The notes beneath the pieces are model-generated. The model was given only the letters and a program-made list of their open reading frames with translations, was not told where the DNA came from and ran no database searches. A program made the position numbers and the translations under genes. 32,000 nt of DNA from positions 1,140,001 to 1,172,000 of the forward strand of contig NC_010655.1 of assembly GCF_000020225.1 (NCBI RefSeq), read 5' to 3'. This DNA comes from Akkermansia muciniphila ATCC BAA-835. Lineage in GTDB: Bacteria; Verrucomicrobiota; Verrucomicrobiia; Verrucomicrobiales; Akkermansiaceae. This document shows, one piece after another, positions 1-32,000 of the stretch (positions within the stretch are counted from its first letter, which is position 1; each line of letters starts with the position of its first letter).

Positions 1-1990
1 TCGTTGAAGTCTCCGAGGCGGATGCCGCATTCCAGACCTGCCTTGACTTCTTCCACTTCATCCTGGAAGCGGCGGAGGGTGGACATTTTACCGTCAAAGA
101 CGGGCGTCTTGTCGCGGATGACGCGCGCCTCGCAGCTGCGGAGGATTTTCCCGTCCTCCACCATGCAGCCTGCCGCACGGCCCTTGTTGAGCTTGAAGAC
201 CTGGAGCACTTTGGCGTGGCCGATGATGGTTTCGCGCGTTTCCGGTTCCAGAAGGCCCAGCATGGCATCCCGCACCTGGTCAATGAGTTCGTAAACGATG
301 GAATACAGTTTTACCTGCACGCCTTCCCGCTTGAGCAGTTTGACGGCGTTGGCTTCCACCTTGACGTTGAAGCCCAGGATGACGGCGTCCGAGGAGGAGG
401 CCAGCAGAACGTCCGATTCCGAGATGGGGCCGGCGGAGGCGTTCAGGAAGACGCATTCCACTTTGTCCGACTGGATGTCCAGAACAGCTTTCCTGATGGC
501 TTCCACGGAACCCTGCACATCCCCCTTCAGGAGTATTTTGAGCTGGGCTTTCTGGGTGCCGTCCCCCATCATGGCGAGCAGTTCTTCCATGCGTGCCTTG
601 CGGGGCTGGGCCAGGCGCTGCTTGCGCAGTTCCTCCTGGCGTTCTTCCCCAAGCTTTTTGGCGGCGCGTTCGTTTTCCATTTCCACCAGTTCGTCCCCCA
701 CGTTCGGGGTTTCAGAGAAGCCGGTGATTTCCACGGGCATGCCGGGCCCTACCTTTTTGACGCGTTCGCCGTGGTCGTTGACCAGGGCGCGCACCTTGCC
801 GGCGTAAGGGCCGCAGATGAAAGGCATTCCGACGCGGATGGTGCCGCTTTCCACGATGGCCGTGGCGGAGCTGCCCGTGCCGGGTTCCACGCGGGCCTCA
901 ATGATGGAGGCGCGGCAGTTGGCCTTGGGGTTGGCCTGGAGTTCCAGCACTTCTGACTGGAGGACGAGAAGGCCGAGAAGGTCGTCAATGCCGGCCCCGG
1001 TCAGGGCGGAGACTTCCACGCATTCCACATCGCCTCCGAAGTCCGTGGGAACCAGCCCTTCTTCCATCAGGCCGCTCTTGGTCTTGACGGGGTCTGCGGC
1101 CGGAAGGTCGCATTTGTTGATGGCGACGATGATGGTTTTGCCGGCTGCCTTGGAGTGGGCGATGGCTTCCCGCGTCTGGGGCATGATGCCGTCATTGGCG
1201 GCCACCACCAGAACCACGATGTCCGTGACGTCCGCGCCGCGGGCGCGCATTTCCGTGAAGATGGCATGGCCCGGCGTATCCAGGAAGGTGAGCGTGCTGC
1301 CGTTGTAGTCAACCGTATAGGCGCCGATGTGCTGGGTAATGCCCCCGGCTTCCCCCTTGGCCACGCGCGTTTTGCGGATGTAGTCCAGCAGGGATGTTTT
1401 GCCGTGGTCCACATGGCCCATGACGGTGATGATGGGCGTGCGCGTGATGAGGGTGGCTTTGGGTTCTTCCACCACCGGCACGGGTTCCGGTTCCTTGACG
1501 GGTTCCTGCTGGGCTTTCACGCCGCCGCCCTTTTCCCGTTTTTCACGGGCGAATGTGTAGCCGTGGAGGTCGCAGATGGAACTGACGGCGTCCGCATCCA
1601 GCGGCGTGTTCGGGTTGGCGAAGATGCCCATGCCCATCAGATCCTTGATGATTTGGAAGGGCTTGGCTTTCAGCATGCCCGCCAGCTCGGAAACGGAGAC
1701 GGGCGGCTTGAGGTTGATGATTTTATCGTCTGCGGAGGGTTCTTCCTGGGGTGCGGGCGCGGCGGGTTCTGCGGCGGCCGGGGCAGCGGCGGGCGCCGGA
1801 GCGGCGTCAGCGGCGCGCGACGCTTTTTTCTTGTTGCCGGAAAGCAAGTCGAGAGCTTCTTTCTTGACTGGAACAGGGCGGGAGGGCGCCGGTGCGGGGG
1901 CCGGCTGGGGTGCGCGTTTCTTTTTGGAAGATCCGCCGATCAGATCCAATACTTCCTTTTTGGGTTCTTTCTCTTCTTGTTTATTAGGCA
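1..1990 (-). CDS. infB: translation initiation factor IF-2 (3' end runs off the window)
   Basis: Absent from the ORF track because it is open at the window edge. My minus-strand translation from the ATG at 1990-1988 gives MPNKQEEKEPKK..., an Ala/Pro-rich linker, then GTPase motifs GHVDHGKTS, DTPGH and NKCD. It lies directly downstream of nusA, as in the conserved nusA-infB operon. Confidence 0.95.
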
Positions 1991-2033
1991 TCTTGATTTA
2001 AGGTTGTTAGATGTTGAGCGCCGCGCTCAACGG

Positions 2034-3329
2034 TTATTGGGAGATAAGGTCCCGGGCCTTGTCCAGAATTTGGGCGGCTTCCTCTGCGGGAATGCCCATG
2101 CTTTCCGCGATGTCGGAAGCTTCAAATCCGGTGAGGGCCACCAGGTCCGTTCCGCCCATGGTCACCAGGCCCATGGCGGTTTCTTCCGGGATTTCCAATT
2201 GTTCGCTGAGGGTTTTGGCCGCAGCCTGGCATTGGCGCATGACTTCTTCGGCCGCAGCCTGGCTCTGGCGTTTTTCCGCTTCCTGGACATCAAAGACGCG
2301 CACCTGGACATCCCAGCCCATCAGGCGGGAGGTGAGGCGGGCATTCTGGCCCCTGCGGCCGATGGCCTTGGAGAGGTCTTTGTCGTCCTGGACGATAACG
2401 AAGATTTTTCTGGCTTCCTCGTCCACGGTGATTTCCCGCGGTTCCACGGGGCTGAGAGCTTCCCGGACGAAGGTGACGGGGTCTTCCGTCCATTCCAGGA
2501 TGTCCACTTTTTCATTGTTGAGCTCCCGGACGATGTTTTTGACGCGGGCGCCGCGCATGCCTACGCATGCCCCTACCGGATCTACTTTGTCGTCATGGCT
2601 GATGACGGCCACTTTGGTGCGGTAGCCGGCTTCGCGGGCGATGCCGTGGATTTCCACGGTCTGGTCGCCTATTTCCACCACTTCCGATTCAAAGAGGCGG
2701 CGCACCAGGTTCGGATGGCTGCGGGAAAGGATGACTTCCGGGCCGCGTGCTTCCGTGCGCACTTCCACCACGTAGAAGCGCATGCGGTCGCCGACGCTGT
2801 AGTCTTCATTCGGCACGCGTTCGCGGGAGGTCATGACGCCTTCGAATTTGCCGAGGTCCACAAAAATATCCCCCTTTTCAAAACGGCGGATGGTGCCCGT
2901 TACCAGATCTCCGGCGCGGTCCTTGAATTCGTCGTAGAGCATTTCCTTTTCCGCATCCAGCAGTTTCTGGAGCATGGTCTGGCGGGCGGTCTGCACCGCG
3001 ATGCGGCCGAAGCCCTTGGGCGTGATGTTGGTGGGGAGCAGGTCGTGAAGCACGGCGTTTTTGTCCAGCTTGACGGCCAGGGAAAGGGGGATCTGGTTGA
3101 ATTTGTCGGAATATTCTTCATCCGGCACCACTTCCAGGTCCGCAAAAATACGCACCTTGCCCTTGTCCACGTTGATTTCGGCCCTCAGGTAGTTGATGCT
3201 GCCGGAACCGGGAACCATTTTGCGGTAGGCGGAGAGAAAGGCGGACTCCAGAGCGAGGAGAATTTTTTCACGGGAGAGCCCTTTTTCCCTCTCGTAGTAG
3301 TCAATCAAAGCTTTAATATCGTTTGTCAT
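2034..3329 (-). CDS. nusA: transcription termination/antitermination factor NusA
   Basis: Track ORF 2034-3443, trimmed to the internal ATG at 3329 (MTNDIKALIDYYEREKGLSREKIL...), which is a typical NusA N-terminus. S1 domain (GDLVTGTIRRFEKGDIFVDLG) and two KH domains (GMRGARVKNIV, AIGRRGQNARL) are present. Confidence 0.93.
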   Translation of the reverse strand: MTNDIKALIDYYEREKGLSREKILLALESAFLSAYRKMVPGSGSINYLRAEINVDKGKVRIFADLEVVPDEEYSDKFNQIPLSLAVKLDKNAVLHDLLPTNITPKGFGRIAVQTARQTMLQKLLDAEKEMLYDEFKDRAGDLVTGTIRRFEKGDIFVDLGKFEGVMTSRERVPNEDYSVGDRMRFYVVEVRTEARGPEVILSRSHPNLVRRLFESEVVEIGDQTVEIHGIAREAGYRTKVAVISHDDKVDPVGACVGMRGARVKNIVRELNNEKVDILEWTEDPVTFVREALSPVEPREITVDEEARKIFVIVQDDKDLSKAIGRRGQNARLTSRLMGWDVQVRVFDVQEAEKRQSQAAAEEVMRQCQAAAKTLSEQLEIPEETAMGLVTMGGTDLVALTGFEASDIAESMGIPAEEAAQILDKARDLISQ

Positions 3330-3356
3330 GAGTGTGGAGGAGTGTGATGGATAGAC

Positions 3357-3384
3357 AAAAAAGAGCGGGTCGACAGACCCACTC
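3357..3384 (-). terminator. intrinsic-terminator-like hairpin in the nusA leader
   Basis: Minus-strand RNA reads GAGUGGGUC-UGUC-GACCCGCUC followed by UUUUUU: a 9-bp stem with one G-U pair. It ends 27 nt upstream of the nusA ATG, and no upstream minus-strand gene is present for it to terminate. Confidence 0.5.
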
Positions 3385-3583
3385 TCGAGTGCCTCTCGGG
3401 GTGTTTGCCTATTTAAGTAAGCACGAGGGGGAGGTTCTGGCAAGAAAAAACGCTTGTTCTATGCGGCATGCAAAAGACTGGGGATGATTCCGGAAGAAGA
3501 ATTTTCCGGAGCCCTCCGGGAGGGGGCGGGACAACGGTGTTTGAGGGCTTGACGGACCCGTGAAAAACGGGAAGTATGCGCGC

Positions 3584-4345
3584 ATGAAACTCGTCTCATG
3601 GAACGTGAACGGATTGCGGGCGGTTCTGGGCAAGGGAATGGCGGACGCCGTGGATGCCCTGGAGCCGGACGTCCTCTGCCTTCAGGAGATCAAGGCGCGT
3701 CCGGAACAGGTGAAAGACCTGTGGATTTCCTCCTGGCCGCACCAGCTCTGGAATCCGGCGGAGAAGGCCGGCTATTCCGGCGTGCTGATCCTCAGCCGGG
3801 TGCGGCCTCTTTCCACGTCCGTCGGAATCGGCTGGCCGGAGCATGACCGGGAAGGGCGCGTCTGCACGATGGAATTCGAGGGGTTTTACCTGGTCAACTG
3901 CTATACGCCCAATTCACAGAATGAACTGGTGCGCCTTCCGTACCGGGAGCAGTGGGACGCCGCGTTCCGCGAGTATGTGGCGGGACTGGCGGAAACCAAG
4001 CCGGTCGTTTTCTGCGGAGACTTGAACGTGGCCCATGAGGAGATTGACATTGCACGTCCCAAAGAGAACCGTTTTTCCGCCGGGTTCAGCGACCAGGAGC
4101 GCGCCGGGTTCACGCTGCTGCTTGAGGCCGGTTTTACGGATACGTTCCGCGCCCTGCATCCGGAGGAGCCGGGCTGGTACAGCTGGTGGTCCTACCGCGC
4201 GGGCGCCCGCGCCCGGAATATCGGATGGCGCATTGACTATTTCTGCGTTTCCAATCCGCTGGCTTCCAGGGTGAAGGATGCCGCCATCCATCCGGATGTG
4301 ACGGGGTCCGACCATTGCCCCGTCAGCCTGGAGATTGACTGCTGA
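3584..4345 (+). CDS. xth: exodeoxyribonuclease III (AP endonuclease family)
   Basis: MKLVSWNVNGLRA N-terminus, LCLQEIKA, and C-terminal SDHCPV motif. Start placed at the ATG at 3584 rather than the GTG at 3560. Confidence 0.9.
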   Translation: MKLVSWNVNGLRAVLGKGMADAVDALEPDVLCLQEIKARPEQVKDLWISSWPHQLWNPAEKAGYSGVLILSRVRPLSTSVGIGWPEHDREGRVCTMEFEGFYLVNCYTPNSQNELVRLPYREQWDAAFREYVAGLAETKPVVFCGDLNVAHEEIDIARPKENRFSAGFSDQERAGFTLLLEAGFTDTFRALHPEEPGWYSWWSYRAGARARNIGWRIDYFCVSNPLASRVKDAAIHPDVTGSDHCPVSLEIDC

Positions 4346-4389
4346 GCGCGGTCTTTCAGATGATTTTCAACTGTAAAAGATTGATGATT

Positions 4390-5004
4390 ATGGAACAGGA
4401 ATTGCCGCTGCTGGTGGTTGCCACGCGCAACGCCCACAAGACCGGGGAAATCCGCGCCATGCTGGCCGGGAAATGGGAAGTGAAGGATCTTTCCGACTAT
4501 CCCCAGGCTCCGCCCGTGGATGAAACGGGAGTCACGTTTACGGAGAACGCCACGCTCAAGGCGCTTTCCGCTTCCAGATGCATCCCCGGCGTCCTGCTGG
4601 CGGATGATTCCGGGCTGGAGGTGGATGTGCTGGACGGGCGCCCCGGAGTCTGGTCCTCCTCCTTCGGCGGGGAGGAAGGGAATCATGCGCGGAATAACCT
4701 CCGCATGATGGAGGAACTGCGGCGCGCCGGCGTGAAGCCGGGGGACAGGCCTTCCGCGCGGTTCCGCTGCGTCATGGTGCTTGCCGGGAACGGCCGCGTG
4801 CTGGCGGAGTTTTCCGGTTCCGTGGAAGGCTACATGTTGACGGAGCCGGCCGGAGAAGGAGGGTTCGGCTATGATCCGCTGTTTGTCCCGGAAGGGCATG
4901 ACCGGAGTTTCGCCCAGCTTCCCATGGAAGTGAAAAATTCCATGTCGCACCGCGCCCGCGCTCTGGCACAGGTGGTGGAGTGGATGAAGGAACGCCGGGC
5001 CTGA
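4390..5004 (+). CDS. rdgB: non-canonical purine NTP (dITP/XTP) pyrophosphatase, RdgB/HAM1 family
   Basis: LLVVATRNAHKTGEI, GFGYDPLF and SHRARAL motifs. Start is ambiguous: ATGs at 4360, 4384 and 4390. Confidence 0.88.
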   Translation: MEQELPLLVVATRNAHKTGEIRAMLAGKWEVKDLSDYPQAPPVDETGVTFTENATLKALSASRCIPGVLLADDSGLEVDVLDGRPGVWSSSFGGEEGNHARNNLRMMEELRRAGVKPGDRPSARFRCVMVLAGNGRVLAEFSGSVEGYMLTEPAGEGGFGYDPLFVPEGHDRSFAQLPMEVKNSMSHRARALAQVVEWMKERRA

Positions 5005-5035
5005 GGTCTTTCCCGGACGCCTGGCGGCGGGGAGG

Positions 5036-5611
5036 TCAGTCCAGCCTGAAGGCGCATATCTGGAAGGGAGCCGGTGTTCCGGTGTTCAGGAGCTGGTATT
5101 TGCCGGCGCGCCAGGAATGATGGGGCAGGCGGGACAGGAAGGCTTCCACGGCTTCCGCTTCTTCCTTTCCTCCTTCGTGGCCGGGATAGCACATGACGCT
5201 GAGAAGCCCGTTCGGGGCAATGAGAGCGGCGGCCTGTTCCAGCGCCGCCAGGGTGCATTCCGTCCTGGTGACCGTTTTTTTGTCCCCGCCCGGCAGATAG
5301 CCCAGGTTGAAAACGATGGCCTTCACGGGGCCTCCGACCAGTTCCGCCAGGCGGTCATGGCTGGCAAGATGGAGCTGGACGGAAGGGGTGAGCAGCCCTT
5401 CCTTCTCCAGACGCTCCCTGGTGGCGCGGATGGCTTCTTCCTGCACGTCAAAGGCGTGCACCTGGCCGGAAGTGCCAACCAGCCGGGCCAGGAAAACCGT
5501 ATCGTGCCCGTTGCCCGCCGTGGCGTCCACGACTGCGTCCCCGGGGGAGACGACGCGGCTGATCCAGTCATGAGCGCAGGTCATGGGGCGGCTGAGCAGG
5601 GAACATTTCAT
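5036..5611 (-). CDS. class I SAM-dependent methyltransferase, YtqB-like putative rRNA methylase
   Basis: C-terminal 191 aa of track ORF 5036-6049. The VDATAGNGHDTVFLA SAM-binding motif and the length fit the YtqB family. The upstream part of the ORF overlaps the DUF362 gene and looks non-coding. Confidence 0.8.
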   Translation of the reverse strand: MKCSLLSRPMTCAHDWISRVVSPGDAVVDATAGNGHDTVFLARLVGTSGQVHAFDVQEEAIRATRERLEKEGLLTPSVQLHLASHDRLAELVGGPVKAIVFNLGYLPGGDKKTVTRTECTLAALEQAAALIAPNGLLSVMCYPGHEGGKEEAEAVEAFLSRLPHHSWRAGKYQLLNTGTPAPFQICAFRLD

Positions 5612-5768
5612 GACCGGGTTGTACAGAAGCCTTGCCTGTATGACAATTCGTTTATGAAATTCCGGTGCGGGAAGAATGACAGGTTGTTTTTTGGCAGGGC
5701 GTGTGTTAGGAAGAGGCATAAAACCTTCTGCGTGTTCCCGCATGCGGGGATAAACCACAGACGTTGCC

Positions 5769-6689
5769 ATGAAGATGACTGACAGACGCACTTTTTTGAA
5801 AAGGACTGCCGCCGCAGGGGCGCTGGCGGCCATATCGGACATGGATTCCCTGTTCGCCCAGGAGGCCGGAGCTCCGGCGGCTTCCGGCATCCCGGATCTG
5901 GTGGCCGTTCGCAACGGTACCCGTGCGGAGATGGTCAGGAAGGCCGTGGAGACGCTGGGCGGCATGCAGGCTTTCGTCAAGCCGGGCCAGACCGTCGTCA
6001 TCAAGCCGAACATCGGCTGGAACAAGGCTCCGGAATTTGGCGCCAACACTCATCCTGAAACCGTCGCCACGCTGGTGGAGCTGTGCAGGAAGGCCGGGGC
6101 GAAGGAAGTAAGGGTGTTTGACCACTGCTGCCACAACGGCGCTTATGAGGGCAGCGGCGTGAAAGAGGCCGTAGAGAAGGCTGGCGGTGTGATGGTGGAC
6201 GGCGGCAATGAGAGCCAGTACGTGCGGACGGAAAACCCGAAAGCCCGGAAATTCACCTCCGCCAAGGTGCATAAGGCCGTGCTGGAAGCGGATGTTTATA
6301 TCACCTGCCCGCCCCTCAAGCACCACAGCGGTTCCGAGATGACCGCCTGCATGAAGAATGTCATGGGCACCGTCTGGGACCGCGGGGCCATGCATAAGAA
6401 CGACCTGCACCAGTGCATCGCGGACGCCGTGTATTTCCGCAAGCCGGACCTGTGCGTGCTGGACGCCTACATGCCCATGGTGCGCAATGGCCCCGTGGGG
6501 AAGGATACGAATGACCTGGTGGAGCGCAAAACCCTTCTGGCTTCCCGTGACATCGTGGCCATTGACGCTGCGGGCGCCGCCCTGCTGAACAAGGCCGGAA
6601 AAATTCGCCATGTGCAGCTTGGGGAGGAAATGGGGCTGGGCGTCGCCGACCTTTCCAGGCTTAATATCCGCCGTATCAGCATGGCCTGA
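5769..6689 (+). CDS. DUF362 domain protein with twin-arginine (Tat) signal
   Basis: N-terminus MKMTDRRTFLKRTAAAGALAA is a Tat-type signal. The body (VVIKPNIGW, KHH, CVLDAY, ASRDIVAIDA) matches my recollection of DUF362. Confidence 0.75.
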   Translation: MKMTDRRTFLKRTAAAGALAAISDMDSLFAQEAGAPAASGIPDLVAVRNGTRAEMVRKAVETLGGMQAFVKPGQTVVIKPNIGWNKAPEFGANTHPETVATLVELCRKAGAKEVRVFDHCCHNGAYEGSGVKEAVEKAGGVMVDGGNESQYVRTENPKARKFTSAKVHKAVLEADVYITCPPLKHHSGSEMTACMKNVMGTVWDRGAMHKNDLHQCIADAVYFRKPDLCVLDAYMPMVRNGPVGKDTNDLVERKTLLASRDIVAIDAAGAALLNKAGKIRHVQLGEEMGLGVADLSRLNIRRISMA

Positions 6690-6757
6690 CGCGGCGGCTC
6701 CTTCTCCCGTCTGCGGATGACGCGGTGGGGGGCCAACTTTCCGCCTCCGGCGGGTTT

Positions 6758-8524
6758 ATGATAAATATGTCAGTTATCAAAGCCTTTCTCGTCAGTCCTC
6801 TGAAGTGGCTCCGCGTGACGGTGGCCGTCATTTTCTTTATTGGGATTGCATACGCTTTTCTGCACCACATTCCCGCGTGGAACGTGCCGAACATGACGGG
6901 GGGCGGAGAGGGGATGGAAGATTCCTTTTCCCTGGCGCGGTGGCAATTTGTGCCGTCCGTGCTGGGGACCCTGAGCGGGGCAGCCGTTTCCGCCGTGATT
7001 CTGGGGGTTTTGCTGCTGCTTACGCTGCTGTTCGGCCGCGTATACTGTTCCTTCATCTGCCCGCTGGGGATTCTCCAGGATATTGTCTTCAGAATCCGCC
7101 GCTGGCTGGCGCCGAAGCGTTTCCTGAAATTCTCCCGGCCTGTGCCGTGGGTGCGGTATGGGGTGCTGGCATTGCTGGCCGCCTGCTGCGTGACGGGGCT
7201 GGCCGGTCTGTCTCTGAATTGGCTGGACCCTTACAGCATTTTCGGGCGCATCATGTATGTGCTGGCATGGCCGGCCGCCATTTGGAGCAATAACCTGCTG
7301 GCGGCGGACAGTTCTTCTGCGGACCTGGTCCAGATGGATTATTTCCCCGCGGCTTTCCCGGTTCTGCTGGCTTCCGCCGGCATGCTCGGCCTGGTGGCCG
7401 TCATGAGTGCCTGGAAGGGGCGCCTGTATTGCAATACGGTATGCCCCGTCGGCACGCTGCTTGGCCTGCTTTCCCGTATCTCCCTTTTCCGGCTGGGCTT
7501 TGATCCCGCCTCCTGCAAGAAATGCGGCAAATGCGTCAAATCCTGCAAGGCGCAATGCCTGAACCTGAAGGAATACAAAATAGACTCCTCACGCTGCGTG
7601 GCGTGCTACGATTGCGTGCGCTCCTGCAGTGAGGGGGGAATACGCTACCGCTGGTTTACCAGGGCCCGTCAACTGGTTCCGGCCCAAAAAAAGAAGGCTT
7701 CCCCGGATACCGCCCTCTCTTCTTCCGCCGCAGTTCCCTCCATTGCCGGGAGTTCCCGCCGCCAGTTCCTGGAGGCTACTGCGGCCGGGCTGGCTACGGC
7801 CGCCCTTTCCGGATGCCGGGGAGATGCCGCCCGGAAGCTGGACCCCACCCAGTGCGTTCTTCCTCCCGGAGCCGGTTCCCTGGAACGTTTTCTGGATATC
7901 TGCACCGGCTGCCAGATGTGCGTTGCCAACTGCCCCACCCATGTGCTTCAGCCTTCATACCTGCAGCTTGGCCTGAAGGGATTCATGAAACCCCGGATGG
8001 ATTTTGCCACCAAATACTGCCTTTATGATTGCCACCGGTGTGCGGAAGTCTGCCCCACGGGGGCCATACGCAGGATGCCTGTTACCGCGGAAAGGGATAC
8101 TGAGGGAATAACAAAAGATACTACGCGCATTGCCGTGGCCCGGTTTTACGTCTGCCGCTGCCTGGTTGCCCGGGAGGACATGGATTGCGGAGCCTGTACG
8201 GAGCATTGCCCCACCAAGGCCCTTTACACGGTGCCCTATATCGGGCGTGACGGCCAGGAGCACCGCCTGCCCAGGCTGGATCCTTCCCTGTGCATCGGCT
8301 GCGGCGCGTGCGAACACGCCTGTCCCGTTACCGCGGAACGGCCTGAGGAACGCGAACGCCGGAACTCCTGCGATTTGTGCGAGGAAAAATGCGAGTTCGG
8401 AAGGCGGCGGGAAATGCCCCCCCGGGCGTTGGTGGTCCGTGCCGTAAATCCCCAGCAGAAAGCTGTTAAAAAGTTTGAGGACAAAGCTGTGGATCCGGTG
8501 GGGGATGCGGATTTTCCGTTTTGA
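6758..8524 (+). CDS. membrane polyferredoxin, NapH-like N-terminal half fused to NapG-like 4Fe-4S C-terminal half
   Basis: Two CxxxCP(L/V)G motifs within TM segments (YCSFICPLG, YCNTVCPVG). Six CxxCxxC(xxx)C(P) clusters: CKKCGKCVKSC, CVACYDCVRSC, CTGCQMCVANCP, CHRCAEVCP, CGACTEHCP, CIGCGACEHACP. Start could be GTG 6725, ATG 6758 or ATG 6767. Confidence 0.8.
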   Translation: MINMSVIKAFLVSPLKWLRVTVAVIFFIGIAYAFLHHIPAWNVPNMTGGGEGMEDSFSLARWQFVPSVLGTLSGAAVSAVILGVLLLLTLLFGRVYCSFICPLGILQDIVFRIRRWLAPKRFLKFSRPVPWVRYGVLALLAACCVTGLAGLSLNWLDPYSIFGRIMYVLAWPAAIWSNNLLAADSSSADLVQMDYFPAAFPVLLASAGMLGLVAVMSAWKGRLYCNTVCPVGTLLGLLSRISLFRLGFDPASCKKCGKCVKSCKAQCLNLKEYKIDSSRCVACYDCVRSCSEGGIRYRWFTRARQLVPAQKKKASPDTALSSSAAVPSIAGSSRRQFLEATAAGLATAALSGCRGDAARKLDPTQCVLPPGAGSLERFLDICTGCQMCVANCPTHVLQPSYLQLGLKGFMKPRMDFATKYCLYDCHRCAEVCPTGAIRRMPVTAERDTEGITKDTTRIAVARFYVCRCLVAREDMDCGACTEHCPTKALYTVPYIGRDGQEHRLPRLDPSLCIGCGACEHACPVTAERPEERERRNSCDLCEEKCEFGRRREMPPRALVVRAVNPQQKAVKKFEDKAVDPVGDADFPF

Positions 8525-8830
8525 AAACGGCTGGCGGTTTGGAAGATGATGAAATAAACGCTCCCGGAGGCTTCAAACCTCCCTTTCGGGAGGGCTGTGT
8601 CTGTCCATCCGGTTTTTCGGGGGAATTCCGTGCAGCCCGGTTTGCGGCACGGATACGGCCGCGGGGGATGCCGAGATGAGCGGGGGCAGGAGGAGCCTGA
8701 CCGCGGGAGCGTTCCCGCGGCTGGCAGGGAAGGTTTCCGGAGAGCATGTTCTCCGTTGCTGGCGGGATAGAGTGCAAATGCCCGATTTTCCTTGATGATG
8801 CGGAAGTTGATACGTTAAAGTAAAAGAACC

Positions 8831-10603
8831 ATGTTGCAGGCGGACGGCATTACGTATGAGATAGAAACACCGGATGGTCCTTTGAAATTATTGGACAATG
8901 TCAGTTTTAATGTCCCTCGCGGTCATTTTATGGCGGTCGTTGGTCCTTCCGGCTGCGGAAAGACGACCTTATTGAAGGCGATTGCAGGCATGATTGCGGA
9001 AACGGGCGGGCGTTTTTTCTGGAATGGCCATGATTTGGCTGAAGAAGACTTTGAACCTTCGGAAATCGGGTTCGTTCCCCAGTTCAGCATTGCCTATGAC
9101 CAGCTGAGCGTGGATGAGAATGTGGAGAGCGCCGCCAGGCTCCGTTGCCGGTTCAATTCCGTGGACGATTTGGACGACAGCATTGACAATGCCCTGGAGG
9201 TAACGGGAATGGAGGGGATTACGGACCGGGATGTGAAAATTCTTTCCGGCGGCCAGAAAAGGCGCCTGGCGCTGGCCATGGAACTGGTATCCAATCCCCG
9301 GCTGCTGATTTGCGATGAGGTGACGTCCGGACTGGATCCCAGGTCGGAACACGATATCGTGTTCCTCCTGCATGAAATCTCCCGTTCGGAAGGCCGCATC
9401 GTCATTTCCGTCACGCACAGCCTTTCCCATCTGGACAGGTATGATTCCATCCTGGTCATGCACCAGGGCTGCGTGGCTTACCACGGTTCTCCGAAAACCA
9501 TGCTGCATTACTTCGGCGTTTCCTCGCTGGAGGAGATTTACCCGAAGCTCCAGGATCGTGAAGGCCCTTCCTGGAGCCGGTCCTGGAGCAAGCACCGGGA
9601 TTCCTATTATTCCCGTCTGGAACAGGAAAGGGAGAAGAAAATTCTTTCCGGGGAACTGCCGGATCCGGATGCCGTCCGTCCTGCGGAGGCGGAGAAGGAG
9701 GGGGCCTCCGGAGAATCCGGAACGGAACGGGAAAAGGCCGTGGAGGAAAACATTCCGGAAGTTCCCGGATTCTTCACCCAGTTCTTTTGCTTGCTGGGGC
9801 GGCGCTGGCGCATCTTTTTCCGCGACCGTTCCCAGTTGGTTCTTCAATTGGTCATGGTGCTGCTGTTTCCCGTGCTGGTAGCCATGTTTACGGACAAGGG
9901 CTCCGGGCAAATCGTGGGGCTTTCCGCCACGCAGGATGTCCAGACTGTCCAGAAGGATATGGAAGCCCAGCAGCTGAACATGAAAACGGGGTCCGCCGTC
10001 TCCGGCATCATCATGTTTGAGGTGATTTTGCTGGGGCTGATGGGGTCCAACAATGCCGCCCGCGAGGTGGCCGGTGAACGCGCCGTCATGGAAAAGGAAA
10101 AGTATGCGGGCATGAGGCCTTCCGCCTACCTGGCGAGCAAGCTGTCCTATCTGAGCGTTCTGGTGCTGGTGCAATCCGTCTGGATGTTTGCCTTTGTGGA
10201 TTTTTTCTGGGACCGTGGCGGCGGCCTGACGCATCTGCTGTTCCTGATTTTGGCGAACGCCGCCATGACTTTTGTATGCCTGGGCATTTCCGCCCTGGCC
10301 CGGAGTGCGGACCAGGCTTCCCTGCTGAGCATTTATCTGGTGGGTTTCCAGCTTCCTCTCTCCGGAGCGGTGCTGGCGCTTCCGGAATATGCGGAGGGTT
10401 TCATACGGCCCTTCATTTCCGCGTACTGGGCGTGGTCCGGCAGCATCTCCGCCCTGAAGGACGATGTATATTACGCCGTCAAGAATGTGCTGGATACGGA
10501 CCTGACGCCCTCCCTGGTTTGCTATATTGTTCTGGGCGTGCATGTTGCGTGCGGCATTGCGGCCGCCTACGCGGGAATCCGCCGTTCGCGCTGGGAGCTT
10601 TAA
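8831..10603 (+). CDS. ABC transporter, fused ATP-binding and ABC-2/ABCG-type permease domains
   Basis: Walker A GPSGCGKTT, signature LSGGQKRRLALAMEL, Walker B LLICDEVTSGLD. An acidic linker follows, then about 6 hydrophobic segments. Confidence 0.9.
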   Translation: MLQADGITYEIETPDGPLKLLDNVSFNVPRGHFMAVVGPSGCGKTTLLKAIAGMIAETGGRFFWNGHDLAEEDFEPSEIGFVPQFSIAYDQLSVDENVESAARLRCRFNSVDDLDDSIDNALEVTGMEGITDRDVKILSGGQKRRLALAMELVSNPRLLICDEVTSGLDPRSEHDIVFLLHEISRSEGRIVISVTHSLSHLDRYDSILVMHQGCVAYHGSPKTMLHYFGVSSLEEIYPKLQDREGPSWSRSWSKHRDSYYSRLEQEREKKILSGELPDPDAVRPAEAEKEGASGESGTEREKAVEENIPEVPGFFTQFFCLLGRRWRIFFRDRSQLVLQLVMVLLFPVLVAMFTDKGSGQIVGLSATQDVQTVQKDMEAQQLNMKTGSAVSGIIMFEVILLGLMGSNNAAREVAGERAVMEKEKYAGMRPSAYLASKLSYLSVLVLVQSVWMFAFVDFFWDRGGGLTHLLFLILANAAMTFVCLGISALARSADQASLLSIYLVGFQLPLSGAVLALPEYAEGFIRPFISAYWAWSGSISALKDDVYYAVKNVLDTDLTPSLVCYIVLGVHVACGIAAAYAGIRRSRWEL

Positions 10604-10656
10604 TTTAATGCGTGCGCTTGCGGGAAGTACGTTATATACTTTTTCCATCAGAAATT

Positions 10657-11088
10657 ATGGCGAGACGGCGTGCAGCAAAAAAGAAAAGTTCCTCATCATC
10701 CGCACTGGTTTTGACGGTCGGGGCGGCGGTTTTTGTGCTGGCCGTTATTGTGGGGATTGTCATGTTCCGAGCCGGGGAGAAGCCGCAGGCCGGGTCGGAT
10801 ATACCTCTGGACATTCTGGCGGCGAACGCCTCCCAGCTTTCCAATAACAACTATGCACTGGACGGAACGGTGATTGACCGTTTTCCGCGCGGCGAGTCCG
10901 AGCTTATTGCCTTCTTGTACAAAGACGCCTCCGGGCGTGAGTACATTATTCCCGTCTGTGTTTCCGCTGAGGCCAGGAACGGACTGAACATCAACCGGGA
11001 CCAGCAATACAGGATAGAGTTCCGGGTGAAAGATATCAATCCGAAGGTGCGCGGCGTGTGCGTAGCTACATCCATTCAGCCTAAATAA
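10657..11088 (+). CDS. hypothetical membrane-anchored protein
   Basis: ATG at 10657 gives MARRRAAKKKSSSSS followed by one TM helix (ALVLTVGAAVFVLAVIVGIVMF) and a ~100 aa domain. I recognise no family. Tightly spaced after the ABC gene. Confidence 0.6.
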   Translation: MARRRAAKKKSSSSSALVLTVGAAVFVLAVIVGIVMFRAGEKPQAGSDIPLDILAANASQLSNNNYALDGTVIDRFPRGESELIAFLYKDASGREYIIPVCVSAEARNGLNINRDQQYRIEFRVKDINPKVRGVCVATSIQPK

Positions 11089-11105
11089 ACAATCTCCCTC
11101 GTCCT

Positions 11106-12998
11106 ATGAAATGCTGTTTTTTGATGACCCTGGCCTGCGCGGTTCCCGCCCTGGGGCAGATGATGTACAACCCTCCTGCAGCCGGCGGTGCGCCTGCCGC
11201 GTCCCCTGCCTCCCCTCCCGCCGTTCAGCCGAATGCCTACCAGCCTTCCAGGCAGGGGGATGCCAAGTCCCTGTACGGCAATGAGCTTCCTTTCCTGAAC
11301 CCTCAGGACGGCACGGTGACCATCAACGGAACGACGTTGAATATGGGCAGTTTCCGGGAGATTGAAGCGCGTTTCAACAAGTACCTGAGCCAGCCGGAGG
11401 AAAGTACGGAAGATGCGAAGGAATATCAGAAAATTTTTGAAAAGCTCCACGAAACGCTCTCCATGCGCAAGGAAAAACTGGTGGCGGATAATGTGGTGCG
11501 GCAGGTAGTGGACCTGTTGACCACCGCTTCCAGCAACCCGCTGGACGGAGGCGTTTCCGACGCTCTCTGCCAGGCCATTTACACCGCGTGGCAGGCCAGG
11601 AGCAATGGAAAAAACAAGGGGAAGATGCTTGAGGCGGTGGAGAGGGAAATCCGCAGCAACGCCCAGAAGATGAGCCTGATGGAAAGCGGCGTGACGACGA
11701 TTTCCGGTGCGCCCTCCGGCCAGAAGGGCGGGAAAAAGGGAACTTCCACCAATCATCCCGCCAAAAATAACCCCCGTTACAAATATCTGGAAAAGCGTGT
11801 AGTGGAGATGGAAGCCCGCAAGCTGAAGCTGGAAAGTGAACAGGTTCTGACGGTGACGGAAGCGAAGATTGTTTTTCAGTCTACGCTGGTTCAATTGTTT
11901 GCCCAGCGGCGTTTTGACCATGTTTCCATAGGCTGCGGCGTTTACAGCCGCCTGTTCAATGACGGGGATACCAAGCTGCGGCTGGATAAGAATTCCGATG
12001 CCGCCAAGATGTTCAGCGGTACGCTGGGCGCTCCTCCCACCGTCGCTATTCTGGACAACCTTTCCCGGGAACTGGCCCGTGACTCCGACCGGCACATGAA
12101 GGCCGTGAACAACCTGGTGGATTCCCATCATTACGTGGATGCGCTGGAACGGCTGAACGAAGCTCTCCTGATCGGGGAATTCATGCCTGCCGTGAATACG
12201 TTTCCGTATGAGAAGAAGCAAAAACTGTATGCCTTCAAACGGGACGTGGAAAAGTTGTTCGAGTTGATGAACGGCAAAGATTACGAAGAAGCCCTTTCCC
12301 TGGTGGAGAACCTTAAGAAGACTTCCAGGGATTTCAGTACGGGCCGTGCGGAGTCCGCTATCAGCGCCGCCGTATTCGCCAGTGACGCCTATATTTCCCA
12401 GGGGCAGGAAGCCCTGGCCAGGGGGGACCGCGCCAAATTGGAGGAATGCCTGAAAAGCGCCATTGAAATCTGGCCGAAGAATCCCCGTCTTCTTCCGCTG
12501 CGGAACGCCATGATGGCCGCAGGTCAGCAATCCCACGCTCTGGAGGATTTCAAGCGTTTCCACAAGAATAAGAATTATCGCCGCATTTTTGACAACCAGC
12601 ATGAATTTGCCGTTCTGGTGAAGGATGATCCGGAGCTCCAGAAGCAGTTTGTGGAAGATCTGGGCAAAATGGCCGTTATTGAGCGTGCCTTGGGCGCAGC
12701 GCGCCAGCGTGAAGCCATGCAGGACGTATACGGCGCCTGGGAGGAGCTTCAACAGCTGCGTTCCAGGGACCAGGAACTGTTCATCAATGACCAGGAGCTG
12801 AATGCCCGGTATTTGGACCTGACGACAAAGGCAAGCACACTGGTAAATCTGCTGAATGATGCGGAAAAATGCAGGAATGCGGGAGAAGTGGGGTCTGCCC
12901 TGGGTAAATACATGGAAGCCAAAAGGCTGTATCTGTATTCCCGGTTTGCCAAGGAGGGAATTGAGTCCCTGCTGGAAGAAGTTCTTCCGTTGAACTAG
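11106..12998 (+). CDS. hypothetical secreted, largely alpha-helical protein (TPR-like stretches)
   Basis: 630-aa ORF with signal peptide MKCCFLMTLACAVPALGQ and a Pro/Ala-rich spacer. Coding-like composition. The opposite-strand ORF 11076-12752 looks like a shadow ORF. Confidence 0.7.
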   Translation: MKCCFLMTLACAVPALGQMMYNPPAAGGAPAASPASPPAVQPNAYQPSRQGDAKSLYGNELPFLNPQDGTVTINGTTLNMGSFREIEARFNKYLSQPEESTEDAKEYQKIFEKLHETLSMRKEKLVADNVVRQVVDLLTTASSNPLDGGVSDALCQAIYTAWQARSNGKNKGKMLEAVEREIRSNAQKMSLMESGVTTISGAPSGQKGGKKGTSTNHPAKNNPRYKYLEKRVVEMEARKLKLESEQVLTVTEAKIVFQSTLVQLFAQRRFDHVSIGCGVYSRLFNDGDTKLRLDKNSDAAKMFSGTLGAPPTVAILDNLSRELARDSDRHMKAVNNLVDSHHYVDALERLNEALLIGEFMPAVNTFPYEKKQKLYAFKRDVEKLFELMNGKDYEEALSLVENLKKTSRDFSTGRAESAISAAVFASDAYISQGQEALARGDRAKLEECLKSAIEIWPKNPRLLPLRNAMMAAGQQSHALEDFKRFHKNKNYRRIFDNQHEFAVLVKDDPELQKQFVEDLGKMAVIERALGAARQREAMQDVYGAWEELQQLRSRDQELFINDQELNARYLDLTTKASTLVNLLNDAEKCRNAGEVGSALGKYMEAKRLYLYSRFAKEGIESLLEEVLPLN

Positions 12999-13069
12999 GC
13001 GGGTGGATTCCGCCGGACGGCGCGCCTGCGGAGACGGAGTAATTGCTTTTCTTCCGGAACGGTGCCGTT

Positions 13070-13816
13070 ATGCTACGGCTCATGAAGGCAGTATACCTGT
13101 GTTTGTGCATGCTGGCGGCGTTCTGTTTTCCGGCCGCGGCGCTCCCTGCGGATTGCAGCCAGGTGATTGTAGGTTCCGCGGACGGGTGGAATAGTTCCCA
13201 TGTGCAGTTGAGCCTTTTGGAGAAGGGGCCGCGGGGCTGGGTGATGGTGAAGGGGCCGTTTCCGGCGCGTCTGGGAAAATCCGGTCTGGTCTGGGGCAGG
13301 GGCGTCAGCCTCCCTCCCGCCGGAGGGCCGGTGAAGAAGGAGGGGGACTTGCGCTCTCCCGCGGGAATTTTTGAACTGGGGGGCGTATATGGAACTGTTC
13401 CCGCGCCGCAGAAAAAGCGTTCCATGCCGTACCGCCGCATTACGCCGCGGGACATGTGGGTGGATGACCCTGCTTCTCCCCTGTATAACCAGCACTTTGT
13501 GCTGAAGCATGATCCCGTCACGCCTTGGGAGTTCAAGCAGCAGATGAAGCTGAATGATTACGCCCACAGTCTGAAACTGTTTATCCGGCATAATGCCGCA
13601 GACGGACGGCAGAAACCCGTGCCGGGTGCGGGTTCCTCCATTTTTTTCCATATCTGGCGCCGGGACGGAGGAGCCCCTACGGCCGGATGCACCGCGATGA
13701 GCGAGGAAAATTTGAGGGCCATGATTGCATGGCTGGATCCTTCCAGACACCCCCTTTATATTCTGCTCCCCGCCAGGGAATATTTGCGCCTGCGCAGAGC
13801 CTGGGGGCTGCCGTGA
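13070..13816 (+). CDS. L,D-transpeptidase family protein (YkuD fold)
   Basis: Signal peptide MLRLMKAVYLCLCMLAAFCFPAAA. The catalytic-type motif FFHIW...TAGCTAM fits the H...(S/T)xGC signature of L,D-transpeptidases. Confidence 0.75.
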   Translation: MLRLMKAVYLCLCMLAAFCFPAAALPADCSQVIVGSADGWNSSHVQLSLLEKGPRGWVMVKGPFPARLGKSGLVWGRGVSLPPAGGPVKKEGDLRSPAGIFELGGVYGTVPAPQKKRSMPYRRITPRDMWVDDPASPLYNQHFVLKHDPVTPWEFKQQMKLNDYAHSLKLFIRHNAADGRQKPVPGAGSSIFFHIWRRDGGAPTAGCTAMSEENLRAMIAWLDPSRHPLYILLPAREYLRLRRAWGLP

Positions 13817-13986
13817 TATTTTCAGAATCCGCCTTTGCAGGCACGCCTGTTCCGCCGCCCCGGGACGGACAGGGGAGTGGTTTAAACCCTACGGATGGAA
13901 GGGCTGTTGGATGGTGCGGCTCCCGTGCCGTGCTGCACGTTCGTTGCTGCCTGGAGTTCCCTTTTCCGTAAATGCAGGAAGCCGGC

Positions 13987-14018
13987 CTTTGAAGAAAGGC
14001 CGGCTTCCGCATGGTAAA
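13987..14018. terminator. perfect 14-bp hairpin between convergent genes (probable terminator of the RRM gene)
   Basis: GGAAGCCGGCCTTT-gaag-AAAGGCCGGCTTCC, located 5 nt beyond the stop of the minus-strand RRM gene and ~170 nt after the plus-strand transpeptidase gene. Confidence 0.7.
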
Positions 14019-14022
14019 ACGG

Positions 14023-14688
14023 TTATTGTTCCTGGGACTGGGGAGCGGGAGCTTCCGGCTGGAGCAGGGGAGTGGAGGTTTCTTTCACTTCCGCCATGGA
14101 ATCCTGTTCTTCCCTGGGCGCGCGGTCTTCGCGGGGCTGCCGGGGTTGTTCCTGGCGTTCATTGGCTCCGCTGACCAGCAGATTGCGGCCCATGAAAGGC
14201 TGGTTGTGGAGAATGTCCACGGAACGGATGGCGTCTTCCATCTTCTTCATTTCCACAAAAGCATACCCCTTGGACTTGTGGGTGCGGGGGTTGTAAATGA
14301 TTTCCACGGAATTGACTTCCCCGATGCCCTTGAACACGTCCTCCAGGTCGCTTTCCGTAGCTTCATAGGAAAGATTGCCCACATAAAGCCGGCGGTTGGA
14401 GACGGGCTGTTTGGGTGCGGAAACGCGATCTTGCCTGTTGCGGGCTACGCGGGTGTTGGTTTTGGCGGCGGCTTTATCCCTGGCCGCATGCTTGTTATTC
14501 TTGGACGGACGAATGCCGAAGAGGCCCAGGAAACGCTGCCACAAGGAGAGTTTGGCGGGCGCTTCTTTTCTGTACTTGGGACGGTAACCGCTGGAATCGC
14601 GGCGGTCATTGCCATAGGAGCGTCCGCCCTTGTTGTAGCGGCGGCGGGCTCCCTGGCCCTGTCTTCCCTGTGTGTTGTGTTGTGACAT
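14023..14688 (-). CDS. RNA-binding protein with a single RRM domain and long basic N-terminal and acidic C-terminal extensions
   Basis: RNP-2 LYVGNLSY and RNP-1 KGYAFVEM. About 98 aa of Arg/Lys/Gly-rich sequence precedes the RRM. Confidence 0.85.
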   Translation of the reverse strand: MSQHNTQGRQGQGARRRYNKGGRSYGNDRRDSSGYRPKYRKEAPAKLSLWQRFLGLFGIRPSKNNKHAARDKAAAKTNTRVARNRQDRVSAPKQPVSNRRLYVGNLSYEATESDLEDVFKGIGEVNSVEIIYNPRTHKSKGYAFVEMKKMEDAIRSVDILHNQPFMGRNLLVSGANERQEQPRQPREDRAPREEQDSMAEVKETSTPLLQPEAPAPQSQEQ

Positions 14689-15063
14689 ACTTATAATGCT
14701 AAGTTGGTGATTATGTTGGTGTCATGCCGGATTTATCGCTGTGTGCAGTAAATTCCATCCGGAGGATCGCCGGGACGTTCCGCTGCCATGAGAAAAGCCA
14801 GGAGTAAGGGGGCCCCATGCCCCGATCAACGGTCCATGCATGGTCTGATAGGGGGGCGATCAGGCTAGGCGCGTGACCAGTCCGGTCGATTGACGCGTAT
14901 ACCAATGCACAGGGAGCCGGATTCTTGCAAGCCGGTATCTCGTCATTTTAGGCTTTCCGACCGCCCGGAGGCGGGAAGGCCGTCCGGGAGGCAGGCTTCC
15001 GTGCCGGGCATGGCTCAGAGTGAGCAAACAATTTGACAAAAAGACGAGGACGGAGCATTTTAA

Positions 15064-16467
15064 ATGCCGACTAATCTACATATTCTCTCGATGCTGATTC
15101 AAAATGCAGACCGTACTACCTACGGGATTAATAAGATTGTTGTTTTCGTCCTTGCGTTCGTCGTTTTCTTCGTTGTCGGATTTGTGTCCTGGCAATGGGA
15201 TGGGGTCGCTCCGGAACCGTGGCGTCTGCGGACGCTGGTGCTGACGCCGCTGACGATGTCTCTGCTGCTGTATGTGTGCTGTGACCAGTTCGGCGTTTAC
15301 TACCGCTGCCAGACGCTCTGGGAAAGCATCCGGCGGTTTGTGGTGGCATATGCCTGTTTTGTGGTGTTAAGCGTGATGATATGGAAGTTCTTTGTTCCCT
15401 TTTCCGCGGATGTCGGTGTCCAGTCCCTGGCGTATCTGCTTACCTTCCTGGGTTCCCTCTGGCTGCGTATCAGCCGGTTCCGGGCGGAAAAAAGGCTGGT
15501 GGAGGAAGCCCCTACGCTGGTGGTGGGAACTCCGGATCATGTGAAAGAATTCCGCAGGACGTTGGAGAGCAATCATGTGGACTTCAGGAATGGGTTGCTG
15601 GTCATGGCGCCTGAAGAGGTGGACAGTGCGGTAGTCAGGAATTTGCTGATTAAGAACTGCGTCAGCAAGGTGGTGTTTTTGCCGGAGGAGGTGGATTCTT
15701 CCGTGGCGCGGTGCCTGGTGGAACTGTGCGGCAAGATGGGAGTCGATTTTTACGCGAGCATGGTGGTAAGCATGCCCGCCGTGCATAAAACCTATTTCGG
15801 CGTGATTGGAGGAACAAGAATGCTGGTGTACAAATCCACCCCCATTCCCTATACCACCTCCTGGCAGTTGAAGAAAATGCTGGACTGGACGGGAGCGCTG
15901 GCGCTTCTGGTGGGAACGTCACCCCTGTGGGTGCTGGCGGCTGTGGGAATCAAGCTGTCGGATCGCGGCCCGGTTTTTTACCGCCAGAAACGTTCCGGGC
16001 TGTATGGCCGGGAGTTTGGCATGTGGAAATTCCGCACCATGTACCGGGATGCGGATAAAAGGCTGGATGAAGTGAAAGCCCAGTACGGCAATGACATGGA
16101 CGGCCCCATCTTTAAGCTGGAGCACGACCCTCGCATTTTCTCCTTCGGGCGCTTCCTGCGCAAATTCAGCATCGACGAGCTTCCCCAGCTCATTAATGTG
16201 CTGAAAGGGGAAATGAGCCTGGTCGGCCCGCGCCCGCTGCCCGTTTATGAAACGGAAGCCTTTACCAGCGATGCCCACCGCCGCAGGTTGAGCGTGCTGC
16301 CCGGCGTGACGGGGTACTGGCAGATTGCCGGACGCAGCAACATCCGGGAATTTGAAAAGCTGGTGGAATTGGATATGAAGTATATTGACAACTGGTCCCT
16401 GTGGCTGGATATCAAACTGCTTCTGAAAACCGTCCCGGCAGTGCTTTTCGCCCGTGGGGCAAAGTAG
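15064..16467 (+). CDS. polyprenyl-phosphate glycosyl-1-phosphate transferase (WbaP/EpsB-like bacterial sugar transferase)
   Basis: N-terminal TM helices. C-terminal catalytic domain contains IKLSDRGPVFYRQKRSG, KFRTM and DELPQLINVLKGEMSLVGPRP. Confidence 0.9.
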   Translation: MPTNLHILSMLIQNADRTTYGINKIVVFVLAFVVFFVVGFVSWQWDGVAPEPWRLRTLVLTPLTMSLLLYVCCDQFGVYYRCQTLWESIRRFVVAYACFVVLSVMIWKFFVPFSADVGVQSLAYLLTFLGSLWLRISRFRAEKRLVEEAPTLVVGTPDHVKEFRRTLESNHVDFRNGLLVMAPEEVDSAVVRNLLIKNCVSKVVFLPEEVDSSVARCLVELCGKMGVDFYASMVVSMPAVHKTYFGVIGGTRMLVYKSTPIPYTTSWQLKKMLDWTGALALLVGTSPLWVLAAVGIKLSDRGPVFYRQKRSGLYGREFGMWKFRTMYRDADKRLDEVKAQYGNDMDGPIFKLEHDPRIFSFGRFLRKFSIDELPQLINVLKGEMSLVGPRPLPVYETEAFTSDAHRRRLSVLPGVTGYWQIAGRSNIREFEKLVELDMKYIDNWSLWLDIKLLLKTVPAVLFARGAK

Positions 16468-16685
16468 CTTCCTGGTCTCCCTGGATTGCAGGCCGTCAGC
16501 CGTTATTGCCGGGAATTTGGAATCCGGCTGGGGTTCTCTGTCCGGTGGAACAGGCCTGTTTTAAGAATACTGCAATTCGGGAGAGGGATGGAATTGGTGT
16601 ATTCTGTGGAAAATGAAAAAAATTATTGCCGGACAGAGACTTTAATCTTGAGGTGCGGAAAGGGATGGGGCAGAATCAATCTACT

Positions 16686-17864
16686 ATGGATTTAGTTCAG
16701 CGAGAAATCTCTAAAGAAACGGTGACTCCGTATTTCATCGAGTATTTCGGTCAGGCGCCTACTCATGTGGCAGCGGCACCGGGACGTGTGAACCTTATTG
16801 GTGAGCACACGGATTATAATAACGGTTTTGTGATGCCTATGGCGCTTGATAACCATTGTGTTGTGGCTGTGGCTCCCTCCCCCGTGGGCAAACACCGCTT
16901 TTGCGGTTCCCTGGGTGACCAGATCCATGAAATTGCAGTGGAAGACGCCTTGGTTCCCGGCGAACCGTTCTGGTCCAATTATGTCCGCGGCGTTTTGGCC
17001 AACCTGCACAGGCGCGGCATAGAAATCGGGCCTGTGGATATGCTGATTGACAGCAATGTGCCCCGCGGCGGCGGCCTCTCCTCCAGTGCCGCTCTTGAAG
17101 TTGCCGTCTGTACGGCGCTCGCCGCTTTTGCCGGCGTTGAAATAGATCCCAAGGAAGTAGCCCTCATTGGGCAGGCCGTGGAACATGAATTCGTGAACGT
17201 TCCCTGCGGCATCATGGACCAGTTTATTTCCGCCAACGGCAAGAAGGGCATGGCTCTCAAGCTGGATTGCGCCACGCTGGAATATGAGCTGGTTCCGATG
17301 AACAATGAATCCGTCTCCGTGCTGGTTCTGGACAGCGCTGTGAAGCATTCCCTGGCGGACGGAGCTTATGGACAGCGCCGCAAGCAGTGTGAGGAAGCTT
17401 CTTCCATCATGGGCGTACCCTCCCTGCGGGAAGCTACGCTGGAGCTGCTGGAATCCTTCAGGGAACAGCTTGGCGATGTGCGCTATCGCCGCGCCCGCCA
17501 CGTCATTGGAGAAAATGCGCGCGTGAACGCTTTTGCGAACGCCCTTGCCCGCGGCGATTGGGATGAGGCCGGCGTAGCCATGCGCGGCAGCCATGCTTCC
17601 CTGCGGGACGACTATGAAGTTTCCTGTGCTGAGGTGGATACCCTTGTTTCACTTTGTGACCGCATTCCCTCCGCATCCTCCATTTACGGCGCGCGCATGA
17701 CGGGCGGCGGGTTTGGCGGATGCATTGTGGCCCTGGTGAAGACGGAGGATGTGGAAAAGGTGGCCCAGGAGCTTCTGGACGGCTACTGCCAGGAAACGGG
17801 CATTGAAACTACGTATCTTGTAACCCGTGCCGGAGAAGGCGCCCGTGTTTTGTACCAAGCTTAA
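16686..17864 (+). CDS. galK: galactokinase
   Basis: GRVNLIGEHTDYNNGFVMP galactokinase signature and GHMP motif PRGGGLSSSAALEVA. Start set at the ATG at 16686 (MDLVQ...); the track ORF begins at a TTG at 16626. Confidence 0.9.
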   Translation: MDLVQREISKETVTPYFIEYFGQAPTHVAAAPGRVNLIGEHTDYNNGFVMPMALDNHCVVAVAPSPVGKHRFCGSLGDQIHEIAVEDALVPGEPFWSNYVRGVLANLHRRGIEIGPVDMLIDSNVPRGGGLSSSAALEVAVCTALAAFAGVEIDPKEVALIGQAVEHEFVNVPCGIMDQFISANGKKGMALKLDCATLEYELVPMNNESVSVLVLDSAVKHSLADGAYGQRRKQCEEASSIMGVPSLREATLELLESFREQLGDVRYRRARHVIGENARVNAFANALARGDWDEAGVAMRGSHASLRDDYEVSCAEVDTLVSLCDRIPSASSIYGARMTGGGFGGCIVALVKTEDVEKVAQELLDGYCQETGIETTYLVTRAGEGARVLYQA

Positions 17865-17873
17865 TCCATACTG

Positions 17874-20171
17874 ATGATGAAAACACTAGCAACCATATTC
17901 GGGGCGCTCGCCCTGATGACGTGGGGCGCAGCTGCCCAGGAGGGTCCCGTACCTGCAACGGCGGCTGATGCGCAGCCCGCCTTGGCCGCTCCGGCCGCGA
18001 TTCCCGCTGTTGAAGTCCAGCCGGCAGCGGAAATTCAGCCGGCGGCTCCCGCCGCAGAGGCAGTACAGGCTGAACAGACCGCCTCTGCGGAGCCTAAAAC
18101 GGCCCCTCTTTCCATGGTGGAAGTCATTCTCTTCTGCGTGGTCGTGGTGGGCGTGATCGCCCTGGGCATCTGGAAGAGCCGTGACCCCGAAGAAACGGAA
18201 GAGGAAAAGAAGGCCAAGGGCGCTTCAGACTATTTCCTTGCCGGCCGCGGTTTGACCTGGTGGCTGGTGGGTTTCTCCCTGATTGCCGCCAACATTTCCA
18301 CGGAACAGTTTGTGGGGATGTCCGGCAAATCGGCCAACTGGGTGGGCATGGCCATTGCCGGGTATGAATGGCTGGCCGCTATCACGCTGGTGGTTGTAGC
18401 CTTCTGCTTCCTCCCCAAGCTGTTGAAAGGCGGCGTATATACGATTCCCGAATTCCTGGAATACCGGTATAACACGCTGGCCCGTTCCCTGATGGCCATT
18501 GCTACGCTGCTGATTCTGGTAGGCGTGCCGACTGCGGGCGTGATTTACGCCGGCGCCAAGGTGATTTCCGTGTTCTTCACGGGATACTCTGCCATGGGCA
18601 TTGACTTCGGCGACATCACCGTCGGCTGCGTTATCATTGCCTTCTGCGCCACGGTATACGTGTTCGTGGGCGGGTTGAAAGCCTGCGCCTGGACGGACCT
18701 GTTCTGGGGCGCCGCCCTGATTGTGGGCGGCGGCGTGGTGGCCTATTTTGCCCTGACGGAGCTCAGCGGCGCAGACCCGAACCATTTGATTCAATCCGCC
18801 GCCGCCAATTCCGGCGCGACGGTCGCCTCCCTGGGGAATCCTTCGGACAGCCTCTGGCATGGGGTGACGCGCTTTTTTGAGCTGAACTCCGGTGACGCGG
18901 CCAGCGGCGTAAATACCGTGGGCGGCAAGCTGCACATGATCCGTCCTGCGGATGATGCGGAAATCCCGTGGACGGCTCTTTGCCTGGGCCTGTGGATTCC
19001 CAACTTCTTTTACTGGGGCCTCAACCAGTACATCATGCAGCGTACGCTGGCTTCCAAATCCCTGGCGGAAGGTCAGATGGGCATTGTGTTCGCCGCATTC
19101 CTCAAGCTCATCATCCCATTCGTGGTGGTGGTCCCCGGCATCCTGGCCTATAACCTGTACCGCAATGACCTGAAGGAACAGGCGGAAGTAAAATACGCGG
19201 CGGAAATCCGTAAGACGGAAGATCCCGCCGCAGTCAAGGGCCGCCCCGTCATCTACAAGCTTACGGACAGCTTCCTGGTGGAAAACGTGGAGGAAGGCTG
19301 TGCCCATGCCATTCATAACGCGGAAGTAATGAAGGTGGGCGAAGATGTTATGGCCAATTTGAAACAGGCCTGCGCCGATTTGAAGGCGGATGCCGCCAAC
19401 GACCAGACTACGCTGGCGGAACGCGCCCCGTTCGTGGAAAAAATCGCTTCCCTTAACAACAAAATCATCAAGCCGGCCGTGGACAACTCGGATAACTACT
19501 ATCTGACGGATACGCTGGTAGGCTTTGACTATGACTCCGCCTTCGGCACGTTGATCAGGAAGTTGCTTCCCGGCACGGGCTGGACATGGTTTGTGCTTGC
19601 GGCCCTCTTTGGAGCGGTGGTGTCTTCCCTGGCATCCATGTTGAATTCCGCGTCCACCATCTTTACGATGGATATTTACAACAAGCTGCGCAAAAATGCG
19701 GGGCCCACGGAGCTGGTTACCGTCGGCAAGATTGGTTTGCTGGTGTGCGCCGTGATCGCCCTGACCATTGCTCCGTTCCTGGACAGCCCGGCCTTTGGCG
19801 GCATCTTCAACTTCATTCAGGAATTCCAGGGCTTCCTGAGCCCGGGCGCCCTGTGCGTGTTCCTCTTCGGCTTCTTTGTGCCCAAGTGCCCGCGCATCTT
19901 CGGTTGGCTGGGTATCGTCATTAATGCCCTCCTGTACGGAATCCTGAAGGTATGGCAGCCGGAAATGGCCTTCCTGAACCGCATGGCCGTGTGTTTCATC
20001 ACGGTAGTGGTCATCGGCTTCATCTTCACGGCGGTGAACGCCGCCCGCGGCGGACAGCCTATCGTGCTGCCCGACAGGGGCGTGGTTGCCCTTCAGTCCT
20101 CTTCACGGGCTAAAATCTTCGGATGGCTCGTGGTTGCCGCGACGGTTGCCCTGTACATCATCTTCTGGTAA
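17874..20171 (+). CDS. sodium:solute symporter family protein (SGLT-like sugar transporter)
   Basis: GRGLTWWLVGFSLIAANISTEQFVGMSG is typical of SSS/SGLT transporters. Many TM segments. Lies 10 nt downstream of galK. Confidence 0.88.
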   Translation: MMKTLATIFGALALMTWGAAAQEGPVPATAADAQPALAAPAAIPAVEVQPAAEIQPAAPAAEAVQAEQTASAEPKTAPLSMVEVILFCVVVVGVIALGIWKSRDPEETEEEKKAKGASDYFLAGRGLTWWLVGFSLIAANISTEQFVGMSGKSANWVGMAIAGYEWLAAITLVVVAFCFLPKLLKGGVYTIPEFLEYRYNTLARSLMAIATLLILVGVPTAGVIYAGAKVISVFFTGYSAMGIDFGDITVGCVIIAFCATVYVFVGGLKACAWTDLFWGAALIVGGGVVAYFALTELSGADPNHLIQSAAANSGATVASLGNPSDSLWHGVTRFFELNSGDAASGVNTVGGKLHMIRPADDAEIPWTALCLGLWIPNFFYWGLNQYIMQRTLASKSLAEGQMGIVFAAFLKLIIPFVVVVPGILAYNLYRNDLKEQAEVKYAAEIRKTEDPAAVKGRPVIYKLTDSFLVENVEEGCAHAIHNAEVMKVGEDVMANLKQACADLKADAANDQTTLAERAPFVEKIASLNNKIIKPAVDNSDNYYLTDTLVGFDYDSAFGTLIRKLLPGTGWTWFVLAALFGAVVSSLASMLNSASTIFTMDIYNKLRKNAGPTELVTVGKIGLLVCAVIALTIAPFLDSPAFGGIFNFIQEFQGFLSPGALCVFLFGFFVPKCPRIFGWLGIVINALLYGILKVWQPEMAFLNRMAVCFITVVVIGFIFTAVNAARGGQPIVLPDRGVVALQSSSRAKIFGWLVVAATVALYIIFW

Positions 20172-20202
20172 TTCAGGGAAGACCTCCAGTCCCGTATTTT
20201 CA

Positions 20203-20232
20203 ATCCTCCCGGTTCAGGCCGGGAGGATTTTT
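20203..20232 (+). terminator. rho-independent terminator after the symporter gene
   Basis: ATCCTCCCGG-ttcagg-CCGGGAGGAT followed by a T run. Confidence 0.75.
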
Positions 20233-20351
20233 CACGTCCGGAACAGACCATGCAGCTGGCGCGGCTGAATATTTTGGAGGCGGAAAGCCGGCAGACTGGC
20301 GTTTCCGGACGGAAACGGCGCCTTGTTCTCTGATAAAATAAGGCCATGGTT

Positions 20352-20385
20352 GAAAAGAGGCCGGCAAAACGCCATACCGCCTCTT
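20352..20385 (-). terminator. possible terminator of pcrA
   Basis: On the minus strand, AGAGGC...GCCTCT hairpin with a long loop, followed by CTTTTC. It starts at the pcrA stop codon. Confidence 0.4.
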
Positions 20386-22390
20386 ATTCCTCTTCCAGAA
20401 GCATGCTGCGCAGGGAATCGAAAAAGTTTCCGGATTCCTCTTCCGTCGCTTCCGCGTTCATGAGATCCTCCCATTTGTAATATTCCATTAGGTGGGGAGG
20501 AATTTCACTAAGGAAGGAGGAGCGCTGGCAAGGCATGCGGTCCCCGTAGCGCAGGCGCGTGGCGCAATAAGTAAGCATGAGTTTCTCCTGGGCGCGCGTG
20601 ATGCCTACGTAAAGCAGGCGGCGTTCTTCGTCGCAATTGCCGTCTTCCAGGGAACGCTTGTGGGGAAGAATGCCTTCCTCCAGCCCCACGAGGTACACTA
20701 CCGGAAATTCCAGTCCCTTGGCGGCGTGCATGGTAATCAGGCATACGCCTGGCTTGTTTTCCACGTCGTCATCATTATCCTCCTTGTCCAGGGTGACTTG
20801 GGCCAGGTAGTCCCGGAGGGTTTTTCCGGGTTGCCAGAAGTTGCGGAGGGAGGCTTTCACGTCCCCGATGGACACCAGCCGTTTCTGGATTTCAGCTTCC
20901 GTTTTGCACAGGCGCGTGACGTATTCGCTGAATCCGGTTTCCTCAATAAGCTGCTCCAGGATGTCTCCGAAGTCGGTTTCCTTATCCTGGAAAAGGTCAA
21001 TGTATTTTGCAATCAGTTCATTGAATGCCTGCACGCTGTTGCGGGCGCGGGTGGAAAGGGCCGCCAGGAATTCTTCGTCCTGGAGGGCTGCCCAGACGCT
21101 GTTGCCGTGCTCCCGGCTCCAGTCGATGACCAGATGGCTGGTCAGCTCGCTGATGCCGCGCGGCGGCGTGTTGAGGATGCGCAGCAGGTATTCGTCAGCC
21201 TGCGGGTTTTCGATAGTCGCCAGATAGGAAATGAGGTCTTTCACCTCCTTGCGGTCGAAAAAACTTTGCGCGCCCACCATGCGGTAGGGAATTTTGTGTT
21301 CCCGGAGCGTTTGTTCAATGATGCGGCTCTGGGTATTGGCCCGGAACAGAATGGCGAAATCCTCCCAGGGCCGGCCTTCCTGCCTGCGGACGTTTTCAAT
21401 GTCCGTAATGATGAATTCCGCCTCTTCCGCGTCTCCGGGCATGGAAATGAGCCGGACGGCTTCTCCTCCGCCTTTGTGGGCGCGCAGCGTCTTGTCCCTC
21501 CGGCCCAGATTGTGGCGGATCAGGGCATTGGCCGTGTCCAGAATGGGGGCGGTGCAGCGGTAATTTTCTTCCAGTTTGATGACGGAGGGATTTGGGAAAA
21601 AACGTTCGAATTCCAGGATATTGCTGATCTGGGCGCCTCGCCAGCCGTAGATGGACTGGTCGTCGTCTCCCACTACGCAGACATTGTGTTCCGGACCTAC
21701 CAGATGGCCCAGCAGGCTCATTTGGAGGCTGTTGGTATCCTGGAATTCATCTACGGTGATATAGCGGAAGCGCTGTTGCCACGCCTCCCTGACGTCCCGG
21801 TGCTCCTTCAGCAATTTGTCCGCCAGAATCAGCAGGTCGTCAAAGTCCACGGAATTCTGCGCCTGAAGTTCCCGCTGGTAGGAGGCGGCGATGTTGGCTG
21901 TCAGGTTGTCTTCAATGGAGTCAAGGCCCAGACCGCTGTTTTTCATCCGGCTCATGGAAGAAAGCACATCTTTGGGCGTGATTTTCTCCGTAATGCCGCC
22001 GTGGCGCACAATCAGTCGCCGGATCAGGCCGCTTTGCTCGGAACCGCTGTAAATGGTGAAATTGGTTTTGTACCCCAGGCGTCCTATATCCTCTCTCAGG
22101 ATACGAACGCAAAGGGAATGGAAAGTGCTCACCATTATTTGGCGCGCCGCCTTGCGTTCCACCATCTGGCCTACGCGTTCCCGCATTTCCAGAGCGGCCT
22201 TGTTGGTGAACGTCACGGCCAGGATGCTTTTGGGGCTGATGCCACGGTCCACCATATGGGCGATGCGGCAGGTGACGGTGCGCGTTTTACCCGTTCCGGC
22301 CCCGGCCAGGATCAGCACGGGCCCCTGCAGGGTCTGCACGGCCTTCCTCTGGGCCGCGTTCAGGCTCTCCATGGAAAAGGACTTGGCCAT
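20384..22390 (-). CDS. pcrA: ATP-dependent DNA helicase, UvrD/PcrA/Rep family
   Basis: Helicase motifs AGAGTGKTRT, TFHSLC, VDEFQDTN, LEENYRC, TMHAAKGLEFPVVYL, LLYVGITRA. Confidence 0.95.
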   Translation of the reverse strand: MAKSFSMESLNAAQRKAVQTLQGPVLILAGAGTGKTRTVTCRIAHMVDRGISPKSILAVTFTNKAALEMRERVGQMVERKAARQIMVSTFHSLCVRILREDIGRLGYKTNFTIYSGSEQSGLIRRLIVRHGGITEKITPKDVLSSMSRMKNSGLGLDSIEDNLTANIAASYQRELQAQNSVDFDDLLILADKLLKEHRDVREAWQQRFRYITVDEFQDTNSLQMSLLGHLVGPEHNVCVVGDDDQSIYGWRGAQISNILEFERFFPNPSVIKLEENYRCTAPILDTANALIRHNLGRRDKTLRAHKGGGEAVRLISMPGDAEEAEFIITDIENVRRQEGRPWEDFAILFRANTQSRIIEQTLREHKIPYRMVGAQSFFDRKEVKDLISYLATIENPQADEYLLRILNTPPRGISELTSHLVIDWSREHGNSVWAALQDEEFLAALSTRARNSVQAFNELIAKYIDLFQDKETDFGDILEQLIEETGFSEYVTRLCKTEAEIQKRLVSIGDVKASLRNFWQPGKTLRDYLAQVTLDKEDNDDDVENKPGVCLITMHAAKGLEFPVVYLVGLEEGILPHKRSLEDGNCDEERRLLYVGITRAQEKLMLTYCATRLRYGDRMPCQRSSFLSEIPPHLMEYYKWEDLMNAEATEEESGNFFDSLRSMLLEEE

Positions 22391-23335
22391 TTATACGTCA
22401 AAATGGATATCTTTCAAATTCGGGTGGCCGGCAATGAGCTGGGAGATATTCATGCGCGTGCTGCCTTCAAGCTGGACGTCTGTCACCAGCAATCCTCCGC
22501 TTCCGCAGGCGATCAAAAGCCCCTGTTCCCCGGCGGAGAGCACCTGGCCCGGTTTCCCCTCCGCTTCCGGGAGGATGGAAAAGCCGGGGAAAATTTTCAT
22601 GTTGCGGATGCGTTTTTTGCGGTTCCAGTAGTTGGTGAAGGTACCGGGCCACGGGTCGTACGCCCGGATCATGCGGCCGATTTCTTCTGCGGGGCGCGTC
22701 CAGTCGATTTTTCCGTCCGCCCGCAGGAGCTTGGGGGCGTATGTTGCCAGGATTTCCTGCTGGCGGATGCGCGTGGCCGTCCCTTTTTCAATGGAATGGA
22801 TGACGGGCAGCAGGACATCCGGTGTCATCCTGGCCAGCTTGTCATGCAGGGTGCCTCCGGTTTCCGAGCCTTCCAGGGGGGTGCTGATCTGGGCGATGAT
22901 GTCTCCGGCATCCAGCTTCCTGACAATGTGCATGATGGTGATGCCCGTTTCTGCATCGCCGGATTTGATGGCGGACTGGATGCAGGCCGCTCCGCGGTGG
23001 CGCGGCAGGAGGGAGGCATGGGCGTTGATGCAGCCCATGGGCGCCATATCAATCACTTCCTGGCTCAGGATCTGCCCGTACGCCATGACGACGATCAGAT
23101 CCGGATTCAGTCTCCTGAGGTTGCTCAGCGCATCCGGGCTGCGCAGGGAATGCGGCTGGAGCACGGGAATGCCCGCTTCCCTGGCAATATTTTTGATGGC
23201 CGGGGCTGTAAGCACCTGATGCCTGCCGACAGGGCGGTCGGGCTGCGTGACCAGGCCTGCCAGGTCCGAGTGACGGATCAGGCTGCGGAAGGCGGGAATG
23301 GCAATGTCGCCTGTGCCCATGAAGACGATGCGCAT
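22391..23335 (-). CDS. fmt: methionyl-tRNA formyltransferase
   Basis: MRIVFMGTGDIAIPAF N-terminus and INAHASLLPRHRGAACIQ motif. Trimmed to the ATG at 23335. Its stop codon abuts the pcrA start with no gap. Confidence 0.93.
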   Translation of the reverse strand: MRIVFMGTGDIAIPAFRSLIRHSDLAGLVTQPDRPVGRHQVLTAPAIKNIAREAGIPVLQPHSLRSPDALSNLRRLNPDLIVVMAYGQILSQEVIDMAPMGCINAHASLLPRHRGAACIQSAIKSGDAETGITIMHIVRKLDAGDIIAQISTPLEGSETGGTLHDKLARMTPDVLLPVIHSIEKGTATRIRQQEILATYAPKLLRADGKIDWTRPAEEIGRMIRAYDPWPGTFTNYWNRKKRIRNMKIFPGFSILPEAEGKPGQVLSAGEQGLLIACGSGGLLVTDVQLEGSTRMNISQLIAGHPNLKDIHFDV

Positions 23336-23545
23336 GGCTGGAAGCTTGCCCTGACGGCCTGCGCAGGTCAATGTTAAATCCGGTTTTGAGAAGGGAATAA
23401 TAGGGAAGAAAGGCCGTTTTTTCCCGTTCCTTTCCGTTCGGAGGGAATACCGGAGGATAATGTTTTTTCCGGCCGCTTCCCCTCATGTCCTCCCTCCTGC
23501 AAGAAGTTCTTTTCGACGGAGCGGAATATTGGTATACCCTGTTCT

Positions 23546-24673
23546 ATGCAGAAAGGACGGCTGCCGCGCATTCTGATTGTGACCGCAGGATACGGGGAAG
23601 GGCACAATTCCGCAGCCAGGGGCGTGAGGGATGCTCTCGCAGGGCGCGCGGAAGTCCGCGTTACGGACCTGTGCGCGGAGGCGATGCCCCGGATGTTCCG
23701 CCTGACGCGCGCCGCCTACCTGTGGACGATCTCCCGCATGCCCCGTCTCTGGAAATGGATGTACGAGGTGAGCGACAGGCGCAATATGGCGGAGAAGCCC
23801 GTCAGGGGAATTGCCCCCGTGGAGCGCCTGCTGGAACGTTTGCTGCGGGAATGGAAGCCGGATGCCGTGGTCTGCACCTACATGGTATATCCCTACATGC
23901 TGGATTCCCTGGCCTCCCGCACGGGCAGGGCGGTTCCTTACCTGACCGTCGTGACGGATTCCTTCGTCATCAATAAATCATGGCTGTGTTCCAAGTCCCC
24001 CCTCTGGGCCGTAACGGACCCCTGGACGAGGGCAATTATGGAGGAAAAGGGGCTGCCGCAGGACAGGCTGCGCGTTACGGGATTTCCCGTCAATCCCGTG
24101 CTGGGAGCGCTGGCGGAGGAACATCCCCTTTCCTGGAAAGAAGGGGAGCCGTTCCGGGTGCTTTACTTTGCCCAGCGTTCCGCACGGCATGCGCGGGCGG
24201 AGCTGGCGGGTATGCTGGATGCGAATCCCGCCCTGCATGTAACCTGTATTCTGGGGCGCCGGTTCCGGCGCATTTATCCCCGCATCCGGGATTTGCGCGC
24301 CAGATACGGACGCAGGCTGACGGTGCGCGGCTGGACGCGCCGCGTGCCTTCTTATCTTGCCGCCAGTCACGTAGTGGTCGGGAAAGCGGGAGGAGCCACC
24401 GTACACGAGGTGCTTGCGGCCGCACGTCCCATGCTGGTGAACTTTCTTCTTCCGGGCCAGGAGGAGGGCAATACCCGCCTCCTGGAAAAACTGGGAGGCG
24501 GCAGCCATGTGCCGGACGCCCGTGCCCTGGCTTCCGCTCTTCAGGAAATGATGGCGGACGGTGGCGCACAGTGGAGGCGCATGCATGAAAACCTGCTGCG
24601 GGCCGGGATGACCGGAGGAAGCGGCAGAATAGCGGATTTGGCCTTGAAACTGGCGGAGGAACATACTAACTGA
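23546..24673 (+). CDS. glycosyltransferase, MGDG-synthase/UgtP-like (GT28 family)
   Basis: N-terminus ILIVTAGYGEGHNSAA resembles the diacylglycerol glycosyltransferase family. C-terminal GT-B half contains VVGKAGGATVHE. Confidence 0.75.
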   Translation: MQKGRLPRILIVTAGYGEGHNSAARGVRDALAGRAEVRVTDLCAEAMPRMFRLTRAAYLWTISRMPRLWKWMYEVSDRRNMAEKPVRGIAPVERLLERLLREWKPDAVVCTYMVYPYMLDSLASRTGRAVPYLTVVTDSFVINKSWLCSKSPLWAVTDPWTRAIMEEKGLPQDRLRVTGFPVNPVLGALAEEHPLSWKEGEPFRVLYFAQRSARHARAELAGMLDANPALHVTCILGRRFRRIYPRIRDLRARYGRRLTVRGWTRRVPSYLAASHVVVGKAGGATVHEVLAAARPMLVNFLLPGQEEGNTRLLEKLGGGSHVPDARALASALQEMMADGGAQWRRMHENLLRAGMTGGSGRIADLALKLAEEHTN

Positions 24674-24678
24674 TTCCC

Positions 24679-25407
24679 GTGACCTATCTTCTGATTGACA
24701 ATTCCAACACACGCACCAAATTCGTGCTCTCTTCGCCGGAAGCCCTGTTGCCGGAACGGTATATGGTTCCCACCCGGGAGGTGAGCGGGGAACGGCTGGA
24801 CGAGGTGCTGGCCGGCGTTCGTTATGATGCCGCCGTGGTGTGTTCCGTCGTGCCGCGCGTGGCGGAAGAACTGAAAAACTGGATCGTCAAACCGTGCCAT
24901 TTCCTTTCCTGCGATTCCCGGCTGGGCGTGGGCATCGACTATCCCCACCCGCGCCAGATAGGGGCCGACAGGCTGGCGAATGCCGTAGGAGCCGCGGCCT
25001 ATTACGGGTATCCTTGCGTTGTGGTGGACTTTGGCACCGCCGTGACTTTTGACGTGATCGGGCCCCAATGCACCTACATGGGCGGCGTTATTGCGCCGGG
25101 GCTTGCCAGCATGGGGGATTACCTGGAGCGCAATACGGCGCTTCTTCCCGCCATTGACCCCCAGGAGCCGTCCCGTGTCATTGGAACTAGCACAGTAGAG
25201 GCCATGCAATCCGGCGCCGTGTACGGTTATCGGGGGCTGGTGAAGGAAATTCTGGCCCGGCTGGAAGGTGAGCTGGGCGTGCGTCCGGCCGTGGTTGCTA
25301 CGGGAGGGGATGCAGCTCTGATCGCCAGGGGAGTGGAGCGCATTGACCATGTGGACCCTGACATTACGTTGAACGGCTTGCGCATAGCCGCCGGACTGAA
25401 TCTTTAA
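24679..25407 (+). CDS. coaX: type III pantothenate kinase
   Basis: LLIDNSNTRTKF, VVVDFGTAVTFD and ATGG motifs. GTG start. Confidence 0.9.
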   Translation: MTYLLIDNSNTRTKFVLSSPEALLPERYMVPTREVSGERLDEVLAGVRYDAAVVCSVVPRVAEELKNWIVKPCHFLSCDSRLGVGIDYPHPRQIGADRLANAVGAAAYYGYPCVVVDFGTAVTFDVIGPQCTYMGGVIAPGLASMGDYLERNTALLPAIDPQEPSRVIGTSTVEAMQSGAVYGYRGLVKEILARLEGELGVRPAVVATGGDAALIARGVERIDHVDPDITLNGLRIAAGLNL

Positions 25408-25485
25408 AGAACGGCCAAAATCGGCTGGAAACCTGCTGCTTCCGGCTCCGTGGCCGGATGACGCATAAAAACTCATAAATAGGTG

Positions 25486-25514
25486 TTGCAAATGGCGCAT
25501 ACCCCATGTAGTAT
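25486..25514 (+). promoter_or_regulatory. candidate sigma-70-type promoter for acpP
   Basis: TTGCAA, a 17-nt spacer, then TAGTAT, about 25 nt upstream of the acpP ATG. Promoter rules for this lineage are uncertain. Confidence 0.4.
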
Positions 25515-25538
25515 CAATGAACCTTAACAATAAATATC

Positions 25539-25781
25539 ATGTCTGACAACAGCATCGAAGAAAAAGTAAGAAGTATCATCGTCGACCAACTTGGCGTTGA
25601 ATCCGATAAAGTGACTGCTGATGCGAAATTCATCGAGGATCTCGGTGCTGATTCGCTGGATACCGTTGAACTCGTGATGGCTTTCGAAGAAAACTTTGAC
25701 ATCGAAGTGCCCGACGAAGAAGCCGAAAAGCTTCAGTCTGTTGCCGACGTCGTTGCTTACATCGAAAAGGTTCAGGGTTAA
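25539..25781 (+). CDS. acpP: acyl carrier protein
   Basis: 80 aa with the phosphopantetheine attachment motif [18 protein letters not shown]. Confidence 0.96.
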
Positions 25782-25810
25782 GTTAAACTGCTAAAAATCC
25801 TTTATTACAA

Positions 25811-25848
25811 AAGCGGCTTCCCTGTCCAAGGCAAGGAAGCCGCTTTTT
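25811..25848 (+). terminator. rho-independent terminator after acpP
   Basis: AAGCGGCTTCC-13-nt loop-GGAAGCCGCTT followed by TTTTT. Confidence 0.8.
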
Positions 25849-25849
25849 C

Positions 25850-26419
25850 ATGGAAAGCCTTTCCGCCTTTTCTTCCATGAGCGACCTGCCTTCCTTTTCC
25901 CGTGACGATATCCGCTATGCGGCGGAGATGACACGGGTGGTGTATGAACCGGACCGCCGCATTGATACTTTTGGCGATACCAGGTTTAATTTTCTTCTCC
26001 TCAGCGAACTGATGGATGAGGTGAACGTGGTGCGCGTGCGCAGCGGCTGGGTGGAAGCGGAGAAACCGAAAATCATACGGCCTTCCATTTACAATGAAAT
26101 CAGTACGGAGGGGTTTTCCGGAGAAGCCAAGCGCTTTTTTGACTGGCTCTCCAAAAACGGGCCAGGCTTTTTGACGTTGCTGGAATACGGGTTCAGGTTC
26201 AAACGGTCGGAGGTGAGCGAGGAAATTCTGCATGAACCGCTTGATTCCGTGCGCGGCCGGCTGCTGGACCAGGTGCGCAATGGAGAAGATACATTTATGG
26301 CTCTCATTGAGGGAGTGGATGACGCATGGGAGGTCTCCCTCTTGAAATTCACGGTGGAAATGATACAAAAATCCCATGAAATCAATATCTTTGACTTCAA
26401 GCGCAAAGGTCTTCTTTAG
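25850..26419 (+). CDS. hypothetical protein
   Basis: 189-aa ORF with coding-like composition and no recognisable motif. The first ATG sits at the end of the acpP terminator, so the start may instead be the Met at 25877. Confidence 0.55.
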   Translation: MESLSAFSSMSDLPSFSRDDIRYAAEMTRVVYEPDRRIDTFGDTRFNFLLLSELMDEVNVVRVRSGWVEAEKPKIIRPSIYNEISTEGFSGEAKRFFDWLSKNGPGFLTLLEYGFRFKRSEVSEEILHEPLDSVRGRLLDQVRNGEDTFMALIEGVDDAWEVSLLKFTVEMIQKSHEINIFDFKRKGLL

Positions 26420-27152
26420 CCTTTTGGCGGCGGCTTTCTGTGTCCAGGGAGTTTTGGCGGACGGAGAAAATTATTCCCTCTGGCCGCGCCGTCCGGAGGC
26501 CCTTGCTGAAGCCCGCCGCCTGATGGACTGCGGCAGTCTGCCAAAAGCTCTGGAACTGCTGCAGCCTCTGGCGGAACAGGGAGGCGTGGTGGGGAAAGAG
26601 GCGAAGGAACTCATCGGAAGGCTGCGCATCCGCCAGTTGCTGGATCCCAACGGACCGGACGTGAAAAAATATACCGTACGGAAGGGAGATTCCTGGATAC
26701 GCATGGTCAGAAAACTGGGTTGCTCTCAGGCCATGGTGGTTCACCTGAACGGTTTGATGGATATTCCCGCTCTTCATGCGGGAGATGTATTCAAGTACCG
26801 GCCTCTGGATTTCCATGTAGTGGTGAACGTGCCGGAAAAGGAAATCTGCCTTTACGACGGGACGGATTTTGTCAAGGGATACCCCATCCTCTCCATGAAG
26901 GACGGGGGGAAAAAGAATGTGGAAACGACCGTAAAGGATGAGCAGGCCCCCGTGTCCATCTACAGCAGGCAGTTTCCTTCTGCGGATAAGACGCTGGTGC
27001 TGGCGGCGGGAGGCTATGTCATTGACGCTGCCCGCGGTACGCCCCGCTCGCCTGGGTTTTATCTGAGCCGGCAGGACTGCAATGAACTGGCCATGCTGAC
27101 CAGGCCGGGAACGAAGGTGACTATCCTGAGGGGGAAAGGAGAGGAACCGTGA
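26376..27152 (+). CDS. exported LysM domain protein with a YkuD-like domain lacking the catalytic His/Cys
   Basis: Signal peptide ([16 protein letters not shown]) and LysM motif ([17 protein letters not shown]...LNGL...LHAGDVFKY). The C-terminus aligns to the YkuD pattern but reads GFYLSRQD where SxGC(I/V)R is expected. Confidence 0.7.
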
Positions 27153-27601
27153 GGCTGGTTATTCAGCGTGTCAGTAAGGCCGCCGTTCATATCGGCGGTG
27201 TTTGTGCGGGGGCCGTGGGGCCCGGTCTGCTGATTCTGGCGGGCATTGAAGAGGCGGATACGGAAGAAGATGTGCGCTGGCTCGCCAACAAGGCGGCGGC
27301 CATGCGCATTTTTTCCGACGCGGACGGAAAGATGAATCTTTCCGTAAGGGAAGTGAGTGGAAGCGTGTTGGTGGTGAGCCAGTTTACGCTGCATGCCTCC
27401 ACCCGGAAAGGGAACAGGCCCTCTTTCATCCGCGCCGCGAGGCCTGAGCGGGCCATTCCCCTGTATGAGCTGTTTAAGAAGGAATTGGCGTCTTTGCTGG
27501 AAGGCAGGGTGGAAAGCGGCGAATTCGGCGCGGATATGCAGGTTTCCCTGATTAACGACGGCCCGGTGACTATTTTCATGGATTCCAGGAAAAGGGAATG
27601 A
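27149..27601 (+). CDS. dtd: D-aminoacyl-tRNA deacylase
   Basis: MRLVIQRV, VVSQFTL and NDGPVTI motifs. GTG start overlaps the upstream stop codon (GTGA). Confidence 0.9.
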
Positions 27602-27769
27602 GAGAAAGGATCTTATATATTTAACTTTGCCCCGGTTTCCTGCTTTCTCTCTATCTCCATATAAACATAGAAAAATATTGCCGATAGATCTGTTGCTCCT
27701 CCTGAAAATCTGTCCTTGAGAAAGGAGGAATATTACGTCTGCACAGATCCGAACCTGGCCCTGAAATAG

Positions 27770-28213
27770 CTAAGGCCGGAGTTCTACTGGCTGGACGAAA
27801 TTTTCCGTAGCAGCCGCCTGTCCATAGGGAGAGTAATTGTAAGCCGCCGCGATCGTTCCCTGTGCGTCGAAGACCTCCGACACATTCTTGTTGAAGTCCA
27901 CGCCGTAGCAGTACAGGGAAGCGCCCTGCACGAGGGCCAGGGGGCGGGTGGCCACCGGTTCCAGAGGATCCCACAGCAGTGTCCGAAGCACGTTCCGGTT
28001 GTCCAGCATATCCAATGCCGCTATCTGCAAATACCCCCGGTACAGGTACCGTTCGTGGCTGGCGACCGTGCCGTTTTGGGTCACTTTCTTCATGTAGCGG
28101 CGTCCCAGGTAGTCGTAGCCGCATTCAATAATCGTGTTTCCATTCCGGCTGGTGAAGCTCACCGCGCAGTTGGCCGTATTATACAGATCGTCCAGCCACC
28201 CTGAAAGGCTTAA
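27770..28213 (-). pseudogene. orphan Rhs/YD core C-terminal fragment, no start codon context and no toxin domain
   Basis: The open frame begins just after a stop at 28214-28216. It encodes SLSGWLDDLYNTANCAVSFTSRNGNTIIECGYDYLGRRYMKKV...YLYRGYLQIAALD...RPLALVQGASLYCYGVDFNKNVSEVFDAQGTIAAAYNYSPYG. It is a near-copy of 30509-30701, and it stops shortly after the point where the other copy continues. Confidence 0.8.
27822..28013 (-). repeat. direct repeat copy A (Rhs core segment)
   Basis: Aligns base-for-base with 30509-30701. By eye roughly nine positions in ten are identical; this was not computed. Confidence 0.85.
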
Positions 28214-28580
28214 TTAACGTCTGAGTTGAGAGTAGAATGGGTAATACTGGTGTATACTGATTAAGTTTACTGATCATCTAAATATCTTTCCTTTACATTT
28301 ATAGCCCTTTGTTTTCTATATACTCTGTTATTTTTTTCTTATTCTCCATATTCGAGTAGCCGTATTCAAAATGCAGAATAAACATCAAAGTGAAAAATAT
28401 AATATTATTATTTCAGAATCCAATTAGAAGAGAAAAATTTGGAACAAATTAATATATGGCTATGGCAGTTCATGCAAATCCTGTTTTTAAGAGTACCTAT
28501 ATTTTCCCATAGAATAGCTAGCCAGCAGCATAGATTTAAAAATGTACAAATTGCATATGACGTATGTTTTTTAATATAAA

Positions 28581-29027
28581 TTACATATCTAATATTAAAT
28601 AAATAAGCGAATACATAAAACCTGAAAAAGCCATTCCTAAAAGAAAAAATTGTACTTGTTTTAATCGTCTGAAAGACATATTTCCTCGGATAGCAATTAC
28701 AAGATAAAGTTCATCTGGATTCCAATGCTCATTTATCTTACAAAGAACGTATACAACTATAGCCACACAGGACATCAATAATAATGTGTACACAGAATTT
28801 AGGAATATAGCGATCACAACGCATCCGCCAGACTGGTACAGAGCTAACAGAATGAGTGCACATAAAACAATGAGAAATAAAGATCCTATAATTTCAGCAC
28901 TGATTTTGTATTTTCTAACTATATTCTGAATTTGTCTCCTTTTATAGAACTTTTCTTCTTGCTTTGTCTTTGATGTTAACAAACACATCAAAAAGAACGA
29001 AATGAGAACCCACAGTATAGAAGACAT
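28581..29027 (-). CDS. AT-rich 4-TM membrane protein, candidate orphan immunity protein
   Basis: 148-aa ORF with four hydrophobic segments (ILWVLISFFLMCLL, IIGSLFLIVLCALILLALY, VVIAIFLNSVYTLLLMSCVAIVVYVL, VQFFLLGMAFSGFMYSLIYLIL). It sits in the immunity-gene position of a decayed cassette. Confidence 0.55.
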   Translation of the reverse strand: MSSILWVLISFFLMCLLTSKTKQEEKFYKRRQIQNIVRKYKISAEIIGSLFLIVLCALILLALYQSGGCVVIAIFLNSVYTLLLMSCVAIVVYVLCKINEHWNPDELYLVIAIRGNMSFRRLKQVQFFLLGMAFSGFMYSLIYLILDM

Positions 29028-29042
29028 AAATCTACATTTTTA

Positions 29043-29333
29043 GTTCAAGACAGGCCATGGTCTAAGATGCCCTTGAGGCAGTGATGAGTGTCTGGTTGCC
29101 CGAGGCGTTGTATTGAGGCGCAAAGGAGGGGCCCGTTTTCTTCTTCGATGGCGGTGTGCTGGTTGAATTCGTTGGTCACATAGGAGAGTTCTTCGGCCGG
29201 TTCCCGTGCCGTCTTGTGGTTGCCGATGTTTGTCGTAACTGTAACCGTAGGGGGCGTCGCCCAGGGTGGTAGCGGTGAGTTCGTTTCTGCCGTTGTAGCT
29301 AAAGTTGTTGCTGTGAACAGACTCCGTTCCCTA
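29043..29333 (-). pseudogene. frameshifted Rhs/YD-repeat core remnant
   Basis: GC-rich block. The minus strand reads NNFSYNGRNELTATTLGDAPYGYSYD in one frame, NIGNHKTAREPAEELSYVTNEFNQHTAIEEENG in a second (an extra A in gacAAAcatc) and PSFAPQYNASGNQTLI in a third. Stops bound it at both ends. Confidence 0.7.
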
Positions 29334-29389
29334 GTGCGGCCCGGCGTCTAAAAAATCATAGTTTATGAGTAGATCATGCTCTCATGAAG

Positions 29390-29839
29390 TCAATCTAGAG
29401 TTGACATTTGTAGGTACAATTTATTGACATATTTTGCTTGCTCATCAAGTATATTTATTAAATAATGAATTTCTGATCTTTCTGATTTTATCTGATCTTT
29501 CATATTTAACGCTTTAGCTGCGTCTCTTTGATCTTCTATCCAAGTATCTATTTTTTCTTTTCTTTGTGGATCGTCTTTCTTGAGGTATAAATTTATAATT
29601 TCTAGTTTTTGAAATTTTATAATATCATTTGGAGTGACATCAAATTTAGAAAAAATATATTTTCCTGGTGCAAGGTTTCTTAAAGAACATGCTTGATTTA
29701 CAAACCATTCTGTATAAATGAGAGCTAAATTTGTATTAATATTTGATTCATTGTTTTCTTTTCTGTTAATGTTTTTCTGCTCAATGTTGGAGCAACTTGG
29801 GTATAATAACATGAACACTAAATATAATATTTTATTCAT
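29390..29839 (-). CDS. exported (possibly lipoprotein) candidate immunity protein for CT2
   Basis: 149-aa AT-rich ORF starting 3 nt after the CT2 stop codon. N-terminus MNKILYLVFMLLYPSC looks like a signal peptide with a lipobox-like Cys. Confidence 0.65.
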   Translation of the reverse strand: MNKILYLVFMLLYPSCSNIEQKNINRKENNESNINTNLALIYTEWFVNQACSLRNLAPGKYIFSKFDVTPNDIIKFQKLEIINLYLKKDDPQRKEKIDTWIEDQRDAAKALNMKDQIKSERSEIHYLINILDEQAKYVNKLYLQMSTLD

Positions 29840-29842
29840 TTT

Positions 29843-30697
29843 TTAATTTTTGGGAGGTGTTGTGAGAACCCATGATTTCGGGTTTTGAGGATTATCGACT
29901 TTATATAATATTATATTGCTTTTCTTTATTACGCTGTGGCATTTCCATTTTCCCCTATTACAGGAACACCATTTATAAGCCTGAACACTTACCCCTAATG
30001 CGCTCTGAGATCTGCCTTCTCCTCTCGAAGGTCGGATTTTTCTGTTGAAAGTATCGCCTGTTTGACTATAACATGTTTTGTTATAACAATCAAACCAAGT
30101 ATAAACTACATAACAACAATTTTCTTTACATATATTATTATGATCACATTCAGATGTGAAATTAGGACTTTTAACCGATGCTTTAACATTAATTCCTTTT
30201 GTTCCTGCATCCTGAATGATCGGATGTTCCTGTGATCTTTTGCATTCTTTGCAACATTTTGAACATGGATCCCCTGTTTTTATAAACCCCTTTTTTAACC
30301 CCAAAGCATCAAACTTATCTTGAGGGCTGTTCCCGAGGAACGCATATAAATTCCACCCCCCTTCTTCAGCAATGGGATCGCGGTTGATCCATCTGCCGTC
30401 TTTTGGGTTGTAAAAGCGGTAATTGTAATAGACCAGGGAGGATTCTTCGTCGTGCATCTCGCCGGACCACTGGACGGGCTGGACGAGGCTGCCCGTACTG
30501 GTCACGGCCCCATAGGGGGAGTAATCGTAAGCCGCCGCGATCGTTCCCTGTGCGTCGAAGACCTCTGTGACATTCTTGTTGAAGTCTACGCCGTAGCAGT
30601 ACAGGGAAGCGCCCTGCACGAGGGCCAGGGGGCGCGTGGCCATCTCTTCCAGAGAATCCCACAGCAGGGTGCCAAGCACGTTACGGTTGTTGATCAT
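29843..30697 (-). CDS. orphan Rhs C-terminal module: core fragment plus cysteine-rich toxin domain CT2
   Basis: Encodes ...RPLALVQGASLYCYGVDFNKNV...YYNYRFYNPKDGRWINRDPIAEEGGWNLYAFLGNSPQDKFDALGL, then 150 AT-rich-encoded residues with 13 Cys. Homology to the Rhs core extends to ~30715, where an in-frame stop lies. The only start is an internal ATG (MINN...). Confidence 0.8.
   Translation of the reverse strand: MINNRNVLGTLLWDSLEEMATRPLALVQGASLYCYGVDFNKNVTEVFDAQGTIAAAYDYSPYGAVTSTGSLVQPVQWSGEMHDEESSLVYYNYRFYNPKDGRWINRDPIAEEGGWNLYAFLGNSPQDKFDALGLKKGFIKTGDPCSKCCKECKRSQEHPIIQDAGTKGINVKASVKSPNFTSECDHNNICKENCCYVVYTWFDCYNKTCYSQTGDTFNRKIRPSRGEGRSQSALGVSVQAYKWCSCNRGKWKCHSVIKKSNIILYKVDNPQNPKSWVLTTPPKN
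30351..30454 (-). repeat. direct repeat copy C (Rhs core terminus)
   Basis: 104 nt aligning without gaps to 31897-32000. Most positions are identical by eye. Confidence 0.85.
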
Positions 30698-30701
30698 ATC
30701 C
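30509..30701 (-). repeat. direct repeat copy B (Rhs core segment)
   Basis: Partner of 27822-28013. Confidence 0.85.
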
Positions 30702-30910
30702 TGCGACGCTAGTTACAAGTAGCTACGGTCATTCTATTTAAGGATTTTTAGGGAATCCACATTTTTTATGATTTTTTGTCATCTTTGATACAATTGTTCT
30801 GATACTATTATATCATTGGAAAATCTTCCGATTCAATTCTCTTCCTGTATTCTTTATAATACACTAGCTTCTTATAAAATAAGTCTGAAAAGATTTTTTT
30901 CATGATTATT

Positions 30911-31213
30911 TCAATTAGAATCAGATTTATTTTTTATTTTTTTCAAGACATATGTTATTCTGAAACATTCAATGACTATAATGAGATAACCAAGAATTAA
31001 TACTGTATATGATATTAAAAGTTCATTCGAAAAGTTTTCCCATAATAGATTTATACCATGATACATTGTTGACAAAATTCCAATTATTCCAGAGATCAGA
31101 AATAAATAAATTGTGAGTTTGATAATTGGAAAAGGGAAGTTATTAAATGAAAAATTAAGAGTATTTTTTTTAACCAAACAAGAATTCTTAAAAATAGGAT
31201 TACAAAAACACAT
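30911..31213 (-). CDS. small membrane protein, candidate immunity protein for CT1 (possibly frameshifted; see findings)
   Basis: 100-aa AT-rich ORF with two TM segments (IIKLTIYLFLISGIIGILSTMY, LLISYTVLILGYLIIVIECF). An overlapping 57-codon ORF starts at 31269 in another frame and meets it at an A8 run. Confidence 0.55.
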   Translation of the reverse strand: MCFCNPIFKNSCLVKKNTLNFSFNNFPFPIIKLTIYLFLISGIIGILSTMYHGINLLWENFSNELLISYTVLILGYLIIVIECFRITYVLKKIKNKSDSN

Positions 31214-31298
31214 CCATAAACTAATTCAAAATATTCATATACAGTTAAAGGAGACTCAGGGTAAATCATAATACAGGTAACTAATTATATTTCGTTCA

Positions 31299-32000
31299 TT
31301 ATTTAGACCATATTTTTATATTTTCATTAAAAGATTTGTTAACAAGTTCTTCGTTTTGATCTATGATAAATGGGATTTTTAAAGTAGCGTCAATCTTAAT
31401 ATATTCCGTTGCATCTAAAGTTAAATATATTGGTTTTGCGTTCAAAGTTAATCCAGAACTTATCTTAAAATCGATAGAATAAGATGCTTGTATATAAGAT
31501 GATAGTGTAATGCCTGCATCAATTCTGTGAGAAAATCCTAATAATTCTTCCCGATAGGATGTTAAAGTTTTGCCATTACAATTGTCAATTTTAAGTATTT
31601 TTTCATTACTTAATCCAGCAATCATAGTTTTTAAAGAATATTCAATATCAGGAAGAATAGGCCACCATTTTTGTTTAATTTTAAGCCCTATACCTACACC
31701 TATACCAACATCTGTTCGTAATTTTGCTTCAATGCATACACAATTTTTCTTTTTTTCTATTGATATACTTCCCTCAATAATAAGAAGAATGGGTATGTAA
31801 CCCGCAGGAATAGTCATTGTGTAGCCAAATTCGTTAGTTTCTTTTCCGAGATAATCAATAGAAAATACCACTCCATTATCAACAAACCCGTACAAATTCC
31901 ACCCTCCCTGTTCAGCGATGGGATCCCTATTGATCCACCTGCCGTCTTTGGGGTTGTAAAAGCGGTAATTATAATAGGCCAGGGTGGGTTCTTCGTCGTG
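31299..32000 (-). CDS. C-terminus of an Rhs/YD-repeat protein with toxin domain CT1 (5' end beyond the window)
   Basis: The minus-strand frame is open from 32000: HDEEPTLAYYNYRFYNPKDGRWINRDPIAEQGGWNLYGFVDNGVVFSIDYLGK, then ~180 AT-rich-encoded residues. The M at the start of track ORF 31299-31895 is really an in-frame TTG Leu. Confidence 0.85.
   Translation of the reverse strand, partial: HDEEPTLAYYNYRFYNPKDGRWINRDPIAEQGGWNLYGFVDNGVVFSIDYLGKETNEFGYTMTIPAGYIPILLIIEGSISIEKKKNCVCIEAKLRTDVGIGVGIGLKIKQKWWPILPDIEYSLKTMIAGLSNEKILKIDNCNGKTLTSYREELLGFSHRIDAGITLSSYIQASYSIDFKISSGLTLNAKPIYLTLDATEYIKIDATLKIPFIIDQNEELVNKSFNENIKIWSK
31897..32000 (-). repeat. direct repeat copy D (Rhs core terminus)
   Basis: Partner of 30351-30454. 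Confidence 0.85.

Follow-up and report, generated by a model that had tools for sequence, protein, structure and literature searches.

The end of a YD-repeat gene and what lies beyond it

The window analysed here, a stretch of 32,000 nucleotides, shows 100% identity to complete Akkermansia muciniphila genomes and matches the type-strain genotype, which bears out an earlier note on this DNA that had taken the host for a Verrucomicrobiota gut commensal. The features described below all lie on the minus strand. The ORF that continues beyond position 32000 is, as had been anticipated, a YD-repeat protein: its full product is the 1929-aa "YD repeat protein" ACD04812.1 (probably Amuc_0983), read in L012 (3610-9399), to which the window is 100% identical, and it matches RHS_repeat (PF05593, 90.1 bits) and YD_repeat_2x (TIGR01643, 65.5 bits) through repeats outside the window, as well as the RHS repeat-associated core (TIGR03696, 62.6 bits, residues 1674-1748). 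Upstream of the gene are succinate dehydrogenase/fumarate reductase-type genes, and downstream are dtd, an acyl carrier protein gene, pantothenate kinase and others. The window itself holds the last 53 codons of the core (31842-32000), which end in the putative demarcation motif ...RDPIAEQGGWNLYGFVDNGVVFSIDYLGK; past this point come, in minus-strand order, CT1, Imm1, an orphan core tail joined to CT2, Imm2, and the relics A and B on either side of an AT-rich insert. GC content is 53-61% in the core pieces and 23-33% in the toxin and immunity sequences, the same switch that had been noticed at the outset.

The core is recognisable twice over. The peptide HDEE(P/S)(T/S)L(A/V)YYNYRFYNPKDGRWINRDPIAE(Q/E)GGWNLY is read from 32000 and again from 30454, its YYNY...NLY segment falling at 31976-31890 and 30430-30344, and this repetition, already claimed in the earlier note, is far beyond chance; at the nucleotide level the orphan core (30339-30729) matches the main gene (L012 8423-8813) over 391 nt with 86% identity (self-BLAST, E 1e-128). 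The two segments on which the earlier note had said its Rhs/YD reading should stand or fall both score above the TIGR03696 cut-off of 32.5 bits, with 48.5 bits (E 9e-13) for the partial main-gene end and 76.5 bits (E 1.6e-21) for the orphan, and the core end aligns with solved Rhs, teneurin-like, Tse5 and TccC3 chains in the PDB. Homology stops directly past DYLGK in the main gene and directly past DALGL in the orphan, so that CT1 starts at 31841 and CT2 at 30295, as proposed before. The orphan motif, SPQDKFDALGL, has the form P-x4-D-A-L-G-L, whereas that of the main gene, VVFSIDYLGK, keeps the Asp and the Gly of the canonical PxxxxDPxGL and has lost its Pro residues; in both, 23 residues separate the Asp of RDPIAE from the motif Asp.

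Orphan module 1 (29843-30729; protein ACD04811.1) consists of the core tail (30296-30729) and CT2 (29843-30295), with its ORF starting at ATG 30697. The core tail is all that it shares with the main gene, as expected of the orphan toxin-immunity modules that had been postulated downstream. The two further core pieces suspected in this region are also real. Relic A (29065-29330) is a pseudogene fragment 82% identical to main-gene L012 8005-8269, its reading frame shifting among all three frames, and relic B (27785-28195; ORF 27770-28162/28213) is 88% identical to L012 8268-8679 and in frame, breaking off at ...VQPV, ahead of the TIGR03696 part, with no toxin domain. In main-gene coordinates the two relics abut, and they flank the 869-bp insert (28196-29064, GC 25-36%). 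Within the insert, an ORF at 28581-29027, possibly a stranded immunity gene, encodes 148 aa with about four transmembrane segments. Many A. muciniphila genomes have kept this ORF. In other strains (L026 and L021) the relic-B piece continues to a full core end, another toxin ORF, of 358 aa, and a 266-aa ORF.

Taken as a whole, the region is explained best, and in our judgement very probably, as the distal end of an A. muciniphila Rhs/YD-repeat polymorphic toxin locus. Apart from its unplaced toxin tips and the lack of a recognisable export signal, the locus is a typical instance of an already known bacterial weapon. The suggestion that it might be an undescribed system does not hold, as the genes are already annotated in GenBank as YD repeat or RHS repeat-associated core proteins and Akkermansia Rhs toxins have been treated before (PMC11923206, PMC8920140, PMC4960237); because these proteins were previously described, the novelty is modest.

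Predicted toxin tips and their candidate immunity genes

None of CT1, CT2, Imm1, Imm2 or the 148-aa ORF scores at gathering level against any Pfam or NCBIfam family, the Ntox/Tox and Imm families included; the best score in this set, for DUF5095, is 14-15 bits against a cut-off of 27. The earlier statement that the toxin domains and immunity candidates belong to no named family thus stands against Pfam, NCBIfam and PDB sequences.

CT1 (31299-31841; 180 aa plus stop, GC 25-30%), the predicted C-terminal toxin domain of the main Rhs, carries GIGVGIG and CxC motifs. It has no match in Pfam, NCBIfam or PDB sequences by phmmer or with its family profile. Membership of the Tse5-CT family was considered and set aside, these PDB searches giving no similarity; the deposited Tse5 chains may not include the toxin domain. 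Relatives of CT1 were found only among Akkermansia proteins and in five distant Rhs-tail proteins, and by sequence CT1 is a member of a tiny unnamed family. Across six aligned members the invariant residues are Cys, Gly and Ala alone, with no His, Asp, Glu, Ser or Lys among them. The period-2 hydrophobic moment of CT1 reaches z=5.5 (z=6.1 in P0140), an amphipathicity found in soluble beta sandwiches too. The AF2 model, of low confidence (pLDDT 52.9), is all-beta, with six long strands or beta hairpins; its top Foldseek matches are all membrane beta-barrels or beta-pore formers, none of them significant (no match at E 1e-3 or better), and CT1 stays unplaced by this comparison as well.

The candidate immunity gene for CT1, Imm1 (30911-31213), is a 100-aa ORF in which hydropathy predicts two transmembrane segments (residues 26-51 and 61-91), and it accompanies CT1 in every strain context examined, at 99-100% identity. 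The earlier statement that a small ORF follows each toxin part within 3-30 nt is borne out for CT2, where the distance is 3 nt, and needs correcting for CT1, where the conserved ORF begins 85 nt past the stop; an ORF that starts about 29 nt past it (31096-31269, 57 aa) lies in a different frame. Some strains have a 151-aa form of the Imm1 candidate that overlaps the CT1 stop, and in the present strain this longer form is interrupted by stop codons. At three loci of distant CT1 relatives, the next ORF is a polytopic membrane protein of 117-119 aa with three or four hydropathy segments, to which Imm1 has no sequence similarity.

We put at about even the chance that CT1 is a non-enzymatic, beta-rich toxin that inserts into membranes or forms pores and is blocked in the membrane by Imm1, in the manner of Tse5 and Tsi5. 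This reading is favoured because the only invariant residues are Cys, Gly and Ala, the sequence is amphipathic with period 2, the model consists of beta hairpins, the Foldseek matches fall in membrane classes and polytopic membrane ORFs stand beside the distant relatives. The alternative is that CT1 is an enzyme of new fold (a nuclease, lipase or peptidoglycan hydrolase) and the downstream membrane ORF either unrelated to it or an immunity protein of another type. Most characterised Rhs toxin domains are enzymes (PMC11923206), and with a poor structure model and no significant fold match an enzymatic CT1 keeps a real, if smaller, share of the probability. Against it stand the absence of any invariant His, Asp, Glu, Ser or Lys from the six-member family, the long amphipathic beta strands with their Gly-x-Gly-x-Gly-x-Gly motif, and the polytopic membrane partners at the three distant loci.

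The membrane-active reading of CT1 finds its closest parallel in Tse5 (RhsP1) of Pseudomonas aeruginosa, an Rhs toxin that forms pores and is countered by Tsi5, an immunity protein with two transmembrane segments (PMC9637101, PMC10684867). Both systems combine an Rhs shell with a C-terminal domain of no enzymatic family and a small cognate protein with two predicted transmembrane segments, and the Akkermansia core end aligns to Tse5 chain 8cp6_B (E 5e-9). They differ in the predicted fold of the toxin domain, all-beta for CT1 and helical for Tse5-CT (PMC9637101), and in delivery, which for Tse5 runs through VgrG4 and the H1 type VI system. The likeness would be one of function, not of family.

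CT2 has 150 aa, is strongly basic, contains 13 Cys and has relatives only in Akkermansia; in another strain, P0065, it forms the end of a 620-aa partial long Rhs. The start codon of its candidate immunity gene, Imm2 (29390-29839, 149 aa), lies 3 nt past the CT2 stop, and Imm2 follows CT2 in all strain contexts examined. Some gene callers place the Imm2 start 9 codons later. The N-terminus of Imm2, MNKILYLVFMLLYPSC, resembles a lipoprotein signal when read from sequence alone, and CT2 might conceivably, though we lean slightly against it, act in the periplasm or envelope and be blocked there by a lipoprotein-like Imm2.

Cassettes that change places between strains

Comparison of the locus across strains, as the earlier note had recommended, reveals cassettes that change position, are duplicated or differ altogether. 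CT1-Imm1 closes the gene in some cases and is an orphan or a tandem duplicate in others, the copies being 98.8-100% identical and the adjoining core 85-100% identical, and a different strain holds an Ntox16 and DUF6714 module at the same dtd locus. CT1-Imm1 and CT2-Imm2 are inherited as pairs in each strain context examined, at 99-100% identity. The changing positions of CT1-Imm1 and CT2 have the appearance of classic C-terminal displacement, in which recombination over the 0.3-0.8 kb of shared core would install an orphan cassette in the expressed gene, pushing the old one downstream.

That the locus is instead a decaying relic with no present role in competition, its orphans and relics being pseudogenes and the main Rhs a surface or "sugar-binding" structural protein, seems to us quite improbable: relic A is frameshifted, relic B cut short without a toxin and the longer Imm1 form broken by stop codons, some records use the name "sugar-binding protein", and Amuc_0983 was not detected in the outer-membrane fraction, but at least 10 contigs, complete genomes among them, carry the 1929-aa ORF in intact and identical form, its core retains both Asp residues and the TIGR03696 domain, the toxin-immunity pairs move between strains as units, and Amuc_0983, the YD repeat protein that is probably the main-gene product, was detected in the whole proteome.

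Arrangements of this kind are known from the enterobacterial Rhs loci with orphan rhs-CT/rhsI modules in E. coli, Salmonella and Dickeya (Jackson 2009; Koskiniemi 2013, 2014; as far as these are recounted in PMC8920140 and PMC4960237). As there, a YD-repeat shell and a TIGR03696 core closing in a motif that resembles the DxxGL type give way abruptly to an AT-rich variable toxin and then a small downstream gene, the downstream orphan modules keep the core tail only, and cassette positions vary by strain. Unlike those loci, the Akkermansia locus lacks a PAAR, VgrG or EagR context, has a lineage-specific N-terminal 550 aa and a main-gene demarcation motif, DYLGK, without the Pro residues, and belongs to a Verrucomicrobiota gut anaerobe.

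Export and the likely target

By extension from established Rhs biology, the YD shell would enclose CT1, and the two Asp residues of ...RDPIAE... and ...IDYLGK would free the toxin inside the shell by cleavage; the Rhs would then be exported and kill Akkermansia cells that lack Imm1. How it leaves the cell had been described as unknown on the ground that the N-terminus fell outside the window. The route is indeed not recognisable, and since it stays so with the N-terminus in hand, the window edge is not the cause. In the N-terminal 550 aa of the main Rhs no PAAR, VgrG or other delivery domain was matched in Pfam, NCBIfam or the PDB, the sole match being a sub-threshold FlgD_ig (19 bits). The N-terminus, MNPPHRSSSAHRSAVPAYRKWYFGSGASQ..., has no signal peptide or hydrophobic stretch, and the upstream in-frame extension is likewise polar. 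We infer that export would use no recognisable PAAR/VgrG or Sec route.

Most studied Gram-negative Rhs toxins travel by type VI secretion (PMC11923206; PDB entries), and as our inspection took in only about 10 kb on each side, a PAAR/VgrG partner and apparatus might be encoded elsewhere in the genome. Such a conventional type VI effector would nevertheless surprise us, given the absence of a delivery domain, neighbours that are succinate dehydrogenase/fumarate reductase-type genes and dtd with no secretion genes (vgrG, chaperone, tss) among them, and homologous N-terminal domains confined to Akkermansiaceae and related Verrucomicrobiales, where the genes next to them are unrelated housekeeping genes at each locus. 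Nor is A. muciniphila known to have a type VI cluster.

For export independent of type VI secretion, the leading one among published hypotheses is release on outer-membrane vesicles; its authors state that direct evidence is lacking (PMC11923206). Vesicle fractions from an AmII strain show enrichment for Rhs proteins; these proteins are AmII-specific and absent from AmI strains, and the main gene here is not among them (PMC11923206). Doubtful, but worth stating, is the wider proposition that CT1 founds a new beta-type family of membrane-inserting Rhs toxins, neutralised by small polytopic membrane proteins and carried on an Akkermansiaceae-specific Rhs without signal peptide or PAAR that is exported independently of type VI secretion, for example on outer-membrane vesicles. 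If this were true, the new CT1 family and its swappable orphan cassettes would help to explain the exclusion of strains or clades among A. muciniphila in the human gut.

Two further YD-repeat systems bear comparison. WapA of Bacillus subtilis is a polymorphic toxin with an immunity gene and no dependence on type VI secretion, traits that the Akkermansia protein would share. WapA is equipped with a Sec signal peptide and with repeats that bind the cell wall; no hydrophobic N-terminus and no cell-wall-binding domains occur in the Akkermansia protein. Akkermansia Rhs genes have been called WapA (PMC8920140). With the TcC proteins TccC3 and YenC2 the main Rhs would share the Rhs cocoon and the autoproteolytic core end, the core ends aligning at E 1e-5 to 1e-6. 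Unlike the Tc toxin complexes, the locus has no TcB or TcA genes nearby, and its immunity-type genes point to a bacterial target.

The rhs array beside dtd

The reading of this locus as an Rhs locus held up when the note's own refuting conditions were checked: the RHS repeat-associated core model TIGR03696, with a cut-off of 32.5 bits, matches the truncated end of the main gene at 48.5 bits and the downstream orphan at 76.5 bits, and the core end aligns with solved Rhs, teneurin-like, Tse5 and TccC3 chains (best 8h8a, E 2e-17). The ORF that continues past position 32000 is, as the earlier note had it, a YD-repeat protein; the full gene (L012:3610-9399) encodes 1929 aa with matches to RHS_repeat (90 bits) and YD_repeat_2x and with the core domain at residues 1674-1748. 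Both CP174100.1 and CP024738.1 are 100% identical to the window over 12,158 nt. By the source names of its records the DNA is from Akkermansia muciniphila, and the locus is the type-strain genotype, its main protein being ACD04812.1 (B2UQS7_AKKM8, "YD repeat protein"), the orphan ACD04811.1 and the dtd product ACD04810.1. Judging from locus-tag numbering, and from its being the only "YD repeat protein" tagged in the range, the main gene is probably Amuc_0983, whose product was found in the whole proteome and was missing from the proteins of the outer-membrane fraction (PMC4960237 supplement); YD proteins are present in the A. muciniphila membrane proteome (PMC4960237). The proposal that this might be an undescribed system is not borne out. 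Rhs/WapA genes of A. muciniphila have been annotated and described as variable, with a possible part in competition (PMC8920140, PMC11923206), which makes the locus a new, well-resolved instance of a textbook Rhs array, itself annotated before.

All of the minus-strand features listed earlier are present on translation. The last conserved residues of the ORF at the window end are HDEEPTLAYYNYRFYNPKDGRWINRDPIAEQGGWNLYGFVDNGVVFSIDYLGK in minus-strand translation, and the second repeat copy, HDEESSLVYYNYRFYNPKDGRWINRDPIAEEGGWNLYAFLGNSPQDKFDALGL, lies inside a 284-aa ORF (29843-30697). Reading along the minus strand, the core end of the main rhs gene (32000-31842) gives way past DYLGK to unrelated sequence, the candidate toxin domain CT1 (31841-31299), followed by its candidate immunity gene Imm1 (31213-30911; 100 aa, two hydropathy segments). 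The core tail of the orphan (30729-30296) gives way past DALGL to a second candidate toxin domain, CT2 (30295-29843), and the candidate immunity gene Imm2 (29839-29390) starts 3 nt past the CT2 stop. GC content falls from 53-61% before these junctions to 23-33% after them. When the full locus is compared with itself by BLAST, the orphan core matches 391 nt of the main gene at 86% identity (E 1e-128), and two further core pieces match it at 82% (29065-29330) and 88% (27785-28195). These decayed pieces, relic A (29330-29065, minus strand, frameshifted) and relic B (28195-27785, minus strand, in frame, stopping at ...VQPV short of the TIGR03696 part), enclose an AT-rich insert of 869 bp (28196-29064) with a 148-aa ORF (29027-28581) of about four transmembrane segments. 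No toxin partner was found for this ORF, and Pfam and NCBIfam profiles gave nothing above cut-offs for it or for relic B. Next comes the convergent dtd gene (27149-27601; Tyr_Deacylase, 191 bits).

Placed on the main gene, the two relics adjoin each other (8005-8269 and 8268-8679), and at their junction each holds a diverged copy of one stretch of about 25 nt. A single orphan core may have taken up an AT-rich gene; alternatively, two orphans may by coincidence have been trimmed to one point. A scan for promoters and terminators across the locus did not rise above shuffle expectation, so that it permits no inference on orphan expression, and Rfam and tRNA scans of the whole window were empty. 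Between an acyl-carrier-protein gene and dtd lie two overlapping conserved plus-strand ORFs of 189 aa (25850-26419) and 258 aa (26376-27152), neither with a Pfam family; the larger has only a weak NCBIfam match, far below threshold (18 bits against a cut-off of 180), to the LIC_10271 family cell wall hydrolase model.

Cassette positions across strains

The CT1-Imm1 pair is 98.8-100% identical at every occurrence, whereas the adjoining core is only 85-100% identical. In the type-strain genotype the pair closes the full-length gene; at five other loci (L001, L003, L007, L017 and L025) it stands as an orphan after a short core tail, and on a metagenomic contig (L006:1-2386) it occurs twice in tandem with a 391-nt core tail between the copies. 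At the same dtd-proximal site, L017 (GCA_002885315.1) carries extra modules, including a Pfam Ntox16 toxin with a DUF6714 partner. The block running from CT2-Imm2 through relic A and the insert to relic B showed no variation among the strains examined, and at two loci (L026 and L021) relic B extends to an entire core end, accompanied by a different toxin ORF of 358 aa and an ORF of 266 aa. In a 620-aa partial protein from another strain (P0065, WP_343023923.1), CT2 lies at the end of a continuous YD shell and is thus deployed there as the tip of a long gene. These cassette positions across Akkermansia strains match the established picture of C-terminal displacement at rhs loci of enterobacteria, and the locus provides natural examples of cassette switching. 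Short contigs with this Akkermansia rhs gene at 97-100% identity also appear in metagenome-assembled genomes (MAGs) labelled Alistipes, Oscillibacter, Clostridiales and Oscillospiraceae (L029, L030, L031 and L035), and one protein of the orphan-1 cluster (P0063) is labelled Rikenellaceae; mis-binning of repeat-bounded contigs is the most likely source of these labels.

The candidate toxin-immunity pairs

CT1 has no match above cut-offs in Pfam, NCBIfam or PDB sequences, nor does its family profile find one in the PDB, and a word-indexed homologue search returned only Akkermansia proteins. Scanning all 1.84 billion representatives with HMMER brought in four distant relatives (28-35% identity, E about 1e-5 to 1e-6) and a profile search a fifth, all five consisting of an Rhs core tail and then a similar domain; the CT1-family profile found nothing in the genome collection. 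Invariant in the alignment are a CxC/CC pair, several glycines of G-x-G-x-G-x-G, the glycine of an AMLAGLG-like motif and one alanine; no typical catalytic residue is conserved. CT1 has a strong period-2 hydrophobic periodicity (z=5.5) whose observed value is reached by none of 1000 shuffles; for the relatives, z is 6.1 and 2.4. AlphaFold yielded an unusable model for CT1 alone (pLDDT 41.7) and, with an 11-row alignment, a low-confidence model (pLDDT 52.9) containing six long strands. Foldseek found nothing in the PDB at E <= 1e-3 for this model, which therefore serves only as a hint of long beta hairpins; the top matches, all of them membrane beta-barrels or beta-pore formers, were not significant (best E 0.017, TM up to 0.41). 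At two distant loci of the family, a polytopic membrane ORF of 117 or 119 aa directly follows the toxin. These ORFs are homologous to one another (30% identity, E 2e-5) and have no detectable homology to Imm1, for which Pfam and NCBIfam gave nothing above cut-offs.

Taken together, the alignment lacking catalytic residues, the periodicity, the modelled strands, the Foldseek hint and the membrane ORFs make a putative non-enzymatic membrane-active toxin the best reading of CT1, with Imm1 as its putative immunity protein embedded in the membrane. In function, the nearest precedent is Tse5/Tsi5, where an Rhs pore former is paired with an immunity protein of two transmembrane segments (PMC9637101); CT1 lies outside the Tse5 family. 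In some strains the Imm1 ORF is 151 aa long and starts within the final CT1 codons (P0045); in the window three stop codons (31214-31330, minus strand) break this extension, leaving the 100-aa form that is commoner in the database. The distant toxins at L027:1089-6126 and L028:120-6013 are short ORFs of orphan type in which the Rhs core amounts to only about 45-70 residues, and their neighbours (SIR2_2 and HerA-like genes in L027; primase, integrase and antitoxin genes in L028) suggest that mobile or defence islands also carry the CT1-type cassette from place to place.

CT2 (150 aa) is rich in cysteine (13 residues) and basic (26 Lys+Arg versus 11 Asp+Glu). It has no match above cut-offs in Pfam, NCBIfam or PDB sequences, its relatives in a word-indexed search are confined to Akkermansia, and period-2 hydrophobic periodicity is absent. 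An HNH-like reading (CxxCCxxC ... DHNN ... CC) was dropped, as the spacing is too compressed and no profile supports it. Imm2, with nothing above cut-offs in Pfam or NCBIfam, has an N-terminus, MNKILYLVFMLLYPSC, that looks like a lipoprotein-type signal, its start being placed nine codons later by some gene callers. Because Imm2 looks exported, we infer, as the weakest step here, that the target of CT2 may lie in the periplasm or envelope.

The Rhs N-terminus and the question of delivery

The delivery route had been described as hidden because the N-terminus lay outside the window; the N-terminus is now in hand and the route is still not settled. The main Rhs protein has no hydrophobic signal at its N-terminus and no PAAR, VgrG or other domain there (best FlgD_ig, 19 bits, below cut-off), and a PDB sequence search with this region found no relative. 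The gene has its own upstream region of 550 nt, after a gene with ferredoxin-type domains and a terminator-like hairpin (read by eye), and its neighbours are housekeeping genes. Upstream of homologous Rhs genes at eight Akkermansiaceae loci no conserved accessory or secretion gene was found, the neighbours being unrelated housekeeping genes that differ at each.

A. muciniphila is a leading candidate probiotic. Strain exclusion in this species, usually with one clade dominant per host, has been linked to Rhs-rich vesicles (PMC11923206, 2025), Rhs proteins being enriched in vesicle fractions of an AmII strain; vesicle delivery was proposed there from AmII-specific Rhs proteins, and the authors say that direct evidence is lacking. 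That study gives neither toxin activities, immunity pairs nor an export route. The type-strain locus supplies two defined candidate pairs, CT1-Imm1 and CT2-Imm2, together with an N-terminal domain without a known trafficking signal. A literature search on type VI secretion in Akkermansia found no statement either way. Were CT1 a beta-type pore former and its export independent of type VI secretion, the known capabilities of Rhs systems would be widened, in a phylum in which such systems have received little study.

The N-terminal domain has homologues solely in Akkermansia, Akkermansiaceae, Verrucomicrobiales and one Candidatus Spyradenecus MAG. Akkermansiaceae Rhs proteins, which lack a signal peptide, have in common, within their first 25 residues, the motif P-x-Y-(R/K/H)-K-W-(Y)-F-(G/D)-S, a candidate export signal, which is found at L012:3610-3700 in the main gene and where the long ORFs of L032-L034, L037 and L038 begin.

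Follow-up and report, generated by a model that had tools for sequence, protein, structure and literature searches.

We analysed a 32,000-nt stretch of A. muciniphila DNA (the window) and conclude that a silent, orphan Rhs toxin/immunity cassette lies here in the variable 3' array of an rhs locus of this species, with the ORF at 30697..29843 on the minus strand (284 aa plus stop codon) as its toxin half. The C-terminal tip of this ORF, CT2, is a member of an uncurated family that sits at the C-terminal end of Rhs proteins. Taking the fold, the cysteines and the neighbouring gene together, we consider it rather probable that CT2 represents a new family of Rhs toxins, stabilised by disulfides and acting in the envelope, and that it is carried in a classical orphan cassette.

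An orphan Rhs cassette and its surroundings

The peptide quoted in the first-pass annotation was reproduced by translation of the ORF; the strand, which had been left unstated, is the minus strand. The ORF consists of an orphan Rhs core fragment (30296..30697, minus strand, 134 aa; N terminus MINNRNVLGTLLWD, C terminus NSPQDKFDALGL) followed by the predicted CT2 toxin domain (29846..30295, minus strand, 150 aa), with the stop codon at 29843-29845. The core fragment matched the profiles TIGR03696 (Rhs_assc_core) on ORF residues 59-134 (E 1.6e-21) and NF041261 (RHS_core) on residues 45-134 (E 5.5e-13), while no Rhs body was found 5' of the ORF, which begins within the core. The earlier description of an orphan Rhs C-terminal module is borne out by these two observations.

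The core fragment ends in FDALGL (ORF residues 129-134, nt 30313..30296), and the boundary, ...DKFDALGL, is a variant of the Rhs C-terminal DPxGL motif with Ala replacing Pro; in CT2 relatives, the boundary has the form [WF]DxLG[LMYEA]. At FDALGL, the GC content steps abruptly from 0.56 in the core to 0.35 in the tip. Compared with the core tip of a long Akkermansia Rhs in locus L008, the orphan core has 75% identity and a dN/dS of 0.12. We conclude that the low-GC 150-aa domain was horizontally acquired and fused to the Rhs core at a DxLGL-type boundary.

The cassette shares DNA with its neighbourhood. Direct repeat D1 (30474..30729) consists of core-fragment DNA with 83% identity to 27786-28041; it is a homology tract common to the orphan fragments and could be a substrate for recombination. 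Direct repeat D2 (30339..30454), made up of core-tip DNA, has 86% identity to 31885-32000 in the upstream Rhs tip, and recombination at D2 would move CT2 and its immunity gene onto the upstream rhs gene. The segment 31299..32000 (minus strand) comprises the tip of this preceding Rhs core (TIGR03696, E 9.2e-13, residues 1-52) and a different low-GC toxin tip, CT1; the rhs body is located past the end of the window. Finally, a sigma-70-like promoter match (30807..30836, minus strand; TTGAAT-18-TATAAT with an upstream TG) lies ~110 nt before the orphan ATG; it is a weak candidate that matches the consensus only, in a region with 12 such sites vs 8.6 +/- 2.8 in shuffles.

The CT2 ORF recurs in hundreds of A. 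muciniphila contigs, with the tip 98-99% conserved; a cluster of 230 sequences includes, e.g., WP_338431993.1 on 118 contigs and WP_219724018.1 on 197. CT2 has a dN/dS of 0.25 vs a 75%-identical homologue on a long Rhs, and the immunity gene has a dN/dS of 0.18. We conclude that toxin and immunity gene are both under purifying selection.

The CT2 domain and its family

CT2 contains 13 Cys in 150 aa (tip positions 11, 14, 15, 18, 50, 56, 60, 61, 70, 75, 110, 112 and 119), arranged as CxxCCxxC, Cx5Cx3CC, Cx4C and CxCx6C exactly as first described. In 2000 nucleotide shuffles of the 450 nt of CT2, the Cys count was 3.1 +/- 1.7 with a maximum of 11; because none of the shuffles reached 13, chance does not account for the Cys count.

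A word-indexed protein search returned near-identical Akkermansia copies only, giving CT2 the appearance of a singleton. This was corrected by an exhaustive, index-free HMMER search, which found 24 representative relatives, all metagenomic and 17 of them with E<=1e-10; a profile re-search of the indexed protein database added one further member, P0046. Thus, the initial assignment to an orphan domain of unknown family stands insofar as no curated family matched CT2, but the domain is not a singleton, having at least 24 representative relatives. Among these, P0032 (1881 aa) and P0035 (1767 aa) are full-length Rhs proteins with the CT2 domain at the extreme C terminus, and both are genuine genes on contigs. 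In another A. muciniphila strain, an Rhs protein of at least 620 aa (P0062, locus L013) has a tip ~95% identical to CT2, and L008 encodes a long Akkermansia Rhs bearing a CT2-family tip, called as two overlapping ORFs, in which no Sec signal was recognisable. The family extends to diverse non-Akkermansia metagenomic Rhs proteins, the core motifs of which we take to be Verrucomicrobia- or Planctomycetes-like. A pattern scan of genome contigs with a three-sequence sub-alignment gave 104 matches, none of which was a true relative. An alignment of CT2 and P0025 picked up only two short contigs, which bear the labels Rikenellaceae and Ca. Stoquefichus; because these contigs are 96-98% identical to the window, we regard them as mis-binned Akkermansia DNA and not as a sign of spread to other phyla.

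Among relatives as distant as ~28-30% identity, 11 of the 13 Cys show little or no variation. Besides Cys, the family alignment conserves W67, Y71, G115, W117 and W142, and a fair degree of conservation is seen at D29 (D/N), K38 (K/R), S48, Y71 and Y131; most members have E at position 113, where CT2 itself has N. Neither a conserved His/Asp/Glu ligand set nor an invariant nucleophile/acid/base set was found in this alignment, which has no conserved His or Glu. The tip is basic (net +15, pI 9.4), as are the majority of family members. Two candidate motifs were discarded: the D-x-G-[TS]-x-G stretch at tip residues 29-34 differs in order from the D-T/S-G motif of an aspartic protease-like or Ca-binding signature, has D changed to N in some members and is backed by no fold match; and in the potentially catalytic pair C119-H120, H120 is unconserved, relatives having K, R, D, N, V or W at this position.

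The Cys that vary do so in a restricted manner. C14, C50, C56 and C75 are lost singly or pairwise, with F, N, S, W, Y, V or L in their place. The trio C14/C50/C56 was seen solely as {14,50,56}, {14} or {56}, i.e. with odd parity each time, and C50 and C56 are missing jointly in five aligned sequences (seven with fragments counted). The Cys total is odd (13 or 11) in most family members, and therefore not all Cys can be paired; members that lack C75 have even totals. The parity pattern reflects only ~3 independent evolutionary events.

AlphaFold2 with the family alignment predicted an all-beta fold of 11 strands (pLDDT 88.4, pTM 0.81; pLDDT 85.7-88.4 in the five models), whereas the single CT2 sequence gave a pLDDT of 35.6 and a spurious N-terminal helix. 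The idea of a cysteine-stabilised alpha/beta (defensin-like) motif on this helix was dropped, the alignment-based model being all-beta. In the AlphaFold2 model, the DSSP register would put C70 and C75, and likewise C110 and C119, in facing positions across hairpins. Foldseek comparison of the model with PDB and BFVD, a check proposed in the first-pass annotation, gave no match at E<=0.001 and hence no significant structural relative; the top rows were extracellular beta sandwiches of the Fn3/cytokine-receptor-like type, e.g. 1dan_U and 7y8h_A, but even the best of them were non-significant (E>=0.037, TM 0.31-0.40, rmsd 6-10 A, 8-14% identity). The likeness to fibronectin-III and cytokine-receptor beta sandwiches is a generic all-beta one that gives no evidence of kinship.

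Sequence comparisons gave a similar picture. In Pfam, CT2 had no match at E<=10, Ntox/Tox and zinc-finger families included, and members of the family alignment A1 gave just two chance-level single-member matches at E<=1. In NCBIfam, the ORF matched the Rhs core only, and A1 gave one chance-level match (E 0.13, one member). PDB sequence searches gave E>=0.09, and a description of the CT2 domain was not found in literature searches. In total, the absence of a known toxin motif noted from the sequence holds for curated toxin families as well as for solved structures, and CT2 is predicted with confidence, on the basis of the model, to have an all-beta fold that lacks a detectable structural relative.

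The adjacent immunity candidate

Directly downstream of CT2 lies the cognate immunity candidate (29390..29839, minus strand, 149 aa), which has a predicted signal peptide MNKILYLVFMLLYPS with a lipobox-type Cys at position 16. The ORF reads 29839..29390, and its ATG is 4 nt past the toxin stop. This is the ORF with which the first-pass annotation had paired CT2, and it is the natural immunity candidate; the gene is intact and coupled to the toxin gene. The protein gave no match in Pfam or PDB. It has 18 homologues, and those that are named are from Akkermansia. In seven independent loci (L008, L002/L003, L004, L006/L007, L009, L010 and L013) out of the eight examined, a homologous lipoprotein-like gene adjoins the 3' end of the toxin gene; in the exception, L005, the downstream gene is non-homologous and LRR-like. 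The homology between partners persists where the toxins are ~30% identical and the immunity proteins 15-20%.

All 10 sequences of alignment A2, among them the proteins of L008, L002, L004 and L006, have the Cys in the signal region; W45, Q49, W100 and Q104 are likewise conserved in A2. By inspection, the partners in L009, L010 and L013 have the same Cys (FTSC in L013). All seven partner homologues analysed have 1-4 K/R and the Cys at position 16-27, and their hydropathy over 10 aa peaks at 2.35-2.95; the residues at -3 to -1 of the lipobox are canonical in some (LFGC, IISC, FTSC) and atypical in others (YPSC, CTHC, NIQC). Altogether, these sequence features point to the partner being an exported lipoprotein that would function as the immunity protein.

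Site of action, alternative readings and significance

The first-pass annotation had left two explanations for the Cys density, i.e. a disulfide-stabilised fold that works outside the cytoplasm or multiple zinc sites. We infer that the former is favoured, based on the exported partner in seven loci, the Cys parity and the lack of a ligand set. The related statement that either explanation would be unusual for an Rhs toxin is retained in a moderated form because polymorphic toxins that act in the periplasm and are countered by a periplasmic or lipoprotein immunity form an established class.

We propose that CT2 is a growth-inhibiting toxin that would be freed from the Rhs shell by the usual autoproteolysis beside the DxLGL motif. 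Its release would require a full-length Rhs carrier, provided in other strains (P0062/L013, L008) or by recombination through the 83-86% identical repeats. CT2 would act on the periplasmic side of the envelope of the target cell because its antidote appears to be an exported, membrane-anchored lipoprotein. There, the Cys may form ~5-6 disulfides that steady the beta fold in the oxidising periplasm, with C50-C56 as a predicted local bond, C110-C119 as a predicted cross-hairpin bond and C75 as a likely unpaired or dispensable Cys. CT2 may bind stoichiometrically to, or perturb, a component of the envelope, be it the membrane, a lipid-linked precursor or a protein; such a mode of action seems likelier than that of a classical hydrolase because the alignment conserves no His/Asp/Glu/Ser catalytic constellation and the family is mostly basic. 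In this strain, the immediate value of the cassette may reside in the immunity gene, which would protect against siblings with the toxin on a full-length Rhs, e.g. those of the GCA_039066465.1 type. Delivery in Akkermansia may use extracellular vesicles.

Several alternatives to this proposal bear on the same observations. CT2 could be a periplasm-acting enzyme of a new fold, e.g. a hydrolase of peptidoglycan, lipid or lipid II, with the same immunity logic. Most of the characterised polymorphic toxins that act on the envelope and have a periplasmic or lipoprotein immunity are enzymes (e.g. Tae/Tge/Tle), and the fairly conserved D29, K38, S48, Y71 and Y131 are compatible with an enzyme that lacks an obvious catalytic set; moreover, vesicle-treated Akkermansia targets lose structural integrity (PMC11923206). 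However, the alignment contains neither an invariant nucleophile/acid/base set nor a conserved His or Glu, and Foldseek detected no structural similarity to any hydrolase, leaving this a possible but not a probable reading. More doubtful still is that CT2 is a cytoplasm-acting zinc-cluster protein that targets nucleic acid or protein, as do most Rhs tips, and in which CxxC-type knuckles together with CC, CxC and Cx4C would coordinate two or three Zn. The CxxCCxxC and CxC motifs as well as the odd Cys total fit metal clusters, the domain is basic, and the tip would be made in the reducing cytoplasm because the long Akkermansia Rhs has no recognisable Sec signal; but the partner is expected outside the cytoplasm given the signal peptide and lipobox-type Cys in seven loci. 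Moreover, C14, C50, C56 and C75 are lost to non-ligand residues, a change expected to be incompatible with a tetrahedral site, there is no conserved His, no zinc-finger family in Pfam matched at E<=10, and the predicted large beta sandwich is unlike zinc ribbons or knuckles. A structural zinc domain keeps a fixed set of four ligands per metal, and the CT2 family alignment holds no such set.

That CT2 is a non-functional relic, i.e. a decaying orphan that is never expressed or used and whose Cys richness has no present function in the strain, is very improbable in our view. Among public variants, an internal deletion takes out the cleavage motif in P0003, and the N termini of P0004 and P0006 are frameshifted; the neighbouring Rhs scraps in the window are clear pseudogenes, and the promoter is supported by a consensus match only. 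By contrast, the CT2 ORF is intact with an ATG, its tip is conserved over hundreds of contigs, its dN/dS relative to the homologue on a long Rhs is 0.25, the coupled immunity gene is intact, and another strain carries the same tip on its Rhs of at least 620 aa. The related concern in the first-pass annotation, that the segment might never be joined to an rhs gene and be decaying, does not hold because the CT2 domain sits on full-length Rhs genes elsewhere. Finally, the best, non-significant fold matches to Fn3/cytokine-receptor-like beta sandwiches and the mucus habitat of Akkermansia would fit a host- or glycan-directed protein, such as a secreted adhesin, lectin or anti-eukaryotic effector carried on Rhs with the partner as a chaperone or export factor. 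This we regard as extremely improbable: a tip following DxLGL, a coupled small 3' gene, orphan arrays and co-diversifying pairs are the signature of toxin/immunity systems, the family is present in diverse non-Akkermansia metagenomic Rhs proteins, and TM-scores <=0.40 carry no meaning.

The envelope-acting, disulfide-stabilised toxin that we favour resembles known systems in part. Orphan rhs-CT/rhsI modules of Enterobacteria (Salmonella, E. coli, Serratia; Koskiniemi et al. 2013, 2014, cited in PMC8920140) likewise have a short core fragment with a divergent low-GC tip, a linked immunity gene, a position 3' of the main rhs gene and homology tracts permitting recombination. Unlike these modules, CT2 has a Verrucomicrobium as host with no demonstrated link to a T6SS, its tip is uncurated and Cys-rich, and its immunity protein is lipoprotein-like and not cytoplasmic. 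The T6SS and polymorphic effectors that act in the periplasm and have a periplasmic or lipoprotein immunity (Tae-Tai, Tge-Tgi and Tle-Tli; VgrG2b, PMC6899460; Tle/Tli, PMC10294624) would follow the same logic of an envelope toxin with a periplasmic antidote that has a signal peptide or lipobox; however, these effectors have recognisable hydrolase folds and defined catalytic residues, whereas CT2 has neither and is exceptional in Cys density.

Among Rhs toxin tips, there is a large store of antibacterial activities yet to be explored, and the tips characterised are mostly cytoplasmic nucleases, ADP-ribosyltransferases or deaminases. CT2 differs from such typical tips by its predicted Cys-rich all-beta fold without relatives and its lipoprotein-type partner, which would imply an envelope target and possibly non-enzymatic killing. 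The Rhs expansion in A. muciniphila has been described (PMC8920140), and Akkermansia Rhs ('WapA') proteins are enriched in extracellular vesicles, which inhibit a rival clade and damage its cell structure (PMC11923206). These reports concern the same organism and protein class as CT2, but classify whole Rhs proteins without describing toxin tips or immunity proteins (PMC11923206; PMC8920140). Extended to this setting, CT2 might found a new structural class, i.e. a non-enzymatic, disulfide-locked beta sandwich that is delivered by Rhs-loaded outer-membrane vesicles without a T6SS, folds oxidatively in the periplasm of the victim, kills by binding an essential envelope component and aids one-clade-per-host exclusion in A. 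muciniphila; as a whole, we regard this scenario as doubtful.

A. muciniphila is a next-generation probiotic candidate, and Rhs-rich vesicles have been tied to strain exclusion in this species, yet with no toxin/immunity pair defined so far (PMC11923206). Because the CT2 cassette is strain-variable and missing from the species-representative genome, it offers a marker of strain compatibility. CT2 and its putative immunity protein, together with the family alignment and the structural model, are a concrete candidate pair with which the link between Rhs-rich vesicles and strain exclusion can be tested.

An orphan Rhs cassette and its array

The orphan Rhs ORF (30697..29843, minus strand, 284 aa) begins with the end of an Rhs core (residues 1-134; TIGR03696 Rhs_assc_core, E 1.6e-21; NF041261, E 5.5e-13), the last residues of which are ...NSPQDKFDALGL, and its last 150 residues form the tip CT2 (30295..29846, minus strand). 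From core to tip, the GC content falls from 0.56 to 0.35; the chromosome around the array has a GC content of ~0.55-0.64, and the region from 28 to 32 kb of the window is, as a whole, a patchwork of low GC content. CT2 contains 13 Cys residues (positions 11, 14, 15, 18, 50, 56, 60, 61, 70, 75, 110, 112 and 119), a number never reached in 2000 shuffles of its 450 nt (3.1 +/- 1.7 Cys). The peptide, the Cys count and the spacing motifs quoted in the first-pass annotation were all reproduced, and the coding strand is the minus strand. CT2 has a net charge of +15 and a pI of 9.4, and 14 of 16 family members have a pI>8. A partner ORF (29839..29390, minus strand, 149 aa) begins 4 nt past the CT2 stop codon.

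Read along the minus strand, the end of the window first contains an Rhs core tip fused to a different low-GC tip (32000..31299, minus strand; TIGR03696, E 9e-13), followed by a small membrane ORF (30911-31269, minus strand, 100 aa). This ORF is probably the immunity gene of the preceding tip, and the two may constitute a membrane-acting toxin pair; the tip itself has ~180 aa, a beta-rich look (GIGVGIGLKIK...) and a weak match to DUF5095 (E 0.022). Past the CT2 orphan and its partner lie a high-GC Rhs-repeat scrap (29351..29045, minus strand; 81% identity to 6665-6905 of the 19.7-kb gut contig L008), a low-GC multi-pass membrane ORF with several hydrophobic segments (29027..28581, minus strand, 148 aa) and a truncated Rhs core fragment (28162..27770, minus strand, 130 aa). 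The multi-pass ORF looks like an orphan immunity gene that has outlived its lost toxin: no toxin gene lies ahead of it, only the Rhs-repeat scrap at 29045-29351. The core fragment, which ends in ...NFVQPVELRP before DxLGL and has no tip, is a dead-end remnant and adjoins the housekeeping gene dtd (27149-27601, plus strand) at the island edge, where the array ends. One direct repeat is common to this remnant and the CT2 orphan (27786-28041 and 30474-30729, 83% identity), and a second links 30339-30454 with 31885-32000 (86% identity). In its overall arrangement, the array is a classical rhs locus carrying orphan toxin/immunity cassettes.

Relatives of CT2 and of its partner

CT2 had no matches in Pfam, NCBIfam or PDB sequences, and a word-indexed protein search returned Akkermansia copies only; annotated Akkermansia muciniphila proteins are nearly identical, and the 90% cluster contains 230 sequences. 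Searching 1.84 billion representatives with HMMER, without an index, we identified 24 related proteins at E<=0.001, 17 of these at E<=1e-10. Thus, the earlier description of CT2 as an orphan domain of unknown family is correct with respect to curated families, but CT2 is not a singleton.

The first-pass annotation had also considered that the segment might never be joined to an expressed rhs gene and might be decaying. This does not hold, as the tip is carried on long Rhs proteins at several loci. The CT2-family domain occupies the extreme C-terminus of two full-length YD-repeat/Rhs proteins, P0032 (1881 aa) and P0035 (1767 aa); in A. muciniphila GCA_039066465.1, a ~95% identical tip is present on an Rhs, at least 620 aa long, that is cut off by the contig end; and in L008, a 75% identical homologue (P0025) ends a long Akkermansia-like Rhs. 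Gene calling splits the latter into two overlapping ORFs (2267..6058 and 5890/6001..7947, overlap 5890-6058), owing to a true frameshift or to an error in the metagenome assembly. Parts of the core are damaged in the public variants P0003, P0004 and P0006, and their tips are intact; at the P0003 junction (position 2616 of contig L012), a deletion of ~180 nt fuses core ...TIAA to GFIKTGDPC, and DALGL is lost. In a comparison of the window with L008, the dN/dS ratios of tip, partner and core are 0.25, 0.18 and 0.12, respectively; the toxin and partner genes are under purifying selection.

In GCA_039066465.1, the same immunity gene lies behind the CT2-bearing Rhs, with more orphans after it. The next cassette on this contig (L013, 2349-4244) pairs a 434-aa orphan Rhs, weakly matching Ntox16, with a 190-aa partner; cassette order and content thus vary between strains. 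Downstream of a metagenomic full-length CT2-family Rhs on contig L002, an orphan fragment (7109-7948) has a different His/Asp/Trp-rich tip (…HWNKGYRWNPGRNLYGHLWDG…CCKCGSKW), which indicates that the orphan-array organisation also occurs outside Akkermansia.

We read the gene directly downstream of the toxin in the window and at L008, L002/L003, L004, L006/L007, L009, L010 and L013, and at every one of these loci it belongs to one family of 140-208 aa, without a match in Pfam or PDB. Distant members align at a mere 15-20% identity and conserve W45, Q49, W100, Q104, A107 and L111. The seven N-termini analysed have 1-4 basic residues, a hydrophobic stretch (10-aa hydropathy maximum 2.35-2.95) and then a Cys at position 16-27, which is invariant across the 10-sequence alignment and also present in L013. 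The lipoboxes are canonical (LFGC, IISC, FTSC) or atypical (YPSC in the window, CTHC, NIQC). At L005, the exception, the downstream gene is unrelated, LRR-like and interrupted by the contig end. Such a conserved, co-diversifying and, by its N-terminal sequence, exported-type partner would be expected of immunity to an envelope toxin acting from the periplasmic side.

Predicted fold and cysteine chemistry

The alignment of the CT2 family (15-16 sequences) has C60, C61, W67, C70, Y71, C110, C112, G115, W117, C119 and W142 as invariant and C11, C15 and C18 as nearly invariant positions. With AlphaFold2, the pLDDT was 35.6 without an alignment and 88.4 with it (pTM 0.81; five models 85.7-88.4), and the alignment-based model, consistent and of high confidence, has eleven strands and zero helices. 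The first pass had proposed a Foldseek search with a predicted structure; this search returned no match at E<=0.001 in PDB or BFVD. The top PDB hits were generic Fn3/cytokine-receptor sandwiches (TM 0.31-0.40, rmsd 6-10 A, identity 8-14%), and the top BFVD hit had E 0.012 and TM 0.34. CT2 represents a new, uncurated family of putative toxins with a confidently predicted all-beta fold, no relative of which was found in PDB or BFVD.

The Cys density had been interpreted as either disulfides in a protein working outside the cytoplasm or multiple zinc sites. Among C14, C50 and C56, only the combinations {14,50,56}, {14} and {56} occur (9, 7 and 3 sequences, fragmentary members counted), and therefore this trio is always odd in parity. 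Only about three independent loss events lie behind this pattern, and the Cys total stays odd in most members. The odd parity fits an arrangement in which one Cys of the trio would bond a constant partner outside it and the other two each other; C50 and C56 are lost jointly, with W/Y and a longer loop instead. Five members lack C75 and have another residue in its place (V, D, L, W, Y); as the complete ones among them have 12 or 10 Cys, C75 is the strongest candidate for a thiol that is unpaired and dispensable. By the DSSP register of the model, C70 and C75, as well as C110 and C119, would face each other across two hairpins. The replacement of Cys by non-ligands, the lack of a conserved His (H120 beside C119 is freely variable) and the exported-type partner argue against structural zinc; disulfides and extracytoplasmic action are the favoured part of the earlier interpretation.

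A serious rival, to which we assign a rather low probability, is that CT2 is an envelope enzyme with a novel fold. Among the polar residues of the alignment, only D29 (D/N), K38 (K/R), S48, Y71 and Y131 are fairly conserved, and no Glu is conserved either. Because there is no conserved catalytic constellation and most members are basic, we lean, from the family alignment, towards stoichiometric binding or perturbation over hydrolysis.

Proposed envelope action, delivery and distribution

Rhs proteins encapsulate their tips and set them free by autoproteolysis at the core boundary. By analogy, CT2 on a full-length Rhs would be encapsulated and released at the DxLGL boundary, and would then enter the periplasm of a competitor, where 5-6 disulfides would keep it in shape. 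There, it would damage an envelope component, and the lipoprotein-type immunity protein would block it by binding. By inspection, a typical Sec signal (MRTPRNIRLVKPLFIACMLHFGLFCHHVDA|V) is present in the metagenomic P0032, and none was found in the Akkermansia Rhs of L008. Rhs proteins are enriched in AmII extracellular vesicles, and these vesicles inhibit AmI strains and change their cell structure, without direct evidence that Rhs proteins are responsible (PMC11923206). Speculatively, vesicle fusion would bring cargo to the periplasm, fitting an envelope-acting CT2.

In the window strain, the present role of the cassette is likely immunity against sibling strains with CT2 on a full-length Rhs. 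The cassette could also be a reserve toxin, activatable by recombination through the 83-86% repeats; activation of this kind has been demonstrated for Salmonella orphans (Koskiniemi 2014, cited in PMC8920140).

Among 185,579 species-representative genomes, CT2 was found on two short contigs only, JAJBUQ010000026.1 and JAETUM010000110.1 (L012 above), deposited in a Rikenellaceae bacterium MAG and a Candidatus Stoquefichus sp. MAG; MCC8089257.1 bears the same Rikenellaceae label. Both contigs are 96-98% identical to the rhs array of the window over 1.5-3 kb and are thus mis-binned Akkermansia DNA, so that taxonomic labels of such low-GC island contigs are unreliable. Since the scan returned no contig from Akkermansia species-representative genomes, the cassette appears to be strain-variable; distant CT2-family members are metagenomic only. 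The kind of system, a Rhs polymorphic toxin/immunity orphan cassette, is very well-known, and the points of interest are its unusual chemistry, the predicted envelope site of action and the host, A. muciniphila.
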